DNA of 63,556 bases from Betaproteobacteria bacterium (GTDB lineage Bacteria; Pseudomonadota; Gammaproteobacteria; Burkholderiales; SG8-39): the NCBI GenBank assembly GCA_025356085.1, contig JANXUV010000218.1, forward strand, positions 1-63,556. Direction: 5' to 3'. Each line of letters starts with the position of its first letter. Within the stretch, counting starts at the first letter, position 1. Shown here piece after piece: positions 1 to 63,556 of the stretch. Under the pieces are notes generated by a model, which did no database searches, was not told the DNA's origin, and saw only the letters and a program-made list of their open reading frames with translations. A program made the position numbers and the translations under genes.

Positions 1-81
1 GTTATGGCTGAAATGCCCGAGGCTGGTGACGAAGTACGCCATCGCCAGAGCGAGAAACAGCTTCGGGAGATCTTTATCCAA
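1..81 (-). CDS. Hypothetical membrane protein, N-terminus only (runs off window start)
   Basis: Manual minus-strand translation from TTG at 81 gives MDKDLPKLFLALAMAYFVTSLGHFSHN; hydrophobic and starts 4 nt after the GNAT stop. Confidence 0.45.
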   Translation of the reverse strand, partial: MDKDLPKLFLALAMAYFVTSLGHFSHN

Positions 82-85
82 AGTC

Positions 86-556
86 TCAGGCGTCCGGATA
101 CACGGTGTAACGAACGAAGTCGCTATGCGGCGTGAACTTGTCGTACAGGCCCCGGGCGCGGTAATTGTTCAGCCTCGTGTGCCAATAGAGCCTGGACCAG
201 CCCTCGCGTTTCTTTTCGGCCACCAGCCAGCCGATCAGCCGCTCGCCGACCCCGGCCGCGCGTTGCGCGGGATCGACGAACAAGTCCCCCAGGTAGCAGA
301 CCGGGGTAAGTCCCAGCGTGTGCTCGTGGATGACGTAGTTGGCGATGCCGATGACCCCGTTCTTTCGATCCTCGGCGACGATCGCATGGATCGGCGACGC
401 TTCGTCCACGATGCGCGCCCAGGTGTGGCGGGTAAGCGGCTTCGAAAGGGTGCGCTTGTAGAAACGGCAGTAGCCGTCGAACAACTCGCGCCAGCGCTTT
501 TCATCTCTCGCTGCGGCCCTGCGAACCGTTACCTTTCGAGGAAGCGTTTTTGGCAT
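86..556 (-). CDS. GNAT family N-acetyltransferase
   Basis: CYLGDLFVDPAQRAAGVGERLI acetyl-CoA motif; LYWHT..NNYRARGLYDK. Confidence 0.88.
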   Translation of the reverse strand: MPKTLPRKVTVRRAAARDEKRWRELFDGYCRFYKRTLSKPLTRHTWARIVDEASPIHAIVAEDRKNGVIGIANYVIHEHTLGLTPVCYLGDLFVDPAQRAAGVGERLIGWLVAEKKREGWSRLYWHTRLNNYRARGLYDKFTPHSDFVRYTVYPDA

Positions 557-588
557 TCGCGGGTGGCGGCTCGCCGATTGACGCGGGT

Positions 589-1779
589 CTAGTTGAAAGC
601 CTGGATGCCGGTGATCGCGCGGCCGAGGATGAGGGCGTGGATGTCGTGGGTGCCTTCGTAGGTGTTGACGACTTCCAGGTTGACGAGGTGGCGGGCGACG
701 CCGAATTCATCGGAGATGCCGTTGCCGCCCATCATGTCGCGCGCAACGCGCGCGATGTCGAGTGATTTGCCGCAGGAGTTGCGCTTCATGATGGAGGTGA
801 TCTCGACCGAGGCGCTGCCTTCGTCCTTCATGCGGCCGAGGCGCAGGCAGCCTTGCAGGCCGAGAGTGATTTCGGTTTGCATGTCGGCGAGTTTTTTCTG
901 GATCAGCTGGTTGGCGGCCAGCGGCCGGCCGAACTGCTTGCGGTCGAGCACGTACTGGCGCGAGCGGTGCCAGCAGTCTTCGGCGGCGCCGAGCGCGCCC
1001 CAGGCGATGCCGTAGCGCGCGGAGTTGAGGCAGGTGAACGGGCCTTTGAGGCCGCGCACTTCGGGGAAGGCGTTTTCTTCGGGGCAGAACACGTTGTCCA
1101 TCACGATCTCGCCGGTGATCGAGGCGCGCAGGCCGACCTTGCCGTGGATCGCGGGCGCCGACAGGCCCTGGGCGCCTTTGTCCAACACGAATCCGCGGAT
1201 CGCGCCCTCGTCATCTTTCGCCCAGACCACGAACACGTCGGCGATGGGGGAGTTGGAGATCCACATCTTCGAGCCGCTCAAGCTGTAGCCGCCCTTGGTT
1301 TTCTTCGCGCGCGTCACCATCGAGGCGGGATCGGAGCCGTGGTTCGGCTCAGTGAGGCCGAAGCAGCCGATCCACTCGCCGCTGGCGAGCTTAGGCAGGT
1401 ATTTTTTCTTCGTCTCTTCGTTGCCGAATTCGAAGATCGGCACCATCACGAGCGACGACTGCACGCTCATCATCGAGCGGTAGCCCGAGTCCACGCGCTC
1501 GACTTCGCGCGCGATGAGGCCGTAGGAGACATAGTTGAGCCCCGGGCCGCCGTACTGCTCTGGAATGGTCGGCCCGAGCAGGCCGAGCGCGCCCATCTCG
1601 GGAAAGATCTCCGGGTCGGTTTTCTCATTGCGGAAGGCCTGGACTACCCGGGGTGCGAGCTTGTCCTGGCAGTAGGCGCGCGCGGCATCGCGCACCATGC
1701 GCTCGTCTTCGGTGAGCTGCTGGTCGAGGAGGAGAGGGTCGTCCCAGACGAATTTCGCTTTGATCTTCTCGCGTTTCAT
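589..1779 (-). CDS. gcdH: Glutaryl-CoA dehydrogenase
   Basis: [51 protein letters not shown]; ATG at 1779 overlaps the thiolase stop (ATGA). Confidence 0.93.
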
Positions 1780-2984
1780 TTGACGTTCTCCAGGATCACG
1801 GCGAGGCCCTGGCCAACGCCGATGCAGAGCGACACCGCGGCGTATTTCGAGCCGGTTTCCTGCAGCTGGCGCGATACGGTGAGCGCGAGGCGCGCGCCGG
1901 AGCAACCGAGCGGGTGGCCGATGGCGATGGCGCCGCCGTTCGGATTCACGCGCGGGTCCTTGAAATCCACCTTCAGTAGCGCGAGGCAGCCCAGCACCTG
2001 GCTGGCGAAGGCCTCATTGATCTCGATGACATCCATGTCTTTCAGCGACAGCTTCGCGCGCTCGAGCGCCTTCGGGATCGCGAAGGCGGGCCCGACGCCC
2101 ATGATGCGCGGCTCCACCGCGGCGGAGGCAGCGGAGAGGATTTTCGCGATTGGCTTCTTGCCGTTTTTCTCGCCCCAGGCCCTGCTGGCGACGATCAGCG
2201 CGGCCGCGCCGTCGTTGACGCCGGAGGCGTTGCCCGCGGTGACCACGCCGCCTTCGTAAAGCGCTTTCAGCCTGGTCAGCGATTCCATGGTGGAGTCGCG
2301 GCGCGGGTGCTCGTCCTGCGCCACTATGGTGGGAGGGAAATCCTTCTTCTTGGCCGGAAGTGAAATGGGAAGAATTTCGCCCTTGTAAAACCCCTCCGCT
2401 TCCGCCTTCGCGTATTTCTTCTGCGAAGCGAGCGCGAATTCGTCGGCCTGCTCGCGCGAGACGCCGAATTCCTTCGCCACGTTGTCGCCGGTCTCCGGCA
2501 TCGCCTGGTCGCCGTACATTTTCTTGAAGCGCGGATTGGTGAAGCGGGAACCGATGGTGGTGTCGTACATCCTCACGTCGCGCGAGTAGGGCGAATCGGA
2601 CTTGCCCATCACGAAGGGTGCGCGCGACATGCTCTCGACGCCGCCGGCGATGTACAGCTCGCCTTCGCCGGCAGTAATGGCGCGCGCGGCGTCGGTCACC
2701 GCCTGCAGGCCGGAGGCGCACAGGCGGTTGACGGTGATGCCGGGCACGCTGGGCGGCAGTCCGGCCATCAGCGTGGCGAAGCGCGCGACGTTGCGGCAAT
2801 CCTCGCCCGCCTGCGTCACGCAACCGAGCACCACGTCGCTGATGTCCTCCGGCTTGACGCCGTTCCTCTTCACCACCTCGGCGATCACTTCACCGGCAAG
2901 ATCGTCGGGGCGCAGGCCGGCAAGCTTGCCGGCGTGGCGGCCGATGGGGGAACGGATGCCGTCGTATATGTATGCGTCGAGCAT
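1776..2984 (-). CDS. Acetyl-CoA C-acyltransferase (3-oxoadipyl-CoA thiolase-like, PcaF/PaaJ group)
   Basis: NRLCASG catalytic Cys, [22 protein letters not shown] thiolase motifs. Confidence 0.92.
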
Positions 2985-2988
2985 GGGG

Positions 2989-4482
2989 TTACTCCGGTGT
3001 TAAAAGCGAAATGCCTAGCTTGGCCCTTCTCTTGAGCCACGGGCTTGGGCGATAACGTGGCTCACCATAGAAATTCTGCATGGCCTCAAGGATCGCGAGG
3101 ATCTTGGGCGCGCCAATGGCATCGCCCATTCCCAAGGGCCCCTTCGGATAGCCCAGGCCCAGCATCACCGCGGAATCCAGATCCTCCGGAGTAGCGATGC
3201 GCTGCTGCACGATGTCGCAGCCGACGTTGACGATGTGCGCCACCACCCGCTGCGCGACGAAGCCCGCCGAATCGCAGATCACCGACACCGGCACGCCATC
3301 GGAGGCGAGTAGCGCGTGCGCCGCGTCGCGCACTTCCGGCTTCGTCACCGGCGTGGTCATCAGCGTGCGGCGTTTCGTGAAGCCGAAGAGGGGGTCGATG
3401 GCCACTGTGTTTTCCGCCTTCAATTGCAATTGAATTGCCGTTGACGTGGCGTCATGCCCCAGAGGGGCAACAAAGCAAATCGTGTCAGGGTCGGGTTTGC
3501 TTTCGATGTTCGCGAATTTGGAAAGAAAATCTTTCAGTTCTGGAACACACCAAACCGGCATTGAAGTTTTTTTAGGTATTTCTTTTTCCAATATTTTTTC
3601 GGCCACTCCATCTTTCCCATACTTGTACCAGCCCCTTCCAGTTTTTCTTCCCAACAAGCCCGCCGCCACGCGCGGGTCGGCAAGGTATGAAGGCTGATAC
3701 TTGGGTTCGCCGTAGTACTGGCCGTGCATGGACTTCATCACGCCGTGCGCGATGTCCAGGCCGACCAGATCGAGCAGACCAAACGGCCCCAGCCTGAAGC
3801 CCGCCGCGTCGACGAGGATCCGGTCGATGCTGGCGAAATCCGCGATGCCTTCCTGCAGCACGCGCAACGACTCCGGCACGTAGCCGCGGCCGGCGTGGTT
3901 GACGATGAAGCCCGGCGTGTCCTTGCAGCGCACCGGCTTGTGGCCGTAGCGTTTCGCCAGCGCCACCAGCGCGTCGCCGACCCAGGGTTCGGTGAGTTCG
4001 CCGTCCACCACCTCGACGATCTTCATCACCGGCACCGGATTGAAGAAGTGGTAGCCGGCGACGCGCCCCGGTTTCGCGCAGGCCGAGGCCATCGCGGTCA
4101 CCGACAGCGACGAAGTGTTCGAAGCGAGGATGCAGGATTCGGCAACCACGGCCTCCAGCGCCTTGAAAAGCTCCTGCTTGGGCGCGAGCAGCTCGATGAT
4201 GGCCTCCACCACCACGTGGCAGGGCTTGAGCGCCGCGAGCGCATCGACGATTTCGATGCGCGCGAGCGCGGCGTCCGCGTCCGCCTGGGTGATGCGGCCC
4301 TTCTGCGCGACGGCGGCGAGGGATTTGCCGATGGCTTCCTTCGCCTTGGCGGCCGCCCCGGGCTGGGAATCGAATACCAGCGTGCGCACGCCGCACTGGG
4401 CGAGCACCTGCACGATGCCGCGCCCCATGGTGCCGCTGCCGGCGACGCCGGCGACAAGATCTGCGCGCTGAATATCGAGCAT
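2989..4482 (-). CDS. paaH: 3-hydroxyacyl-CoA dehydrogenase (PaaH-like, duplicated C-terminal domain)
   Basis: GSGTMG Rossmann motif, SNTSSLS, HFFNPVP, DTPGFIVN, second LGYPKGP domain. Confidence 0.88.
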   Translation of the reverse strand: MLDIQRADLVAGVAGSGTMGRGIVQVLAQCGVRTLVFDSQPGAAAKAKEAIGKSLAAVAQKGRITQADADAALARIEIVDALAALKPCHVVVEAIIELLAPKQELFKALEAVVAESCILASNTSSLSVTAMASACAKPGRVAGYHFFNPVPVMKIVEVVDGELTEPWVGDALVALAKRYGHKPVRCKDTPGFIVNHAGRGYVPESLRVLQEGIADFASIDRILVDAAGFRLGPFGLLDLVGLDIAHGVMKSMHGQYYGEPKYQPSYLADPRVAAGLLGRKTGRGWYKYGKDGVAEKILEKEIPKKTSMPVWCVPELKDFLSKFANIESKPDPDTICFVAPLGHDATSTAIQLQLKAENTVAIDPLFGFTKRRTLMTTPVTKPEVRDAAHALLASDGVPVSVICDSAGFVAQRVVAHIVNVGCDIVQQRIATPEDLDSAVMLGLGYPKGPLGMGDAIGAPKILAILEAMQNFYGEPRYRPSPWLKRRAKLGISLLTPE

Positions 4483-4491
4483 GGAGTGCTA

Positions 4492-4508
4492 ATTCTAGAG
4501 GATATAAT
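4492..4508. promoter_or_regulatory. Putative back-to-back -10 elements: TAGAAT (minus, 4492-4497) and TATAAT (plus, 4503-4508)
   Basis: Hexamers read directly in the short divergent paaH/USP intergenic; no clear -35. Confidence 0.4.
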
Positions 4509-4545
4509 TCCTCGGGCAGATCACGCACGACCTGAGGAGGCGGGC

Positions 4546-4986
4546 ATGAAGTATCGCAAGATTCTTCTCGCATACAACGGCTCAGCAGAGGGCAAGCGCG
4601 CCCTGTTCGAGGCGGCCGACCTGGCCGGCTTTCTGAATGCCGAAACGCATCTGCTCGCAGTGGCCAGCATGCCGCCGAGCCTCTTTCTCACCGAGGGCTT
4701 CGTGCCCGAGGAACTGCTCGAGGAAGAAAAGAAGCGCACTCAAACAGTGCTCGACGAGGGCATCAAGTCCCTCACCGACAAAGGGTTCAAGGCGCAGGGC
4801 CATCTCGCGGTCGGCGAGCCGGTGGAGGAAATCTGCCGTGCCGCCAAGGAGGTAGGCGCGGACGTGATTGTGATCGGGCACAACCAGAGCACGTCTTGGG
4901 CCGCGCGCTGGTGGAAAGGTTCGGTCGGCGCTTCGCTTTTGGACTACGCGCCGTGCAGCATATTGATTGCCCTATCCAAGACATAG
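4546..4986 (+). CDS. Universal stress protein (USP family)
   Basis: MKYRKILLAYNGS, ADVIVIG, GSVGASLLDYAPCSILI; GAGGAGG RBS upstream. Confidence 0.9.
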   Translation: MKYRKILLAYNGSAEGKRALFEAADLAGFLNAETHLLAVASMPPSLFLTEGFVPEELLEEEKKRTQTVLDEGIKSLTDKGFKAQGHLAVGEPVEEICRAAKEVGADVIVIGHNQSTSWAARWWKGSVGASLLDYAPCSILIALSKT

Positions 4987-5009
4987 AAATTTCATGGAAA
5001 ATCTCTGCC

Positions 5010-7346
5010 ATGACTCCATTCGGCAGGGCACCAAAGGGCAGGCTCGAAGACGGGCGCATGCTCACCGGGAAGGGGCGCTACGTTTCCGACTGGATGCTGC
5101 CTAACCAGGCCTGCGGGCATTTCCTGCGCTCTGACCGGCCGCATGCGCGGATTCTCTCGATCGATGCATCCGCGGCGTTGGCGATGCCGGGAGTGATCGC
5201 CGTGATCACCGGCAAGGAGCTCGCGGACGCGGGACTGAAACCGATTCCGGCCGCCGCGCCGTTCAAGTGGAGCGACGGCTCCGAGCAGCGGCCGGCTTTG
5301 CGCCTGTCGCTTGCGCACGAGGTGGTGCGCCACGTTGGAGAACCCGTCGCCCTGGTGGTGGCGGAGACCGCGGCCCAAGCGCAGGACGCCGCCGAGGCGG
5401 TGGCCGTCGAGTTCGAAGAGCTGCCGTCGGTGACCAAGCCCGCGCAGGCGCTCGCCAAGGGCGCGCCGCAGCTGCACGCCGGGGCGCCCGGCAACCTGGT
5501 GCTCGATTTCGAGGGCGGCGATGCGGCGGCGACCAACGCCGCGTTCGCCAAGGCCGCGAAAATCGTGAAGCTGCACGCCTATCACTCGCGCGTGGTGGGC
5601 AATCCGATGGAGCCGCGCGCCGCCATGGGCTCCTACGATGCCGCGAAGGACATGTACTTCCTGCACGGGACGACCCAGGGCGTCGGGCCGATGCGCGGCC
5701 AGCTCTCCGCCGTGCTTGGCGTCGCGCCGGAGAAGGTGCGCGTGGTGGCGGAGGAAGTGGGCGGCGGCTTCGGCGTGCGCTTCAACGCCTACCCGGAGTA
5801 CGGCGCGCTGCTGTACGCGGCGAAAAAGCTCGGCCGCCCGGTGAAGTGGGTCGGCTCGCGCTCCGAAGTGTTCCTCGGCGACGAGCAGGCGCGCGACATC
5901 GTGCACTCGGGTGAACTCGCGCTCGATGCCGGCGGCCGTATCCTCGGCATGCGCTTCGACTACCTCTCCAACCTCGGCGCCTACGTCGCCTTCACCGGCA
6001 CCGTCGTCAATACCATCGGCCTGGTGAACGTGAACTGCGGCGTCTACGACGTGCAGGCCGTGCATGTGCGTGGACGCATGGTGCTCACCAATACCGTGCC
6101 GACCGCCGCCTACCGCGGCGCGGGCCGTCCGGTGGCGTCCTACGCGCTCGAGTGCCTGATCGACAAGGCGGCGCTCGAACTCGGGCTCGATCCGGCCGAG
6201 TTCCGCCGCCGCAACATGATCCCGAAGGCGAAGATGCCCTACAAGCTGGCGGGCGGCTTCGAATATGACTGCGGAGATTTTGAGGGTGTCATGGATAAAG
6301 CTCTTTCCGCTTCCGGATGGAAAAGCTTTGCAGAACGCAAGGCAACATCCAAGGCAAACGGAAAATTGCGCGGCCGCGGCATCGCCACCTACATCGAGAT
6401 GACCGCACCGGGTGGCTTCGCGCCCTACGACCAGGCGCACATCACCTGGGAGGAGGACGGCGGCGTTACCCTGCGCACGGCGTCGCACAACCACGGCCAG
6501 AGCCACGAGACCACCTTCGCGCAGATCGTTTCCGGCGTGCTCGGCATTCCGATGGAGAAGATCCGCCTGCGTACCGCCGAGCCGGAATTCAACCTGACGG
6601 CGAATCCGACTGGCGGCTCGCGCACGCTGCACGGCCTGGGCAGCGCGATGTTCTCCGCCTCGCAGGAAATCGTCAAGAACGGCATGAAGCTCGCGGCCGA
6701 GGCGATGGAAAGTGCCGAGATGGACCTGGAATTTTCTTCGGGTAATTACAAGATAAAAGGAACGGACAGAAACATCAGCATTTCCGCCCTGGCGAAGAAG
6801 TACCCCGGCAAGCTGGATCTCGACTACAAGGACCGGCCGAAAGTGCCCGGCACCTTCCCCAACGGCTGCCACATCGCCGAGGTCGAGATCGATCCCGAGA
6901 CGGGGGAGACCGAGATCGTCTCCTACGTCGCCTGCGACGATGTGGGGAACATCATCAATCACCAGGTGGTCGAGGGCCAGATGCAGGGCGGCGTCACGCA
7001 GGGCGCGGGCCACATCTTCTTCGAGCAGGCGGTCTACGACGACTCGGGCCAGCTGCTCACCGGCAGCTTCATGGATTACGCCATGCCGCGCGCGGGTCTG
7101 GTCGGCGGGCTGGCGGTGATCGACCACGCCGTGCCGACCGCGACCAATCCGCTAGGCGCAAAGGGCGTGGGCGAGGGCGGCGTCACCGGCTCGATGCCCT
7201 GCCTCATGAATGCCGTGATGGATGCATTGCGCCAGGCAGGTGTAAAACGCTTCGATATGCCCGCCAATCAGCAGCGCGTCTGGGCCGCGATCCGGGCGGC
7301 GAAGGCCGGCCAACCCGAAGCGCTGGCGGTCGGCGCGGAAGCGTGA
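5010..7346 (+). CDS. Xanthine dehydrogenase family molybdopterin-binding large subunit (CoxL form II-like)
   Basis: RLEDGRMLTGKGRY, VGGGFG, AYRGAGRP, GQSHETTFAQ, EGQMQGG, GAKGVGEGG. Confidence 0.9.
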   Translation: MTPFGRAPKGRLEDGRMLTGKGRYVSDWMLPNQACGHFLRSDRPHARILSIDASAALAMPGVIAVITGKELADAGLKPIPAAAPFKWSDGSEQRPALRLSLAHEVVRHVGEPVALVVAETAAQAQDAAEAVAVEFEELPSVTKPAQALAKGAPQLHAGAPGNLVLDFEGGDAAATNAAFAKAAKIVKLHAYHSRVVGNPMEPRAAMGSYDAAKDMYFLHGTTQGVGPMRGQLSAVLGVAPEKVRVVAEEVGGGFGVRFNAYPEYGALLYAAKKLGRPVKWVGSRSEVFLGDEQARDIVHSGELALDAGGRILGMRFDYLSNLGAYVAFTGTVVNTIGLVNVNCGVYDVQAVHVRGRMVLTNTVPTAAYRGAGRPVASYALECLIDKAALELGLDPAEFRRRNMIPKAKMPYKLAGGFEYDCGDFEGVMDKALSASGWKSFAERKATSKANGKLRGRGIATYIEMTAPGGFAPYDQAHITWEEDGGVTLRTASHNHGQSHETTFAQIVSGVLGIPMEKIRLRTAEPEFNLTANPTGGSRTLHGLGSAMFSASQEIVKNGMKLAAEAMESAEMDLEFSSGNYKIKGTDRNISISALAKKYPGKLDLDYKDRPKVPGTFPNGCHIAEVEIDPETGETEIVSYVACDDVGNIINHQVVEGQMQGGVTQGAGHIFFEQAVYDDSGQLLTGSFMDYAMPRAGLVGGLAVIDHAVPTATNPLGAKGVGEGGVTGSMPCLMNAVMDALRQAGVKRFDMPANQQRVWAAIRAAKAGQPEALAVGAEA

Positions 7347-8224
7347 AACGCGCCTCCCTCTATAGCAGTTCGCGCCCGAAGGCGAAGAGTGAAGTTGTGG
7401 TTGTGAAGAAAGCGGTTATCAAGCCGAAGTTCAAAGAAACCCTTCGTAAATACCGTGTACCCCTGATCGCCGCGCTGCCGGGCCTGGCGGCGCTGGTGTT
7501 CGTGCTGCTGCAGTCGGGGCTCGCGCCCAGGCAGGCCGAGCTCACGCAGGAAGACATCGACGCCGCGGTGGCGAAGGCGCTTGAGACCGTGCAGGTTCCC
7601 TCGCATTCGGCCAAGGCCTTCGAAGCGGTGCGCGGCTCGGTCGTCCGCGTGCGGGCATTCCATGACGGCCCGGACGGCGGCGAAATCCAGGCCGGCGTCG
7701 GCAGCGGCGTGGTGATCCTCGACAAGGGCGTGATCCTCACCAATATCCACGTGGTGGCCGGCGCCAGGCGCATCAGCGTCACTTTTGCCGAGGGCATGGA
7801 GTCGGATGCGGTGGTCACCGGCACGCGGCCCGAAGACGACCTGGCGGTGCTGCAGGCGGCCGCCATTCCGGATGACCTGATGGCGGCGACGCTGCAGTCG
7901 ACCAGCGGCCTTTCGCCCGGCGACTACGTGACGGCGGTCGGTTTCCCGTTCGGCATCGGCCCCTCGGTCACTTCCGGCGTGGTGTCGGGCCTGAAGCGCG
8001 AATACCGCACGCCCGAAGGCCAGCGGCTGCTGACCAACCTGATCCAGTTCGATGCCGCGGTGAATCCCGGCAATTCCGGCGGACCGCTGCTGAACGCCTC
8101 GGGCGAGGTGGTCGGCATCGTCACCGGAATCCTCAACCCGACCCAGCAGCGCGTATTCGTCGGCATCGGCTTCGCGGTGCCGATCGAGAACGCGGCGATG
8201 GCGGTCGGCGTGCCGCCGTTCTGA
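7343..8224 (+). CDS. Membrane-anchored trypsin-like S1C serine protease lacking a PDZ domain
   Basis: Triad TNIHVV / DDLAVL / NPGNSGGP; N-terminal hydrophobic segment; ends right after IGFAVPI. Confidence 0.88.
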   Translation: MKRASLYSSSRPKAKSEVVVVKKAVIKPKFKETLRKYRVPLIAALPGLAALVFVLLQSGLAPRQAELTQEDIDAAVAKALETVQVPSHSAKAFEAVRGSVVRVRAFHDGPDGGEIQAGVGSGVVILDKGVILTNIHVVAGARRISVTFAEGMESDAVVTGTRPEDDLAVLQAAAIPDDLMAATLQSTSGLSPGDYVTAVGFPFGIGPSVTSGVVSGLKREYRTPEGQRLLTNLIQFDAAVNPGNSGGPLLNASGEVVGIVTGILNPTQQRVFVGIGFAVPIENAAMAVGVPPF

Positions 8225-9208
8225 TTGGAGGAAAGCGTGGAAAAAATACTCTACGAAGTAAAGAAGATCGTCGTCGGCCAGGATCATTTCCTGGAGCGTG
8301 TGATGGTGGCGATGCTCGCCCAGGGCCACCTGCTGGTGGAGGGCGTGCCCGGCCTCGCCAAGACGCTGACGGTGAAGACGCTGGCGCGCACCATCCACGG
8401 CAGCTTCCGGCGCATCCAGTTCACGCCCGACCTGGTGCCGGCCGACCTGGTCGGCACTCGTATCTACAGCCAGAAGACGGGTGAATTCTCCACTTCGCTC
8501 GGACCGGTGTTCTGCAACCTGCTGCTCGCGGACGAAATCAACCGCGCGCCGGCCAAGGTGCAGAGCGCGCTGCTGGAAGTGATGCAGGAGCGCCAGGTGA
8601 CGATCGCCGGCGAGACTCACAAGGTGCCGGAACCGTTCCTGGTGATGGCGACGCAGAACCCGATCGAGACCGAGGGCACTTACCCGCTGCCCGAGGCGCA
8701 GGTGGACCGCTTCATGATGAAGGTCCTGGTCGGCTATCCGAGCGAGGAAGAGGAATTCGTCATCGTCGAGCGCGTTACCGGCATGGAGAACGCGGTGACC
8801 GCGGTGAGCAGCACCGAAGAGCTCGCCGCTTTGCAGCGCGAGTGCCGCAAGGTGTACGTCGATCCATCGCTGATCAAGTACGCGGTCAGGCTGGCCGCGG
8901 CGACCCGCGATCCGGCCGCGCACGGGCTGCCGGAGCTGGCGAAGTTCCTCTCGTTCGGCATCAGCCCGCGCGGGCCGATCCACCTGATCGAAGGCGCGCG
9001 CGCGCTGGCATCCCTGCGCAGCCGCACTTACGTGCTGCCGCAGGACGTGATCGACCTGGTGCCCGATGTGTTCCGCCACCGTCTCGTACTCACTTACGAG
9101 GCGCTCGCCGAGGCGATCACTGCCGACGAGCTGATCCATCGCTTGCTGCGCAAGATTCCGGCGCCCGAGAAGCCGCTGGAGACCCATGTCAACGTCGCCC
9201 ACTCGTAA
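8225..9208 (+). CDS. moxR: MoxR family AAA+ ATPase
   Basis: EGVPGLAKT, RIQFTPDLVPAD, LLADEINRAPAKVQSALLE, TYPLPEAQVDRF. Confidence 0.93.
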   Translation: MEESVEKILYEVKKIVVGQDHFLERVMVAMLAQGHLLVEGVPGLAKTLTVKTLARTIHGSFRRIQFTPDLVPADLVGTRIYSQKTGEFSTSLGPVFCNLLLADEINRAPAKVQSALLEVMQERQVTIAGETHKVPEPFLVMATQNPIETEGTYPLPEAQVDRFMMKVLVGYPSEEEEFVIVERVTGMENAVTAVSSTEELAALQRECRKVYVDPSLIKYAVRLAAATRDPAAHGLPELAKFLSFGISPRGPIHLIEGARALASLRSRTYVLPQDVIDLVPDVFRHRLVLTYEALAEAITADELIHRLLRKIPAPEKPLETHVNVAHS

Positions 9209-10130
9209 TCCTGCGAAAGCTGAGCTGATCCTGCGCCGGCTGGAGTGGACGGTAATCCGCCGTCTGGACGGCCTGCTGCATGGCGATTACCGGACCCTGA
9301 TCCGCGGCAACGGCCTGGACCTCGCCGACCTGCGCGAGTACCAGTACCACGACGATGTGCGGCACATCGACTGGAACGTCACCGCGCGCATGCAGACGCC
9401 TTATGTGCGCGAGTATCACGAGGACCGCGAGGTCACCGCCTGGTTCCTGCTCGATCTCAGCCCGTCGATCGACTTCGGCTCGGAGACCAAGAAGCGGTCT
9501 ATCTCCACCGAGTTCATCACCGTGCTCGCCCGCCTGCTGACGCGCCAGGGCAACCGCGTCGGCGCCCTCTTCTACGGCGACAAGGTGGATACCGTGATCC
9601 CCGCGCGCGGCGGCCGGCGCCACGTGCTCGGCGTGCTGCACCGGCTGCTGCAGCGGCCCGAGCTGCAGCGTTCGGAAGGCACCGACCTGCGAGCCTTCCT
9701 GCGCAGCGCCTACCAGGCGATGCCGCGCCGCTCGCTGGTCTTCATCGTCTCCGATTTTTTCAGCCGGCCCGGCTGGGCCGAGCCGCTCTCGCACCTCGCC
9801 CGCCGTCATGAAGTCGTCGCCGTGCGGCTGTACGATCCGCTGGAACGCGAGCTGCCCGATATGGGAATGCTGCTGATGCAGGATTCGGAAACCGGCGAAC
9901 AGCTGTTCGTCGATACGCACGACAAGGGCTTCCGCAAGCGCTTCGCCTCGGTGGCCGAGCGACGCGAGCGCGAGCTGCGCAGCGCGCTCGCGCGCGCCGG
10001 CGTGGATTGCCTCGAACTCGCCACCGACGGAGACCTGGTGGATGCGGTGATGCGCTTCGCCGACCTGCGCAAGCGCCGCAGCCGCCTGGCTGGCGGGGGC
10101 ATACCCCATCACCTGGAGAAGGTGGCGTGA
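9186..10130 (+). CDS. DUF58 domain protein (MoxR partner)
   Basis: DLREYQYHDDVRHIDWNVTAR, LLDLSPS, FIVSDF. Confidence 0.9.
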   Translation: MSTSPTRNPAKAELILRRLEWTVIRRLDGLLHGDYRTLIRGNGLDLADLREYQYHDDVRHIDWNVTARMQTPYVREYHEDREVTAWFLLDLSPSIDFGSETKKRSISTEFITVLARLLTRQGNRVGALFYGDKVDTVIPARGGRRHVLGVLHRLLQRPELQRSEGTDLRAFLRSAYQAMPRRSLVFIVSDFFSRPGWAEPLSHLARRHEVVAVRLYDPLERELPDMGMLLMQDSETGEQLFVDTHDKGFRKRFASVAERRERELRSALARAGVDCLELATDGDLVDAVMRFADLRKRRSRLAGGGIPHHLEKVA

Positions 10131-11173
10131 GTTTTCTCTGGCCCGAAGCGCTTTGGCTGCTCGTGCTGCTGCCGCTGCTGCTTGCCAGCTACGCCTGGCT
10201 GCTGGGCCGCAAGCGCAAGTCCGCGGTGCGCTACGCCAACCTCGGCATGATCAAGGAGGCGATGGGGGCGGGTTCGAAGCTCCGGCGCCATGTGCCGCCG
10301 GCGCTGTTCCTGCTCGCCATTGCCGCGCTTCTGGTGGCGATGGCGCGGCCGGTCGCCACCGTCACGCTGCCGACGCAGAAACAGACCATCGTGATGGCGC
10401 TGGATGCTTCGGGCAGCATGCGCGCGAAAGACGTCGAGCCGAGCCGCCTGGTGGCGATGCAGAACGCGGCCAAGCAGTTCGTCGCGGATGCCGCGCCCAA
10501 GACCAAGATCGGCATCGTCACATTCGCCGCCACCGCCTCGCTGGTGCAGCCGCCGACCGACGATCGCGAGGCGATCGCCGCCGCCATCGACCGCATCCAG
10601 CTGCAACGCGCCACCGCCACCGGCAGCGGTCTCATCGTTTCGCTCGCGACGCTGTTTCCCGACGCCGGCTTCGACGTCAGCACCGCGCTGTTTGGGCGTG
10701 AAGCGCAGCGCAACGCGCCGATCGCCGGCGCGGGCAAGGCCGATCCGAAGAAGGATTTCAAGCCGGTGCCGCCGGGCTCCTACAGCTCCGCGGTAATCAT
10801 CCTGCTCACCGACGGCCAGCGCACCACCGGCCCCGACCCGATCGAAATCGCGAAAATGGCCGCCGACCGCGGCGTGCGCGTCTACACCGTGGGTTTCGGC
10901 ACCACCTCGGGCGAGATCATCGGCTTCGAGGGCTGGTCGTTCCGCGTGCGCCTGGACGAGGAGACCCTGAAGACCATCGCCATCATGACCCAGGGCGAAT
11001 ACTTCCACGCCGGCACCGCCGCGGATCTCAAGAAGGTCTACGCGACGCTCAACTCGCGCCTCAGCCTGGAGAAAAAGGAAACCGAGGTCAGCGCGCTGCT
11101 CGCCGGCCTTGGCGCGCTGTTCGCAATGCTGTCGGGGCTGCTGTCGCTGCTCTGGTTCAACCGCATCCTGTAG
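10127..11173 (+). CDS. vWA domain membrane protein (BatA-like)
   Basis: N-terminal FLWPEALWLL segment, MIDAS DASGSM, LLTDG, C-terminal TM; GTG overlaps DUF58 stop. Confidence 0.9.
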   Translation: MSFLWPEALWLLVLLPLLLASYAWLLGRKRKSAVRYANLGMIKEAMGAGSKLRRHVPPALFLLAIAALLVAMARPVATVTLPTQKQTIVMALDASGSMRAKDVEPSRLVAMQNAAKQFVADAAPKTKIGIVTFAATASLVQPPTDDREAIAAAIDRIQLQRATATGSGLIVSLATLFPDAGFDVSTALFGREAQRNAPIAGAGKADPKKDFKPVPPGSYSSAVIILLTDGQRTTGPDPIEIAKMAADRGVRVYTVGFGTTSGEIIGFEGWSFRVRLDEETLKTIAIMTQGEYFHAGTAADLKKVYATLNSRLSLEKKETEVSALLAGLGALFAMLSGLLSLLWFNRIL

Positions 11174-11181
11174 TAGTCGCC

Positions 11182-11679
11182 ATGTCCGCCTACGAGCTCG
11201 CCCAACTCAACATCGGCATCATCCGCGGCCCGATCGGCGGGCCGGTGATGGCGGAATTCGTCGCCAACCTCGACCCCATCAACGCGCTCGCCGAGCGCAC
11301 GCCGGGCTTCGTCTGGCGCTTCCAGACGGAGGAGGGCAATGCCACGTCGGTCCGGCCCTATCCGGAGAACGAGAACATGGCAGTGAACATGTCCGTGTGG
11401 AAGGACGCCGAGTCGCTGCGGCTGTTCGTTTTCCATTCGGAGCACGTGGTGATCATGCGGCGCCGGCGCGAGTGGTTCGAGAAGATGGACGAGGCCTTTC
11501 TGGTGCTGTGGTGGGTGCCGAAGGGCCACAAGCCCACCATCGAGGAAGCAAAGTCGCGGCTGGAGACGTTGCGGCGCAAAGGTTCGACCGCCGAGGCGTT
11601 CACCTTCCGCCAGGCGTTCCCGCCGCCCGATGCGCCGCAGTCTGCGCTGGAGGAGTTCGGAGACGAATGCCCGGCGTGA
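11182..11679 (+). CDS. DUF3291 domain protein
   Basis: LAQLNIG, INALAERTPGFVWR, NMSVW, RRREWF, AFTF pattern. Confidence 0.8.
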   Translation: MSAYELAQLNIGIIRGPIGGPVMAEFVANLDPINALAERTPGFVWRFQTEEGNATSVRPYPENENMAVNMSVWKDAESLRLFVFHSEHVVIMRRRREWFEKMDEAFLVLWWVPKGHKPTIEEAKSRLETLRRKGSTAEAFTFRQAFPPPDAPQSALEEFGDECPA

Positions 11680-12056
11680 CGCACATCGAGCAGGAATGCA
11701 ACAAGGTCCTCGACGCCTTCATGGATGCCCTGAACGCTTACGACTCGGCCGGCATGGAGCATTGCATGCACTTTCCCCATCCGCGCATTGCGGTCGGCAA
11801 GGTAGCGGTCTACGAGGGGCCGGGCAGCAATCCCATGGATCTGTTCGAGCGCCTGAAGAAGGAGGACGGCTGGTCGCACAGCCGCTGGGTGAAGCGGGAA
11901 CTGATCCAGTGCAACGAAAGCAAGGCGCACGTGGCGCTGTCGTACACGCGCTTTCGCGCCGACGGCAGCGTCATCGGCATCTACGATTCGCTCTACATCC
12001 TGACGAAAGTGGACGGGCACTGGGGAATCCAGGCCCGCTCCAGCTTCGGTCCCTGA
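11676..12056 (+). CDS. Hypothetical NTF2/SnoaL-like protein
   Basis: DAFMDALNAYD..HFPH, YTRFRADGS, LYILTKVDGHWGIQARSSF; GTG overlaps upstream stop. Confidence 0.65.
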   Translation: MTHIEQECNKVLDAFMDALNAYDSAGMEHCMHFPHPRIAVGKVAVYEGPGSNPMDLFERLKKEDGWSHSRWVKRELIQCNESKAHVALSYTRFRADGSVIGIYDSLYILTKVDGHWGIQARSSFGP

Positions 12057-12075
12057 TCCATGACGAGGTGAAATC

Positions 12076-12555
12076 GTGAGCGCAACTGAAAACCCACGCC
12101 CCCCTTTCCCGCCGTTCGATGAGGCTGCCGCGGCGCAGAAAGTCCGCATGGCCGAGGACGCCTGGAACACGCGCGACCCGGTGCGGGTTTCGCTGGCCTA
12201 CACACCCGGCAGCGTCTGGCGCAACCGTTCGGAATTCCTGGCGGGCCGCGAGGCCATCGTCCAGTTCCTGACCCGCAAGTGGGCCAGGGAATTGGACTAC
12301 CGGCTGATCAAGGAATTATGGGCGTTCCACGGCAATCGCATCGCCGTGCGCTTCGCCTACGAGTGGCATGACGACTCGGGACATTGGTTCCGTTCCTACG
12401 GCAACGAGAACTGGGAGTTCGATGCACAGGGCTTCATGCAGCGGCGCATCGCCAGCATCAACGACCTGCCGATCCAGGAAAAGGACCGGAAATATCGCTG
12501 GCCGCTGGGCCGTCGCCCCGACGACCACCCGGCGCTTTCAGATATCGGCCTGTAA
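12076..12555 (+). CDS. DUF1348 / NTF2 family protein
   Basis: [40 protein letters not shown]. Confidence 0.88.
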
Positions 12556-12604
12556 TGCAGGTGGCGGGTGCTAGGCTTGGCAAGTCGAAACCTTGGGGGG
12601 ACAC

Positions 12605-13012
12605 ATGAGCATCGAACTGACCTATCTCCTGCTTGTAACGATTCTTACCGGGGTTCTGTGGATTCCGGTGGTCATCGGCTATGTGATGTCGCGCGGCCCG
12701 TTGAAGCCTTCCGATTACGTCGTGGCGCCGACTTCGCCGCTGCCGCCCTGGGTCAATCGCGCCAACCGCGCGCAGGTCAACGCGGTCGAGAACCTGGTGA
12801 CCTTCGCGATCGTCGTCCTGGTCGCCAACGCGGCCGGAGTGTCAAATTCGGTCACCGAGAACTCGGCCGCGGTTTACTTCTATGCGCGCGCCGCGCATGC
12901 GGTGGTTCACATCACCGGATTCAGCCTGTTCCGTGCCCGCACGATACTGTTCACGGTCGCCTGGATCGCCTTCATGACGTTTTCGATTGAACTGCTGCGG
13001 CATGCGATGTGA
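12605..13012 (+). CDS. MAPEG family membrane protein
   Basis: RANRAQVNAVENL, YFYARAAHAVV, several hydrophobic helices. Confidence 0.8.
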   Translation: MSIELTYLLLVTILTGVLWIPVVIGYVMSRGPLKPSDYVVAPTSPLPPWVNRANRAQVNAVENLVTFAIVVLVANAAGVSNSVTENSAAVYFYARAAHAVVHITGFSLFRARTILFTVAWIAFMTFSIELLRHAM

Positions 13013-13138
13013 GCATGCCTGAATGAGTCCGGTATCGGTCAGCGCCGGCGACGCGATCGAACCATTCGGCCAGGACCAGCACCGCATCAGCGTGTCCGCA
13101 GTCGTCGCCGCTAAAGTTCGATCCCGGGACGCCGGCCT

Positions 13139-14416
13139 CTGACGGCAACGCCGCAGGAAGGCCGCCCGCCCAGGATTCCGCTTCTGAAGCGGCTGGGCCC
13201 CGGCCTGATCACCGGAGCGGCGGACGACGATCCGAGCGGGATCGCCACCTATTCGCAGGCGGGCGCGCAGTTCGGCTACGGCATGCTGTGGTCGGTCCTG
13301 TTCACCACGCCGCTGATGATCGGCATCCAGATCGTCAGCGCGCGCATCGGCCGCGTCAGCGGGCAGGGCCTGGCCGCCAATATCCGCGAGCAGTTTCCCC
13401 GGCCGTTGCTGTATGGCATCGTTTCCCTGCTGCTGGTGGCCAACACCATCAACATCGCCGCGGACCTCGGCGCCATGGGCAATGCGCTGAAACTCATCGT
13501 CGGCGGCAGGAGCGAGATCTACATCGTGCTGTTCGCGCTGTTGTCGCTCGGCCTGCAGATCTTCGTTCCGTTTCCCCGCTACGCGCCGATCCTGAAGTGG
13601 CTGACGCTGGCGCTTTTTTCCTATGTCGGGACGGTGCTGGTGGTGCATGTTCCGATGGAAGAGATGCTCGAGGGCGCCCTGCTGCCGGGCTTCTCGTTCA
13701 CGCGCGACTACGTCGCGCTGGTGGTGGCGGTATTCGGCACCACCATCAGCCCATACCTCTTTTTCTGGCAGGCCTCCCAGGAAGTCGAGGAGCAGCGCGC
13801 GACGCCCGGCGACGAGCCGCTGCGCGAAGCGCCGGGGCAGGCGCGCGCGAACTTCAAGCGCATCAAGTTCGACACCTCCATCGGCATGATCTTCTCCAAC
13901 TTGATCGCGTTCTGCATCATTCTCACCACGGCGGCGACGCTGCATGTCGCCGGCATCACCGATATCCAGACCACCGCGCAGGCCGCGGAAGCGCTGCGGC
14001 CGCTGGCGGGGGAATTCGCTTTCCTGCTGTTTGCGGTGGGCGTGGTCGGCACCGGCCTGCTGGCGATCCCGGTGCTCGCGGGTTCGGCGGCCTACGCGGT
14101 CGCGGAAAGCTTCCGCTGGCCGATCGGGCTCGGCTTGCCGCTGGCGGAGGCGCGCGGCTTCTATTTCATCCTTACCGTGGCCACCCTGCTCGGCGTCGGT
14201 ATCGACCTGGCCGGCGTCGACTCGATCAAGATGCTGCTGTGGGCGGCGATCGTCAACGGCGTGATCGCCGTGCCGATCATGGTGGTGATGATGCTGCTGG
14301 CGGTGAAGCCGGCGGTGATGGGCGCTTTCATCATCAAGCGGCGCCTCTGGGTGCTCGGCTGGCTGGCGACCGCCGTCATGGCGGGGGCGGTGGTCGCCAT
14401 GTTCGCGCTCCTCTAG
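13139..14416 (+). CDS. NRAMP family divalent metal transporter (start uncertain)
   Basis: In-frame LGPGLITGAADDDPSGIATYSQAGAQFGY lies upstream of the first ATG (13283); GTTISPYLFFWQ; many TM segments. Confidence 0.8.
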   Translation: MTATPQEGRPPRIPLLKRLGPGLITGAADDDPSGIATYSQAGAQFGYGMLWSVLFTTPLMIGIQIVSARIGRVSGQGLAANIREQFPRPLLYGIVSLLLVANTINIAADLGAMGNALKLIVGGRSEIYIVLFALLSLGLQIFVPFPRYAPILKWLTLALFSYVGTVLVVHVPMEEMLEGALLPGFSFTRDYVALVVAVFGTTISPYLFFWQASQEVEEQRATPGDEPLREAPGQARANFKRIKFDTSIGMIFSNLIAFCIILTTAATLHVAGITDIQTTAQAAEALRPLAGEFAFLLFAVGVVGTGLLAIPVLAGSAAYAVAESFRWPIGLGLPLAEARGFYFILTVATLLGVGIDLAGVDSIKMLLWAAIVNGVIAVPIMVVMMLLAVKPAVMGAFIIKRRLWVLGWLATAVMAGAVVAMFALL

Positions 14417-15588
14417 CCGCCGCCGGAATCCCCCTCCGGCGCGCGCCCCGAAACGACATCGGCAAGGATCCGGCCCGAGCCGCAGGCGAGTGTCCAGCCG
14501 AGCGTGCCGTGGCCGGTGTTGATAAACAGGTTCGCGTACTTCGTGGCGCCGATGACAGGCAGGTTGCTGGGCGTGGCCGGCCGCAGCCCGGCCCAGTAGG
14601 TCGCCTTGGACGGGTCGCCCGCGTCCGGGAACAGGTCCATCACCCGCTTCACGATCGCTTCGCAGCGCACCTGGTTGATTTCGGTGTTGTAGCCGTTCAG
14701 TTCGGCGGTGCCGGCGATGCGCAGGCGGTCGCCCAGGCGCGAAAGCACCAGCTTGTGCGCCTCATCCGATAGCGAGACCGTCCACGCCGCGGCCGGGTTC
14801 TTTACCGGCATCGTCACGGAGTACCCCTTGAGCGGATAGACCGGCAGGCGGATCCCGAGAGGGCGGACGAGCAGGGGGCTGTAGCTTCCCAGCGCAATGA
14901 CAAAAGCGTCGGCTTGGATCTGGGGCGAAGTGATTTTCCCGTTCTGGACGGCAAGACCTTCAATGGCCACTCCGAATTTGAACTCCACCCCTTTGGCCGC
15001 GCAAAGCTTCGCCAGCCCCGCCGTGAACTTGTAGGCGTCGCCGGATTCGTCCCCGGGGTAGTAATCGCCGCCGACCAGCCGCTGTTTCAGCGAGGCGACC
15101 GCGGGTTCGAGGGCGACGCATTCGTCCGGTGTTTTCCAGCCGGGCTGGAACGGCCGGTCACCGGTATGCAGGACCAGGATGCCGCGCGTCACCTGGTCAT
15201 ATTGGAGGCCGGTTTCCTGGCGCAGGGCCCGCAGCTTGGCGCGGCTGTATTGCCCAAGGCGCTGCAGCCGCGCCGCGTTTTCCCGGAAGCGCGCGGCGGT
15301 GCAGTTGCGCAGGAATTCGAATCCCCAGCGCCACTGCGCCGGGTCGGCGCGCAGGCGGAAGAGGAACGGCGCGTCCTCGCGTCGCATCCATTTCAGCGCT
15401 TGAAGGGGAACCCCCGGGCCAGCCCAGGGCGCGGCGTGGTCGGCGGAGATCTGGCCGCCGTTGGCGAAGCTGGTTTCCAGGCCCGGCCCGTCGCGCCGGT
15501 CGATGACCCGGACGTCATGACCGGCTTGTCTCAGGTACCAGGCTGAAGTGACGCCGATCAGCCCCGCGCCGAGAATGGCGATCTTCAT
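14413..15588 (-). CDS. dadA: D-amino acid dehydrogenase
   Basis: GAGLIG, ETSFANGGQIS, YPLKGYSVT, WAGLRPATP, NTGHGTLGWTLACGSG. Confidence 0.88.
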   Translation of the reverse strand: MKIAILGAGLIGVTSAWYLRQAGHDVRVIDRRDGPGLETSFANGGQISADHAAPWAGPGVPLQALKWMRREDAPFLFRLRADPAQWRWGFEFLRNCTAARFRENAARLQRLGQYSRAKLRALRQETGLQYDQVTRGILVLHTGDRPFQPGWKTPDECVALEPAVASLKQRLVGGDYYPGDESGDAYKFTAGLAKLCAAKGVEFKFGVAIEGLAVQNGKITSPQIQADAFVIALGSYSPLLVRPLGIRLPVYPLKGYSVTMPVKNPAAAWTVSLSDEAHKLVLSRLGDRLRIAGTAELNGYNTEINQVRCEAIVKRVMDLFPDAGDPSKATYWAGLRPATPSNLPVIGATKYANLFINTGHGTLGWTLACGSGRILADVVSGRAPEGDSGGG

Positions 15589-16304
15589 TTAAAGGGGCGG
15601 TCTTCCCACCAGGGGTAGAAGTCGGGCATGTCCGTGCTCGCCTTCATCGTGAAGCGCGGCGGGCGCTTTTCCTTGAAGGCGGCGATGCCCTCGGCGACGT
15701 CGGGCGAAGCGCCCATGGCGTAGATGCCGCGCGAATCCACTTTGTGCGCCTCCATCGGGTGGTCGGCCCCGGCCATGCGCCAGAGCATCTGCCGGGACAG
15801 CGCGACCGCCACCGCCGAAGTGTTGTCGGCGATCTCGCGCGCCAGCGCCATTGCCGCGGGCATCAGGTCCTCCGGCGGCACCACGCGCGACACCAGGCCG
15901 CCCTTGAGCGCCTCGGCGGCGTCGAACACGCGCCCGGTATAGAGCCATTCGGCGGCCTGGTTCAGACCGACCACCTTCGGCAGGAACCAGCTCGAGCAGG
16001 CCTCCGGCACGATGCCGCGGCGCGCGAACACGAAGCCGAAGCGCGCCGCGCTGGAGGCGATGCGGATGTCCATCGGCAGCGTCATGGTCACGCCGACGCC
16101 GACGGCGGGTCCGTTCACCGCCGCGATCACGGGCTTTTTCGATTCGAAAATGCGCAGGGAAACCCGGCCGCCGCCGTCGCGCTCGAAGGCATTTATCAAT
16201 TCGTCGCGCATGCGCCGCGTGAACGCATTCAGCTTGTCGGGGCGCTGAAGAGTGATCGTCAGCACGCGATCTGTGACTTCCTGCCGGATTTCCTCGGGTT
16301 CCAT
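15585..16304 (-). pseudogene. Crotonase/enoyl-CoA hydratase family gene with an in-frame internal deletion
   Basis: RPDKLNAF and KPVIAAVNGPAVGVG present, but ELINAFE joins directly to RDGGGRV with no FCAGADL segment. Confidence 0.6.
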
Positions 16305-16311
16305 GCAAATG

Positions 16312-16333
16312 ATTTTATTCCCCCGCATACAAT
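16312..16333. promoter_or_regulatory. Divergent -10 hexamers TAAAAT (minus) and TACAAT (plus), 7 and 6 nt from the start codons
   Basis: Read directly in the 35-bp intergenic; no SD for either gene. Confidence 0.5.
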
Positions 16334-16339
16334 CGCGAA

Positions 16340-17155
16340 ATGTCAGAAACTGAAAAACCGGGCGAGACGACGCAGTTCATCGAGAAGATGGATGCGGAAT
16401 TGCTCGGCTGGGCACATCCGGCGGAGCGGCTGCGCGCGGCACTCGACCACGATCATTTCCGCCTGCATGCGCAGCCGATCGTCGCCCTGGCGCCGCCGGG
16501 CGGCGTGGCGATGGCCGAAGTCCTGGTGCGGCTGCGCGAGGAAGAGGCCCGCATGCTGCCGCCGGGAGACTTCCTGCCCGCCTTCAAGCACTACGGGCTG
16601 ATTGCCGAGCTGGATCGCTGGGTGGTGCGCAGCGCGCTGCGCAAGCTGGGCGAGGGCGGTGGCGCCCTCCGCAGGCTGAGCGTGAACGTCTCCGCGCAGA
16701 CCATCGAGGAGCCGGGCTTCGCGGCGTTTGTTGCAATGCAACTGCGCCTGGCCGCGCTCGCGCCGGCCTGCCTGGTCATCGAAATCGACGAGACCGATGC
16801 GCTGGACCGGCGCGCGGCGGCCGAACGCTTCGCCGCCGGGATGAAGGACATCGGCTGCCAGCTGTTGCTGGATGGCTTCGCGCGGCGCTCGGTGTCCTTC
16901 GACGCGTTCAAGGCGCTGGGGGTGGACTACGTCAAGGTGGACGGCACCCTGGTCCGCAACATCCTGCGCTCGGGCAGCGCCGCCGCGAAGCTGAAGACGA
17001 TCCTGCGCGCCGGCGCGGCGACCGGCGTCGGCGTGATCGCCGAGTGCGTCGAAGACGGGAAGGTGCTCGCTGCCTTGCGCCTGCTGAAGGCCGGATACGT
17101 GCAGGGATTCGGCGTGCGCAAGCCCGAACCGATCGATGATTTGTTCGGATCCTGA
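16340..17155 (+). CDS. Stand-alone EAL domain protein (degenerate loop 6)
   Basis: QPIV, AEVLVRL, SVNVS, YVKVDG, IAECVE, VQGF; DDFGTG replaced by DGFARR. Confidence 0.85.
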   Translation: MSETEKPGETTQFIEKMDAELLGWAHPAERLRAALDHDHFRLHAQPIVALAPPGGVAMAEVLVRLREEEARMLPPGDFLPAFKHYGLIAELDRWVVRSALRKLGEGGGALRRLSVNVSAQTIEEPGFAAFVAMQLRLAALAPACLVIEIDETDALDRRAAAERFAAGMKDIGCQLLLDGFARRSVSFDAFKALGVDYVKVDGTLVRNILRSGSAAAKLKTILRAGAATGVGVIAECVEDGKVLAALRLLKAGYVQGFGVRKPEPIDDLFGS

Positions 17156-17312
17156 TCGGTTGGCGCCAGAATGCGCGACATCAAAGTTGCACACTTCGCA
17201 ACAATCAGGTATTAATCACATCCGTGATGACTGCCAAATCTCGCAACGTTGCCTAGTTCAAGGCCAATCGTTGCGCTTCGTTTTTCCTCTTCGGTAGTTT
17301 TCCGCTTTCCGA

Positions 17313-17378
17313 ATTCAAAGCGCCGGGATTCATTCCGGTGCTTGAATCGCGCGCGCCTTGCTTTGCGAGGAGCGTGCG
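17313..17378 (+). other. Two adjacent stem-loops (putative structured leader)
   Basis: ATTCAA-A-GCGCCGGGA/TTCCGGTGC-TTGAAT (17313-17347) and CGCGCGC-G-CCTTGC/GCGAGG-A-GCGTGCG (17348-17378), both with G-U pairs on the + strand. Confidence 0.55.
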
Positions 17379-17411
17379 TGACAGTACTTCCAAACCCTTA
17401 AGGAGCCCGCT

Positions 17412-17456
17412 ATGGCGAAGAAAAAAGCCAAGAAAAAAGGCAAAAAAAAGAAGTAG
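17412..17456 (+). CDS. Unannotated lysine-rich micro-ORF MAKKKAKKKGKKKK (14 aa)
   Basis: TAAGGAG Shine-Dalgarno 6 nt upstream of ATG; 10 of 14 codons are Lys; TAG stop followed by a hairpin. Confidence 0.65.
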   Translation: MAKKKAKKKGKKKK

Positions 17457-17460
17457 TTAA

Positions 17461-17506
17461 GTGAACTGCGGACGGCCCTGAAGCTCGGGCCGCTCCGCAG
17501 GCTCAC
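17461..17506. terminator. GC-rich hairpin between the micro-ORF and the convergent acyl-CoA ligase
   Basis: CTGCGGA-CGGCCC / GGGCCG-C-TCCGCAG stem with outer GTGA/TCAC; no strong U tract. Confidence 0.45.
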
Positions 17507-17529
17507 GCAGCGCGCAGTTGAGTTGCAGT

Positions 17530-19065
17530 TCAGTTCACGCGGCGCGTTCTGCCCGTCCAGTAAGGCTCCCGCAACACCCTCTTGAGGATTTTTCCGGTTG
17601 GGTTGCGTGGAATCGTTTCCACGAAATCCACCGACTTCGGGCATTTGAAGTGCGCGATGCGGCTTCTCATGAAGTCGATGATCTCGCCTTCGGTCGCCCG
17701 GATTCCAGTTTTCAGCACCACGCAGGCCTTCACCGCCTCGCCCCACTGGTCATCCGGAACACCGATCACCGCGCCGTCGGCCACCGCCGGGTGCTGCATC
17801 AGCGCGTTTTCAACCTCGGCCGGGTAGATGTTCTCGCCGCCGGAGACGATCATGTCCTTGATGCGATCGTGCAGGTACAGGTAGCCGTCACGCAGGTACC
17901 CGGCATCGCCGGAACGGAACCAGCCCAGGCCATCCGGCTGCCGGTCGACGAAGGCGTTTGCGGTGGCCTTCGGATTCGCCCAGTAGCCCCGCATGTTCTG
18001 CCGGCATCGGATCCAGACCTCGCCGACCTCGCCCTCGGGGCAGTCCTTACCCGCGCCGTCGGCTACGCGCAGCTCGACGCCGTCGATCGGCTTGCCCGCC
18101 GAGCGCAGCAAATGCTGCTTCGGGCCGGCCGGATCGTGGTCCTCCGGCGGCAGGCAGGTGATGGCGCCGGTGGTCTCGGTCAGTCCGTACACCTGCATGA
18201 ACTTGCACTTGAAGGTGCGCATGGCGTCCAGCAGCACCTTCTCGGTGATCGGCGAGGCGCCGTAGGAGATGCCTTTCAGCGAGGAATAGTCCGCCTTCCC
18301 TGCGCCGGGCGCCTGCAGCATGAACTGGATCATCGCCGGCACCAGAAAGGAATGCGTGATGCGGTGTTCGGCGATGGCGGCGACCACTTTCGCCGGGTCG
18401 AAATCCGGGTAGAGCACGCTCATGCCGCCCTTGGAGGCGGTGAGCAGCGCGACCCCCACGCCGGCGATGTGATAGGTCGGCAGCGCGTTCAGCATCACGT
18501 CGGGCGCGCCGTGGTAGCCAATTGCCTTCGATACCGACTCGACCATGCTCACCATCAGGTTGCGATGCGTCAATTCCACGCCCTTCGGCAGCCCCGTGGT
18601 GCCCGAGGAATAGAGTTGCAGCGCCGTATCGTCCAGGTCCGGCTGGAAGCCCGGATCCTTGGCCTCGAACTGCGAGTACCAGAATGAAAACTGCTCCGTG
18701 ATGAAAGTCCGGATCTTTCCGTACGGGAAGGCGGCGTCCGCCATCATCAGCTTTGCTTTCCCGTTTTCCACGATGTAGTCGATTTCCGGCGGCGCGAGGC
18801 GCCAGTTCACCGGCATGCAGACTGCGCCGATCTTGTTGGCGGCCAGCACCAGCGCCACGCAGTCGGCGGAGAGCTTGGTCAGGCAGGCGACGCGGTCGTC
18901 CGCGCCGATGCCCAGGCTTTTCAGCCCCTGGGCGATCCGGTTGGAGGCTTCGTCAAGCTGGGCGAAGGTCCAGGTGCGAGCCGGCGCCCAGTAAACGAGC
19001 TCGCCGCCGCGCTCCCGCGCATGGCGGCGGATGGCATCGAGGACGATTTCACCCATCTCAGGCAA
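17530..19065 (-). CDS. Long-chain fatty acid--CoA ligase (AMP-binding)
   Basis: YSSGTTGLPKG, YGLTET, WFRSGDAG, DRIKDMIVSGGENIYPAEVE, GKILKR. Confidence 0.92.
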   Translation of the reverse strand: MPEMGEIVLDAIRRHARERGGELVYWAPARTWTFAQLDEASNRIAQGLKSLGIGADDRVACLTKLSADCVALVLAANKIGAVCMPVNWRLAPPEIDYIVENGKAKLMMADAAFPYGKIRTFITEQFSFWYSQFEAKDPGFQPDLDDTALQLYSSGTTGLPKGVELTHRNLMVSMVESVSKAIGYHGAPDVMLNALPTYHIAGVGVALLTASKGGMSVLYPDFDPAKVVAAIAEHRITHSFLVPAMIQFMLQAPGAGKADYSSLKGISYGASPITEKVLLDAMRTFKCKFMQVYGLTETTGAITCLPPEDHDPAGPKQHLLRSAGKPIDGVELRVADGAGKDCPEGEVGEVWIRCRQNMRGYWANPKATANAFVDRQPDGLGWFRSGDAGYLRDGYLYLHDRIKDMIVSGGENIYPAEVENALMQHPAVADGAVIGVPDDQWGEAVKACVVLKTGIRATEGEIIDFMRSRIAHFKCPKSVDFVETIPRNPTGKILKRVLREPYWTGRTRRVN

Positions 19066-20734
19066 TCCATTCGCTCACGGGCGCCCTCGCATCCTGCAGC
19101 GGCTGCGCGATCACGTCCACCAGCGCCGGACCGCCGTGCTCGGCGGCGGCAACCAGCGCAGGTTTGAGATCTTCCGGTTTTTCGACTCTAAAAGCTTTTA
19201 CTCCAAACGCTTCCGCGACCCGGGCATGGTCGGTGCGCGTGAAGTCCACAGAGTAGTAGCGTTCGCCGAAGCCGGTCTTCTGGCCGGCCTTGATCCATCC
19301 GTAGCTGCTGTTGGAGATCACCACCATCATCAGCGGCACCTTCAGCCGCACGATAGTCTCCAGCTCCCCTGCGGTGAAGCCGAAGCTGCCGTCGCCCATC
19401 ACCGAGACCGTTTTGGTGCCCGGCCGGCCGAAATGCGCGCCGACGCCCGCCGCCATCGAGTAGCCGAGCGCGCCATGCGCCCGGTTGGAGATGAAATGCC
19501 GGCCGGCCTCGAGGAACTCGTAGTAGGCCGAAAAGTACGGGCAAGGCGTGCCCGGGTCGCACACCACCGTCGCATCGCGCGGCAGGATCTCGTGCAGCGC
19601 GGCGACGATCCGCTCCGGAAGGATCGGGACGTCGTTTTTGGCCGCCAGTTCGTTGAATGCCGAAAACTTCTTCTCTTTGGCGGCTTTGACGAGCTGCGCG
19701 CCGCCCTTTTTTTCCACAAGTTTTATTTCGGATAGAAGTTCGGCAAGCGCAAGCTTCGCATCGGCAACCAGGACAATTTCAGTCTTGTAATTCGCACCCG
19801 GCACCATCGGGTCGGCGTCGATATGGATCACCGGCGTACCTTGTGCGGGAGTGCGCCAGCGCTCGGTGGTCACCGAGCCGGCGCGGCAGCCGACGAATAC
19901 CACCAAATCCGCCTGCGCCAACGCTTCGCGCGTCGGCAGGGTGCCGCCGTTCGAGCCGACCACGCCGAGGCAGAGCGGGTGGTCCTCGGCCAGGCTGCCT
20001 TGTCCGCTGACGGTGGTGGCGACCGGCGCACCCAGCAGCTCCGCCAGTGCGGCGAGCTCCTTTTCCGCGCCGGCGATGACCACGCCGCCGCCGCAGACGA
20101 ACATCGGCATCCGCGCCCCGGCCAGCGCAGCCGCCGCGCGTTTAATAATGTTTTTTTCAGGTGAAGTTCTATAAGAAGGATAGCGGCCCAGTTCCGCATC
20201 CGCCCAGACGTCCTTTTCCGGCAGTTGGCCGTTCTGCACGTCGAAGGGCAGGCCGAGGTGCGCGGCGCCGGGCCGGCCGGCGGTCATGGCGCGGAATGCA
20301 CGCCGCACCGCTTCGGGCAGCCTGTCGGCGCGGTCAATGACCTCGGTGCGCCTGGTGAGCGGCCGGTAGAGCGCTTCCTGGTCCAGTTCTGTGAGCGCAT
20401 AGCGGCCGCGCGAGGTAGTGGCGATGTCGGTGGTAATGCCGAGCACCGGGATCGAGCTTTCGTTGGCTTCGACGATGCCGGGCAGCAGGTAGGTCGCGCC
20501 GCCGCCCGAAGGGCCCTCGCAGACGCCGACGCGCCCGCTCACGCGCGCGTAGCCGTCGGCCATGTAGGCGGCCGAACGCTCGTCCCGGGTCAGGATGTGC
20601 CGCATGCCATGTTCCAGGCGGTAGAGCGCATCGTAGAACGGCAGGCTGGTGTCGCCGCACAGGCCGAAGATGTGCTTCACGCCGTGCAGCTGCAGCATGC
20701 GCACCATCGCCTCGGCGCCGGTGATCTGGCTCAT
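19058..20734 (-). CDS. Thiamine diphosphate-dependent enzyme (acetolactate synthase large subunit-like)
   Basis: RDERSAAYMADGYAR, MGDGSFGF...VISNSSYGW ThDP motif; no ilvH small subunit adjacent. Confidence 0.88.
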   Translation of the reverse strand: MSQITGAEAMVRMLQLHGVKHIFGLCGDTSLPFYDALYRLEHGMRHILTRDERSAAYMADGYARVSGRVGVCEGPSGGGATYLLPGIVEANESSIPVLGITTDIATTSRGRYALTELDQEALYRPLTRRTEVIDRADRLPEAVRRAFRAMTAGRPGAAHLGLPFDVQNGQLPEKDVWADAELGRYPSYRTSPEKNIIKRAAAALAGARMPMFVCGGGVVIAGAEKELAALAELLGAPVATTVSGQGSLAEDHPLCLGVVGSNGGTLPTREALAQADLVVFVGCRAGSVTTERWRTPAQGTPVIHIDADPMVPGANYKTEIVLVADAKLALAELLSEIKLVEKKGGAQLVKAAKEKKFSAFNELAAKNDVPILPERIVAALHEILPRDATVVCDPGTPCPYFSAYYEFLEAGRHFISNRAHGALGYSMAAGVGAHFGRPGTKTVSVMGDGSFGFTAGELETIVRLKVPLMMVVISNSSYGWIKAGQKTGFGERYYSVDFTRTDHARVAEAFGVKAFRVEKPEDLKPALVAAAEHGGPALVDVIAQPLQDARAPVSEWIA

Positions 20735-20747
20735 GGACTGCCTCTCC

Positions 20748-22010
20748 TCATTCGTCGGGACGCGGAACGATACCCAGCCTTTGATACACCGGCCGGATCG
20801 CGTCGCGGATTTTCGCAAGATTCATCCAGTATGTGAATGCGGCCAGCAGCGTGAACGTCCCGCCGAGGGCAAGGGTGGTTGGCGGGCCAATGCGCTCAGC
20901 CAGCATGCCGGCGAACAGGGCGCCCAGAGGGGCGACGCCGAGGAAGGACATCATGTAAATGGAGACCACGCGCGCGCGCATGCGGTCCTCGACGATGGTC
21001 TGCAGCACGGTGTTAGTCGAGGCGGCGGACAGCATCGCGCCCATGCCGGCCAGAAACAGCATCGGCAACGCGAGCCACAGCGTGGTTGCGCAGGAGAACA
21101 CGATCAGCGCCGCGCCCGCCATGCCCCCGGTGAACGGAATCAGGGTCAACAGGCCGCGCACCGAGGGCTTCATCGCCAGGTACACCATGCCGGAGACGGC
21201 GCCAAAGCCGCCCGCGCCGATGAGGTAGCCGAGCGTCTCCGAGCCGCCGTGGAACACGTCGCGCGCGAAGTAGGGCGCCAGCGACTGGTAGGGCTGCACC
21301 CCGAAGCTCACCGCAGAGAGCAGCAGCAGCGCACTGCGCGTGGGGAGGAAGCCATAGGCGTAGCGAAAGCCGGCGGCGAGTTGCTCGCGCCAGTGCGCGT
21401 CGGTCTTTTCCACCGGCCGCGGCGTGGCGCGGATCATCAGCAGCGCCGCGATCACCGCGCAGCGCATGATGCTGTTCAGGCCGAAGCCCCAGACTTCCCC
21501 GAAGCCGGCGATCACCGCGCCGCCGATCATCGGGCCGATGAAGCGCGCGCCGTTCATCAGCATCGAGCTGAAGGCGACGGCGTTGGGCAGGTCCTCCTTG
21601 CCGCCGACCAGTTCGACCAGCTGCGACTGGCGCGCGGGCGAGTCGAAGGCGTTGACGAGGCCGAGCACGAAGTTGGCGGCGATCAGGTGCCAGACCTGCA
21701 CGTGCCCCGAGGCAAGCAGCGCCAGCATCACCAGCGCCTGCGCGAAGGCGATGTTCTGCGTGACCAGCAGCACCTGGCGCTTCCTGCGCCGGTCCACCCA
21801 GACACCGGCGAAGGGCCCGATCACCAGCAGCGGGATGTGCAGCATGAACGTGGCCAACCCCAGCAGGAAGGCGGAGCCCGACAAGTGATAGATCAGCCAG
21901 CTGGTGGCGATCATCTGCAGCCAGGTGCCGGTCTGCGACACGCCCTGGCCGACGAAGTAAAGCCGGTAGTCGCGGTGGCGAAACGCCCGCAGGCTATGGG
22001 GCAGGGGCAC
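20748..22010 (-). CDS. MFS transporter
   Basis: RAFRHRDYRLY..GQ.VS..GTW, FDSPARQS, about 12 hydrophobic segments. Confidence 0.88.
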   Translation of the reverse strand: MPLPHSLRAFRHRDYRLYFVGQGVSQTGTWLQMIATSWLIYHLSGSAFLLGLATFMLHIPLLVIGPFAGVWVDRRRKRQVLLVTQNIAFAQALVMLALLASGHVQVWHLIAANFVLGLVNAFDSPARQSQLVELVGGKEDLPNAVAFSSMLMNGARFIGPMIGGAVIAGFGEVWGFGLNSIMRCAVIAALLMIRATPRPVEKTDAHWREQLAAGFRYAYGFLPTRSALLLLSAVSFGVQPYQSLAPYFARDVFHGGSETLGYLIGAGGFGAVSGMVYLAMKPSVRGLLTLIPFTGGMAGAALIVFSCATTLWLALPMLFLAGMGAMLSAASTNTVLQTIVEDRMRARVVSIYMMSFLGVAPLGALFAGMLAERIGPPTTLALGGTFTLLAAFTYWMNLAKIRDAIRPVYQRLGIVPRPDE

Positions 22011-22047
22011 GGCGTCGGTGGTTACAATGCACGAGGAGGATTATGGG

Positions 22048-22938
22048 GTGAAACATGAGGTGAAAGTCCGGCCGACCGGCGAAACTCTGGGTGCGACCAT
22101 CGAGGGCCTGGATCTTTCGAAGCCCTTGCCTGCGAACGTTCTGGCGGAGGTCATGCAGGCGCTCGGGAAGTACGGCGTACTGCGTTTTCCCGAACAACAT
22201 CTGCAAGGAAAAGATTTAAAGCAATTCAGCTTGCAGCTAGGCGACCTGGAGATCAACGTCGCCGGCGGCTTCCAGGAGCCCGGCCATCCGGAGGTGATGA
22301 TTCTTTCCAACATGGTCGAGAACGGCAAGCCGGTCGGCCTGTCGGACGCCGGGCAGGACTGGCATACCGACATGTCCTACAGCCGGCAGATTGCCTTCGC
22401 CAATGTGCTCTACGGCATCAAGATCCCGCGCCGCGACGGGAGGGCGCTCGGCAACACCGAATTCTGCAACATGCACGCCGCCTACGACGGCCTGCCCGGG
22501 GAGATGAAGAAAAAACTCGACGGCATGACGGTGCTGCACGACTTCAACAAGTTCTGGGAGCTGATGCGCGGCCGGGAAGGCAGCGGGCGCGCGCCGCTCA
22601 GCGATGCGCAGAGAAAGGCGAAGCCGCCGGTGTCGCACCCGATCTTCCTCACCCACCCGATCACCGCGCGCAAGGTCCTGTACGCGAATCCGGGATATTC
22701 GATAAGAATAAATGAATTGAGTGAAAAGGAAAGCGAAGAGACCCTGGCATTCCTCTTCGCCCACCAGACGCAGCAGAAATACCGCTACGCCAATCGGTGG
22801 GAAGAACGCGACGTGCTGGTGTGGGAGGATTTCGGCACCATCCACAACGCCATTCCCGACTACCTGCCGCACGAACACAGGCTGATCAAGCGCTGCCAGG
22901 TGATGGCGACGCGCTTCTTCAACAGCGGAGAACCATGA
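22048..22938 (+). CDS. TauD/TfdA family Fe(II)/2-oxoglutarate dioxygenase
   Basis: WHTDMSY (HxD), distal TIHNA; GAGGAGG RBS before GTG at 22048. Confidence 0.88.
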   Translation: MKHEVKVRPTGETLGATIEGLDLSKPLPANVLAEVMQALGKYGVLRFPEQHLQGKDLKQFSLQLGDLEINVAGGFQEPGHPEVMILSNMVENGKPVGLSDAGQDWHTDMSYSRQIAFANVLYGIKIPRRDGRALGNTEFCNMHAAYDGLPGEMKKKLDGMTVLHDFNKFWELMRGREGSGRAPLSDAQRKAKPPVSHPIFLTHPITARKVLYANPGYSIRINELSEKESEETLAFLFAHQTQQKYRYANRWEERDVLVWEDFGTIHNAIPDYLPHEHRLIKRCQVMATRFFNSGEP

Positions 22939-23894
22939 TGCGACGACTGATTGCTTTTGCCTTGTTTTTCTCTGCGGCCGTCCATGCGCAAACCTACCCG
23001 TCGAAACCCGTCAAATTCGTCGTCGGGTTCGGCGCCGGCGGCCCCACCGACGTCATCGCGCGTTTCGTGGCGCAGGACCTCACGCAGGCCATGGGGCAGA
23101 GCTTCCTGGTCGAGAACAAGCCCGGCGCCAACGCCATCATCGCCACCGAATTCGTCGCCAAATCCGCGCCCGACGGCTACACGCTGCTGTTTTCTTCGCT
23201 GTCGCTGCTGGTCAATCCCCTGTTGCCCGGCACCAAGGCCAATTACGATCCTTTCAAGGACTTCGCGCCGGTCAGCAATGCCGCCAACCTGCCAATGGTG
23301 GTGGTCACCGCCGCCAGCAGCCCGATCAATTCCATGAAGGACCTGGTCGCCCAGGCGAAAGCGAAGCCGGGAGAGCTCAGCTATGCGACCTCCGGCATCG
23401 GCGGCTCGACCCACCTTGCCGGCGCGATGCTGGAAGTCATGACCGGGATAAAAATGATCAACGTGCCGTTCAAGGGCAACGGCCCTGCGCTCGTTGAGGT
23501 GCTGGCCGGGCGCGTGAGCTTCATGTTCTACCCGGTGGTCGGCATCGCCGACCAGATCACGGCGAAGAAGCTGAAGGCGCTGGCGGTCGGCACCGTGGCG
23601 CCGCATCCGGATTTCCCGGGCATTCCGATCATGAAAGACGTCGGCTATCCGGAGCTGGTGCAGACCGCGCCCTGGGTCGGTCTGCTGGCGCCGGCCGGCA
23701 CGTCGCCGGCGATCGTCAGCCGGCTGTCCGAGGAAATGCGCAAGTCGCTGGCGAAGCCCGAGATGCGCGAGCGCATGAAGTCGCAGGGCGCCATCATCAT
23801 CGGTGATACGCCGGCGGAATTCGCGGCCTTCCTGAAGAAGGACAGCGAGCGCTGGGCGCAGGTGATCAAGGCCTCGGGCGTAAAGGCGGAATGA
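22935..23894 (+). CDS. Tripartite tricarboxylate transporter substrate-binding protein (Bug/TctC)
   Basis: Signal peptide, YPSKPVKFVVGFGAGGPTD, APDGYTL, VPFKG. Confidence 0.92.
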   Translation: MMRRLIAFALFFSAAVHAQTYPSKPVKFVVGFGAGGPTDVIARFVAQDLTQAMGQSFLVENKPGANAIIATEFVAKSAPDGYTLLFSSLSLLVNPLLPGTKANYDPFKDFAPVSNAANLPMVVVTAASSPINSMKDLVAQAKAKPGELSYATSGIGGSTHLAGAMLEVMTGIKMINVPFKGNGPALVEVLAGRVSFMFYPVVGIADQITAKKLKALAVGTVAPHPDFPGIPIMKDVGYPELVQTAPWVGLLAPAGTSPAIVSRLSEEMRKSLAKPEMRERMKSQGAIIIGDTPAEFAAFLKKDSERWAQVIKASGVKAE

Positions 23895-24547
23895 AGCGGG
23901 CGGTCGACAGGCGGGTGCTGGATGCCGTCCGCAACTTCTACGCCGCGGGGTTGAACTTCCGCGCCCACATCGACTGGGCCAACCGGCATCACGGCGGCAG
24001 CTACAAAGTGCCAACGCAGGCCGACATCGGCTACCGTTCGCCCAACGCATTGATCCTGAGCGGCGAAGACATCGTGATCCCAAAGGATGCACCCGGGCCG
24101 GTTGAGTTCGAGGGGGAATTGGTCGCCGTGATTGGGAAAAAAGTGAAAGATGCAGATGAAAAAACTGTACTCAGTTGCGTCGCCGGCTACACGCTCGGCA
24201 ACGATGTCAGCGAGCGCAGCTGGCAGAAGAGCGACCGCACGCTCTGGCGCGCCAAGAACAGCGACACCTTCAAGCCGATGGGGCCGGCGATCGTTGGCGG
24301 CATCGATCCGATGGCGCAGACTATCGAGGTGCGGATCAACGGCAAGCTGGCTTCCAGCTACAGCACGGCCGGCATGATTTTCAGCGTCGCGCAGTACCTT
24401 TCGAGGATGTCCCGCTACCTCACGCTGCATCCCGGCGACGTGGTCTGGTTCGGCTGCGACGGCCCGACGCTGCCGGCGCTGAGGCCGGGCGATCTCGTCG
24501 AGGTCGCCAACGAGCACATAGGCGTCCTCGCCAACCGCGTCACATGA
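23891..24547 (+). CDS. Fumarylacetoacetate hydrolase family protein (short N-terminus)
   Basis: EFEGELVAVIG, GYTLGNDVSER, AKNSDTFKPMGP, LHPGDVV. Confidence 0.82.
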   Translation: MKRAVDRRVLDAVRNFYAAGLNFRAHIDWANRHHGGSYKVPTQADIGYRSPNALILSGEDIVIPKDAPGPVEFEGELVAVIGKKVKDADEKTVLSCVAGYTLGNDVSERSWQKSDRTLWRAKNSDTFKPMGPAIVGGIDPMAQTIEVRINGKLASSYSTAGMIFSVAQYLSRMSRYLTLHPGDVVWFGCDGPTLPALRPGDLVEVANEHIGVLANRVT

Positions 24548-25677
24548 AAGCCTTCAACATCGAGGAATTGCGCCTCGCGGCGAAACGGCGCCTACCGCGC
24601 GCGGTGTTCGACTTCATCGATGGCGGCGCGGAGGATGAGCGCACGTTGAGGGGTAACCGCGCAGCGTTTGAGAGAGTTCTTTTTTTGCGGAAAGTGCTGG
24701 TGGATGTTTCCCAGGTCACTGCCGAAACTTCGATACTGGGAAAAAAAGCAGGACTTCCCATAGCCATCGCCCCCACGGGCGCGGTCGGCTTCGGCTGGCG
24801 CGGCGGTGACGTGGCGGTGGCGAAGGCAGCGGCGGCTTTTGGCATCCCATTCACGCTCTCGACCTCGGCGACTGCCAGCATCGAGCGCATTGCGAGCGAG
24901 GCGCCCGGACGCCACTGGTTCCAGGCCTATTTCTTCAAGGACCGCGAATACTGCATGGGCCTGATCGAGCGCGCGTGCAAGGCGGGCTACGACACGCTGA
25001 TGGTGACCGCGGACCTGCCGGTGGGCGGCAAGCGCGAGCGCGATTTCCGCAACGACTTCTCCATCCCGTTCCGCTTCACACCCAGGAACATGCTCGATTT
25101 CGCCACGCGCCCGGCCTGGGCGCTGGACATGCTGCTGCGCGGCGTGCCGCAGCTCGAGAACCTCGGCGGCATGCTGGATCATCACGCAAGCACGCAAAAC
25201 CTCGTGTCTTCCGTCGGCCGCAACCAGGACGCGGCCCTCGACTGGGAAGTCATAAAGCGCGTGCGCGGCGCCTGGCCGGGCAAGCTGCTCATCAAGGGCG
25301 TGGTGCATCCAGAGGACGCCGAACGCGCGCTGTCGGTGGGCTGTGACGGCGTAATCGTCTCCAACCATGGCGGACGGCAGCTCGATGGCGAAATCGCTTC
25401 GTTCGACGCGCTGCCTGGTGTGGTGCGCGCCATCGGCGGCAAGGCGAGCGTATTGATGGACGGCGGCATCCGGCGCGGCTCGGATATCGTCAAAGCGCTC
25501 GCCCAAGGCGCCGAAGCGGTGATGATAGGACGCGCTACTTTCTACGGCGTCTGCGCCGGCGGCGAGCCGGGGGCGCGGCGCGCGCTGGAAATCCTCAGCG
25601 ACGAACTGGTGCGCACCATGCAGCTTTGCGGTACGCGCAATATCGGCGAGATCGGGCCGGAGCTGCTGGCGAAATGA
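24544..25677 (+). CDS. FMN-dependent alpha-hydroxy acid dehydrogenase (mandelate/L-lactate dehydrogenase family)
   Basis: RRLPRAVFDFIDGGAEDE, SNHGGRQLD, DGGIRRGSD. Confidence 0.92.
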   Translation: MKAFNIEELRLAAKRRLPRAVFDFIDGGAEDERTLRGNRAAFERVLFLRKVLVDVSQVTAETSILGKKAGLPIAIAPTGAVGFGWRGGDVAVAKAAAAFGIPFTLSTSATASIERIASEAPGRHWFQAYFFKDREYCMGLIERACKAGYDTLMVTADLPVGGKRERDFRNDFSIPFRFTPRNMLDFATRPAWALDMLLRGVPQLENLGGMLDHHASTQNLVSSVGRNQDAALDWEVIKRVRGAWPGKLLIKGVVHPEDAERALSVGCDGVIVSNHGGRQLDGEIASFDALPGVVRAIGGKASVLMDGGIRRGSDIVKALAQGAEAVMIGRATFYGVCAGGEPGARRALEILSDELVRTMQLCGTRNIGEIGPELLAK

Positions 25678-25936
25678 CGTACGAAACGGAGCACGAGGCA
25701 AAGCCGGAAACGAAGTACTGGTGGAAGAACTGGCGGGTGATGGTGCTGCTCTGGGTGGCCATGATCGGCCTGACCTGGCTGGCGGTCGACCAGAATGTCA
25801 ACACCGGCGTCATCGCCGGCAGCGTGGTGGTTGTGGGCCTGATCACCAATGCGTTTGCCTGGCTGCTCGGCATCATCGCGCTGGTGCCGCTGATCGGGCC
25901 GCTGATCGTCAAGATCCTGTCGATCAGCTTCATCTC
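25674..25936 (+). pseudogene. Small membrane protein gene, apparently truncated near 25935
   Basis: Hydrophobic helices through GPLIVKILSISFI, then an abrupt non-hydrophobic read-through overlapping the next gene. Confidence 0.45.
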
Positions 25937-26007
25937 CCGCAACGAAGCGCCGGCGGCCGGCGCAATGACGTTCATGCCCGCGATTTCCTTTCTATGGGAG
26001 GCGCCTG

Positions 26008-26679
26008 ATGCTCGGCAAGGCGGCGGTCACGATCTGGTGCGATGTCGCGAACGCCGTCAAGGAAGAGTTCGATGACTGGCACGCGCACGAGCACATGCCG
26101 GAAAGGCTGGCCATCCCTGGATTTCTGCGCGGATCGCGGTGGGTTTCCGTGGATGGAAACAACGCCTATTTCGTGCTTTACGAAACGGTGGCGCTCGATA
26201 CGGTCACGTCTGTCCCGTATCTAGAGCGCCTCGACAATCCGACGCCCTGGTCGCGAAAAATCATGCCGCACCACCGCAACATGGTGCGCAGCCTGTGCCG
26301 CGTTGAATCGAGTTTCGGCGCCGCGGTTGCTCAGGTCATGCTGACCGTCAGGTTCTCGCCGCAGGCTGGGGCGCGGGAGCGGCTGAAGAAATGGCTCCTC
26401 GAATTTCTTCCGTCGCTACCGTCCCGCAAGGGTCTGGTCGCCGCGCACCTGCTGATCGATGCGGCCCGAACACAATTGACCGCGGAGCAGAAGATTCGCG
26501 GCGGCGATGCGACTGCCGACTGGGTTGTGCTGGTGAATGGCTACGATACCGATGCGGTTGCGGGAATGGCCGTGAACGAGCTAGCTCAGGAAAATCTGGC
26601 GGCGCACGGAGCCGCGCCCGGTGCGATCCCCCGTGTCTACGGGTTGGCGTATCAGCTATATTCTTCCCGGGAGCAATGA
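26008..26679 (+). CDS. Hypothetical protein (dimeric alpha-beta barrel / DUF4286-like)
   Basis: FDDWHAHEHMPERLAIPGFLRGSRW, YLERLDNPTPWS; GGGAGG RBS. Confidence 0.7.
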   Translation: MLGKAAVTIWCDVANAVKEEFDDWHAHEHMPERLAIPGFLRGSRWVSVDGNNAYFVLYETVALDTVTSVPYLERLDNPTPWSRKIMPHHRNMVRSLCRVESSFGAAVAQVMLTVRFSPQAGARERLKKWLLEFLPSLPSRKGLVAAHLLIDAARTQLTAEQKIRGGDATADWVVLVNGYDTDAVAGMAVNELAQENLAAHGAAPGAIPRVYGLAYQLYSSREQ

Positions 26680-27656
26680 CGATGAATCCGCGCATCCGCT
26701 GCAAGATTTTTCTCGCCGCCGCTGCGCTTTGCGTAGCCGGTGCTGCCGCCGCGCAGGCGTGGCCGAACAGGCCTTTGAAAATGATCGTGCCGTTTCCGCC
26801 CGGTGGGGCGGTGGACATCCTCGGGCGCGCGATCTCGCAGAAGCTTTCGGATGCGACCGGCCAGCCGGTGGTGGTGGATAACCGCGCGGGCGCCGGCGGG
26901 GCGGTCGGCTCCGAGGCCGCGGCCAAGTCGCCCAATGACGGCTACACGCTGCTGATGGGCTCGACCAGCACTATCTCGATCAATCCGGCCCTGGTATCCA
27001 AGCCGACCTACGATCCTCAGCACGATTTCACGCCGGTATCGCAGGTGGCGTTCATTCCGCATTTGCTTGTGCTCAGTGCGACGGTTCCCGCGAGTAACCT
27101 CAGGGAATTCATCGCCTACGCCAGGGCCAATCCGGGCAAGCTCAACTACGGATCCGCGGGCAACGGCACGCCGCACCACATCGCGGGCGAGATGTTCAAG
27201 CAACTCGCAGGCGTGGACATGGTCCACGTGCCATACAAGGGCACCGGTCCGGCGCTGAACGACATGCTCGCCGGGCAGCTGTCGTTCATGTCTGTCGAGG
27301 TCCTGGCCGCGCTGCCGCACGTGCGCGCGGGCAAGCTGCGCGCGCTGGGGATCGCGACCGCCAGCCGCTCGGAGGTCGCACCCGAGATTCCGACCGCCGC
27401 GGAAGCGGGTCTGCCGGGCTTCGAAGTAACCGCCTGGTACGGCGTGTTCGCGCCGGCCGCGTCGCCGCCCGCGGCGGTGCAGCGCGTTGCCGCCGAAATA
27501 GCGAAGGCGGTGCGCGAGGCCGATTTCCGCGAGCGCCTGGCCAACCTGGGCGCGACGCCGGTCGGCAGCAGTCCGGAAGAGTTCGCAAAGTTCCTGCGCG
27601 TGGAAAACGTTCGCTGGGCGAACGCGGTGCGCGCCTCGGGTGCAAAGCTGGACTAG
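26676..27656 (+). CDS. Tripartite tricarboxylate transporter substrate-binding protein (Bug/TctC)
   Basis: AQAWPNRPLKMIVPFPPGGAVD, DGYTLL, HVPYKG. Confidence 0.92.
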   Translation: MTMNPRIRCKIFLAAAALCVAGAAAAQAWPNRPLKMIVPFPPGGAVDILGRAISQKLSDATGQPVVVDNRAGAGGAVGSEAAAKSPNDGYTLLMGSTSTISINPALVSKPTYDPQHDFTPVSQVAFIPHLLVLSATVPASNLREFIAYARANPGKLNYGSAGNGTPHHIAGEMFKQLAGVDMVHVPYKGTGPALNDMLAGQLSFMSVEVLAALPHVRAGKLRALGIATASRSEVAPEIPTAAEAGLPGFEVTAWYGVFAPAASPPAAVQRVAAEIAKAVREADFRERLANLGATPVGSSPEEFAKFLRVENVRWANAVRASGAKLD

Positions 27657-27665
27657 ACTCGCTCC

Positions 27666-28559
27666 ATGGATCTCTCCGCAACCCCGCCCGCACTCAGCAA
27701 GCGCTTCCGCACGCGGCGGCTGTCGGCTGTGTTCGGGGTCGAGATCGAAGGCCTTGACCTGGCTGGCAGGGTGTCGGACGACGACATCGCCGAGATTCGC
27801 CGCCTGTGGAACGAGTGCGGCCTGGTGCTGCTGCGCGACCAGCGCTTCAGCATGGAGGAGCATATTGCCTTCAGTCGCCGTTTCGGCACGCTGGACTTGA
27901 ACCAGACGCTGCTGCCGTTCCGGCATGTCAAACATCCGGAGTTGCTGGTGCTTTCCACCATACCAGTCGACGGCAAGCCCTCAAAAAGCGAAAACGTAGG
28001 CCGCCACTGGCATACCGACCTCTCTTACACTACGCGGCCGCCGCTCGGCTCGCTGTTCCATTGCCACGTGATCCCCGAAGTGGGCGGCGACACGGTTTTC
28101 GCGAACATGGCGGCGGCCTACGACGCGCTGAGCGAGGCGTTCAAGCAGCGCATTGAAGGACTGGAAGCGGTGCATGACTACATGCAGGTCGAGAACATGA
28201 AGAAGCGCGACCCGGCGATGGTCGCCGAACTGAAGAAGCTCAACCCGCCCGTGGCGCAGCCGCTGGTGCGCGTGCACCCTGAGACCGGGCGCAAGACGCT
28301 ATACCTCGGCGAGCAGGTGGCGCGGCGCATCGTCGGCATGAGCGAGAAGGAGGGCGCAGCGATCCTCGATTTCCTGCACGAGCATGCGGCCGACCCGCTG
28401 TTCACCTATCGGCACCGCTACCGCGTGCACGACCTGGTCCTGTGGGACAACCGGCAGTTGATGCACCTCGCGCTCGCCGATTTCCCGCCCGGCGCCCATC
28501 GATATTGCGTGCGCACCACTGTCGTGGGCTCGCTTTCAGGGCGCGTTTTAGAGGGCTGA
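27666..28559 (+). CDS. TauD/TfdA family dioxygenase
   Basis: WHTDLSY, GGDTVFAN, HPETGRK, WDNRQLMH. Confidence 0.9.
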   Translation: MDLSATPPALSKRFRTRRLSAVFGVEIEGLDLAGRVSDDDIAEIRRLWNECGLVLLRDQRFSMEEHIAFSRRFGTLDLNQTLLPFRHVKHPELLVLSTIPVDGKPSKSENVGRHWHTDLSYTTRPPLGSLFHCHVIPEVGGDTVFANMAAAYDALSEAFKQRIEGLEAVHDYMQVENMKKRDPAMVAELKKLNPPVAQPLVRVHPETGRKTLYLGEQVARRIVGMSEKEGAAILDFLHEHAADPLFTYRHRYRVHDLVLWDNRQLMHLALADFPPGAHRYCVRTTVVGSLSGRVLEG

Positions 28560-28560
28560 G

Positions 28561-28608
28561 AAAAAGAAACTCCAGGCGCCCCGGGGGGAGGGGGGAAGGC
28601 GCCTGGAG
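28561..28608 (-). terminator. Intrinsic terminator of the BON gene, with a C-rich loop
   Basis: Minus strand CTCCAGGCGCC-(TTCCCCCCTCCCCCCGG)-GGCGCCTGGAG-TTTCTTTTT. Confidence 0.7.
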
Positions 28609-28620
28609 GGTGCAGCCCTG

Positions 28621-28926
28621 TTACATCTTCACTTCGATGTTGTTCTCGACCGTGGTCACGCCTGTGACGCTGCGAGCCACAGACTCCGCGCGTTCCTTGT
28701 CGGCCTTGGTTTTCGCGGTGCCGCTCAGAACCACTACGCCGGTCTTGTCGGTGTCGACCGAGACTTTGACGAGCGTCGAGGGCTTTTCCTTCGCCATCTC
28801 GGCCTTGACCTTGGTGGTGATCACCGAGTCCTTGACGAACTCGCGGGTTTTGCCTTCGGCAGCGAACCCGGCGCCAGACACCATCAGACCGGCCACTATG
28901 CAGGCGCCGATGAATTGAGCTTTTTT
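28621..28926 (-). CDS. Small BON domain protein, start codon apparently lost
   Basis: DSVITTKVKAEM, GVVVLSG, GVTTVENNIEVK; signal peptide KKAQFIGACIVAG has no in-frame ATG. Confidence 0.7.
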   Translation of the reverse strand, partial: KKAQFIGACIVAGLMVSGAGFAAEGKTREFVKDSVITTKVKAEMAKEKPSTLVKVSVDTDKTGVVVLSGTAKTKADKERAESVARSVTGVTTVENNIEVKM

Positions 28927-29035
28927 CGCATGCGCCTGCGCTTGCGTTACGGCACGGTGCGCGAGGACTACGGCACCCGCGTCGATCGCAGCGAGGATCT
29001 GCGCTTCGACGTCAACTGGGCGGTCAACTTCAATC
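28927..29035 (+). pseudogene. C-terminal fragment of an outer-membrane beta-barrel (OprD-porin-like)
   Basis: LRLRYGTVREDY...EDLRFDVNWAVNF alternating beta-strand pattern with terminal Phe signature. Confidence 0.4.
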
Positions 29036-29043
29036 AGCCCGGC

Positions 29044-29397
29044 TCAGAACGCGTAGCGTCCCCAAAGCAGAAGCACGTCGCCGTTGCCTTCGTTGCTGGA
29101 AAGGCGAGGCACGTAAAGGCCCATGATCGAAAACCGGCCCCAGGCAACCTCAGCGATGGGCAGCAGGATGGGTACCGGAACCATGTAGTTGCTGTAGCTG
29201 GATTTCAGCGTGACCGTGGCGGTGAACCCGCCGCCGCCCCAGGCGCTCGAATTCAGGGTGGCGAGCTTTTCCGGCAAATAGGTGCCGCTGCCGTGATTTA
29301 TATAGCCGGGAAGATAAAGGTCCCAGTCATTGCCGTCCCAGGCTTTCGCCGCGCCGTTGCAGTTGTACTGGAGAAATTCCCACAAGCGGGAGGCTGA
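29044..29397 (-). pseudogene. pagP: PagP-like lipid A palmitoyltransferase remnant (no start, internal deletion)
   Basis: WDLYLPGY.NH...Y...K...N..AWGGG, then GFTA...NY..PVP.LLP...YVP...NG.V...GRYAF; central strands missing. Confidence 0.6.
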
Positions 29398-29935
29398 GTA
29401 CTTGGTGTTGTCGCTCGGCAAGCCATCGAAGCGGCTCGTCACTCGCCCGGCTTCGAGCGAGCCGCCGAGGTAGACGCCCGAGCCGAGAATGTCCGGCATC
29501 TTGATGGCGTGGTTGTAGTACATCAGCCTGCCAAAGGCCATCTCGCGTCCGGAGAATTCGCCGATGCGGTAGCCCGGCAGCTGGAGCGGACCGCCCAGCG
29601 CGAAGGTTTCATAAGCCGGCATGCCGGTATTCAGGTCTGTGCCGCCGCGAATAGTTCCGTTGAAGGTATGCGCGCCCCAGCTCGTTGCGTAAGTGACGCT
29701 GCCTTCCAGGCGCTTGTAATTGTTGGCCGATCCAAATGACTTGTCGTTTGGATTTAGGCGGTCAGGTGGGTCCGGTGCCCGTCGCGCGCGAACCACGCGT
29801 GGTCCAGGTGGTCGCCAACCAGCCGCACGGCCATGCCGGCGGAATTTTCCGACACCGTCGGCAGCAACGGCGAGCCCGTTTCCACGCTTGCCTTGATGTG
29901 CTGCCACGTCGGCCCGATGCGCAGTTCACCCGCGC
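29398..29935 (-). pseudogene. Fragment of the Omp85-type barrel of a patatin/PlpD-like protein
   Basis: GELRIG...DHLDHAWFARDG then TAA and frameshift near 29750, continuing YKRLEG...FALGGPLQLPGY...GVYLGGSLEAG. Confidence 0.55.
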
Positions 29936-30044
29936 ACGCTGAACTGATCGGCATCCTCCACCAGCTTGCGGCTCGGCAGCGGTAGCAACTGGAAATCGGC
30001 CACTGACGCCCCCATATGGGATAATGCAGGCGCAGTATCGAAAC

Positions 30045-30413
30045 GGGGGCGACCTGGTTTCGACGCAGGTACTGAAGCAGCACAGGGCATGCCGAGGACC
30101 AGAGCCCTCGTAAATCCATCTGGAAACACTTTAAACGCCAACGACACGCGTTTCGCTCTCGCGGCCTAATACCCGCGAGACGCTGCACTAGCCTGCTGGC
30201 GGGCTAGGCCTCAGAACAAGAGGTGCAGCGTCATTCACACCAGCCTCTCCCCGGGTTGTGGCCGCTTCGGCCCGGGGATCCGTCGAAGCGGCTAGCCGCG
30301 GATCAGCCTGCCGGTTGGCGGGTCCAAGGCGAAGCTCAAACAACCAGGCTAAGCATGTAGTCCTGACTGTGGACGATTTGCGGACGCGGGTTCGATTCCC
30401 GCCGCCTCCACCA
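30045..30413 (+). ncRNA. ssrA: tmRNA (one-piece), tag peptide ANDTRFALAA at 30137-30169
   Basis: 5' GGGGGCGACCTGGTTTCGAC, 3' GCGGGTTCGATTCCCGCCGCCTCCACCA; acceptor stem with G3-U pair; tag ends ALAA-stop. Confidence 0.96.
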
Positions 30414-30504
30414 ATACCCAGGTGGACAAAGACTTGAACTGAAGATTTTCACGCAGCGCACACAGCACCATGACGAGGGTTGAACGAATCATCATGCGTG
30501 CGCA

Positions 30505-31176
30505 CTATAGAACATTGCGGGTTGAAAGAAGCTCCATCGGATTTTGGATTATTGCATCCGCACGCCACGCGGCAAGCCCCTCGCCATAGCCCCAGTTTAC
30601 GGCCACCGAGCGCATGCCGGCAGCGCGCGCTGCCTGCACGTCGCGCAGATCGTCGCCGAGGTAGATGCACTCTTGCGGTGCGAGCGCGAGTTCCTTCGCG
30701 GCATGGAGCAGGGAGGCGGGATGCGGCTTCAGGTGTGGCGTCGTGTCGCCGCAGACCACGCAGGCGGCGCGCGCTTCCAATCCCAACATCCGCACCAGCA
30801 GGCGCGTGAGGCGGGTGGACTTGTTGGTTACGATGCCCCAGCGCAAGCCGCGCGTCTCGATGTTAGTGAGCAATTCTTCCATGCCGGAAAACAGGCGCGT
30901 GTCGACGCAGATTTCAGCTTCGTAGTGCCTGAGGAAGGCATCGCGCAGCGCCTTGAACTCCGGATGCTCGGGCAGGATGCCGAGGCCGGCGCCGATCAGG
31001 CCGCGTGCGCCGGCGGAAGCGTGCGGGCGCAGTTCTTTCAGCGGCAGGTCGGCAAGGCCGCGCGCCTCGCGCAATCGGTTGAGTGCGCGCGAAAGATCCG
31101 CGGCGGTGTCGGCGAGCGTTCCATCAAAGTCGAAGAGGACAGCCTTACTTCGAACAGCAGAGGGCGTAGTTGACAT
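30505..31176 (-). CDS. gph: Phosphoglycolate phosphatase-like HAD hydrolase
   Basis: [26 protein letters not shown]; follows ubiG. Confidence 0.85.
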
Positions 31177-31849
31177 CACAGTCGTCGCCAAGGCGGTATT
31201 GATTGGTGATCGGGTTGTAGGTCATGCCCTTGAGTTCGATGGGCTCGAGGCCCGCGTCACGGCACCAGCGGGACAGCTCGGACGGACGGATGAAGCGGGC
31301 GTAGTCGTGCGTTCCCTTCGGCAGCATTTTCAGCAGGTACTCGGCGCCGATCACCGCGAACAGGTAGGACTTCGGATTGCGGTTGATGGTCGAGAAGAAC
31401 ACGTGCCCGCCGGGCTTCGCGAGCTTCGCGCAGGCAGCGATGGTGCTCGTGGGCTCGGGTACGTGCTCGAGAAGCTCCATGCAGGTGACGATGTCGTAGA
31501 CACCTGGATTTGTTTCGGAATGCTCTTCCGCAGAACTTTTCAAATAGGTGACTTCAAGAGCAGATTCAATCAGGTGAAGCTCCGCCACTTTTAGCGGCTT
31601 TTCCGAAAGATCGATTCCCGTCACCGTCGCTCCCAGCCGCGCCATCGCTTCGGTGAGGATGCCGCCGCCGCAGCCGACGTCGAGCACCCGCTTGCCGGCG
31701 AGCGGCGCCATGCCGTCGATCCAGCCCAGGCGCAGCGGATTGAGGTCGTGCAGCGGCCGGAACTCGCCCTGCGGGTCCCACCAGCGGTGCGCGAGCTCGC
31801 CGAATTTCGCGAGCTCGGCCGGATCGAAGTTCTGTTGCACGGTCGCCAT
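31145..31849 (-). CDS. ubiG: Ubiquinone biosynthesis O-methyltransferase
   Basis: [47 protein letters not shown]. Confidence 0.95.
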
Positions 31850-31854
31850 AAAAC

Positions 31855-31881
31855 AAAAAGCCCCGCCGAAGCGGGGCTTTT
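31855..31881 (-). terminator. Intrinsic terminator downstream of ompA
   Basis: AAAAAGCCCCGC-CGAA-GCGGGGCTTTT hairpin. Confidence 0.85.
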
Positions 31882-31899
31882 CGAGAGCGCTAGGCTCGC

Positions 31900-32556
31900 T
31901 TACTTACGCGTGCCGATGACTTCGATCTCCACGCGGCTGTTCTTCTGGCGGCCGTCGGCGGTCTTGTTGCTCGCCACCGGCTGCTTCTCGCCTTTGCCTT
32001 CCGTGTAGATGCGGTTCGGCTCAACACCCTTGGACACCAGGTAAGCCTTGACGGACTCGGCGCGGCGCACCGACAGCTTCTGGTTGTAGGCATCGTTGCC
32101 GATCGAGTCGGTGTGGCCGATCGCGATCACGACTTCAAGGTTGATCGCCTTCACCTTGTTGGCGAGGTCGTCGAGCTTGCCCTTGCCTTCGTTCTTCAGC
32201 ACCGACTTGTCGAAGTCGAACAGCACGTCGGCAGCGAGCGTCACCTTCTCGGCGACCGGAGCGGGCTTGGCAGCGGGCTTGGCAGCGGGCGGCGGCGGCG
32301 GCGCGACTCTCGGCGCAGGCGGCTCGCAGACTTCCCTCGGCAGCAGGTCCTTGTCGCACTCACAGGTGGCGAGGGCGGGCGTCCAGTAACCGGCGCGCCA
32401 GCACTGGCCGACGGAGTTTTTCCAGACCAGGTCGGTGCTCGGCTGAACCCAATAGCCTTGTTTCGACTGTCCGGTCTGAGCCGACGCGACGAACGGCGTT
32501 GCAGACATCGCAATGCCTGCGGCGATCAGCAGTGGCATCCAGGTTTTCTTGCTCAT
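31900..32556 (-). CDS. ompA: OmpA family protein
   Basis: Signal peptide, [10 protein letters not shown], Pro-rich linker, [24 protein letters not shown]. Confidence 0.93.
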
Positions 32557-32618
32557 GCGCGTTCCCCTTACTGGTTTTTTTCCGGACCCATGCCCTGGAA
32601 AAATGATTGAAATCAAGA

Positions 32619-33947
32619 CTATGAACCGACCCTCACACTATTTTGCCACAACTTGCTACGGGTGTCCAAGCCCCAAAGTGGCGAATTTGCAACGATTCCT
32701 CCACTGACAAGATGGCGCCCAGCGATCCAGACGTCGCTGACGTGCTCACGGCCGGCGGCATAGACGATTTGAGACAGAGCGTCGTAGCAGGGCGACAACT
32801 CCGGCCCGGCCAGCCGTACGGCGGCCAGGTCGGCGGATTTGCCCGCGACGATGGAACCGATTCGCGTTTCCAGCCCAAGCGCCGTTGCGCCGCCCAGCGT
32901 CGCGGCATGTAGCGCGGCGTGCGCGGGCAGCGCTTCGGCATCGCGCGCCACCGCCTTCGCCAGCAGCGCAGCTAACCGCGTCTCCGCGAACATGTCGAGC
33001 CGGTTATTGCTGGCGGCGCCGTCGGTGCCGATGGCGATGTTGATGCCGGCCGCCGACATCTTAGCCACCGGCGCGAAGCCGCTGGCGAGCTTTAGGTTGG
33101 ACGACGGGCAATGGACCATCGACGCGCCATGCCTGGCCAGCAGCGCGATTTCGCCTTCAGTGACATGTACCGCGTGCACGGCGATCAATCCCGGCCCGAG
33201 CAGTCCCAGCCGTTCGAGGCGCTCCAGCGGCCGCACGCCGTGTTCGGCGAGCGAGCGCTCGATCTCGTGTTCGGTCTCGTGCAGGTGAATGTGCACCGGC
33301 ACATCGACTTCGGCAGCCAACTTGGCCACCTTGCGAAAGGTTGCGTCCGAAACCGTGTAGGGCGCATGCGGCGCGAGGCAGAACGAAACCAGCGGGTGCT
33401 CTCGCCACTGGTCGCGCAGCGCGAGGCCCTTGGCGAGGTAATCGTCGGGATCGGCGCCGTAAGTTGAGGGGAAATCGAATACCACCATGCCCAGTGAAAC
33501 GCGCATCCCCGCCTCGAGCGCGGCTTCCAGCGCGGCGCCCGGAAAGAAATACATGTCGTTGAAGCAGGTGATGCCGCCGCGCAGCATCTCCGCGCAGGCG
33601 AGCAGCGTGCCGTCCTTCACGAATTCCGGGGAGACGTGCTTCATCTCAGCGGGCCAGATGTGCTCCTCCAGCCAGCGCATGAGCGGCAGGTCGTCGGCCA
33701 GGCCGCGCATCAGCGACATCGCCGCATGGGTGTGCGAGTTGACCAGCCCGGGAATCAGCGCGTGCTCGCCTAGATCGACTTTCACATGGGAGGAAAAACG
33801 GCTTTCGGCATCGGCGCGCGGCAGCACGGCCTCGATGAGGCCGTCGCGCAAGGCAACGCAATGGTCTTCCAGGATTGCGCCCGCAGGCTCAACCGGGATG
33901 ATCCAGCGCGGGCAGAGAAGGCTGTTTGGAGGCACGAGATGCGGCAC
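32619..33947 (-). CDS. mtaD: TRZ/ATZ family amidohydrolase (MTA/SAH deaminase-like)
   Basis: PGLVNSHTHAAM, PHAPYTV, HIHLHET, HCPSSNLKLASG, GTDGAASNN; divergent from gyrA. Confidence 0.85.
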   Translation of the reverse strand: MPHLVPPNSLLCPRWIIPVEPAGAILEDHCVALRDGLIEAVLPRADAESRFSSHVKVDLGEHALIPGLVNSHTHAAMSLMRGLADDLPLMRWLEEHIWPAEMKHVSPEFVKDGTLLACAEMLRGGITCFNDMYFFPGAALEAALEAGMRVSLGMVVFDFPSTYGADPDDYLAKGLALRDQWREHPLVSFCLAPHAPYTVSDATFRKVAKLAAEVDVPVHIHLHETEHEIERSLAEHGVRPLERLERLGLLGPGLIAVHAVHVTEGEIALLARHGASMVHCPSSNLKLASGFAPVAKMSAAGINIAIGTDGAASNNRLDMFAETRLAALLAKAVARDAEALPAHAALHAATLGGATALGLETRIGSIVAGKSADLAAVRLAGPELSPCYDALSQIVYAAGREHVSDVWIAGRHLVSGGIVANSPLWGLDTRSKLWQNSVRVGS

Positions 33948-33977
33948 GGAATTGCGGCCAATTTTAACCGCGCCGCA

Positions 33978-33986
33978 TGATAAAAT
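33978..33986 (+). promoter_or_regulatory. Putative extended -10 promoter for gyrA (TGaTAAAAT)
   Basis: TG-n-TAAAAT about 60 nt upstream of the gyrA ATG. Confidence 0.4.
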
Positions 33987-34046
33987 TTCAGTTGAATTTT
34001 CTGCCGTAGAACGGCCCCTCCTAGCCTCCCAAAAACAAGAGCCGAA

Positions 34047-36716
34047 ATGGAACCCTTCGCAAAGGAAACGCTGCCGGTCAGCCTCGAAGAGGAGATGCGC
34101 CGCTCGTACCTCGATTACGCGATGAGCGTGATCGTCGGGCGCGCGTTGCCCGACGTGCGCGACGGGCTGAAGCCGGTGCACCGCCGGGTGCTGTTCGCGA
34201 TGCACGAGTCGAACAACGTCTGGAACCGCGCCTACGTGAAGTGCGCGCGGGTCGTCGGCGAGGTGCTGGGCAAGTACCACCCGCACGGCGACAGCGCGAC
34301 CTACGAGGCGCTGGTGCGCATGGCGCAGGATTTCTCGATGCGCTACATGCTGGTGGACGGGCAGGGCAACTTCGGCTCGGTGGACGGCGACAACGCGGCC
34401 GCCTACCGGTACACCGAGTGCCGCCTGGAGCGCCTGGCGGCCGAGCTGCTCGCCGACATCGACAAGGAAACCGTCGACTTCGTTGCCAACTACGACGGCA
34501 AGGAACGCGAACCGACGGTCCTGCCCTCGCGCATCCCGAACCTGCTGCTGAACGGCTCTTCGGGCATCGCGGTCGGCATGGCGACCAATATTCCGCCGCA
34601 CAATCTTTCCGAAGTCATCGACGCCTGCCTGCTGATGCTGCACGAGCCGCAGTGCGCCATCGAGGAGCTGATCAAGCTGATGCCGGCGCCGGACTTCCCG
34701 ACCGCGGGCATCATCTACGGCATTGCCGGCGTGCATGAGGGCTACCGCACTGGCCGCGGCCGCGTGGTGATGCGCGCGCGCACCCACTTCGAGGAAATCG
34801 TGGGCAAGAGCGACCGGCACGCGATTATCGTCGACGAGCTGCCTTACCAGGTGAACAAGAAGGCGCTGCTCGAGCGCATCGCCGAGCAGGTCACCGAGAA
34901 AAAACTGGAGGGCATCTCGGACATCCGCGACGAATCCGACAAGCAGGGCATCCGCGTGGTGATCGAGCTCAAGCGCGGCGAGCTGCCCGAGGTGGTGCTG
35001 AACAACCTCTACAAGCAGACGCAGCTGCAGGACACTTTCGGCATGAACATGGTGGCGCTGGTGGACAACCAGCCGCGCGTGCTGAACCTGAAGCAGCTGC
35101 TCGAGTCGTTCATTTCTCACCGCCGCGAGGTGGTGACGCGGCGCACGGTGTTCGAGCTGAAGAAGGCGCGCGAACGCGGCCACCTGCTGGAAGGCCTGGC
35201 GGTCGCGCTGTCGAACGTCGACGAGGTCATCGAATTGATCAAAAAGGCGCCGTCGCCCGCCGACGCCAAGCGCGAGCTGCTGGGACGCACCTGGAATTCC
35301 GCGCTGGTGAAGGAAATGCTCGCGCGTGTGGCGGGCGGGCACGAACAATACCGCCCCGAAGGACTGGGCGCCGACTTCGGCCTCAAGCCCGAGGGCTACC
35401 GGCTTTCCGAAGAGCAGGCGCAGGCGATCCTGGAACTCCGCCTGCAGCGCCTGACTGGGCTGGAACAGGACAAGATCCGGGATGAGTACAAGGAGGTGAT
35501 GCTGACCATCGCCGACCTGCTCGACATTCTCGACAAGCCGGCGCGCATCATCGCCATCATCGACGGCGAACTGAAGCACATCAAGGAAGAATTCGGCGAC
35601 CGCCGCCGCAGCGAGATCGTCACCGTCGCCGAGGACATCTCGCTCGAGGACCTGATCGCGCCGCAGGACATGGTGGTTACCTTCTCGCATGGCGGCTACG
35701 TGAAATCGCAGCCGCTCGCCGATTACCGCGCGCAGCGGCGCGGCGGCCGCGGCCGTACCGCGGCCACCACCAAGGACGACGATTTCATCGAGCGCATGTT
35801 CGTCGCGCATTCGCACGACTACCTGCTGTGCTTCTCCAGCCGCGGGCGACTGTACTGGCTCAAGGTGTTCGAAGTGCCGCAGGGCAGCAGCACCGCGCGC
35901 GGCAAGCCGATGGTGAACATGTTCCCCCTCGAAGAGGGCGAAAAGATCTCCACCGTGGTGCCGGTGAAGGAGTTCGACGAGAACCACTTCGTGTTCATGG
36001 CGACCGCGCAGGGCACGGTGAAGAAGACGCCGCTGGCGGAATTCTCGCGGCCGCGGCCTTCGGGAATCATCGCCGTCGGCCTGGACGAGGGCGACTACCT
36101 GATCGGCGTGGCGCTCACCGACGGCAGCTACGACGTGATGCTGTTCTCCTCCGAAGGCAAGGCGATCCGCTTTCACGAGGAGGACGTGCGCCCGATGGGC
36201 CGCACCGCGACCGGCGTGCGCGGCATGCGCCTGCCGGAAGACGGCAGCCGCAAGGTGGTGTGCATGCTGGCGGCGAAGGACGAGTCGCTCACTGTGCTCA
36301 CCGCCACCGAGAACGGCTACGGCAAGCGCACGCCGATCGCGGAATACACCAAGCACGGCCGCGGCGGCCTGGGCATGATCGCCATCCAGGCCTCGGACCG
36401 GAACGGCGCGCTTGTGGGCGCCGTCCTTGTCGATGACCACGACGAAGTGATGCTGATCTCCACCGGCGGGGTGCTGATCCGCACTGCGGTGGCGCAGATC
36501 CGCGAGATGGGGCGTTCGACGCAGGGCGTGACGCTGATCGCGCTGTCGGACGGGGAAAAACTGGCGGGCGTCGAGCGGATTCTCGAGCGCGACGAGGAAG
36601 AGGGTAACGGCACGGGCGGGGCAAACGCGGGTGGAAACGGGGGCAATGGCGGCGCAGCCACCGATGCGGCCGGCGAACCCCCTGCAGCCGATCCCGAAGG
36701 ACCGACCATTCACTGA
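34047..36716 (+). CDS. gyrA: DNA gyrase subunit A
   Basis: [28 protein letters not shown], GyrA-box QRRGGRG. Confidence 0.98.
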
Positions 36717-36717
36717 T

Positions 36718-37797
36718 ATGGCCCGCATTTTCAATTTCAGCGCCGGACCGGCGGTGCTGCCCGAAGAAGTTCTCTCCCGCGCCGGCGATGAAATCCTCGA
36801 CTGGCGCGGCACCGGCATGTGCGTGATGGAGATGAGCCATCGCGGCAAGGAGTTCATGTCCATCGCCGCCGAGGCGGAGAAGGACCTGCGCGAACTGCTC
36901 GCCATCCCGTCCAATTACAAGGTGCTGTTCCTGCAGGGCGGCGCGACGCTTCAGTTCGCGCAGATCCCGATGAACCTGCTGGCCGGCAAGACCAAGGCCG
37001 ACTACGTCGTCACCGGCGAATGGTCGAAGAAGGCGGTCAAGGAAGCGCAGGCTTATTGCGACGTGCATATCGCCGCCACTTCGGAGGACCAGGCGTTCAC
37101 CTATGCCCCGAAGCAATGGAACGTGAGACCCGATACCGCTTACGTTCACTATTGCTCCAACGAAACGATTGGCGGCGTTGAATTCCATGAAGTACCAAAA
37201 ATAGAAAAAAATCTTCCTTTGGTGGTGGACGCGTCGTCGCACATCCTCTCCCGTCCGCTGGACGTGTCGAAGTTCGGCCTGATCTACGCCGGCGCGCAGA
37301 AGAACATCGGGCCCGCCGGGCTCACCATCGTTATCGTGCGCGAGGATCTCACTGGCAAGGCGCAGAAGGGCACGCCCACGGTGATGGACTACAAGCTGCA
37401 GGCGGCGGCCGACTCCATGCTCAACACGCCGGCCACCTACGCGATGTATATCGCCGGGCTGGTGTTCAAGTGGCTGAAGACGCAAGGCGGCCTGGCCGAG
37501 ATGGAGAAGCAGAACATCGCCAAGGCGAAGCTGCTGTACGATTTTCTCGATGCGAGTTCGTATTTCAAGAACCCGGTTGCGAAGGATGACCGTTCGCGCA
37601 TGAATGTGCCATTTACGCTCAAGGACGCGGTCCAGGATGATGCTTTCCTGAAGGGCGCGGAAAAGCTGGGCATGGTGCAGCTGAAGGGCCACCGGTCGGT
37701 GGGCGGCATGCGCGCGTCGATCTACAACGCGATGCCGGTCGAGGGCGTGCGGCAGCTGGTGTCCTACATGAAGGAGTTCGAGGCGAAGCATGGCTAA
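36718..37797 (+). CDS. serC: Phosphoserine aminotransferase
   Basis: [35 protein letters not shown]. Confidence 0.97.
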
Positions 37798-38983
37798 GGC
37801 AGGCAAAAAACTCGAAGTGCTAGTGCTGAACCCGATCGCGCAGGTCGGCTTGAATCGCCTGCCGGCGGAGCAGTACGACGTGGTGAAGGAATCGAAGACG
37901 CCCGACGTGATCCTGGTGCGTTCGGCGGACATGCACGCGATGAAGTTCGACGCCAGCCTGAAAGCGGTCGGGCGCGCGGGAGCCGGCGTGAACAATATTC
38001 CCGTGGCGGAACTGTCCAAGCTGGGCGTGCCGGTTTTCAATGCGCCGGGCGCGAACGCCAATGCGGTAAAGGAGCTGGTGGTCGCCGGCATGCTGATCGC
38101 GGCGAGGAATCTCGCGCCCGCATTGGGTTTTGTGCAGCGCCTGGATAAAAACGCCAAGGATCTGGAAAAACAGGTCGAAGGCGGCAAGAAAGCCTATGCG
38201 GGCGTCGAACTCCCCGGCCACACGCTGGGCGTGATCGGCCTGGGCAAGATCGGCAGCCTGGTGGCGGATGCGGCTATCCGCCTCGGCATGAACGTGCTCG
38301 GCTACGACCCGGACATTACCGTGGACGCCGCCTGGAGCCTGCCCGCGCAGGTGCGCAAGGCGAACTCGGTGGACGAGTTGCTGCGCGCGAGCGACTTCGT
38401 CACGCTGCACGTGCCGCTGGTGGACAAGACGCGCGGCCTGATCAACGCGAAGAACCTCAAGCTCATGAAGGCGGGCGCGGTGCTGCTGAACTTCTCCCGC
38501 GACGGCGTGGTCGAGGACGAGGCGGCGCTGCAGGCCCTTGTCTCCAAACAGTTGCGCTGCTACGTGACCGATTTTCCCTCGGCGGAGCTAATCGGCAAGC
38601 CCGGCGTGGTGGCGCTGCCGCACTTGGGCGCCTCCACCAGCGAGGCGGAAGACAATTGCGCGGTGATGGTGGCCGACCAGGTTCGCGAGTACATGGCGCA
38701 CGGGACGATGGAGAACGCGGTCAATTTCCCGAATGCGCAGATGCCGCGCGAATCGCCGTACCGCCTCGCCATCGCCAACGCCAACGTGCCGAACATGCTG
38801 GCGAACATTTCGCAGGCCATGGGCAGCCGCAAGATCAACATCCATAACATGCTGAACAAGTCCAAGAAGGACATGGCCTACACTCTGGTTGACGTCGACA
38901 GTCCGGTGCCGGATGACGCGATCAAGGAACTGTGCGCGATCCAGGGCGTGCTTTCGGTCCGTTACCTGCCCGTGGACGCATGA
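37790..38983 (+). CDS. serA: D-3-phosphoglycerate dehydrogenase (C-terminal ACT domain)
   Basis: [24 protein letters not shown]; follows serC. Confidence 0.9.
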
Positions 38984-40071
38984 GCGAACAGGACGTGAGC
39001 GAAAAGGACATTACGAAACTGCGCTCCGAGATCGACGCTCTCGATGCGGAATTGCTCGCGCTGCTGAACCGCCGCGCCGCGGTGGTGAAAAAGGTCGGCG
39101 GCCTGAAGGACGGCAAGCGCGTCTACCGTCCGGAGCGTGAAGCCGAAATCCTGCGCCGGGTTGCTGCGGCCAAGGGCGGGGTGCTGCCGGCGGGCGCTGC
39201 GACGGCGGTATTCCGCGAAATCATTTCCGCCTGCCGTGCGCTGGAGCAGGAAATCCGCGTCGCCTACCTCGGCCCGCAGGGAACCTTCAGCGAGCAGGCG
39301 GTGCGCCAGCACTTCGGGCATGCGGTTGCCGCCGAACCCGCTGCGACCATCGACGAGGCCTTCCGCAGCGCTGAATCGGGCGCGACACAGTTCGCGGTGG
39401 CGCCGGCGGAAAATTCGACCGACGGGGCGATCGGCCGCACGCTCGACCTGCTGCTTACCACGCCGCTGCGGATCTGCGGCGAGATTGATTTGAGGGTCAA
39501 GCAGAATCTGCTCTCCAACACCAAAGGCGTGAGGGAAATAAAAAAAATCTACTCCCATGCCCAGTCCCTGGCGCAATGCAACGGCTGGCTGGGACAGAAC
39601 CTGCCGAAGGCCGAGCGCATTCCGGTCGGTTCCAACGCCGAGGCCGCGCGCCGCGCCGCGAAGGAGAAGGGCGCCGCGGCGATCGCAGGCGAAGCCGCCG
39701 CTGTGCTCTACAAGCTGAATATCCTCGCCGCCGGCATCGAAGACGACCCGAACAACACCACGCGCTTTCTCGTGCTCGGCAACGTCGACGCTGGCCCCAC
39801 CGGCAAGGATCGCACTTCGCTGGCGATGTCGGCCGAGAACAAGCCCGGCTCGGTCCATGCGCTGCTGTCGCCGATCGCCGCCAACGGCGTCAGCATGTCG
39901 CGCATCGAGTCGCGGCCGGCGAAAGCGCGCTCGGCGCGCTGGGAGTACGTATTTTTCATCGACCTTGAAGGCCACCAGGCTGACGTCAGGGTCGCGGCCG
40001 CGATTGCGGAGCTGAAGCAGCGGGCGCCTTTCCTGAAGGTGCTGGGTTCCTACCCGGCGGCCGCTTCCTAG
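38980..40071 (+). CDS. pheA: Chorismate mutase/prephenate dehydratase
   Basis: LRSEIDALD..YRPERE, YLGPQGTFS, NTTRF, IESRP. Confidence 0.96.
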   Translation: MSEQDVSEKDITKLRSEIDALDAELLALLNRRAAVVKKVGGLKDGKRVYRPEREAEILRRVAAAKGGVLPAGAATAVFREIISACRALEQEIRVAYLGPQGTFSEQAVRQHFGHAVAAEPAATIDEAFRSAESGATQFAVAPAENSTDGAIGRTLDLLLTTPLRICGEIDLRVKQNLLSNTKGVREIKKIYSHAQSLAQCNGWLGQNLPKAERIPVGSNAEAARRAAKEKGAAAIAGEAAAVLYKLNILAAGIEDDPNNTTRFLVLGNVDAGPTGKDRTSLAMSAENKPGSVHALLSPIAANGVSMSRIESRPAKARSARWEYVFFIDLEGHQADVRVAAAIAELKQRAPFLKVLGSYPAAAS

Positions 40072-40085
40072 TAAGAGGAAATCCG

Positions 40086-41192
40086 ATGGTCATCGATCCC
40101 TGCGAACTGTCGCCATCCTACGTGCGCTCGATCGCGCCGTACCAGCCCGGCAAACCGATCTCGGAGCTCGCGCGCGAGCTCGGCCTGAAGGAGGAGAGCA
40201 TCATCAAGCTCGCCTCCAATGAGAATCCGCGCGGTTATGGCCCGCGGACGCGCGCCGCCCTTGAGGGCGCGCTCGGCGATATCGCGCGCTACCCTGACGG
40301 CAACGGCCACGACCTGAAAGTTGCCCTGGCGCGCCGCTATGGTGTGGATGCGGCTTCGATCGTGCTCGGCAACGGCTCCAACGACGTGCTCGAACTGGTG
40401 GCGCTCGCCTTTCTCGGGCCGGGGCGCGCGGCGGTCTACGCGCAGCACAGCTTCGCGGTCTATGCGCTCGCCACCCAGGCGCGCGGCGCGCGCAGCATCG
40501 CGGTGCCGGCGAAGGAATACGGCCACGACCTGGGCGCGATGGCGGCGGCGATCGACGACGAGACCTACGTGGTGTGGATCGCCAATCCGAACAACCCGAC
40601 CGGCACCATGCTGGGCTCGAACGCGCTGGAGGCTTTCGTCAAGCGCGTGCCCGAGCGCGTGCTGGTGGTGATCGACGAGGCCTACAACGAATACCTGGCT
40701 CCGGAGCTGAAGGCGGAGACGGTCAAATGGCTCAGGCGCCATCCGAACCTGATCGTGTCGCGCACCTTCTCGAAGGCCTATGGCCTGGCGGGCCTGCGTG
40801 TCGGCTACGCATTCGCTCACCCGTCGGTGGCGGACATCATGAACCGCGTGCGGCAGCCGTTCAACGTCAACAGCCTCGCGCTAGTGGCGGCGACCGCGGC
40901 GCTGGACGACATGGAATTCGTCGCGCGCAGCTACGCCGAGAACCTGCAGGGCATGCGCCAGATCGAGGAGGGCGCGAAGAAGCTCGGGCTCAATTGGATT
41001 CCGTCCCACGGCAACTTCATCACGCTGCGCGTCGGCAAGGCGAACGAAGTCTTCCGCCGGCTGCTGAAGCGCGGCGTCATCGTCCGCCCGGTCGGCAATT
41101 ACCAGCTGCCCGAGCACCTGCGCGTCACTATCGGCACCGCCCAGGAGAACGAACGGTTCCTGTCCGCGCTCGCGGCCAGCCTGAAGGACTGA
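40086..41192 (+). CDS. hisC: Histidinol-phosphate aminotransferase
   Basis: YQPGKP, KLASNENP, NPNNPTG, RTFSKAYGLAGLRVGY. Confidence 0.95.
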   Translation: MVIDPCELSPSYVRSIAPYQPGKPISELARELGLKEESIIKLASNENPRGYGPRTRAALEGALGDIARYPDGNGHDLKVALARRYGVDAASIVLGNGSNDVLELVALAFLGPGRAAVYAQHSFAVYALATQARGARSIAVPAKEYGHDLGAMAAAIDDETYVVWIANPNNPTGTMLGSNALEAFVKRVPERVLVVIDEAYNEYLAPELKAETVKWLRRHPNLIVSRTFSKAYGLAGLRVGYAFAHPSVADIMNRVRQPFNVNSLALVAATAALDDMEFVARSYAENLQGMRQIEEGAKKLGLNWIPSHGNFITLRVGKANEVFRRLLKRGVIVRPVGNYQLPEHLRVTIGTAQENERFLSALAASLKD

Positions 41193-42064
41193 TGCATTTC
41201 GAGAAAGTCGCGATTGTCGGCGTCGGCCTGATCGGGGGTTCTTTTTCTCTGGCATTGAAAGAGAAAAAACTGTGCGGGCGGGTCGTGGGAACCGGGCGCA
41301 GCGCGGCCAACATGAAAGCGGCGCTGGCGCGCGGCGCTATCGATGCGATCGAGGCGGACGCGGTGGCGGCCGTGCGGGATGCGGATCTGGTGCTGATTGC
41401 GGCTCCCGTCGCCCAATTCGAGAAAATCTTCCTCGCCATCGGCCCGCATCTCGGGACAGAGTGCCTGGTCATGGACGCAGGCAGCACCAAGCGCGACGTG
41501 GTCTCGGCGGCGAAGAAAGGCCTGGGCGGAAAGATTTCACAGTTCGTGCCGGCGCATCCGATCGCCGGCGCCGAGAAAAGCGGTGCCGCCGCAGCCAGCG
41601 CGGACCTGTTTCGAGGCCGCCGCCTGGTTCTTACTCCCTTGAAGGAAAACAGGGAAAAGGATGTCAAAACCATCGCGGATCTCTGGACCGCCATCGGCGC
41701 ACGCGTCTCTCGCATGACGCCGGAGGAGCACGACGGGGTGTTCGCCGCGGTCAGCCACCTGCCGCACCTGCTCGCGTACGCGCTGGTGGACGACATCAGC
41801 GCGCGCCCGGACGCGCCCCGGCTGTTCTGCTATGCGGCGGGGGGCTTTCGTGACTTCACTCGCATCGCCTCAAGCCATCCTGAAATGTGGCGGGACATCT
41901 GCATGGCGAACAGCGACCGGCTATTGGCAGAATTGCGTTTGTTTGAAAAAAAATTGAAAACGATAGGCGCAATGCTCGAAAAAGGCGATGCCGCGGCACT
42001 CGAAAAGCTGTTCGGCGATGCGCGCCTCGCGCGGGAGCGCTGGCTGAAGGGCGAATATGAGTGA
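41192..42064 (+). CDS. tyrA: Prephenate/arogenate dehydrogenase
   Basis: [37 protein letters not shown]. Confidence 0.93.
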
Positions 42065-43355
42065 AGTTCAAGCCGTGAAAACGCTGCAGCTCGCGCCGAT
42101 CGGCCGCGTCGCGGGCACGGTGAGGCTGCCGGGGTCCAAGAGCATCTCCAACCGCGTGCTGCTGCTGGCCGCGCTCTCCAAGGGCAAGACGCAGGTGCGC
42201 GGCCTGCTGGACGCCGAGGACACGCGCGTGATGCTGGACGCGCTGCAGAAGCTCGACGTGCGCATCGATACCCGGGACTTCGACAGCCTGGTGGTGGCCG
42301 GCGAGGGCCGCTTAGCGCCGATGAAGCGCGACCTTTTTCTGGGCAACGCGGGTACCGCGTTTCGCCCGCTCACCGCCGCGCTCGCGGTCTGCGGCGGCGA
42401 ATACCGGCTGATGGGCAAGCCGCGCATGCACGAACGCCCGATCCGCGACCTGGTCGAGCCTTTGCGCAGGATCGGCGCCAGCATCGACTACACCGGCAAC
42501 GAGGGTTATCCGCCGCTCGCGATCCGCACCGGCAATATCAAGGTCGAGGGGCCGATCACGATGCGCGGCAACGTCTCCTCGCAGTACCTGAGCGCGCTGC
42601 TGATGGCGCTGCCGCTTGCGGGCGGCGGCACGGTGGTCATCGAGGGCGAGCTGATTTCCAAGCCCTACGTGACGATCACGCTCAACATGATGCGCAAGTT
42701 CGGCAACGAAGTGACCGTCAACGGCTGGCGCTCCTTCGACGTGCGGGGCTACGACTACGTCGCGCCCGCGGAGATCTACGTCGAGGGCGACGCCTCCTCG
42801 GCCTCGTATTTCCTCGCCGCAGGTGCGATCGCCGGCGGGCCGGTGCGCGTGACCGGCGTCGGGCGCGACAGCATTCAGGGCGATATCCGCTTCACTGAAG
42901 TGCTGGCCGCCATGGGGGCCAGCGTCGACATCGGACCCGACTGGATCGAAGTCTCCTCGGCGGGCAGGCTCAAGCCGATCGACATGGACCTGAACCACAT
43001 TCCAGATGCGGCGATGACCGCCGCGGTGACCGCGCTGTTCGCCACCGGGCCGAGCACCATCCGCAACATCGGCAGTTGGCAGGTGAAGGAGACCGACCGC
43101 ATCACCGCCATGGCGCGGGAACTGAGAAAGCTCGGCGCTGCTGTCGTCGAGGGGCCGGACTTCCTCAAGATCACGCCGCCCGCGAAGCTCAACGCCGGTG
43201 TTGCCATCGATACCTATGACGATCACCGCATGGCGATGTGTTTCGCGCTCGCCGCGCTGGGCGGCGTGCCGGTGCGCATCAACGACCCGGAGTGCGTCGC
43301 CAAGACCTTCCCGGCCTACTTCGTCGAATTCGACCGCCTGACGAGGTCCGGCTAA
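42057..43355 (+). CDS. aroA: 3-phosphoshikimate 1-carboxyvinyltransferase
   Basis: [38 protein letters not shown]. Confidence 0.97.
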
Positions 43356-43360
43356 GCCGG

Positions 43361-43993
43361 ATGAAATCCGCTCCCGTCATCGCCATCGACGGCCCCTCGG
43401 CTTCCGGCAAGGGCACCGTGGCGAGCAGGGTCGCAGCGCGACTCGGGTTCCATTACCTGGAAAGCGGGGCGCTCTACCGCCTGGTGGCGCTGGCAGGTGG
43501 GGATCGGCCTGAGCAGACAGCTGCCGGGTTGGACGTTGAATTCAGAGATCAAAAAGTATTTCTTAATAAACAAGATGTTACGGATTCCCTGCGCAGCGAA
43601 GCCATCGGCGTCCGGGCCTCGGAAATCGCCGGGCTGGCGGCCGTAAGGGCGGCGCTTCTGGGGCGCCAGCGCGCCTTCCGCCAGCGACCGGGCCTGGTGG
43701 CCGACGGCCGCGACATGGGTACCGTGGTGTTCCCCGACGCGGCCCTGAAAGTGTTCCTGACGGCGAGCGCCGCCGCCCGCGCCCAGCGCAGGTATAAGCA
43801 GTTGATAGACAAGGGAAACCATGCTAATCTCGCGGCCCTTTCCCGTGATCTAGAGGAGCGGGACCAGCGAGACGCCGCCCGAGAGGTGGCGCCGCTCAAG
43901 CCGGCAGCTGACGCGGCGTCCGTGGACTCCTCTGATCTGACGGTCGATGAAGTGGTCGACCGGGTGTTGAAGATGTACCGGGAAAGGATGTAA
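43361..43993 (+). CDS. cmk: Cytidylate kinase
   Basis: [25 protein letters not shown]. Confidence 0.95.
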
Positions 43994-44008
43994 TCGGATA
44001 GACCAAGC

Positions 44009-44036
44009 GGGAAGCTTCAGGAAGGCTTCCCTTTTT
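44009..44036 (+). terminator. Terminator-like hairpin between cmk and rpsA
   Basis: GGGAAGC...GCTTCCC followed by TTTTT. Confidence 0.5.
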
Positions 44037-44098
44037 GCAACCTAACCCGCGGCGCCGATCGCAGGCTCGCGGCAAAGAAGGTATTTCAAACTTACTCC

Positions 44099-45847
44099 AT
44101 GGCCAGCGTTTCACCCGCCGTTTCCAAAGCCGTTTCGAAGTCCGCCCCCGCTCCCGAGTCGTTCGAAGCCCTGTTCGAAGAAAGCCTGACGCGCAAGGAA
44201 ATGCGCATCGGCGAGGTCATCACCGCAGAAGTCGTGCGCATGGACCAGAACTTCGTGGTGGTGAACGCAGGCCTGAAATCCGAAAGCTTCATCGCGCTGG
44301 AAGAATTCCGCGACGACGGCGGCGCGCTCACCGTCAAGGCTGGCGACTTCGTCAGCGTGTCGATCGAGGCGCTGGAAAACGGCTACGGCGAGACGATGCT
44401 TTCGCGCGAGAAGGCCAAGCGCATGGCGGCGTGGCTCGATCTCGAGAAAGCGCTCGAGACGGGCGAGAAAATCGAGGGCGTCATCACCGGCAAGGTGAAA
44501 GGCGGCCTCACAGTGATGGCGAAGAGCATCCGCGCCTTCCTGCCCGGTTCGCTGGTCGACCTGCGCCCTGTCAAGGACACCACGCCCTTCGAGGGCAAGA
44601 CCATGCTGTTCAAGGTCATCAAACTCGACCGCAAGCGCAACAACGTGGTCGTGTCCCGCCGCGCGGTGCTCGAGGAGACCGCCGGCGCCGAGCGCGAGCA
44701 GCTGCTGTCGACGCTGTCCGAGGGCGCGGTGGTCAAGGGCATCGTCAAGAACATCACCGACTACGGCGCGTTCGTGGACCTGGGCGGCATCGACGGCCTG
44801 CTGCACATCACCGACCTGGCCTGGCGCCGCGTCAAGCATCCGACCGAAGTCGTCAATGTCGGCGACGAAGTCGTCGCGAAAGTCCTGAAATTCGACGCCG
44901 AGAAGAACCGCGTTTCGCTCGGCCTGAAGCAGCTGGGCGAGGATCCCTGGGTCGGCATTTCGCGCCGCTACCCGCAGGGTACGCGCCTGTTCGGCAAAGT
45001 CACCAACCTCACCGACTACGGCGCCTTCGTCGAAGTCGAGGCGGGCATCGAGGGCCTGGTGCACGTGTCCGAGATGGACTGGACCAACAAGAACGTGCAT
45101 CCCTCCAAGGTGGTGCAGGTGGGCGACGAGGTCGAGGTGATGATCCTCGAGATCGACGAAGAGCGCCGCCGCATCTCGCTCGGCATGAAGCAGTGCCTGC
45201 CGAACCCCTGGGAAGATTTCGCGCGCGAGTTCAAGAAGGGCGACCGCGTCAAGGGCCAGATCAAGTCGATCACCGATTTCGGCGTGTTCGTCGGCCTGGC
45301 CGGCGGCATCGACGGGCTGGTGCACCTGTCGGACCTTTCCTGGAGCGCGACCGGCGAAGAAGCCGTCAAGAACTTCAAGAAGGGCGACGACGTCGAGACC
45401 ACGGTGCTGGCAATCGACGTCGAGCGCGAGCGAATCTCGCTCGGCATCAAGCAGCTGGAGGGCGATCCGTTCACCAATTTCATCGCCGGCCACGAGAAAA
45501 ACACCGTGATTACCGGGATCGTGAAATCGGTGGATGCCAAGGGCGCGGTGATCAGCATCACGCCGGAGACCGAGGGCTACCTGCGCGCGTCGGAATTCTC
45601 GCGCGACCGCATCGAAGACCTGAGCAAGGTGCTCAATGAAGGTGACTCCGTGACAGCGATGATCATCAATGTCGACCGCAAGAACCGCTCGATCAACCTT
45701 TCCGTGAAGGCCAAGGACATGGTCGAGGAAACCGACGCGATGAAGCAGATGCGCAGCGAGAACGCGGCCAGCGCCGCGGGCAGCACCAACCTGGGGGCAT
45801 TGCTCCGGGCCAAGCTCGATAAGAGCAATTCCAATCCGCAGCAGTAA
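44099..45847 (+). CDS. rpsA: 30S ribosomal protein S1
   Basis: Repeated S1 domains ([30 protein letters not shown]). Confidence 0.97.
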
Positions 45848-45882
45848 CCGGACAGTCCTGACGAGACGTGGGAGGGGGCGCC

Positions 45883-46210
<328 letters not shown>

Positions 46211-46212
<2 letters not shown>

Positions 46213-46237
46213 ACCGCGCCTAGGCGCGGTTTTTTTT
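46211..46237 (+). terminator. Intrinsic terminator after ihfB
   Basis: Perfect palindrome AAACCGCGCCTAGGCGCGGTTT plus T run. Confidence 0.8.
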
Positions 46238-46238
46238 C

Positions 46239-46529
46239 ATGCGCATCATTACCTGGGCGATCCGCGTCGCCCTGTTCATCCTGCTGCTAGCGTTCGCTGC
46301 GAAAAACACCGATCCGGTCACGCTGCGCTTCTACTTCGGCCTCGCCTGGCAGGCGCCGCTGGTGGCGCTGCTGCTCGCGTTCTTCTCCGCCGGCGTGGCG
46401 CTCGGCCTGATGGCGATGCTGGGAACCTATTTTTCGCAGAGAAGGGAAGTCGCCCGGCTGGAGAAGAAGGTCTTGATACAGGAAACAAGACCGCAATTCA
46501 CCAGCCAGCCTCCGGCGGCGGAAGGCTGA
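46239..46529 (+). CDS. lapA: LPS assembly protein A
   Basis: Two TM segments, FAAKN..PVTL, WQAPL; position between ihfB and lapB. Confidence 0.85.
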   Translation: MRIITWAIRVALFILLLAFAAKNTDPVTLRFYFGLAWQAPLVALLLAFFSAGVALGLMAMLGTYFSQRREVARLEKKVLIQETRPQFTSQPPAAEG

Positions 46530-47707
46530 TGGAATTCGAATACTGGTGGCTTCTCGGCTTCCCGATTTTCTTCGGGCTGGGCTGGCTTGCCGCGCGCGTG
46601 GACATCAAGCACCTGGTGAAGGATTCGCGCTCGCTGCCGAGCTCCTACTTCAAGGGCTTGAATTTCCTGCTCAACGAGCAGCCCGACAAGGCGATCGAGG
46701 CCTTCATCGAGGTGGTCAAGGTCGATCCGGAGACCGTCGAGCTGCACTTCGCGCTGGGCAGCCTGTTCCGCCGTCGCGGCGAGTACGACCGGGCGATCCG
46801 CATGCACCAGCATTTGCTGGAACGTGCCGACCTCGGCGCTGAACAGCGCGCCGCCGCCCTGTTCGAACTCGGCCACGACTACCTGAAGGCGGGCATCCTC
46901 GATCGCGCCGAGGAAGTGTTCCAGCGCCTGGGCGATGGCCGAAACGCGGGCGAGGCGAACGGCTTTCTGCTGGAGATCTACCAGCAGGAAAAGGACTGGG
47001 ACAAAGCCGCGGCGATGGCCCAAAAACTTGAAGCGGAATCCGGCGAGTCGCGAGCGAAGGAGATGTCGCATTTCCTCTGCGAGCAGGCGGCCGGCGAGGC
47101 GACGCACTCGCGGCCCGATACCGCGCGCCGCCTGCTGGAAGCGGCGCTGAACACCAACCGCAAGAGCGTGCGCGCGAGCCTGCAGCTGGGAGACCTGGAA
47201 CGCGCCTACGGCAGCCTGGACCGCGCGATCGAGCAATGGAAGCGCATCGAGTCGCAGAATCCTGCCTTCCTGGCGCTGGTGGCGCAGCGCCTGCTGGATG
47301 CATACCGGGAAGCCGGGCGCTTCGAGGAAGGCCTGACGCTGCTGACCGGCTACCTCGAGCGCTATCCTTCGCTCGACCTGCTGGACGCGGTATTCCAGTC
47401 CACGCTCGAATCGAAGGGCGCCGAGGCCGCATACAAGCTGGTGCGCGACGAACTGCGGCGCAATCCGACGCTGCTCGGCCTGGACCGGCTCCTTGAGGCG
47501 CAGATCGTCGGCACCGACAGCCCGGACAAGCGACGGGATCTCGAACTTGTAAGGAATCTGGTGCACAGCCACACGCGACGGCTAGCGCGCTACCGCTGCG
47601 AGACCTGCGGCTTCAAAGCGCGCCAGTTCCACTGGCTGTGCCCCGGCTGCGGCGGCTGGGAGACTTATCCGCCGCGGCGCTCCGAGGAGTTTGATCTCAC
47701 GCCATGA
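46529..47707 (+). CDS. lapB: LPS assembly protein B (TPR plus rubredoxin-like)
   Basis: [17 protein letters not shown] repeats, YRCETCGF...CPGCGGW. Confidence 0.95.
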
Positions 47708-49008
47708 AACTCACCATTGTCGGCACCGGCTACGTCGGCCTGGTTACGGGGGCCTGCCTCGCGGACATGGGCAACCAGGTCCTGTGCGTCGATGTGGACG
47801 CGGCAAAGGTGCAGGCGCTCAACGCCGGCAAGATCCCGATCTACGAACCCGGGCTGGAAGCGGTCGTGAAGCGCAACCGCGCGGGCGGCAGGCTGGCATT
47901 TTCCACCGATATCGCCGCCGGCGTGGCGCACGGCGTGTTGCAGCTGATCGCGGTCGGCACGCCGCCGGGCGAGGATGGTTCGGCCGACATGCAATACGTG
48001 CTGGAGGCGGCGCGTTCGATCGGCCGCCACATGGACCAGTACCGGGTGGTGGTGAACAAGTCGACGGTGCCGGTGGGGACCGCGGACAAGGTTTCCGAAG
48101 CCATTGCGAAAGTGTTGAATGAAAGAAATAAGAAAATTCCATTCAGCGTGGTTTCCAATCCTGAATTCCTGAAGGAAGGCGCGGCAGTGGAAGACTTCAT
48201 GCGCCCGGACCGCATCATCGTCGGCTCGGATGACGAGCGCGCCACCGCGCTGCTGCGCGAGCTGTATGCGCCGTTCCAGCGCAACCACGAGCGCCTGATG
48301 CTGATGGGCGTGCGTTCTGCCGAACTCGCCAAATACGCCGCCAACGCGATGCTGGCGACGCGCATCTCCTTCATGAATGAGCTGGCAAATCTCGCCGAGG
48401 CGCTGGGCGCCGACATCGAGGAGGTGCGCAAGGGCATCGGCGCCGATCCGCGCATCGGCACCCACTTCCTCTATCCCGGTGCCGGCTTCGGCGGCTCCTG
48501 CTTTCCGAAGGACGTGAAAGCGCTGCAACACATCGCCGGCGAGGCCGGGCGGCCCCTGCGCGTGGTTGCCGCGGTGGAGCAGGCGAACGAAGCGCAGAAG
48601 CACCTGCTCGGCGACAAGATCAAGGCACGCTTCGGCAAGGATTTGAAGGGTAAGCGCTTTGCGATCTGGGGTCTCGCCTTCAAGCCCAACACCGACGACA
48701 TGCGCGAGGCGCCGAGCCTGACCCTGATCGCGGATCTGGTCGCGGCAGGCGCGCAGGTGCGTGCCTATGACCCTGTCGCAAAGCCGGACCTTGCCGGCGT
48801 GTCCATTGCGGATTCGGCCGCCGATGCGCTGCAAGGATGCGATGCGCTCGCCATCGTCACCGAATGGGCCGAATTCAGGGCGCCGGATTTCGCGGCGCTG
48901 AAAAAAGCCCTCAAGACGCCGGCGATATTCGACGGCCGGAACCTGTACGATCCGGCCATGATCCGGTCGCTCGGCTTCGAATATTTCTCGGTGGGAAGGA
49001 AGACGTGA
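47704..49008 (+). CDS. ugd: UDP-glucose 6-dehydrogenase
   Basis: [33 protein letters not shown]. Confidence 0.93.
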
Positions 49009-49925
49009 AGGCTCCCACCACCAAGAATGCTCGAGTGCTGGTGGTCGGCGACGTGATGCTGGACCGCTACTGGTTCGGCGATGTGTCGCGCATCTCGCCT
49101 GAGGCGCCGGTGCCGGTGGTGCGCTTCCGCAAGCAAGAGGAGCGCCTGGGCGGCGCCGCCAACGTCGCCAACAACTGCGCCGCGCTCGGCGCGCGCACGC
49201 GGCTGCTGTCGGTGATCGGCGCCGACGAGGCGGGCGACCAGCTGGCGCGGCTGGTGGAAGAGGCCGGCATCAAGGCGAGCCTGCACCGCGACGCGCGCAT
49301 CCCGACGACCGTGAAACTCAGGGTGCTGTCCAAGCAGCAGCTGCTGCGTATCGATTTCGAGACCGCGCCCTCCGGCGAGGCGCTCGCCTCCAAGCTGGCC
49401 GATTTCAAGGCGGCGCTGCCGACCTGCGACGTGGTGATCCTCTCGGACTACGGCAAGGGCGGCCTGGCCCACATCGCGAAAATGATCGGCCTGGCGCGCG
49501 CGGCGGGAAAACGCGTGCTGGTGGATCCGAAGGGCGACGACTGGTCGCGTTACAAGGGGGCGCACCTGGTGACGCCGAATCGCACGGAACTCGCCGACGT
49601 CGTCGGCAACTGGAAGTCGGAGGGCGACCTGGAGCGGCGCGTACGCGGCTTGCGCGCCCGGCTCGGCCTGGATGCGCTGCTGCTCACGCGCGGCCACGAG
49701 GGCATGACCCTGTACTCAAAGAACAGGCCGGTGCACGTCAAGGCGGAGGCGCGCGAAGTGTTCGACGTGAGCGGCGCGGGCGATACCGTGATCGCAACGC
49801 TCGCCACCATGCTCGCCTCCGGCGTGCGGCTGGAGCAGGCGATGCGCATCGCCAACCGCGCGGGCGGCATCAAGGTCGCCAAGCTGGGAACCGCTGTCGT
49901 CACCCGCAAAGAACTGTTCGGATAA
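49005..49925 (+). CDS. rfaE1: D-glycero-beta-D-manno-heptose-7-phosphate kinase
   Basis: [33 protein letters not shown]. Confidence 0.94.
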
Positions 49926-49928
49926 TCC

Positions 49929-50927
49929 ATGCTGCACGTCGTCACCGGCGCCGCCGGGTTCATCGGATCGCGGCTTATCGCTGCACTCAACCATGCCGGG
50001 ATCACCGAGATCCTGGCCGTGGACGACTTGCAGGACGGCGCCAAGGTAAAGAACCTGGCTGTTGCCGACATCGCGGACTACCTCGACCGGCGCGAATTCC
50101 TTTCCCAGCTCGAGACCGGCCGGCTGGACGGCGGCATCGAGGCGATCCTGCACCAGGGCGCGTGCTCCGACACCATGGAAAACGACGGCCGTTACGTGAT
50201 GGAGACCAACTACGCCTATTCCAAGGCGCTGTTCGACTGGTGCCAGGACGAGGAGGTGCCGCTCATCTATGCCTCGTCGGCGGCGGTCTACGGCACCGGC
50301 AAGGAATTCGGCGAGACGCGCGAGAACGAGGAACCGCTCAATGTCTACGCGTACTCGAAGTATCTTTTCGATCAGTACGTGCGCAAGAGATCGCAGGAGG
50401 GAGGCTCGCAGGCAGCCGCGCAGGTTGCCGGCTTGCGCTATTTCAACGTCTATGGGCCGAACGAAGCGCACAAGGGGCGCATGGCCTCGGTAGCCTTCCA
50501 CGCCTTCAACCAGTTCCGCGCCGAAGGGCGGGTCAAGCTGTTCGTCGGCTCGGACGGTTACGAGGACGGCGGGCAGCAGCGCGATTTCGTGCACGTGGAC
50601 GACGTGGTCAGCGTGAACCTGTGGCTGCTGGAGCACCGTGAAGTGTCCGGTATCTTCAACGCCGGTACCGGGCGCGCGCAGACCTTCAACGACGTTGCCG
50701 CCGCGGTCGTCAATACGATCGAGGGTTTTGACTTATCCATTGAAGAATTGATAGAGAAGAATTTCATCGAGTACATTCCGTTCCCGCCCCAGCTGGTCGG
50801 CAAGTACCAGAGCTATACGCAGGCGGACTTGAGCCGGCTGCGTGAAGCGGGCTATGAAGGATCGTTCCGGTCCGTGGAAGAAGGCGTCGCCGGCTACGTG
50901 CGCGAACTCATGAAGATGAAATCCTGA
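49929..50927 (+). CDS. rfaD: ADP-L-glycero-D-manno-heptose 6-epimerase
   Basis: TGAAGFIGS, HQGACSDT, YASSAAVYG, YAYSK, KYQSYTQAD. Confidence 0.96.
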   Translation: MLHVVTGAAGFIGSRLIAALNHAGITEILAVDDLQDGAKVKNLAVADIADYLDRREFLSQLETGRLDGGIEAILHQGACSDTMENDGRYVMETNYAYSKALFDWCQDEEVPLIYASSAAVYGTGKEFGETRENEEPLNVYAYSKYLFDQYVRKRSQEGGSQAAAQVAGLRYFNVYGPNEAHKGRMASVAFHAFNQFRAEGRVKLFVGSDGYEDGGQQRDFVHVDDVVSVNLWLLEHREVSGIFNAGTGRAQTFNDVAAAVVNTIEGFDLSIEELIEKNFIEYIPFPPQLVGKYQSYTQADLSRLREAGYEGSFRSVEEGVAGYVRELMKMKS

Positions 50928-50931
50928 CGTC

Positions 50932-51822
50932 ATGAACAGGACCATCGAGGATTTCATCGGCGACACGCCGCTGGTACGGCTGCAGCGCATGGATCCTGGA
51001 AAAAATAAAAACATGATCCTTGCCAAGCTGGAAGGCGACAACCCGGCCGGGTCGGTCAAGGATCGTCCGGCGATTTCGATGATCCGGCGAGCCGAGGAGC
51101 GCGGCACGATTAAAAAGGGCGACGTGCTGATCGAGCCCACCTCCGGCAACACCGGCATCGCGCTCGCCATGGCGGCGGCGGTGCGCGGCTACAAAATGCT
51201 GCTGATCATGCCGGAGCACCTGTCGATCGAGCGCCGGCAGACCATGCGCGCCTTCGGCGCCGAGATCGTCCTGACCCCGCAGCAGGGCGGCATGGAGGGG
51301 GCGCGCGACCTGGCCGAGAAGATGGTGAAGGAAGGCAAGGGCATCATGCTCGACCAGTTCGCCAACCCGGACAACCCGCGCGCGCACTACGAGACCACCG
51401 CGCCAGAGATCTGGCGCGATACCGGGGGAAAGATCACCCACTTCGTCTCCTCGATGGGCACCACCGGAACCATCATGGGCTGCTCGCGCTATTTCAAGGA
51501 GAAGAACCCGAAAATACAGATCATCGGCTGCCAGCCCGAAGAGGGTTCGCAGATCCCGGGCATCCGCAAATGGCCCGAGGCCTACCTGCCAAAGATCTTC
51601 GATAAGACTCGTGTGGACCGCGTGGAGAATGTCAGCCAGGCCGACGCCGAGGAAACGGCGCGCCGCCTGGCGCGGGAGGAGGGCATCTTTGCGGGCATTT
51701 CCTCCGGCGGCGCCGTTTCGGTCGCCCTGCGCGTCTCTAAAGAACTGAAGAACGCGGTCATCGTCACCATCATCTGCGACCGCGGCGACCGCTATCTGTC
51801 GACCGGCGTGTTTCCGGATTAA
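50932..51822 (+). CDS. cysM: Cysteine synthase B
   Basis: KLEGDNPAGSVKDR, PTSGNTG, IPGIRKWP, CDRGDRYLSTGVF. Confidence 0.95.
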   Translation: MNRTIEDFIGDTPLVRLQRMDPGKNKNMILAKLEGDNPAGSVKDRPAISMIRRAEERGTIKKGDVLIEPTSGNTGIALAMAAAVRGYKMLLIMPEHLSIERRQTMRAFGAEIVLTPQQGGMEGARDLAEKMVKEGKGIMLDQFANPDNPRAHYETTAPEIWRDTGGKITHFVSSMGTTGTIMGCSRYFKEKNPKIQIIGCQPEEGSQIPGIRKWPEAYLPKIFDKTRVDRVENVSQADAEETARRLAREEGIFAGISSGGAVSVALRVSKELKNAVIVTIICDRGDRYLSTGVFPD

Positions 51823-51826
51823 ATGA

Positions 51827-52597
51827 TTGAGCCCTGTTCTAGCATTTGATATTGAAACGATTCCCGACGTCGCGGGAATCCGGCGCCTGCACGGGCTGCC
51901 CGCCGACCTGCCGGATGCCGAGGTCGCGGAGATCGCCTTCCAGATCCGCCGCACCAGGACCGGCAGCGACTTCCTGCCGCCGCAGCTGCACAAGGTGGCG
52001 GTCATTTCCTGCGTGCTGCGCAGCGACGAGGGCGTCAAGGTATTCTCCCTGGAAGGGCAGGAAGCGGATGTCATCCGGCGCTTCTATGAAGGCATCGAAA
52101 AGTTCGTTCCGCAACTCGTTTCGTGGAACGGCGGCGGATTCGATCTGCCGGTCCTCAATTACCGCGCGCTGATTCATGGCATCCCGGCGACCATGTTCTG
52201 GGAGATGGGCGATGAGAACCGCGACTTCCGCTACAACAACTACGTCTCGCGCTACCACAGCCGGCACCTGGACCTGATGGACGTGCTTGCGATGTACCAG
52301 CCGCGCAACAATGCGCCGCTGGACGAGGTCGCCCAGCTTGCCGGCTTGCCGGGAAAGATCGGCATCGGCGGCGCGAAAGTCTGGGAGACCTATCTGGCGG
52401 GTGACGTCGCGAAGATTCGCGACTACTGCGAAGCCGATACGGCGAATACCTATCTCCTGTATCTGCGCTACCAGCTGCTGCGGGGGATTTATTCGAAAGA
52501 GCAGCACCAGAAGGAATGCCAGCTCCTGAAAATCTATCTGACGGGCCTCGACAAGCCTCATTGGCGCGAATTCCTCAAGCTCTGGAATGATTCTTGA
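51827..52597 (+). CDS. 3'-5' exonuclease (PolB exonuclease-like)
   Basis: FDIETIPD, SWNGGGFDLPVL, HLDLMD, YCEAD DEDDy motifs. Confidence 0.88.
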   Translation: MSPVLAFDIETIPDVAGIRRLHGLPADLPDAEVAEIAFQIRRTRTGSDFLPPQLHKVAVISCVLRSDEGVKVFSLEGQEADVIRRFYEGIEKFVPQLVSWNGGGFDLPVLNYRALIHGIPATMFWEMGDENRDFRYNNYVSRYHSRHLDLMDVLAMYQPRNNAPLDEVAQLAGLPGKIGIGGAKVWETYLAGDVAKIRDYCEADTANTYLLYLRYQLLRGIYSKEQHQKECQLLKIYLTGLDKPHWREFLKLWNDS

Positions 52598-53891
52598 AAT
52601 AGACGCGCTGGACGCCGAGGGCCGCGGCGTCGCGCGCAATGCAGGCAAGGTGGTGTTCGTCGAAGGCGCGATCGCCGGCGAACGTGTCGAGGCGCGCCTG
52701 CTTGAGTCCAAGCCGAAATTCGACCGCGCGCGCGTCACCGCGATCCTGAGGGCCTCCGCCTCGCGCCGCGATCCGGCCTGCGCCTATTTCGGCACTTGCG
52801 GCGGCTGCGCGACGCAGCACGTGGATGCGCGCACCCAGGTGGCCGCCAAGCAGCGCGGGCTGGAGGACAATCTGGTGCGTATCGGAAAACTCAGCGGCAA
52901 GGATGCGGTGGGCGCGATGCTGGCGCCGATCCACGGTGCGGAGTGGGGCTACCGGCACCGCGCCAGGCTGTCGGTGCGCTACGTCGAGGGCAAGGGCGGC
53001 GCGCTGGTGGGCTTCCGCGAGCGCAAATCCACCTACGTTGCCGACATGAGCAGCTGCGAGGTGCTGCCGCCGGCGACTTCGGCCCTGATTCCGGGATTGC
53101 GCTCCCTGATTTCTAAGCTCTCAATCCGCGACCGCGTGCCGCAGGTGGAAATCGCCGTTGGCGAAGCCAGCACCGTGCTGCTGTTCCGCCACCTGCTGCC
53201 GTTCACCGCCGAGGACCAGGCGCTGCTGCGCCAGTTTGCCGACGTCAACCGCATCCGGCTCTGGCTGCAGCCGGAAGGGCCCGACAGCGCGGCGCAGTTC
53301 CATCCACCCGGGGAGGGCGGCCTGTATTACGCCCTGCCTGAGTTCGGCTTGAAGATCGCTTTCCAGCCGGCGGATTTCACGCAGGTGAACCCAGCGGTCA
53401 ACCGGCTGCTGGTGTCCCGCGCGCTGCGCCTGCTGGATCCGCAGCCGGGCGAACGCATCGCCGACCTGTTCTGCGGCATTGGCAATTTCACGCTGCCGAT
53501 CGCCGCGCGCGGCGCGCAGGTGATCGGTTTCGAAGGCAGCGCGCCGCTGGTCGAGCGCGCGCGCCAGAATGCCGCGGCCAACGGCCTGGTCGCCCAGTTC
53601 GAGGTCACCGACCTGTTCAAGCCCAACCTCGAGCACTACGGCCGCTTCGACAAGTATCTGATCGATCCGCCGCGCGAAGGCGCCGCTTCTCTGGTGCACG
53701 CGCTGCCGGCGGAATGGCCCGGGCGCATCGTCTACGTCTCCTGCGACCCGGCGACGCTTGCGCGCGACGCCGACACGCTCGTGCACCACAAAGGTTTCAC
53801 GCTGGTCGCGGCCGGGGTGGTTAACATGTTCCCCCATACCGCGCACGTCGAATCCATCGCGCTGTTTGAACGCAACGGAGGAACCCCATGA
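52587..53891 (+). CDS. rlmD: 23S rRNA (uracil-1939-C5)-methyltransferase
   Basis: TRAM domain, CGGC Fe-S motif, DLFCGIGNF, DPPR, YVSCDPATLARD, MFPHTAHVE. Confidence 0.94.
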   Translation: MILEIDALDAEGRGVARNAGKVVFVEGAIAGERVEARLLESKPKFDRARVTAILRASASRRDPACAYFGTCGGCATQHVDARTQVAAKQRGLEDNLVRIGKLSGKDAVGAMLAPIHGAEWGYRHRARLSVRYVEGKGGALVGFRERKSTYVADMSSCEVLPPATSALIPGLRSLISKLSIRDRVPQVEIAVGEASTVLLFRHLLPFTAEDQALLRQFADVNRIRLWLQPEGPDSAAQFHPPGEGGLYYALPEFGLKIAFQPADFTQVNPAVNRLLVSRALRLLDPQPGERIADLFCGIGNFTLPIAARGAQVIGFEGSAPLVERARQNAAANGLVAQFEVTDLFKPNLEHYGRFDKYLIDPPREGAASLVHALPAEWPGRIVYVSCDPATLARDADTLVHHKGFTLVAAGVVNMFPHTAHVESIALFERNGGTP

Positions 53892-54280
53892 TCGTGACGC
53901 CGATCTACGCTGGAATTCTGGCAATCCTGTTCTTTGTGCTCAGCATGCGGGTAGTCGCACTGCGCGGCCACGGCGTGAGCCTCGGCGACGGAGGCAATCC
54001 AATCCTGCTGCGCCGCATACGTGCACACGGCAATTTCTCGGAGTACGTGCCTTTCATCCTGCTCATGATGGCCATGCTCGAGTTCAACAAGTTTTCGATC
54101 TACCTGCTGCACGCGATGGGCATCACGCTGGTGATCGCCCGGCTGCTGCACGGCTATGCGCTGTCCTTCACCGAGAAATTCAAGTTCGGCCGTTTCTGGG
54201 GCACGGCACTTACCTACTTGGTCATGATTGCCGCCGGCGTACTGTGCCTTTACCAGGGGCTGCGCGCTTCGGCTCTCTAG
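53888..54280 (+). CDS. MAPEG family membrane protein (YecN-like)
   Basis: SLGDGG...IRAHGNFSEYVP, ARLLH. Confidence 0.85.
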   Translation: MIVTPIYAGILAILFFVLSMRVVALRGHGVSLGDGGNPILLRRIRAHGNFSEYVPFILLMMAMLEFNKFSIYLLHAMGITLVIARLLHGYALSFTEKFKFGRFWGTALTYLVMIAAGVLCLYQGLRASAL

Positions 54281-54283
54281 AAA

Positions 54284-54307
54284 AAAAGGCGCCCGAAGGC
54301 GCCTTTT
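54284..54307. terminator. Bidirectional intrinsic terminator
   Basis: AAAAGGCGCC-CGAA-GGCGCCTTTT between convergent genes. Confidence 0.88.
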
Positions 54308-54326
54308 GGGGGTTGGCAGGCGCGGC

Positions 54327-55022
54327 CTAGTCTTTTTCGCCACCCAGCGCCATCAGCAGGTGCAGCAGGCTCGAGAAGATGTTGAGCAGGCTGAGGTAGA
54401 CGCCCGTCGTCGCCATCACGTAGTTGGTCTCGCCGCCGCGGATGATGCGGTTCAGGTCGTACAGCAGGTACAGCGAGAACACCACGATCACCAGCGATGA
54501 GATCGTCAGCGCGAGCGCCGGGATCTGCAGGAACATGTTGGCGATCATCGCCACCAACAGTGCGAGCATGCCGACGAAGAGGAATTTTCCCATCGGCGCG
54601 AGGTCGCGCTTGATCGTCGCGGCCAGCGTGCCCATGCCGAAGAAGATGATCCCAGTGCCCGCGGCTGCGTAACCGACCAACTGCATGCCGTTGCGCATCT
54701 GCAGCGCCACGTTGAGCATGGGGCCGAGGAACGCGCCCAGCAGGAAGGTCATCAGCAGCAGCAGTCCGATTCCGATGACGCTGTCGCGGTACCGGATGAT
54801 GGCGAACTGCAGGCCGATCACCGACGCCAGCATCACGATCATCGTCATGAACGGGCTGGCCATCATGACCGGCGCGAACTGGATGCCCAAGTATGCGCCG
54901 ATGACGGTCGGCACCATGGTGAGCGCCAATAGCATGTAGGTGTTGCGCAGGACTTTCTGCGACTCCGGCGCGGCGGCGATCGAGCCGTATCCGGTATTCA
55001 CTGGTTGCAGTTCTGGTTGCAT
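54327..55022 (-). CDS. Bax inhibitor-1/YccA family membrane protein
   Basis: KVLRNTYMLL, GGETNYVMAT, YL...NIF..LL, about 7 TM segments. Confidence 0.9.
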   Translation of the reverse strand: MQPELQPVNTGYGSIAAAPESQKVLRNTYMLLALTMVPTVIGAYLGIQFAPVMMASPFMTMIVMLASVIGLQFAIIRYRDSVIGIGLLLLMTFLLGAFLGPMLNVALQMRNGMQLVGYAAAGTGIIFFGMGTLAATIKRDLAPMGKFLFVGMLALLVAMIANMFLQIPALALTISSLVIVVFSLYLLYDLNRIIRGGETNYVMATTGVYLSLLNIFSSLLHLLMALGGEKD

Positions 55023-55133
55023 TTGATTCCTCCTGAATGGAAGCTTACATCAGACTGTCATACCCGCCCTAAGTTCCCTGAAAGCCCTTGTCCGGCAACA
55101 GGTTAAAATGGGGACGTTAAGGGATTATTTCAA

Positions 55134-55221
55134 GGAGAGTTGGCAGAGCGGTCGAATGCGGCGGTCTTGAAAACCGTTAGCCCGCAAGGGCTCGGGGGTT
55201 CGAATCCCTCACTCTCCGCCA
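55134..55221 (+). tRNA. tRNA-Ser (anticodon TGA)
   Basis: GGAGAGT/ACTCTCC acceptor stem, anticodon loop CT-TGA-AA, long variable arm, GGTTCGAATCC, encoded CCA. Confidence 0.97.
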
Positions 55222-55240
55222 ACCAGTCTACAGCGAAATC

Positions 55241-55269
55241 GCTCGTTCTCCGGACCTCGGAGAATGAGT
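55241..55269 (+). other. Hairpin directly downstream of the tRNA
   Basis: GCTCGTTCTCCG-GACCT-CGGAGAATGAGT. Confidence 0.55.
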
Positions 55270-55415
55270 CGAATTTTCAAACAGATGCTCGCTGAAATTT
55301 GCAGTTTTCCCTATGAAAGTGGGGCTCATCTCCGCATTTGCCGACTTTCCGTGCCAGAAATCTCCAGGGGCGCTTGTCGAAGTCCGACTTTGGGACGGAT
55401 TTACGACTCATACCG

Positions 55416-55844
55416 CTAGCCAGGTCCTCTGTTTACGGCGTAGGCGCCGATTGGCCCAATTGCAGCACCGATCAGCAATCCTGGAAAGCCCGCGAAGCGC
55501 GCGCCGATCAACCCACCGGAGAGGGCCCCAGTCCACGCATCGCCAGATTTGAGTTCCTTCATTGCCGCCGCGGACATCGGCGGGCGGGCTTGGCCGTTCG
55601 CTCTCCTGACGCTCGCGCTCGACCGCGCCTGCTTGGCGCGATTGCAGGCGGTGTGGGCAGCATAGAGGTTGTTAAGGTGATCGGTGCCGCCTTGAGACCT
55701 TGGCCGGGAATGATCGATTTCCCAGGCGCCACGCGCCCCATGGGCTCCGTAGTTCGAGAAAGCGAACGGCTTCCAGCACAGGTGGCAGAGGCCGTTCGAT
55801 CTCGCGAACACAGCACGCCGGGTTTCATCGTCGTAACCGTTCAT
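55416..55844 (-). CDS. HNH endonuclease with a C-terminal glycine-zipper hydrophobic tail
   Basis: CHLC, WEIDHSRPRSQGG, NLYAAHTACNRAK; tail GALSGGLIGARFAGFPGLLIGAAIG; GAGG RBS. Confidence 0.85.
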   Translation of the reverse strand: MNGYDDETRRAVFARSNGLCHLCWKPFAFSNYGAHGARGAWEIDHSRPRSQGGTDHLNNLYAAHTACNRAKQARSSASVRRANGQARPPMSAAAMKELKSGDAWTGALSGGLIGARFAGFPGLLIGAAIGPIGAYAVNRGPG

Positions 55845-55851
55845 GGGGACC

Positions 55852-55997
55852 TCAGGCTGCGACCTTGCAGTAATTACCCGAAGTCGAATCGCCCTTGTTG
55901 CGGTTGTTCTCCCACTGCAGCGGCTGTAGGTTGTTGAGATTATCGGAGCCGCCTTTGGAAGCCGGGTAGATGTGGTCGATCTCCCAGCCGTATTGAA
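55852..55997 (-). pseudogene. Second HNH endonuclease, 5'-truncated (absent from the ORF track)
   Basis: Manual translation QYGWEIDHIYPASKGGSDNLNNLQPLQWENNRNKGDSTSGNYCKVAA-stop. Confidence 0.78.
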
Positions 55998-56225
55998 TCG
56001 TCGCTAAAGACAAATTCCTTGGTAGTTGTGTCAGACCACACGCGCGGGATTTACCACGATCGCTGGGAAGGCGGAATTCTTCACTACACGGGGATGGGAC
56101 TGAAAGGTGACCAAGGCCTCACATCACAGAATCGGACACTCGCAGAATCGCTGTCGAATGGCATCCAGGCCCATCTGTTCGAAGTGCACATACCGGGGAA
56201 ATATGAATACAGACCCATCCAATAG
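55998..56225 (+). pseudogene. Fragment of the SRA/PUA-like domain of an McrA-type SRA-HNH restriction enzyme
   Basis: SLKTNSLVVVSDHTRGIYHDRWEGGILHYTGMGLKGDQ...QNRTLAES...HLFEV; no proper start and no HNH part. Confidence 0.6.
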
Positions 56226-56587
56226 TTTTGGTGGCAAGCCGGCTATCAAGATTGTTCCCGGATGCTGCCTCAGCGCATGCTCTCTTGCATTTCTAGGGGG
56301 TGTTTATCGGTAAGGGACATCGCGCGAATGTCGTAAAGAAGCGTTGAAGCATGTTTGATGCCGTCACTCTAGAGAGCCGAACGTTCTAGTGTAGTGCTTC
56401 CTAAAATCGAGTAGCCAGTTCTCTGCCACGGCGCGGCACTTTGTCCATACCGCGCAGCACTGAGAACCGACCGTGCTCCGAGCGCGGGTTGTTTGCTGCG
56501 CAACAATCAGTTGCGCTCCGCGGCATCACTTGGTGCGTCGAAGATGCGTAGACTGTTTTTCGACAGAGTCCAAGCTCAGGAGAGTGC

Positions 56588-57565
56588 ATGAATTCCGCGA
56601 TCCGTATCGGCTGTCTTGCGTTGCTGGCTCTCGCAATGGCGACAAGCGTTGTCTTCGCCCAGACCTATCCCAATCGCCCGATCAAAGTGGTTGTACCGTG
56701 GCCCGCCGGAGGAATCGCCGACGTGGTGGGACGCATCATCACCTCAAAACTCGCTGACCGAATCGGCCAGCCCCTCATCATCGACAATCGTACGGGCGCC
56801 AATGGAATTGTCGGCGCGACCGCCGCGAAGAACGCTCCCGCCGACGGCTACAACATCTTTCTCGTGACCTCGGAAGTGGTCTCGATCAATCCGGGGATCT
56901 ACGCGAAGTTGCCGTATGACGTCGACGCCGACTTCGTGCCGATCATGCCGGTCGTCAAGTATTTCTACACGCTGACGGGCCGTAACGGCCTCAATGCCGA
57001 CACGACGAACGAAGTCATGGTGATGGTGAAAGCGAAGCCGAACGTCTTTACCTATGGTTCCTGGGGCATCGGCAGTGTGGGCCATCTCGGCATGGAGATG
57101 CTCGCCCAGGCCGAAGGATTGCAGATGCTGCATGTTCCTTACACGGGCGGCCCTGCCGCATACAACGCCCTGGTGGCGGGGCAGGTGGACTTCGTGTTGA
57201 TGCCCGCCGGGATCGCGGAACCATGGCGCAAGAGCGGCCGGCTTAAGGCGCTCGCCGTTCCCAACGAAAATAGGCTCGCGCTCATGGACTCGGTGCCAAC
57301 GCTCAAGGAACAGGGCTACAACCTCGAGATCATCAACCACGTGGGATTCATCGCGCCCGCGAAGACGCCGCCCCATGCGATCCGCAGGCTGCACTCCGAG
57401 ATCTCCGCGGTCATGCTGATGCCTGAAGTGCAGGTCGCCCTGCGGGCGCAGGCAGCGGAGCCGTTTGTAACATCCTCCGAGGAATACGGACGCTTTCTGC
57501 GCAGCGAGCAGTCGCGTTGGAGCGCCGTCGCCCGCAAGGCTAACGTGAAGCTCGAAGTTCAGTAG
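56588..57565 (+). CDS. Tripartite tricarboxylate transporter substrate-binding protein (Bug/TctC)
   Basis: AQTYPNRPIKVVVPWPAGG, APADGY, HVPYTGG; AGGAG RBS. Confidence 0.9.
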   Translation: MNSAIRIGCLALLALAMATSVVFAQTYPNRPIKVVVPWPAGGIADVVGRIITSKLADRIGQPLIIDNRTGANGIVGATAAKNAPADGYNIFLVTSEVVSINPGIYAKLPYDVDADFVPIMPVVKYFYTLTGRNGLNADTTNEVMVMVKAKPNVFTYGSWGIGSVGHLGMEMLAQAEGLQMLHVPYTGGPAAYNALVAGQVDFVLMPAGIAEPWRKSGRLKALAVPNENRLALMDSVPTLKEQGYNLEIINHVGFIAPAKTPPHAIRRLHSEISAVMLMPEVQVALRAQAAEPFVTSSEEYGRFLRSEQSRWSAVARKANVKLEVQ

Positions 57566-57569
57566 CGCT

Positions 57570-58514
57570 TCACTTCTTTCCTTCCCGGGGAGAGGCCGGA
57601 CGCGGCGGTAATGGCAGGGTGAGGGCGGCGTCGCGCCCGAATTTCTCGTCGAGGAAATCGATGAATACGCGCACCTTGGCGGGCAGTTGCTGGCGGCCCG
57701 CCTCGATTGCCCACAGTTCGAGTCCGGTCACGTCGTAGCCGGGAAGCAGCCGCACCAACCGTCCCGAGCGGAGATCGTCGTGCACCAGGAACACCGGGCC
57801 GCGCGCGATACCCAATCCCTGAAGCGCCGCATGGCGCAGGGTCAACGCGTCGTTGGAGCGAAGGCTTCCCTCGACCTTCACGCGGACCGTCTCGCCTTTC
57901 CTGCGGAACTCCCACGCGATTTCTTCGGTATGGAGCGCGTAAAGCAGGCAATTGTGATCCCTGAGCTCGGCGGGCCGCGTGGGCTCGCCGTGCTTGCGCA
58001 AATAGGCCTCGGACGCGTAGATGGCGCGATGGATGGGAGCGATACGGCGCCCCTGCAGGCTCTTGATGCGCGGGGCGTCGAACTGCAACGCGAGGTCGAA
58101 GCCCTCTTCGACGAGGTCGATCATGCGCTCGGTGAGACTCGCCTGGACGCGCAGCTTTGGGTAGCGGACGAGGAATTCTGGCAGGATCGGCGCGATGCGC
58201 CATATCCAGAACAACATCACGGAGGCCACGCGCAGCGTCCCCTGGGGCGTAACGGCACCCGCCTGCGCGATCTGCTGCACCTCGTCGAGTTCTCCCACGA
58301 TGCGCGAATAGCGCTCGAAGCAGTTCTGCCCCATCTCCGTGAGGCCCAGGTTGCGAGTCGTGCGATTCAGCAGCCGCGCACCTACCGTCTGTTCGAGGAA
58401 CGCAACTTGGCGCGACACTGCCGCGGTGGACATGTCGAGGCGCCGCGCGGCCTGCGCGAAGCTCCCAGATTCGACGACTTGGAGGAACGTCTTGACGCTG
58501 TGCAGCAGGTCCAT
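57570..58514 (-). CDS. LysR family transcriptional regulator (CrgA/DmlR-like)
   Basis: GSFAQAARRL...VSRQV..LE...GARLLNRTTR HTH; DLVEEGFDLA. Confidence 0.94.
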   Translation of the reverse strand: MDLLHSVKTFLQVVESGSFAQAARRLDMSTAAVSRQVAFLEQTVGARLLNRTTRNLGLTEMGQNCFERYSRIVGELDEVQQIAQAGAVTPQGTLRVASVMLFWIWRIAPILPEFLVRYPKLRVQASLTERMIDLVEEGFDLALQFDAPRIKSLQGRRIAPIHRAIYASEAYLRKHGEPTRPAELRDHNCLLYALHTEEIAWEFRRKGETVRVKVEGSLRSNDALTLRHAALQGLGIARGPVFLVHDDLRSGRLVRLLPGYDVTGLELWAIEAGRQQLPAKVRVFIDFLDEKFGRDAALTLPLPPRPASPREGKK

Positions 58515-58521
58515 TTCACCC

Positions 58522-58587
58522 TTACGTAGGGCGCAACATTAAGTTCCATTCTAAGCGGTTTATTGACTGGCGCGCGGGGCCTAGACT
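58522..58587 (+). promoter_or_regulatory. Putative LysR box (TTAC-N7-GCAA, T-N11-A) and weak promoter TTTATT-N17-TAGACT
   Basis: Divergent LysR/dehydrogenase intergenic; motifs read directly. Confidence 0.35.
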
Positions 58588-58618
58588 GGGCTGTTCGCAA
58601 CCCTCCGGACCGACTTCG

Positions 58619-61069
58619 ATGAGCATCAATCTTCCCAACCGCGCCGATGTCGTGATCATCGGTGGTGGCGTCACCGGGTGTTCGATCGCATATCACCTGG
58701 CCAAGATCGGCATCACCGATGTGCTCCTGCTCGAGCGCATGCAGCTCACCTGCGGCACGACGTGGCATGCCGCGGGGTTGATGGCGCAGCTGCGCGCTAA
58801 TCGCAGCCTCACCGAGCTGAACAAATACACGACGGACCTCCTCGCCGAGCTCGAACGTGAAACTGGGCAGGCAACCGGTTTCAAGCAAAACGGAACTGTA
58901 ACCGTGGCGACCAACACCGACCGGATGGAGGAGCTCGCCCGCGGCGCCTCGATGGGGCGCAATTTCGGCCTCGAGGTGAATGTCGTCACGCCCTCGGAGA
59001 TCAAGAGCCTCTATCCCCTCATCAACGTGAACGACCTTGTAGGCGGGGTGTTCCTACCGAAGGACGGCCAAGCCAATCCCGTCGACGTTACTCAGGCCTA
59101 CGCGAAGGGGGCGCGCCAGCGGGGCGCACGCATCGTCGAGGGCGTTAAGGTGTTGCGGATCCTCGTGGACAACGGTCGCGCCGTGGGCGTCGAGACCTCT
59201 CAGGGAGAAGTGCGCGCTGGCACGGTAGTACTTGCGGGCGGTATGTGGAGCCATTCGCTCGCCAAGGCGGTCGGCGTTTCGCTACCGCTGCACGCGGCCG
59301 AGCACGTCTACATTCTCACCGAGCCAATTCCCGGGTTGCCGAAGGACCTGCCCGTGTTGCGGGTGCAGGACGAGTGCGCCTATTACAAGGAAGACGCGGG
59401 CAAGATCCTGCTCGGCGCCTTCGAGCCCGTCGCCAAGCCGTGGGGCATGGATGGCATTTCCGAATCCTTCTCGTTCGATAGCCTGCAATTCGACTTTGAC
59501 CATTTCGAGCCGATCCTGGAAATGGCTACGCGACGCTTCCCGACGCTCGCCGAGACCGGTATCAAGACGTTTTTCAACGGGCCCGAAAGCTTCACTCACG
59601 ACGGCAAGTATCTTCTCGGCGAGACCTCCGAACTCGACGACCTCTTCGTGGCGTGCGGGCTCAACTCCATGGGGATCCAGTCGTCCGGCGGCGTCGGCAA
59701 GGTGATGGCCGACTGGATCCGCGACCGCCGCCCACCGATGGATCTTGCGGACGTTGATGTGCGCCGCACGCATCCCTTCCAGGCGACGCGCCGATATCTT
59801 TACGAGCGCACCACCGAGAGCCTGGGCCTGATGCACGCGATGCACTGGCCCTACCGTCAATACGCGACGGGACGGGGCGCGCGTCGCTCGCCCTTCTACG
59901 ACCGGCTCGTCGCAGCCGGTGCTTGCATGGGTGAGTTGACGGGCTGGGAGCGGCCTCATTGGTTCGCGCCCCCCGGCGTAAAACCCGAGTACGAGTATTC
60001 GTACGGCCGCCAGAACTGGTTTGCGCACGCGGCCGCCGAATGCCGCGCGGTGCAGAACAACGTGGCCCTCTTCGATCTTTCGTTCTATACGAAGATTCTC
60101 GTGACCGGCCGCGACGCGACGGCGGTGCTGAACCGCATCTCCGCGAATCAGGTCGACGTTGCCGTGGGCCGCATCGTTTACACGCAATGGCTGAATGAAA
60201 AGGGCGGCATCGAGGCAGATCTCACGATCACGCGCCTCGCCCAAAACGAATACCTCGTCGTCACGGCGGCGGCGTCCCAGTCGCGCGAGTTCGCGTGGTT
60301 GAGGAGGCACATCCCCGAGGATGCGCGCTGCACGGCGGTGGACGTAACTTCGGGGCTGGCGACGCTGGGCGTCATGGGTCCGAGAAGCCGCGAGCTCCTG
60401 AAAGAGCTCACCGGCGAGGACCTGGGCAACGGCGAATTCCCGTTCGGCACCAGCCGCGAGGTCGAAATCGGATTCGCCCGCCTGCGCGCAAGCCGAATTA
60501 CCTATGTGGGTGAGCTCGGCTGGGAGCTCTACATTCCAACCGAGTTCTCGGTGGACGTGTTTGACCGCCTCGTGGCGGCGGGCGAGAAGTACGGCCTCGC
60601 GTTCGCGGGGGCCCAGGCCACCAGTTCGTGCCGCACCGAGAAGGGCTACCGCCACTGGGGCCACGATATCGCGGACGCGGACACGGTTCTCGAGGCCGGG
60701 CTGGGCTTCGCGGTCGCATGGGACAAGAACGGCGGTTTCATCGGCCAGGAGGCGATGGTGCGGCAGCGTGAAAAGTCGCCGCTCGCAAAGCAACTCGTTC
60801 AGGTACGGCTCGACGACGACACAAAGCTCCTCTACCACGAGGAGCCCATCTGGCTGGACGGAAAAATCGCGGGGTCGATCACCTCAGGTGCCTACGGCTA
60901 TCGCGTCGATGCGAGCCTCGGCATGGGTTACGTGCGCATCGCCGAAGGGGTCACGGCCGCGTCCCTTGCCGCGGTACGGGCCGAAGTCGAGATTGCCGGT
61001 GCGCGCACCCCCGCGGTGTTGCAGCTAACCGCCTTCTACGATCCGAAAAGTGCACGGGTGAGAGCATGA
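58619..61069 (+). CDS. Dimethylglycine/sarcosine dehydrogenase-like flavoprotein (FAD plus GcvT folate domain)
   Basis: IIGGGVTG, CGTTWHAAG covalent-FAD His motif, GPESFT, GWERP, TYVGELGWELY, EKGYRHWG. Confidence 0.9.
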   Translation: MSINLPNRADVVIIGGGVTGCSIAYHLAKIGITDVLLLERMQLTCGTTWHAAGLMAQLRANRSLTELNKYTTDLLAELERETGQATGFKQNGTVTVATNTDRMEELARGASMGRNFGLEVNVVTPSEIKSLYPLINVNDLVGGVFLPKDGQANPVDVTQAYAKGARQRGARIVEGVKVLRILVDNGRAVGVETSQGEVRAGTVVLAGGMWSHSLAKAVGVSLPLHAAEHVYILTEPIPGLPKDLPVLRVQDECAYYKEDAGKILLGAFEPVAKPWGMDGISESFSFDSLQFDFDHFEPILEMATRRFPTLAETGIKTFFNGPESFTHDGKYLLGETSELDDLFVACGLNSMGIQSSGGVGKVMADWIRDRRPPMDLADVDVRRTHPFQATRRYLYERTTESLGLMHAMHWPYRQYATGRGARRSPFYDRLVAAGACMGELTGWERPHWFAPPGVKPEYEYSYGRQNWFAHAAAECRAVQNNVALFDLSFYTKILVTGRDATAVLNRISANQVDVAVGRIVYTQWLNEKGGIEADLTITRLAQNEYLVVTAAASQSREFAWLRRHIPEDARCTAVDVTSGLATLGVMGPRSRELLKELTGEDLGNGEFPFGTSREVEIGFARLRASRITYVGELGWELYIPTEFSVDVFDRLVAAGEKYGLAFAGAQATSSCRTEKGYRHWGHDIADADTVLEAGLGFAVAWDKNGGFIGQEAMVRQREKSPLAKQLVQVRLDDDTKLLYHEEPIWLDGKIAGSITSGAYGYRVDASLGMGYVRIAEGVTAASLAAVRAEVEIAGARTPAVLQLTAFYDPKSARVRA

Positions 61070-61116
61070 TAGGCCGGGCGCAAGATCGATTCACAAACGA
61101 TAGCCAAGGAAAGACC

Positions 61117-61977
61117 ATGGACGCGCATTTGACCGAGCAGCAGATCCACGAAATCAACATTCAATACCTGCCGCGCCTCACGGTGAAGAACGCGGAGGAG
61201 TACATCGAGAAATCCACAGCGCGTAGCGCCGCGGCGCGAAAGAGGATGAAGGGCCACATCGACGTGCCTTATGGGGACACGGAAGGCCAGAAGCTAGACA
61301 TCTTTCCCGCGGCCAAGCCGGGCGCCCCCGTTCACGTCTTCATCCATGGCGGTTACTGGCGCTCGCTCGACAAGCACGTTTACAGCCACGTGGCCGAGCC
61401 GATGGTCGCCGCTGGCGCGACCGTCGTGGTGATCAACTACGACCTGTGCCCCAAGGTTTGCATAACCGACATCACCGCGCAGGTGCGTCGCTCCATCGTC
61501 TGGACGTACAGAAACATCGCGAAGTACAACGGCGACCCCGACAGGATCTACGTCTCCGGCCATTCGGCGGGCGGCCACCTTACGGGAATGCTGATTGCCA
61601 CCGACTGGCGCATGGAAGCGGGACTACCCAACGACCTCATCAAGGGCACGGCGCCGCTGAGCGGGCTCTTCGACATCGAGCCCCATCGCCACTCCCAATT
61701 GCAGGCCGACATCCGCCTTACGCCCGGGGAAGTGAAGGCGATGAGCCCCATGTACCTGCCGCCGGTGGCCAGAGGGCCTTCCATCGTCGCCGTGGGCGGA
61801 ATCGAACCCGACCTCTTCCATTGGCAATCGCTCGAATACGCGGCGCGCCTGCGCCAATCCGGCATAAAGGCCGAGTACGTTGCGACGCCGGGTGATAACC
61901 ACTTCGACGTCACCGACCGGCTCGGAGACCCCCAGGACCCGCTGACCAAGGCGCTCATCGCCCAGATGGGACTGTGA
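61117..61977 (+). CDS. Alpha/beta hydrolase (arylformamidase-like)
   Basis: FIHGGYW, YDLCP, GHSAGG nucleophile elbow, NHFD. Confidence 0.85.
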   Translation: MDAHLTEQQIHEINIQYLPRLTVKNAEEYIEKSTARSAAARKRMKGHIDVPYGDTEGQKLDIFPAAKPGAPVHVFIHGGYWRSLDKHVYSHVAEPMVAAGATVVVINYDLCPKVCITDITAQVRRSIVWTYRNIAKYNGDPDRIYVSGHSAGGHLTGMLIATDWRMEAGLPNDLIKGTAPLSGLFDIEPHRHSQLQADIRLTPGEVKAMSPMYLPPVARGPSIVAVGGIEPDLFHWQSLEYAARLRQSGIKAEYVATPGDNHFDVTDRLGDPQDPLTKALIAQMGL

Positions 61978-61984
61978 CGCGCGG

Positions 61985-62872
61985 ATGGCCGCGAAGATCA
62001 TCGATGGGGTAAGAGTTTCCGCGGGCATCCGAGAGGAGTGCAAGAAGCGTGTCACGAAGCTTGCGACCCACGGCGTGACCCCCGGGTTGGCGGTGATACT
62101 GGTCGGGACGAATCCCGCGTCTCTGGTTTACGTACGAAACAAGATTCGCGCGTGCGCGGACATCGGCATTCGCTCTTTCCAATATGAGTTCCCCGTGGAT
62201 GCCGCTCCAGCCGCGGTGATCCGGCTCATCGCGGAGCTCAACCGCCGCCCGGACATCCACGGCATCCTCGTTCAGCTGCCACTGCCCCCGCACTTCTCCA
62301 TCGCAAGCGTGCTGAGCACCATTTCGCCGGACAAGGACGTCGACGGGTTCCACCTCTACAACGTCGGCGGGCTCGTCATAGGCGATACGGTCTTCCCGCC
62401 CTGTACGCCCTACGGCGTCGTGAAATTGCTCGAATACGAGAATATCCCGATCGAAGGTAAGAATGTCGTGGTGGTGGGTGCAAGCAACATCGTCGGCAAG
62501 CCGATGGCGCTCATGCTCATGCAGCGCGAAGCGACCGTCTGCATCTGCCACGCGAAGACGCGCGACCTCGCGCAATTCACTATCCTTGCGGACATCCTCG
62601 TCGTCGCCGCCGGAAAGCCGAACCTGATCCTTCCGCAGATGGTGCGCACCGGTGCCGTCGTGATCGACGTGGGCATCAATCGGCTCCCCAACGGCCTTCT
62701 GGTGGGCGACGTCGACTTCGAGGGTGTGCGCGAGAAGGCCTCGCACATCACGCCCGTGCCCGGCGGGGTGGGTCCGATGACGGTGACCATGCTCCTCGTG
62801 AACACGATCGCTTGCGCCGAGCGCCGGTTGGCTGTGCCGGTAGCAGGCTCCGCCGAGATTGCAGTGACCTAA
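61985..62872 (+). CDS. folD: Bifunctional methylene-THF dehydrogenase/methenyl-THF cyclohydrolase
   Basis: YVRNK, GILVQLPLP, KDVDGFH, PCTPYG, TPVPGGVGPMT. Confidence 0.95.
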   Translation: MAAKIIDGVRVSAGIREECKKRVTKLATHGVTPGLAVILVGTNPASLVYVRNKIRACADIGIRSFQYEFPVDAAPAAVIRLIAELNRRPDIHGILVQLPLPPHFSIASVLSTISPDKDVDGFHLYNVGGLVIGDTVFPPCTPYGVVKLLEYENIPIEGKNVVVVGASNIVGKPMALMLMQREATVCICHAKTRDLAQFTILADILVVAAGKPNLILPQMVRTGAVVIDVGINRLPNGLLVGDVDFEGVREKASHITPVPGGVGPMTVTMLLVNTIACAERRLAVPVAGSAEIAVT

Positions 62873-62898
62873 CGCTTCCAGACAAGAGACCCGAACTC

Positions 62899-63556
62899 AT
62901 GAAACACACGCCTTTGTTCGACCGTCACGCGCGCGAAGCCGCCGCCGTCATTAATCTCAAGGGCACGGCGCGCGCCATGCACTACGGTGGCCACGTGGCG
63001 GAGCACAAAGCCACGCGCGAGGCGGTGAGCTTGTGCGATGTGTCGCACATGGGAGAGCTGGATTTCAAAGGCCGCGACGCCCTGGCGCTGGTGCAGAAGA
63101 TCATCACCAACGATGCGGCCAAGCTCGCGGTGAACGAGGCCCTCTATTCGGCCATGTGCGCGGACGACGGCATGGTTATCGACGACCTTGTCTGTTTTCG
63201 GCTGGGGGAGGACCATTACCGCTGGGTCGTCAATGTCACCAAGATCGAGGAGGACTATCACTGGGTGTTGAAGCACGCCCATGGCATGGATGTGAAGGTG
63301 AACAACATCTCGACCGACACCGCACTCCTCGCCCTCCAGGGCCCCAGATCGCTGGAGGCGCTGCAACGGATCACGAAAGCGGACCTGTCGAAGCTCGCGT
63401 ACTACTCGCTCGTGCAAACCATCATCCACACGGAACATGCGGAAATTCCCGTCATCATCAGCCGCACCGGCTATACCGGGGAGCGAGGTTTCGAAATAAT
63501 GGTGAGCCGCGACCTCGTGACCTGGGTCTGGGATGAATTGTTGATGGTGGGCCGGC
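62899..63556 (+). CDS. GcvT family aminomethyltransferase, partial (runs off window end)
   Basis: Manual translation MKHTPLFDRH, CDVSHMGE, GMVIDD, LALQGP, SRTGYTGERGFEI. Confidence 0.88.
   Translation, partial: MKHTPLFDRHAREAAAVINLKGTARAMHYGGHVAEHKATREAVSLCDVSHMGELDFKGRDALALVQKIITNDAAKLAVNEALYSAMCADDGMVIDDLVCFRLGEDHYRWVVNVTKIEEDYHWVLKHAHGMDVKVNNISTDTALLALQGPRSLEALQRITKADLSKLAYYSLVQTIIHTEHAEIPVIISRTGYTGERGFEIMVSRDLVTWVWDELLMVGR

Follow-up and report, generated by a model that had tools for sequence, protein, structure and literature searches.

Three kinds of described system come close to the locus discussed here, and each resembles it in a different respect. The first comprises the tiny basic ribosomal proteins, among them bTHX and eL41, to which can be added bS22 and bL37; these proteins are very short, extremely basic and usually unannotated. 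The second comprises leader peptides of attenuators that depend on the ribosome; examples are the poly-Cys leader ORFs of mycobacteria and peTrpL, which is reported as a 14-aa leader peptide that acts in trans (PMC7298713). The third comprises the histone H1-like, lysine-rich proteins, represented by NCBIfam NF038053 (hist_H1_lk_Burk), by HC2 (PF07382) and by AlgP of Pseudomonas, the last of which is reportedly linked with the polyphosphate granule (PMC9239181).

The locus is a micro-gene of 14 codons within a 63,556-nt stretch of DNA (the window) from a Betaproteobacteria bacterium of the Burkholderiales (contig JANXUV010000218.1), and comparing it with these systems reveals both likenesses and differences. 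Like attenuator leader peptides, it is very short, dominated by one amino acid and set in structured RNA; unlike them, it has no consistently co-oriented downstream gene, its context varies, and its consensus and MFE folds show no terminator/antiterminator alternative. It shares size, basicity and the usual lack of annotation with the tiny ribosomal proteins, and micro-ORFs of this kind in Parcubacteria adjoin 16S rRNA and hpf genes; however, its peptide is nearly pure lysine and lacks the mixed Arg/Lys composition with a specific fold-on-rRNA pattern. The likeness to the H1-like proteins lies in Lys/Ala composition and, for the H1-like gene of 92–123 aa in the same family, extends to the 5′ leader and first codons, which are directly homologous. 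The micro-gene differs in that its 14 codons are too short for profile comparison and lack the long K-rich array and the motif ALNPAAAWPFPTGSRP, and in that it has a promoter-like block of its own, a further hairpin in its 5′ leader and one at its 3′ end. It is a minimal variant of the H1-like lysine-rich proteins combined with an undescribed leader RNA motif, and is new relative to what is in print: a full-text search of the literature found, in the passages it returned, no description of bacterial oligolysine micro-genes or of the two-hairpin leader.

The 14-codon reading frame and its conservation

The micro-gene lies in a 374-nt intergenic stretch between the stop codon of a gene for an EAL-domain protein and that of a convergent gene for an AMP-binding enzyme (Table 1). 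An earlier sequence-only reading had pointed to a Shine-Dalgarno (SD) sequence, a micro-ORF, two hairpins upstream and a GC hairpin downstream, and every one of these elements is present in the sequence. The frame reads ATG GCG AAG AAA AAA GCC AAG AAA AAA GGC AAA AAA AAG AAG TAG and encodes ten Lys in 14 residues, with AAA as six of the ten Lys codons against 24.6% AAA in the long ORFs of the genome. In this host genome (3.17 Mb, 64.9% G+C) it is the sole ORF of 8–45 aa that combines an ATG and an SD with at least 40% Lys, and a scan of the same genome found no further credible K-rich micro-ORF.

Table 1. Features of the micro-gene and its neighbours, in window coordinates
Feature	Position	Strand	Remarks
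EAL-domain gene	16340-17155	+	upstream neighbour of the micro-gene
Whole module	17156..17529	+	basis: G012 and G023 lack the unit and have the EAL and AMP-binding genes tail to tail
Promoter-like block	17187..17215	+	TTGCAC 17187-17192, 17-nt spacer, TATTAA 17210-17215
5′ leader hairpin H0	17242..17275	+	conserved loop UUGCCUAGUUCAAGGCCAA; MFE fold
Leader hairpin 1	17313..17347	+	base AUUCA/UGAAU invariant, upper stem covaries
Leader hairpin 2	17348..17378	+	outer 7 pairs covarying; inner stem from single-sequence fold
Shine-Dalgarno AAGGAG	17400-17405	+	6 nt spacing to ATG
14-codon ORF MAKKKAKKKGKKKK and stop TAG	17412-17456	+	ATG 17412-17414, TAG 17454-17456
3′ GC-rich hairpin, 13-14 bp	17466..17500, outer extension 17461-17506	+	MFE fold and conservation
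AMP-binding enzyme gene	17530-19065	-	downstream neighbour, convergent

Of 34 genomes from the uncultured Burkholderiales genus to which the host belongs, 20 carry the unit, as 19 complete copies and one partial copy that is interrupted by the end of its contig immediately past the SD. BLAST against relatives recovered the entire unit in 12 of these genomes, and a covariance model of leader plus ORF (R1, built from alignment A1 of 17 unique copies) scores the micro-gene at 125–172 bits in 19 of the 34. A strict 14-codon pattern scan over one genome per species (185,579 species) returned 17 loci: 15 in Betaproteobacteria/Burkholderiales metagenome-assembled genomes (MAGs), all with the same leader, one in a Fibrobacteria MAG and one in a Parcubacteria MAG. 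The 14 genomes of the genus without the unit include seven of the 16 with a completeness of 90% or more and a contamination of 5% or less, and G004, which is 98% complete but 7% contaminated, lacks it as well; the unit is therefore dispensable.

All 19 complete copies retain the ORF, the SD, the ATG and the stop codon, and there is no frameshift in any copy. The peptide is unchanged in 16, and the remaining three encode MAKKAKKKVKKKK, MAKKKAKKKGQKKK and MAKKAAKKAKKKK. Only two amino-acid replacements occur within the genus, both single (G to V and K to Q), and the remaining differences in the frame are wobble changes at codons 2, 10 and 11 (GCG/GCT/GCC, GGC/GGA/GGG and AAA/AAG). Differences in length, judged by eye, all amount to whole codons: two variants in this genus and, in two further genera discussed below, one in g29 and at least three in g33. 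All 17 copies in alignment A1 have the core AGGAG, which is present in 18 of the 19 complete copies overall, the exception being L084, where AAAGGG replaces it as a weak SD. In the A1 alignment the spacer between SD and ATG and the sequence past the stop are scrambled among copies, unlike the ORF, and the flanking proteins diverge, with identities of 61–79% for the EAL protein and 79–87% for the AMP-binding protein. The substitution pattern of the micro-ORF is of the coding type, and the frame and its SD are conserved among relatives; the sequence-only reading had noted A runs that are punctuated in codon register, as expected for real coding. The possibility that ribosomes read through the TAG and extend the frame was considered and rejected by eye, since relatives do not keep the extended frame and their indels past the stop break the triplet register.

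The leader RNA and its kinship with histone H1-like genes

The RNA from 17222 to 17510 folds better than its shuffled versions (MFE z = -4.95, 0 of 200 as good). In both the consensus and the MFE fold the ORF is unpaired and is followed by one stable 3′ hairpin. In the covariance-model alignment of the 19 copies, which is fitted to the model and thus biased towards the structure, the two leader helices have 94.2% of their cells paired and compensatory changes at 10 of their 21 pairs (hairpin 1: 14 pairs, seven compensatory, 94.0% paired; the outer seven pairs of hairpin 2: three compensatory, 94.7% paired); none of 500 shuffles reached any of these measures, and slid controls gave 29–51% paired. 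An unfitted MAFFT/RNAalifold alignment has compensatory (double) changes at nine of 27 predicted pairs. Hence both of the consecutive stems that had been picked out in the single sequence covary. Their G-U pairs, noted earlier as favouring the + strand, are frequent among the 19 copies (for example in 7, 6 and 12 of the 19 at three pairs) and compatible with that strand only, so that the leader is read as +.

Upstream of the helices, a TTGC[AG]N-N17-TATTAA-like motif lies 85–211 nt before the model start in all 19 copies, whatever the upstream gene, and in several relatives the block is palindromic (TTGCRC-N6-GYGCAA). A sigma-70 consensus scan called no promoter at the locus, the block being a poor match to that consensus; its conservation and position suggest that it is a promoter. 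Hairpin H0 contains a block, GTTGCCTAGTTCAAGG(Y)CAA, with the loop UUGCCUAGUUCAAGG, that is conserved in most of the 19 copies; this hairpin was not seen upstream of the H1-like paralogue. At the other end of the unit, the 3′ hairpin (CUGCGGACAGCCCGG-N4-CCGGGCUGUCCGCAG) is kept in about 17 of the 19 copies with compensatory changes judged by eye, and in six to eight copies a small CCCC/GGGG hairpin is inserted ahead of it. On the + strand the 3′ hairpin lacks a clear U-run, and a terminator scan called no terminator on that strand.

Neither the unit nor its paralogous leader matched any of the 4227 Rfam families, even at permissive thresholds. The best score for the unit was ar15 (RF02345, 20.4 bits against a gathering threshold of 40) and that for the H1-like leader was sX14 (RF02233, 22.5 against 80). 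Both families resemble the unit in having several hairpins with a C/U-rich linker, but scores so far under gathering mean that the unit is not a member, and membership in an already described Rfam family, which the sequence-only reading had named as grounds for abandoning its proposal, falls away.

Sequence from the locus is present in RNA libraries of about three to four studies, as assembled Logan metatranscriptome contigs in which strand, ends and level are not readable, DNA carry-over is possible and uncovered parts are uninformative. A 151-nt contig corresponds to 17350-17500 with one mismatch and stops exactly at the foot of the 3′ hairpin; others cover 17393-17515 with four mismatches and 17276-17430 with ten, and a fourth run covers 17115-17254, which includes sequence upstream of the putative promoter. 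Many further contigs at 17411-17455 and 17800-17890 belong to K-rich genes or AMP-binding motifs of other organisms.

A paralogue of the unit lies in its own genome, where two other genes begin with MAKKKAKK. One encodes a SWIB-domain protein and the other a Lys-rich protein of 97 aa that scores 48.4 bits against NF038053 (cutoff 80) and 14 against HC2 (cutoff 40). The leader of the 97-aa gene contains hairpin 1 with its AUUCA/UGAAU base, hairpin 2, CAAC..CUCUAAGGAG and then ATGGCGAAGAAAAAAGC. Of the 34 genomes in the genus, 26 have H1-like genes whose leader and start match model R1 over its full length, at 37–97 bits, which identifies the micro-gene as a truncated paralogue of the H1-like gene. 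Pairing in the helices of 13 H1-like leaders reaches 91.7%, and compensatory changes occur at 10 of the 21 pairs; eight of the 14 pairs of hairpin 1 are compensatory and the outer pairs of hairpin 2 are 100% paired. Thus the two classes share leader and start region and their helices covary in each, which indicates common descent. We consider it very probable that the micro-gene is a real, conserved unit paralogous to the H1-like gene.

The same relationship can be followed beyond the genus. Across the Burkholderiales family, R1 has matches in 55 of the 101 genomes sampled, and this undescribed two-hairpin leader precedes H1-like genes in 19 of the 34 genera. The 55 family loci examined outside the genus consist of 44 full-length H1-like genes, nine micro-ORFs and two loci without an ORF by the filter applied. 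The 44 full-length genes encode 92–123 aa with a K-rich region and a C-terminal end of ..ALNPAAAWPFPTGSRP or close to it, a motif that the 97-aa paralogue possesses and the micro-gene, with its stop after codon 14, does not. The nine micro-ORFs, of 15–21 aa, occur in six genomes of the two further genera, g29 and g33. Their peptides are MAKKRKAKKAAKKKK(K), and MATKKKAKKKPAKKKK with in-frame variants, and all end in KKKK; that of g29 resembles the N-terminus of the H1-like gene of g29 itself, and that of g33 the MATKKKAKK.. N-termini of H1-like genes in other genera. Comparison of L104 with L107 (g29), and of L102, L110, L111 and L113 (g33) with one another, shows synonymous changes and whole-codon indels only (four synonymous and no non-synonymous changes between L102 and L110), and the 21-aa frame of L112 is more divergent but still in frame. 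In three g33 genomes (92–98% complete) a pattern search did not find the C-terminal motif, and one or two micro-genes are present, so this genus seems to keep only the short form. Truncated forms have thus originated or persisted in at least three genera.

Genomic context and rival explanations

The neighbours of the unit vary. The next gene is convergent in 15 of the 19 copies. An AMP-binding gene lies downstream in 12, ten of which also have the EAL gene upstream (at L078 convergence was deduced from the orientation of its AMP-binding match, as at the other AMP-binding loci), and a convergent ThDP-type enzyme, named from its translation, lies downstream in three. At one locus (L074) a 27-residue AMP-binding-like fragment remains between the unit and the ThDP-type enzyme, and at another (L079, in G017) the ThDP-type enzyme is convergent and there is no AMP-binding match. 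The other four copies have unrelated neighbours or none. A co-oriented downstream gene occurs in three copies, at about 140 nt (L083), 195 nt (L082) and 840 nt (L075), and the three genes are unrelated to one another (aminotransferase-like, gamma-glutamyltransferase-like and HAD-like, named by the look of their translations alone). In all there are at least five different downstream contexts. Furthermore, two genomes, G012 and G023, carry empty sites in which the EAL and AMP-binding genes are about 16 nt apart or have overlapping stops, which marks 17156-17529 as a discrete module. The variable flanks and the empty sites together indicate a self-contained module and not an attenuator, in agreement with the sequence-only reading, which had proposed a stand-alone unit and, since no co-oriented gene lies downstream, had set aside a classical attenuator.

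We regard as probable, though with appreciable room for doubt, that this module is a translated micro-gene whose peptide is the product. The explanation that competes most seriously with this one, although we consider it unlikely, is that the functional product is a regulatory or decoy RNA, with an ORF that merely loads ribosomes and a peptide that is incidental. Because such an RNA carries the leader and translation start of the H1-like mRNA, it would titrate a protein, RNase or sRNA acting there; or else Hfq would be the binding partner of its A-rich, (ARN)n-like tract. Two structural facts agree with this explanation: the leader is shared with the H1-like gene across the family, and the extra conserved 5′ hairpin with its conserved loop was seen in the micro-gene unit only. 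A third lies in the codons themselves. Where the AMP-binding gene is the neighbour (12 genomes), the micro-ORF keeps 12 of its 14 sense codons unchanged, and every Lys codon but one is among them; in the AMP-binding gene of the same genomes, by comparison, one codon is kept at only 75 of 274 (27%) fully conserved residues, and a single Lys codon is kept at three of nine Lys columns and at neither of two AAA columns. The synonymous sites are thus far more conserved than the peptide requires, which points to an additional RNA-level constraint, and the unit may have an RNA-level role beside that of the peptide, that is, a dual RNA-peptide function. There may be other reasons for this freezing of codons: nearly all of the 45-nt ORF may lie within the footprints of initiating and terminating ribosomes, A-runs may be limited to eight or fewer against slippage, or a factor may bind the A-rich tract.

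Several observations speak against an RNA product with an incidental peptide. In g29 and g33, unlike in this genus, the Lys wobble positions of the micro-ORFs vary freely while the peptide is kept; all versions are K-rich up to a stop placed after a run of four or five Lys; and an identical or similar peptide is encoded by other codons in two unrelated phyla. In addition, the complements of the conserved 5′ loop in the genome of the host are 11-mers only, with no evident mRNA target.

It is also worth considering that the micro-gene might be a decaying pseudogene, that is, a duplicated H1-like gene shortened by a stop and left without function. H1-like genes do become truncated within their A-rich region: in G463 the gene has become two ORFs, the first of 15 aa and with a TGA that overlaps the start codon (ATG) of the 83-aa remainder, and G019 has a 28-aa frame-shifted version. 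However, decay fits poorly with a unit that is kept, with SD, ATG, stop, promoter-like block and covarying 3′ hairpin, in so many species-level genomes (20 of 34), with frames that have stayed intact while the spacers around them were randomised, and with truncated versions maintained in three genera; we therefore consider this explanation very improbable.

The idea of an attenuator or leader peptide, dependent on the ribosome, that responds to Lys-tRNA or to poly(A) stalling and controls a neighbouring gene, for example through read-through antisense to the AMP-binding gene, is if anything slightly less credible still. The short ORF with ten Lys codons, the hairpin after it and the co-oriented downstream gene in three copies would suit such a device. 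In contrast, the convergence of the next gene in most copies and the lack of kinship among the three co-oriented genes do not, for there is no co-oriented regulated gene directly downstream. Moreover, the consensus fold leaves the ORF unstructured and shows no alternative pairing between it and the 3′ hairpin, and G residues in register keep the A-runs at eight or fewer. The suggestion in the sequence-only reading of Lys-tRNA sensing through poly-Lys stalling is thus unsupported: neither a regulated gene downstream nor, in these folds, an alternative structure over the ORF was seen.

That there is no + strand gene at all, and that the A-rich tract is simply the - strand U-tail of an intrinsic terminator of the AMP-binding gene, scarcely deserves credence: a GC hairpin is indeed followed by T-rich sequence on the - strand, but the 8-T run begins 16 nt past the stem instead of within 0–2 nt (and about 30–90 nt from it in six to eight copies, because the extra hairpin intervenes), a scan calls no - strand terminator there, the G-U pairs of the leader fit the + strand only, and the SD, ATG, stop, codon pattern and copies without an AMP-binding neighbour would be left unexplained.

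Possible function and occurrence in other phyla

If the micro-gene is expressed as its layout suggests, the promoter-like block would drive an mRNA of about 280 nt, whose long 5′ leader would form stable hairpins, followed by an exposed strong SD and an A-rich, unstructured ORF, with the GC hairpin closing the 3′ end. Such an arrangement of block, hairpins, SD, A-rich start and 3′ hairpin would be that of a stable, heavily translated mRNA. Translation of the ORF would yield MAKKKAKKKGKKKK, or a 13-mer if the initiator Met is removed, as it is assumed to be before Ala. The product would thus be 13–14 residues with ten positive side chains, a minimal Lys-rich H1 arm without the C-terminal motif. 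Conservation, a substitution pattern of the coding type, RNA structure, paralogy and modularity are shown; we infer the start of transcription, translation itself, the stability of the peptide and its binding partner. The most likely role of the peptide would be that of a free polycation, a minimal counterpart of an H1 tail, with polyanions such as DNA, RNA or ribosomes, or polyphosphate as its partners. The notion of a stand-alone gene for a histone-tail-like polycation, put forward in the sequence-only reading by analogy, is the best reading of the locus and has gained from the homology of leader and first codons with the H1-like gene of the genome and the family, and in function it would still be a proposal of the same kind. 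Such a peptide could supplement or compete with the full-length H1-like protein, co-regulated with it through the shared leader, which probably stabilises the mRNA and/or puts both genes under one regulator.

This is a micro-gene with unusually clear comparative support, and its evolutionary link to H1-like nucleoid proteins is direct, resting on a common leader and start codons, on a split intermediate and on a genus that appears to have the short form only. The H1-like relationship suggests a route by which tiny polycation genes originate, and it raises the question of whether a 13-residue oligolysine is sufficient for part of the H1-like role or is instead an antagonist of it. Since gene callers discard ORFs this short and tryptic proteomics destroys such peptides, a class of abundant polycations could be invisible. 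We hesitate to extend this far; it is conceivable, although on balance doubtful, that oligolysine micro-proteins are widespread, overlooked, gene-encoded free polycations (“peptide polyamines”) that arise recurrently by truncation of H1-like genes and are kept with dedicated structured leaders. Were this so, their origin would be directly visible at the present locus.

Outside the Burkholderiales, the Fibrobacteria MAG encodes the same peptide with different codons at one locus and the Parcubacteria MAG encodes MAKKKAKKKAKKKK, each micro-ORF being followed by a terminator-like hairpin. A start of MAKKKAKKK was found in one of 201 sampled genomes of the Fibrobacteria class, the source MAG alone, so that conservation there is not shown. 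The Parcubacteria give a fuller picture: in a sample of 201 genomes from the order of L042, the pattern ATG GCN (AAR)3 GCN (AAR)3 occurs at 16 loci in 15 genomes, with no match for the reversed control, and all 16 are ORFs of 10–32 aa. Their neighbours hint at ribosome or RNA clients and at polycation balance, rather than at DNA alone. Specifically, six of the 16 lie on the same strand as a 16S rRNA gene (Rfam SSU) and 125–260 nt upstream of it, three precede hpf (Ribosomal_S30AE) and two precede a gene for AdoMet decarboxylase.

Conservation of the unit within the genus

The synonymous sites of the 14-codon poly-lysine micro-ORF are nearly frozen in the genus: among 12 genomes, 12 of its 14 codons are invariant, whereas the neighbouring gene keeps to one codon at 27% of its conserved residues. 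Two loci from other genomes, L153 (G012) and L154 (G023), are empty sites, where the EAL and AMP-binding genes lie tail to tail without the 374-nt unit and either a gap of about 16 nt separates them or their stop codons overlap.

Upstream of the micro-ORF, the -35-like hexamer is often one half of a palindrome, TTGCRC-N6-GYGCAA, which is perfect in three relatives (L070, L079 and L081) and degenerate in the window; this palindrome looks like an operator for a regulator. At the other end of the unit, 6–8 of the 19 complete copies have a further small hairpin, its stem formed by CCCC and GGGG, ahead of the main 3′ hairpin.

Locations of the micro-ORF and of related or associated features
Feature	Location	Remark
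Micro-ORF	window 17412-17456 (+)	
Palindrome that includes the -35-like hexamer	window 17187-17204	
Copies with extra CCCC/GGGG hairpin	L070, L074, L076, L077, L079, L084	inserted after the stop codon, before the main 3′ hairpin
97-aa histone-H1-like protein	L029:1421-1813 (own genome, contig C61)	conserved C-terminal motif ALNPAAAWPFPTGSRP
95-aa SWIB/MDM2-domain protein	L031:1252-1536 (own genome, contig C224)	N-terminal start MAKKKAKKAGKKRK
Fibrobacteria ORF	L049:1454-1498	

The H1-like gene and its short forms

The two-hairpin 5′ leader of the gene for the 97-aa H1-like protein is kept in 19 of the 34 family genera sampled and found no match among Rfam families. The SWIB/MDM2-domain protein also opens with MAKKKAKKAGKKRK, so that a lysine-rich start is common to three genes of the window's own genome.

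Shortened or interrupted versions of the H1-like gene occur elsewhere. At locus L105 (G463:C28) it lies in two pieces, a 15-aa ORF (MAKKRKAKKAAKKKK) whose TGA overlaps the ATG of an 83-aa ORF, the latter bearing the C-terminal motif; this split could be a frameshift within the A-rich run, or else an assembly error. A frame-shifted version of 28 aa is present in genome G019. In another genus of the family, g33, each of three genomes (G467, G496 and G538; loci L102 and L110-L113) has one or two micro-genes of 16–21 aa behind an H1-like leader, and a pattern search of these genomes did not find the NPxAAWPFPT motif, which suggests that the short form may have taken the place of the full-length gene.

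Similar micro-ORFs in distant lineages

A Fibrobacteria MAG (L041/L049) encodes a peptide, MAKKKAKKKGKKKK, identical to that of the window but written in different codons; its ORF is preceded by GGAGGGAGG and followed by a terminator-like hairpin. The remaining 200 genomes sampled from the class of this MAG are without a MAKKKAKKK start of this kind.

In the Parcubacteria, 15 of the 201 genomes in an order-level sample contain ORFs of the MAKKKAKKK type (loci L050-L065), all 16 of them 10–32 aa long. Six lie 125–260 nt upstream of a 16S rRNA gene, and in several of these the lysine run is followed by a cysteine-rich tail, for example ..KKKKCGGGCE. At three Parcubacteria loci the micro-ORF precedes hpf, and at two an AdoMet decarboxylase gene; a CAAATAG..CTATTTG hairpin lies upstream of five of the micro-ORFs.
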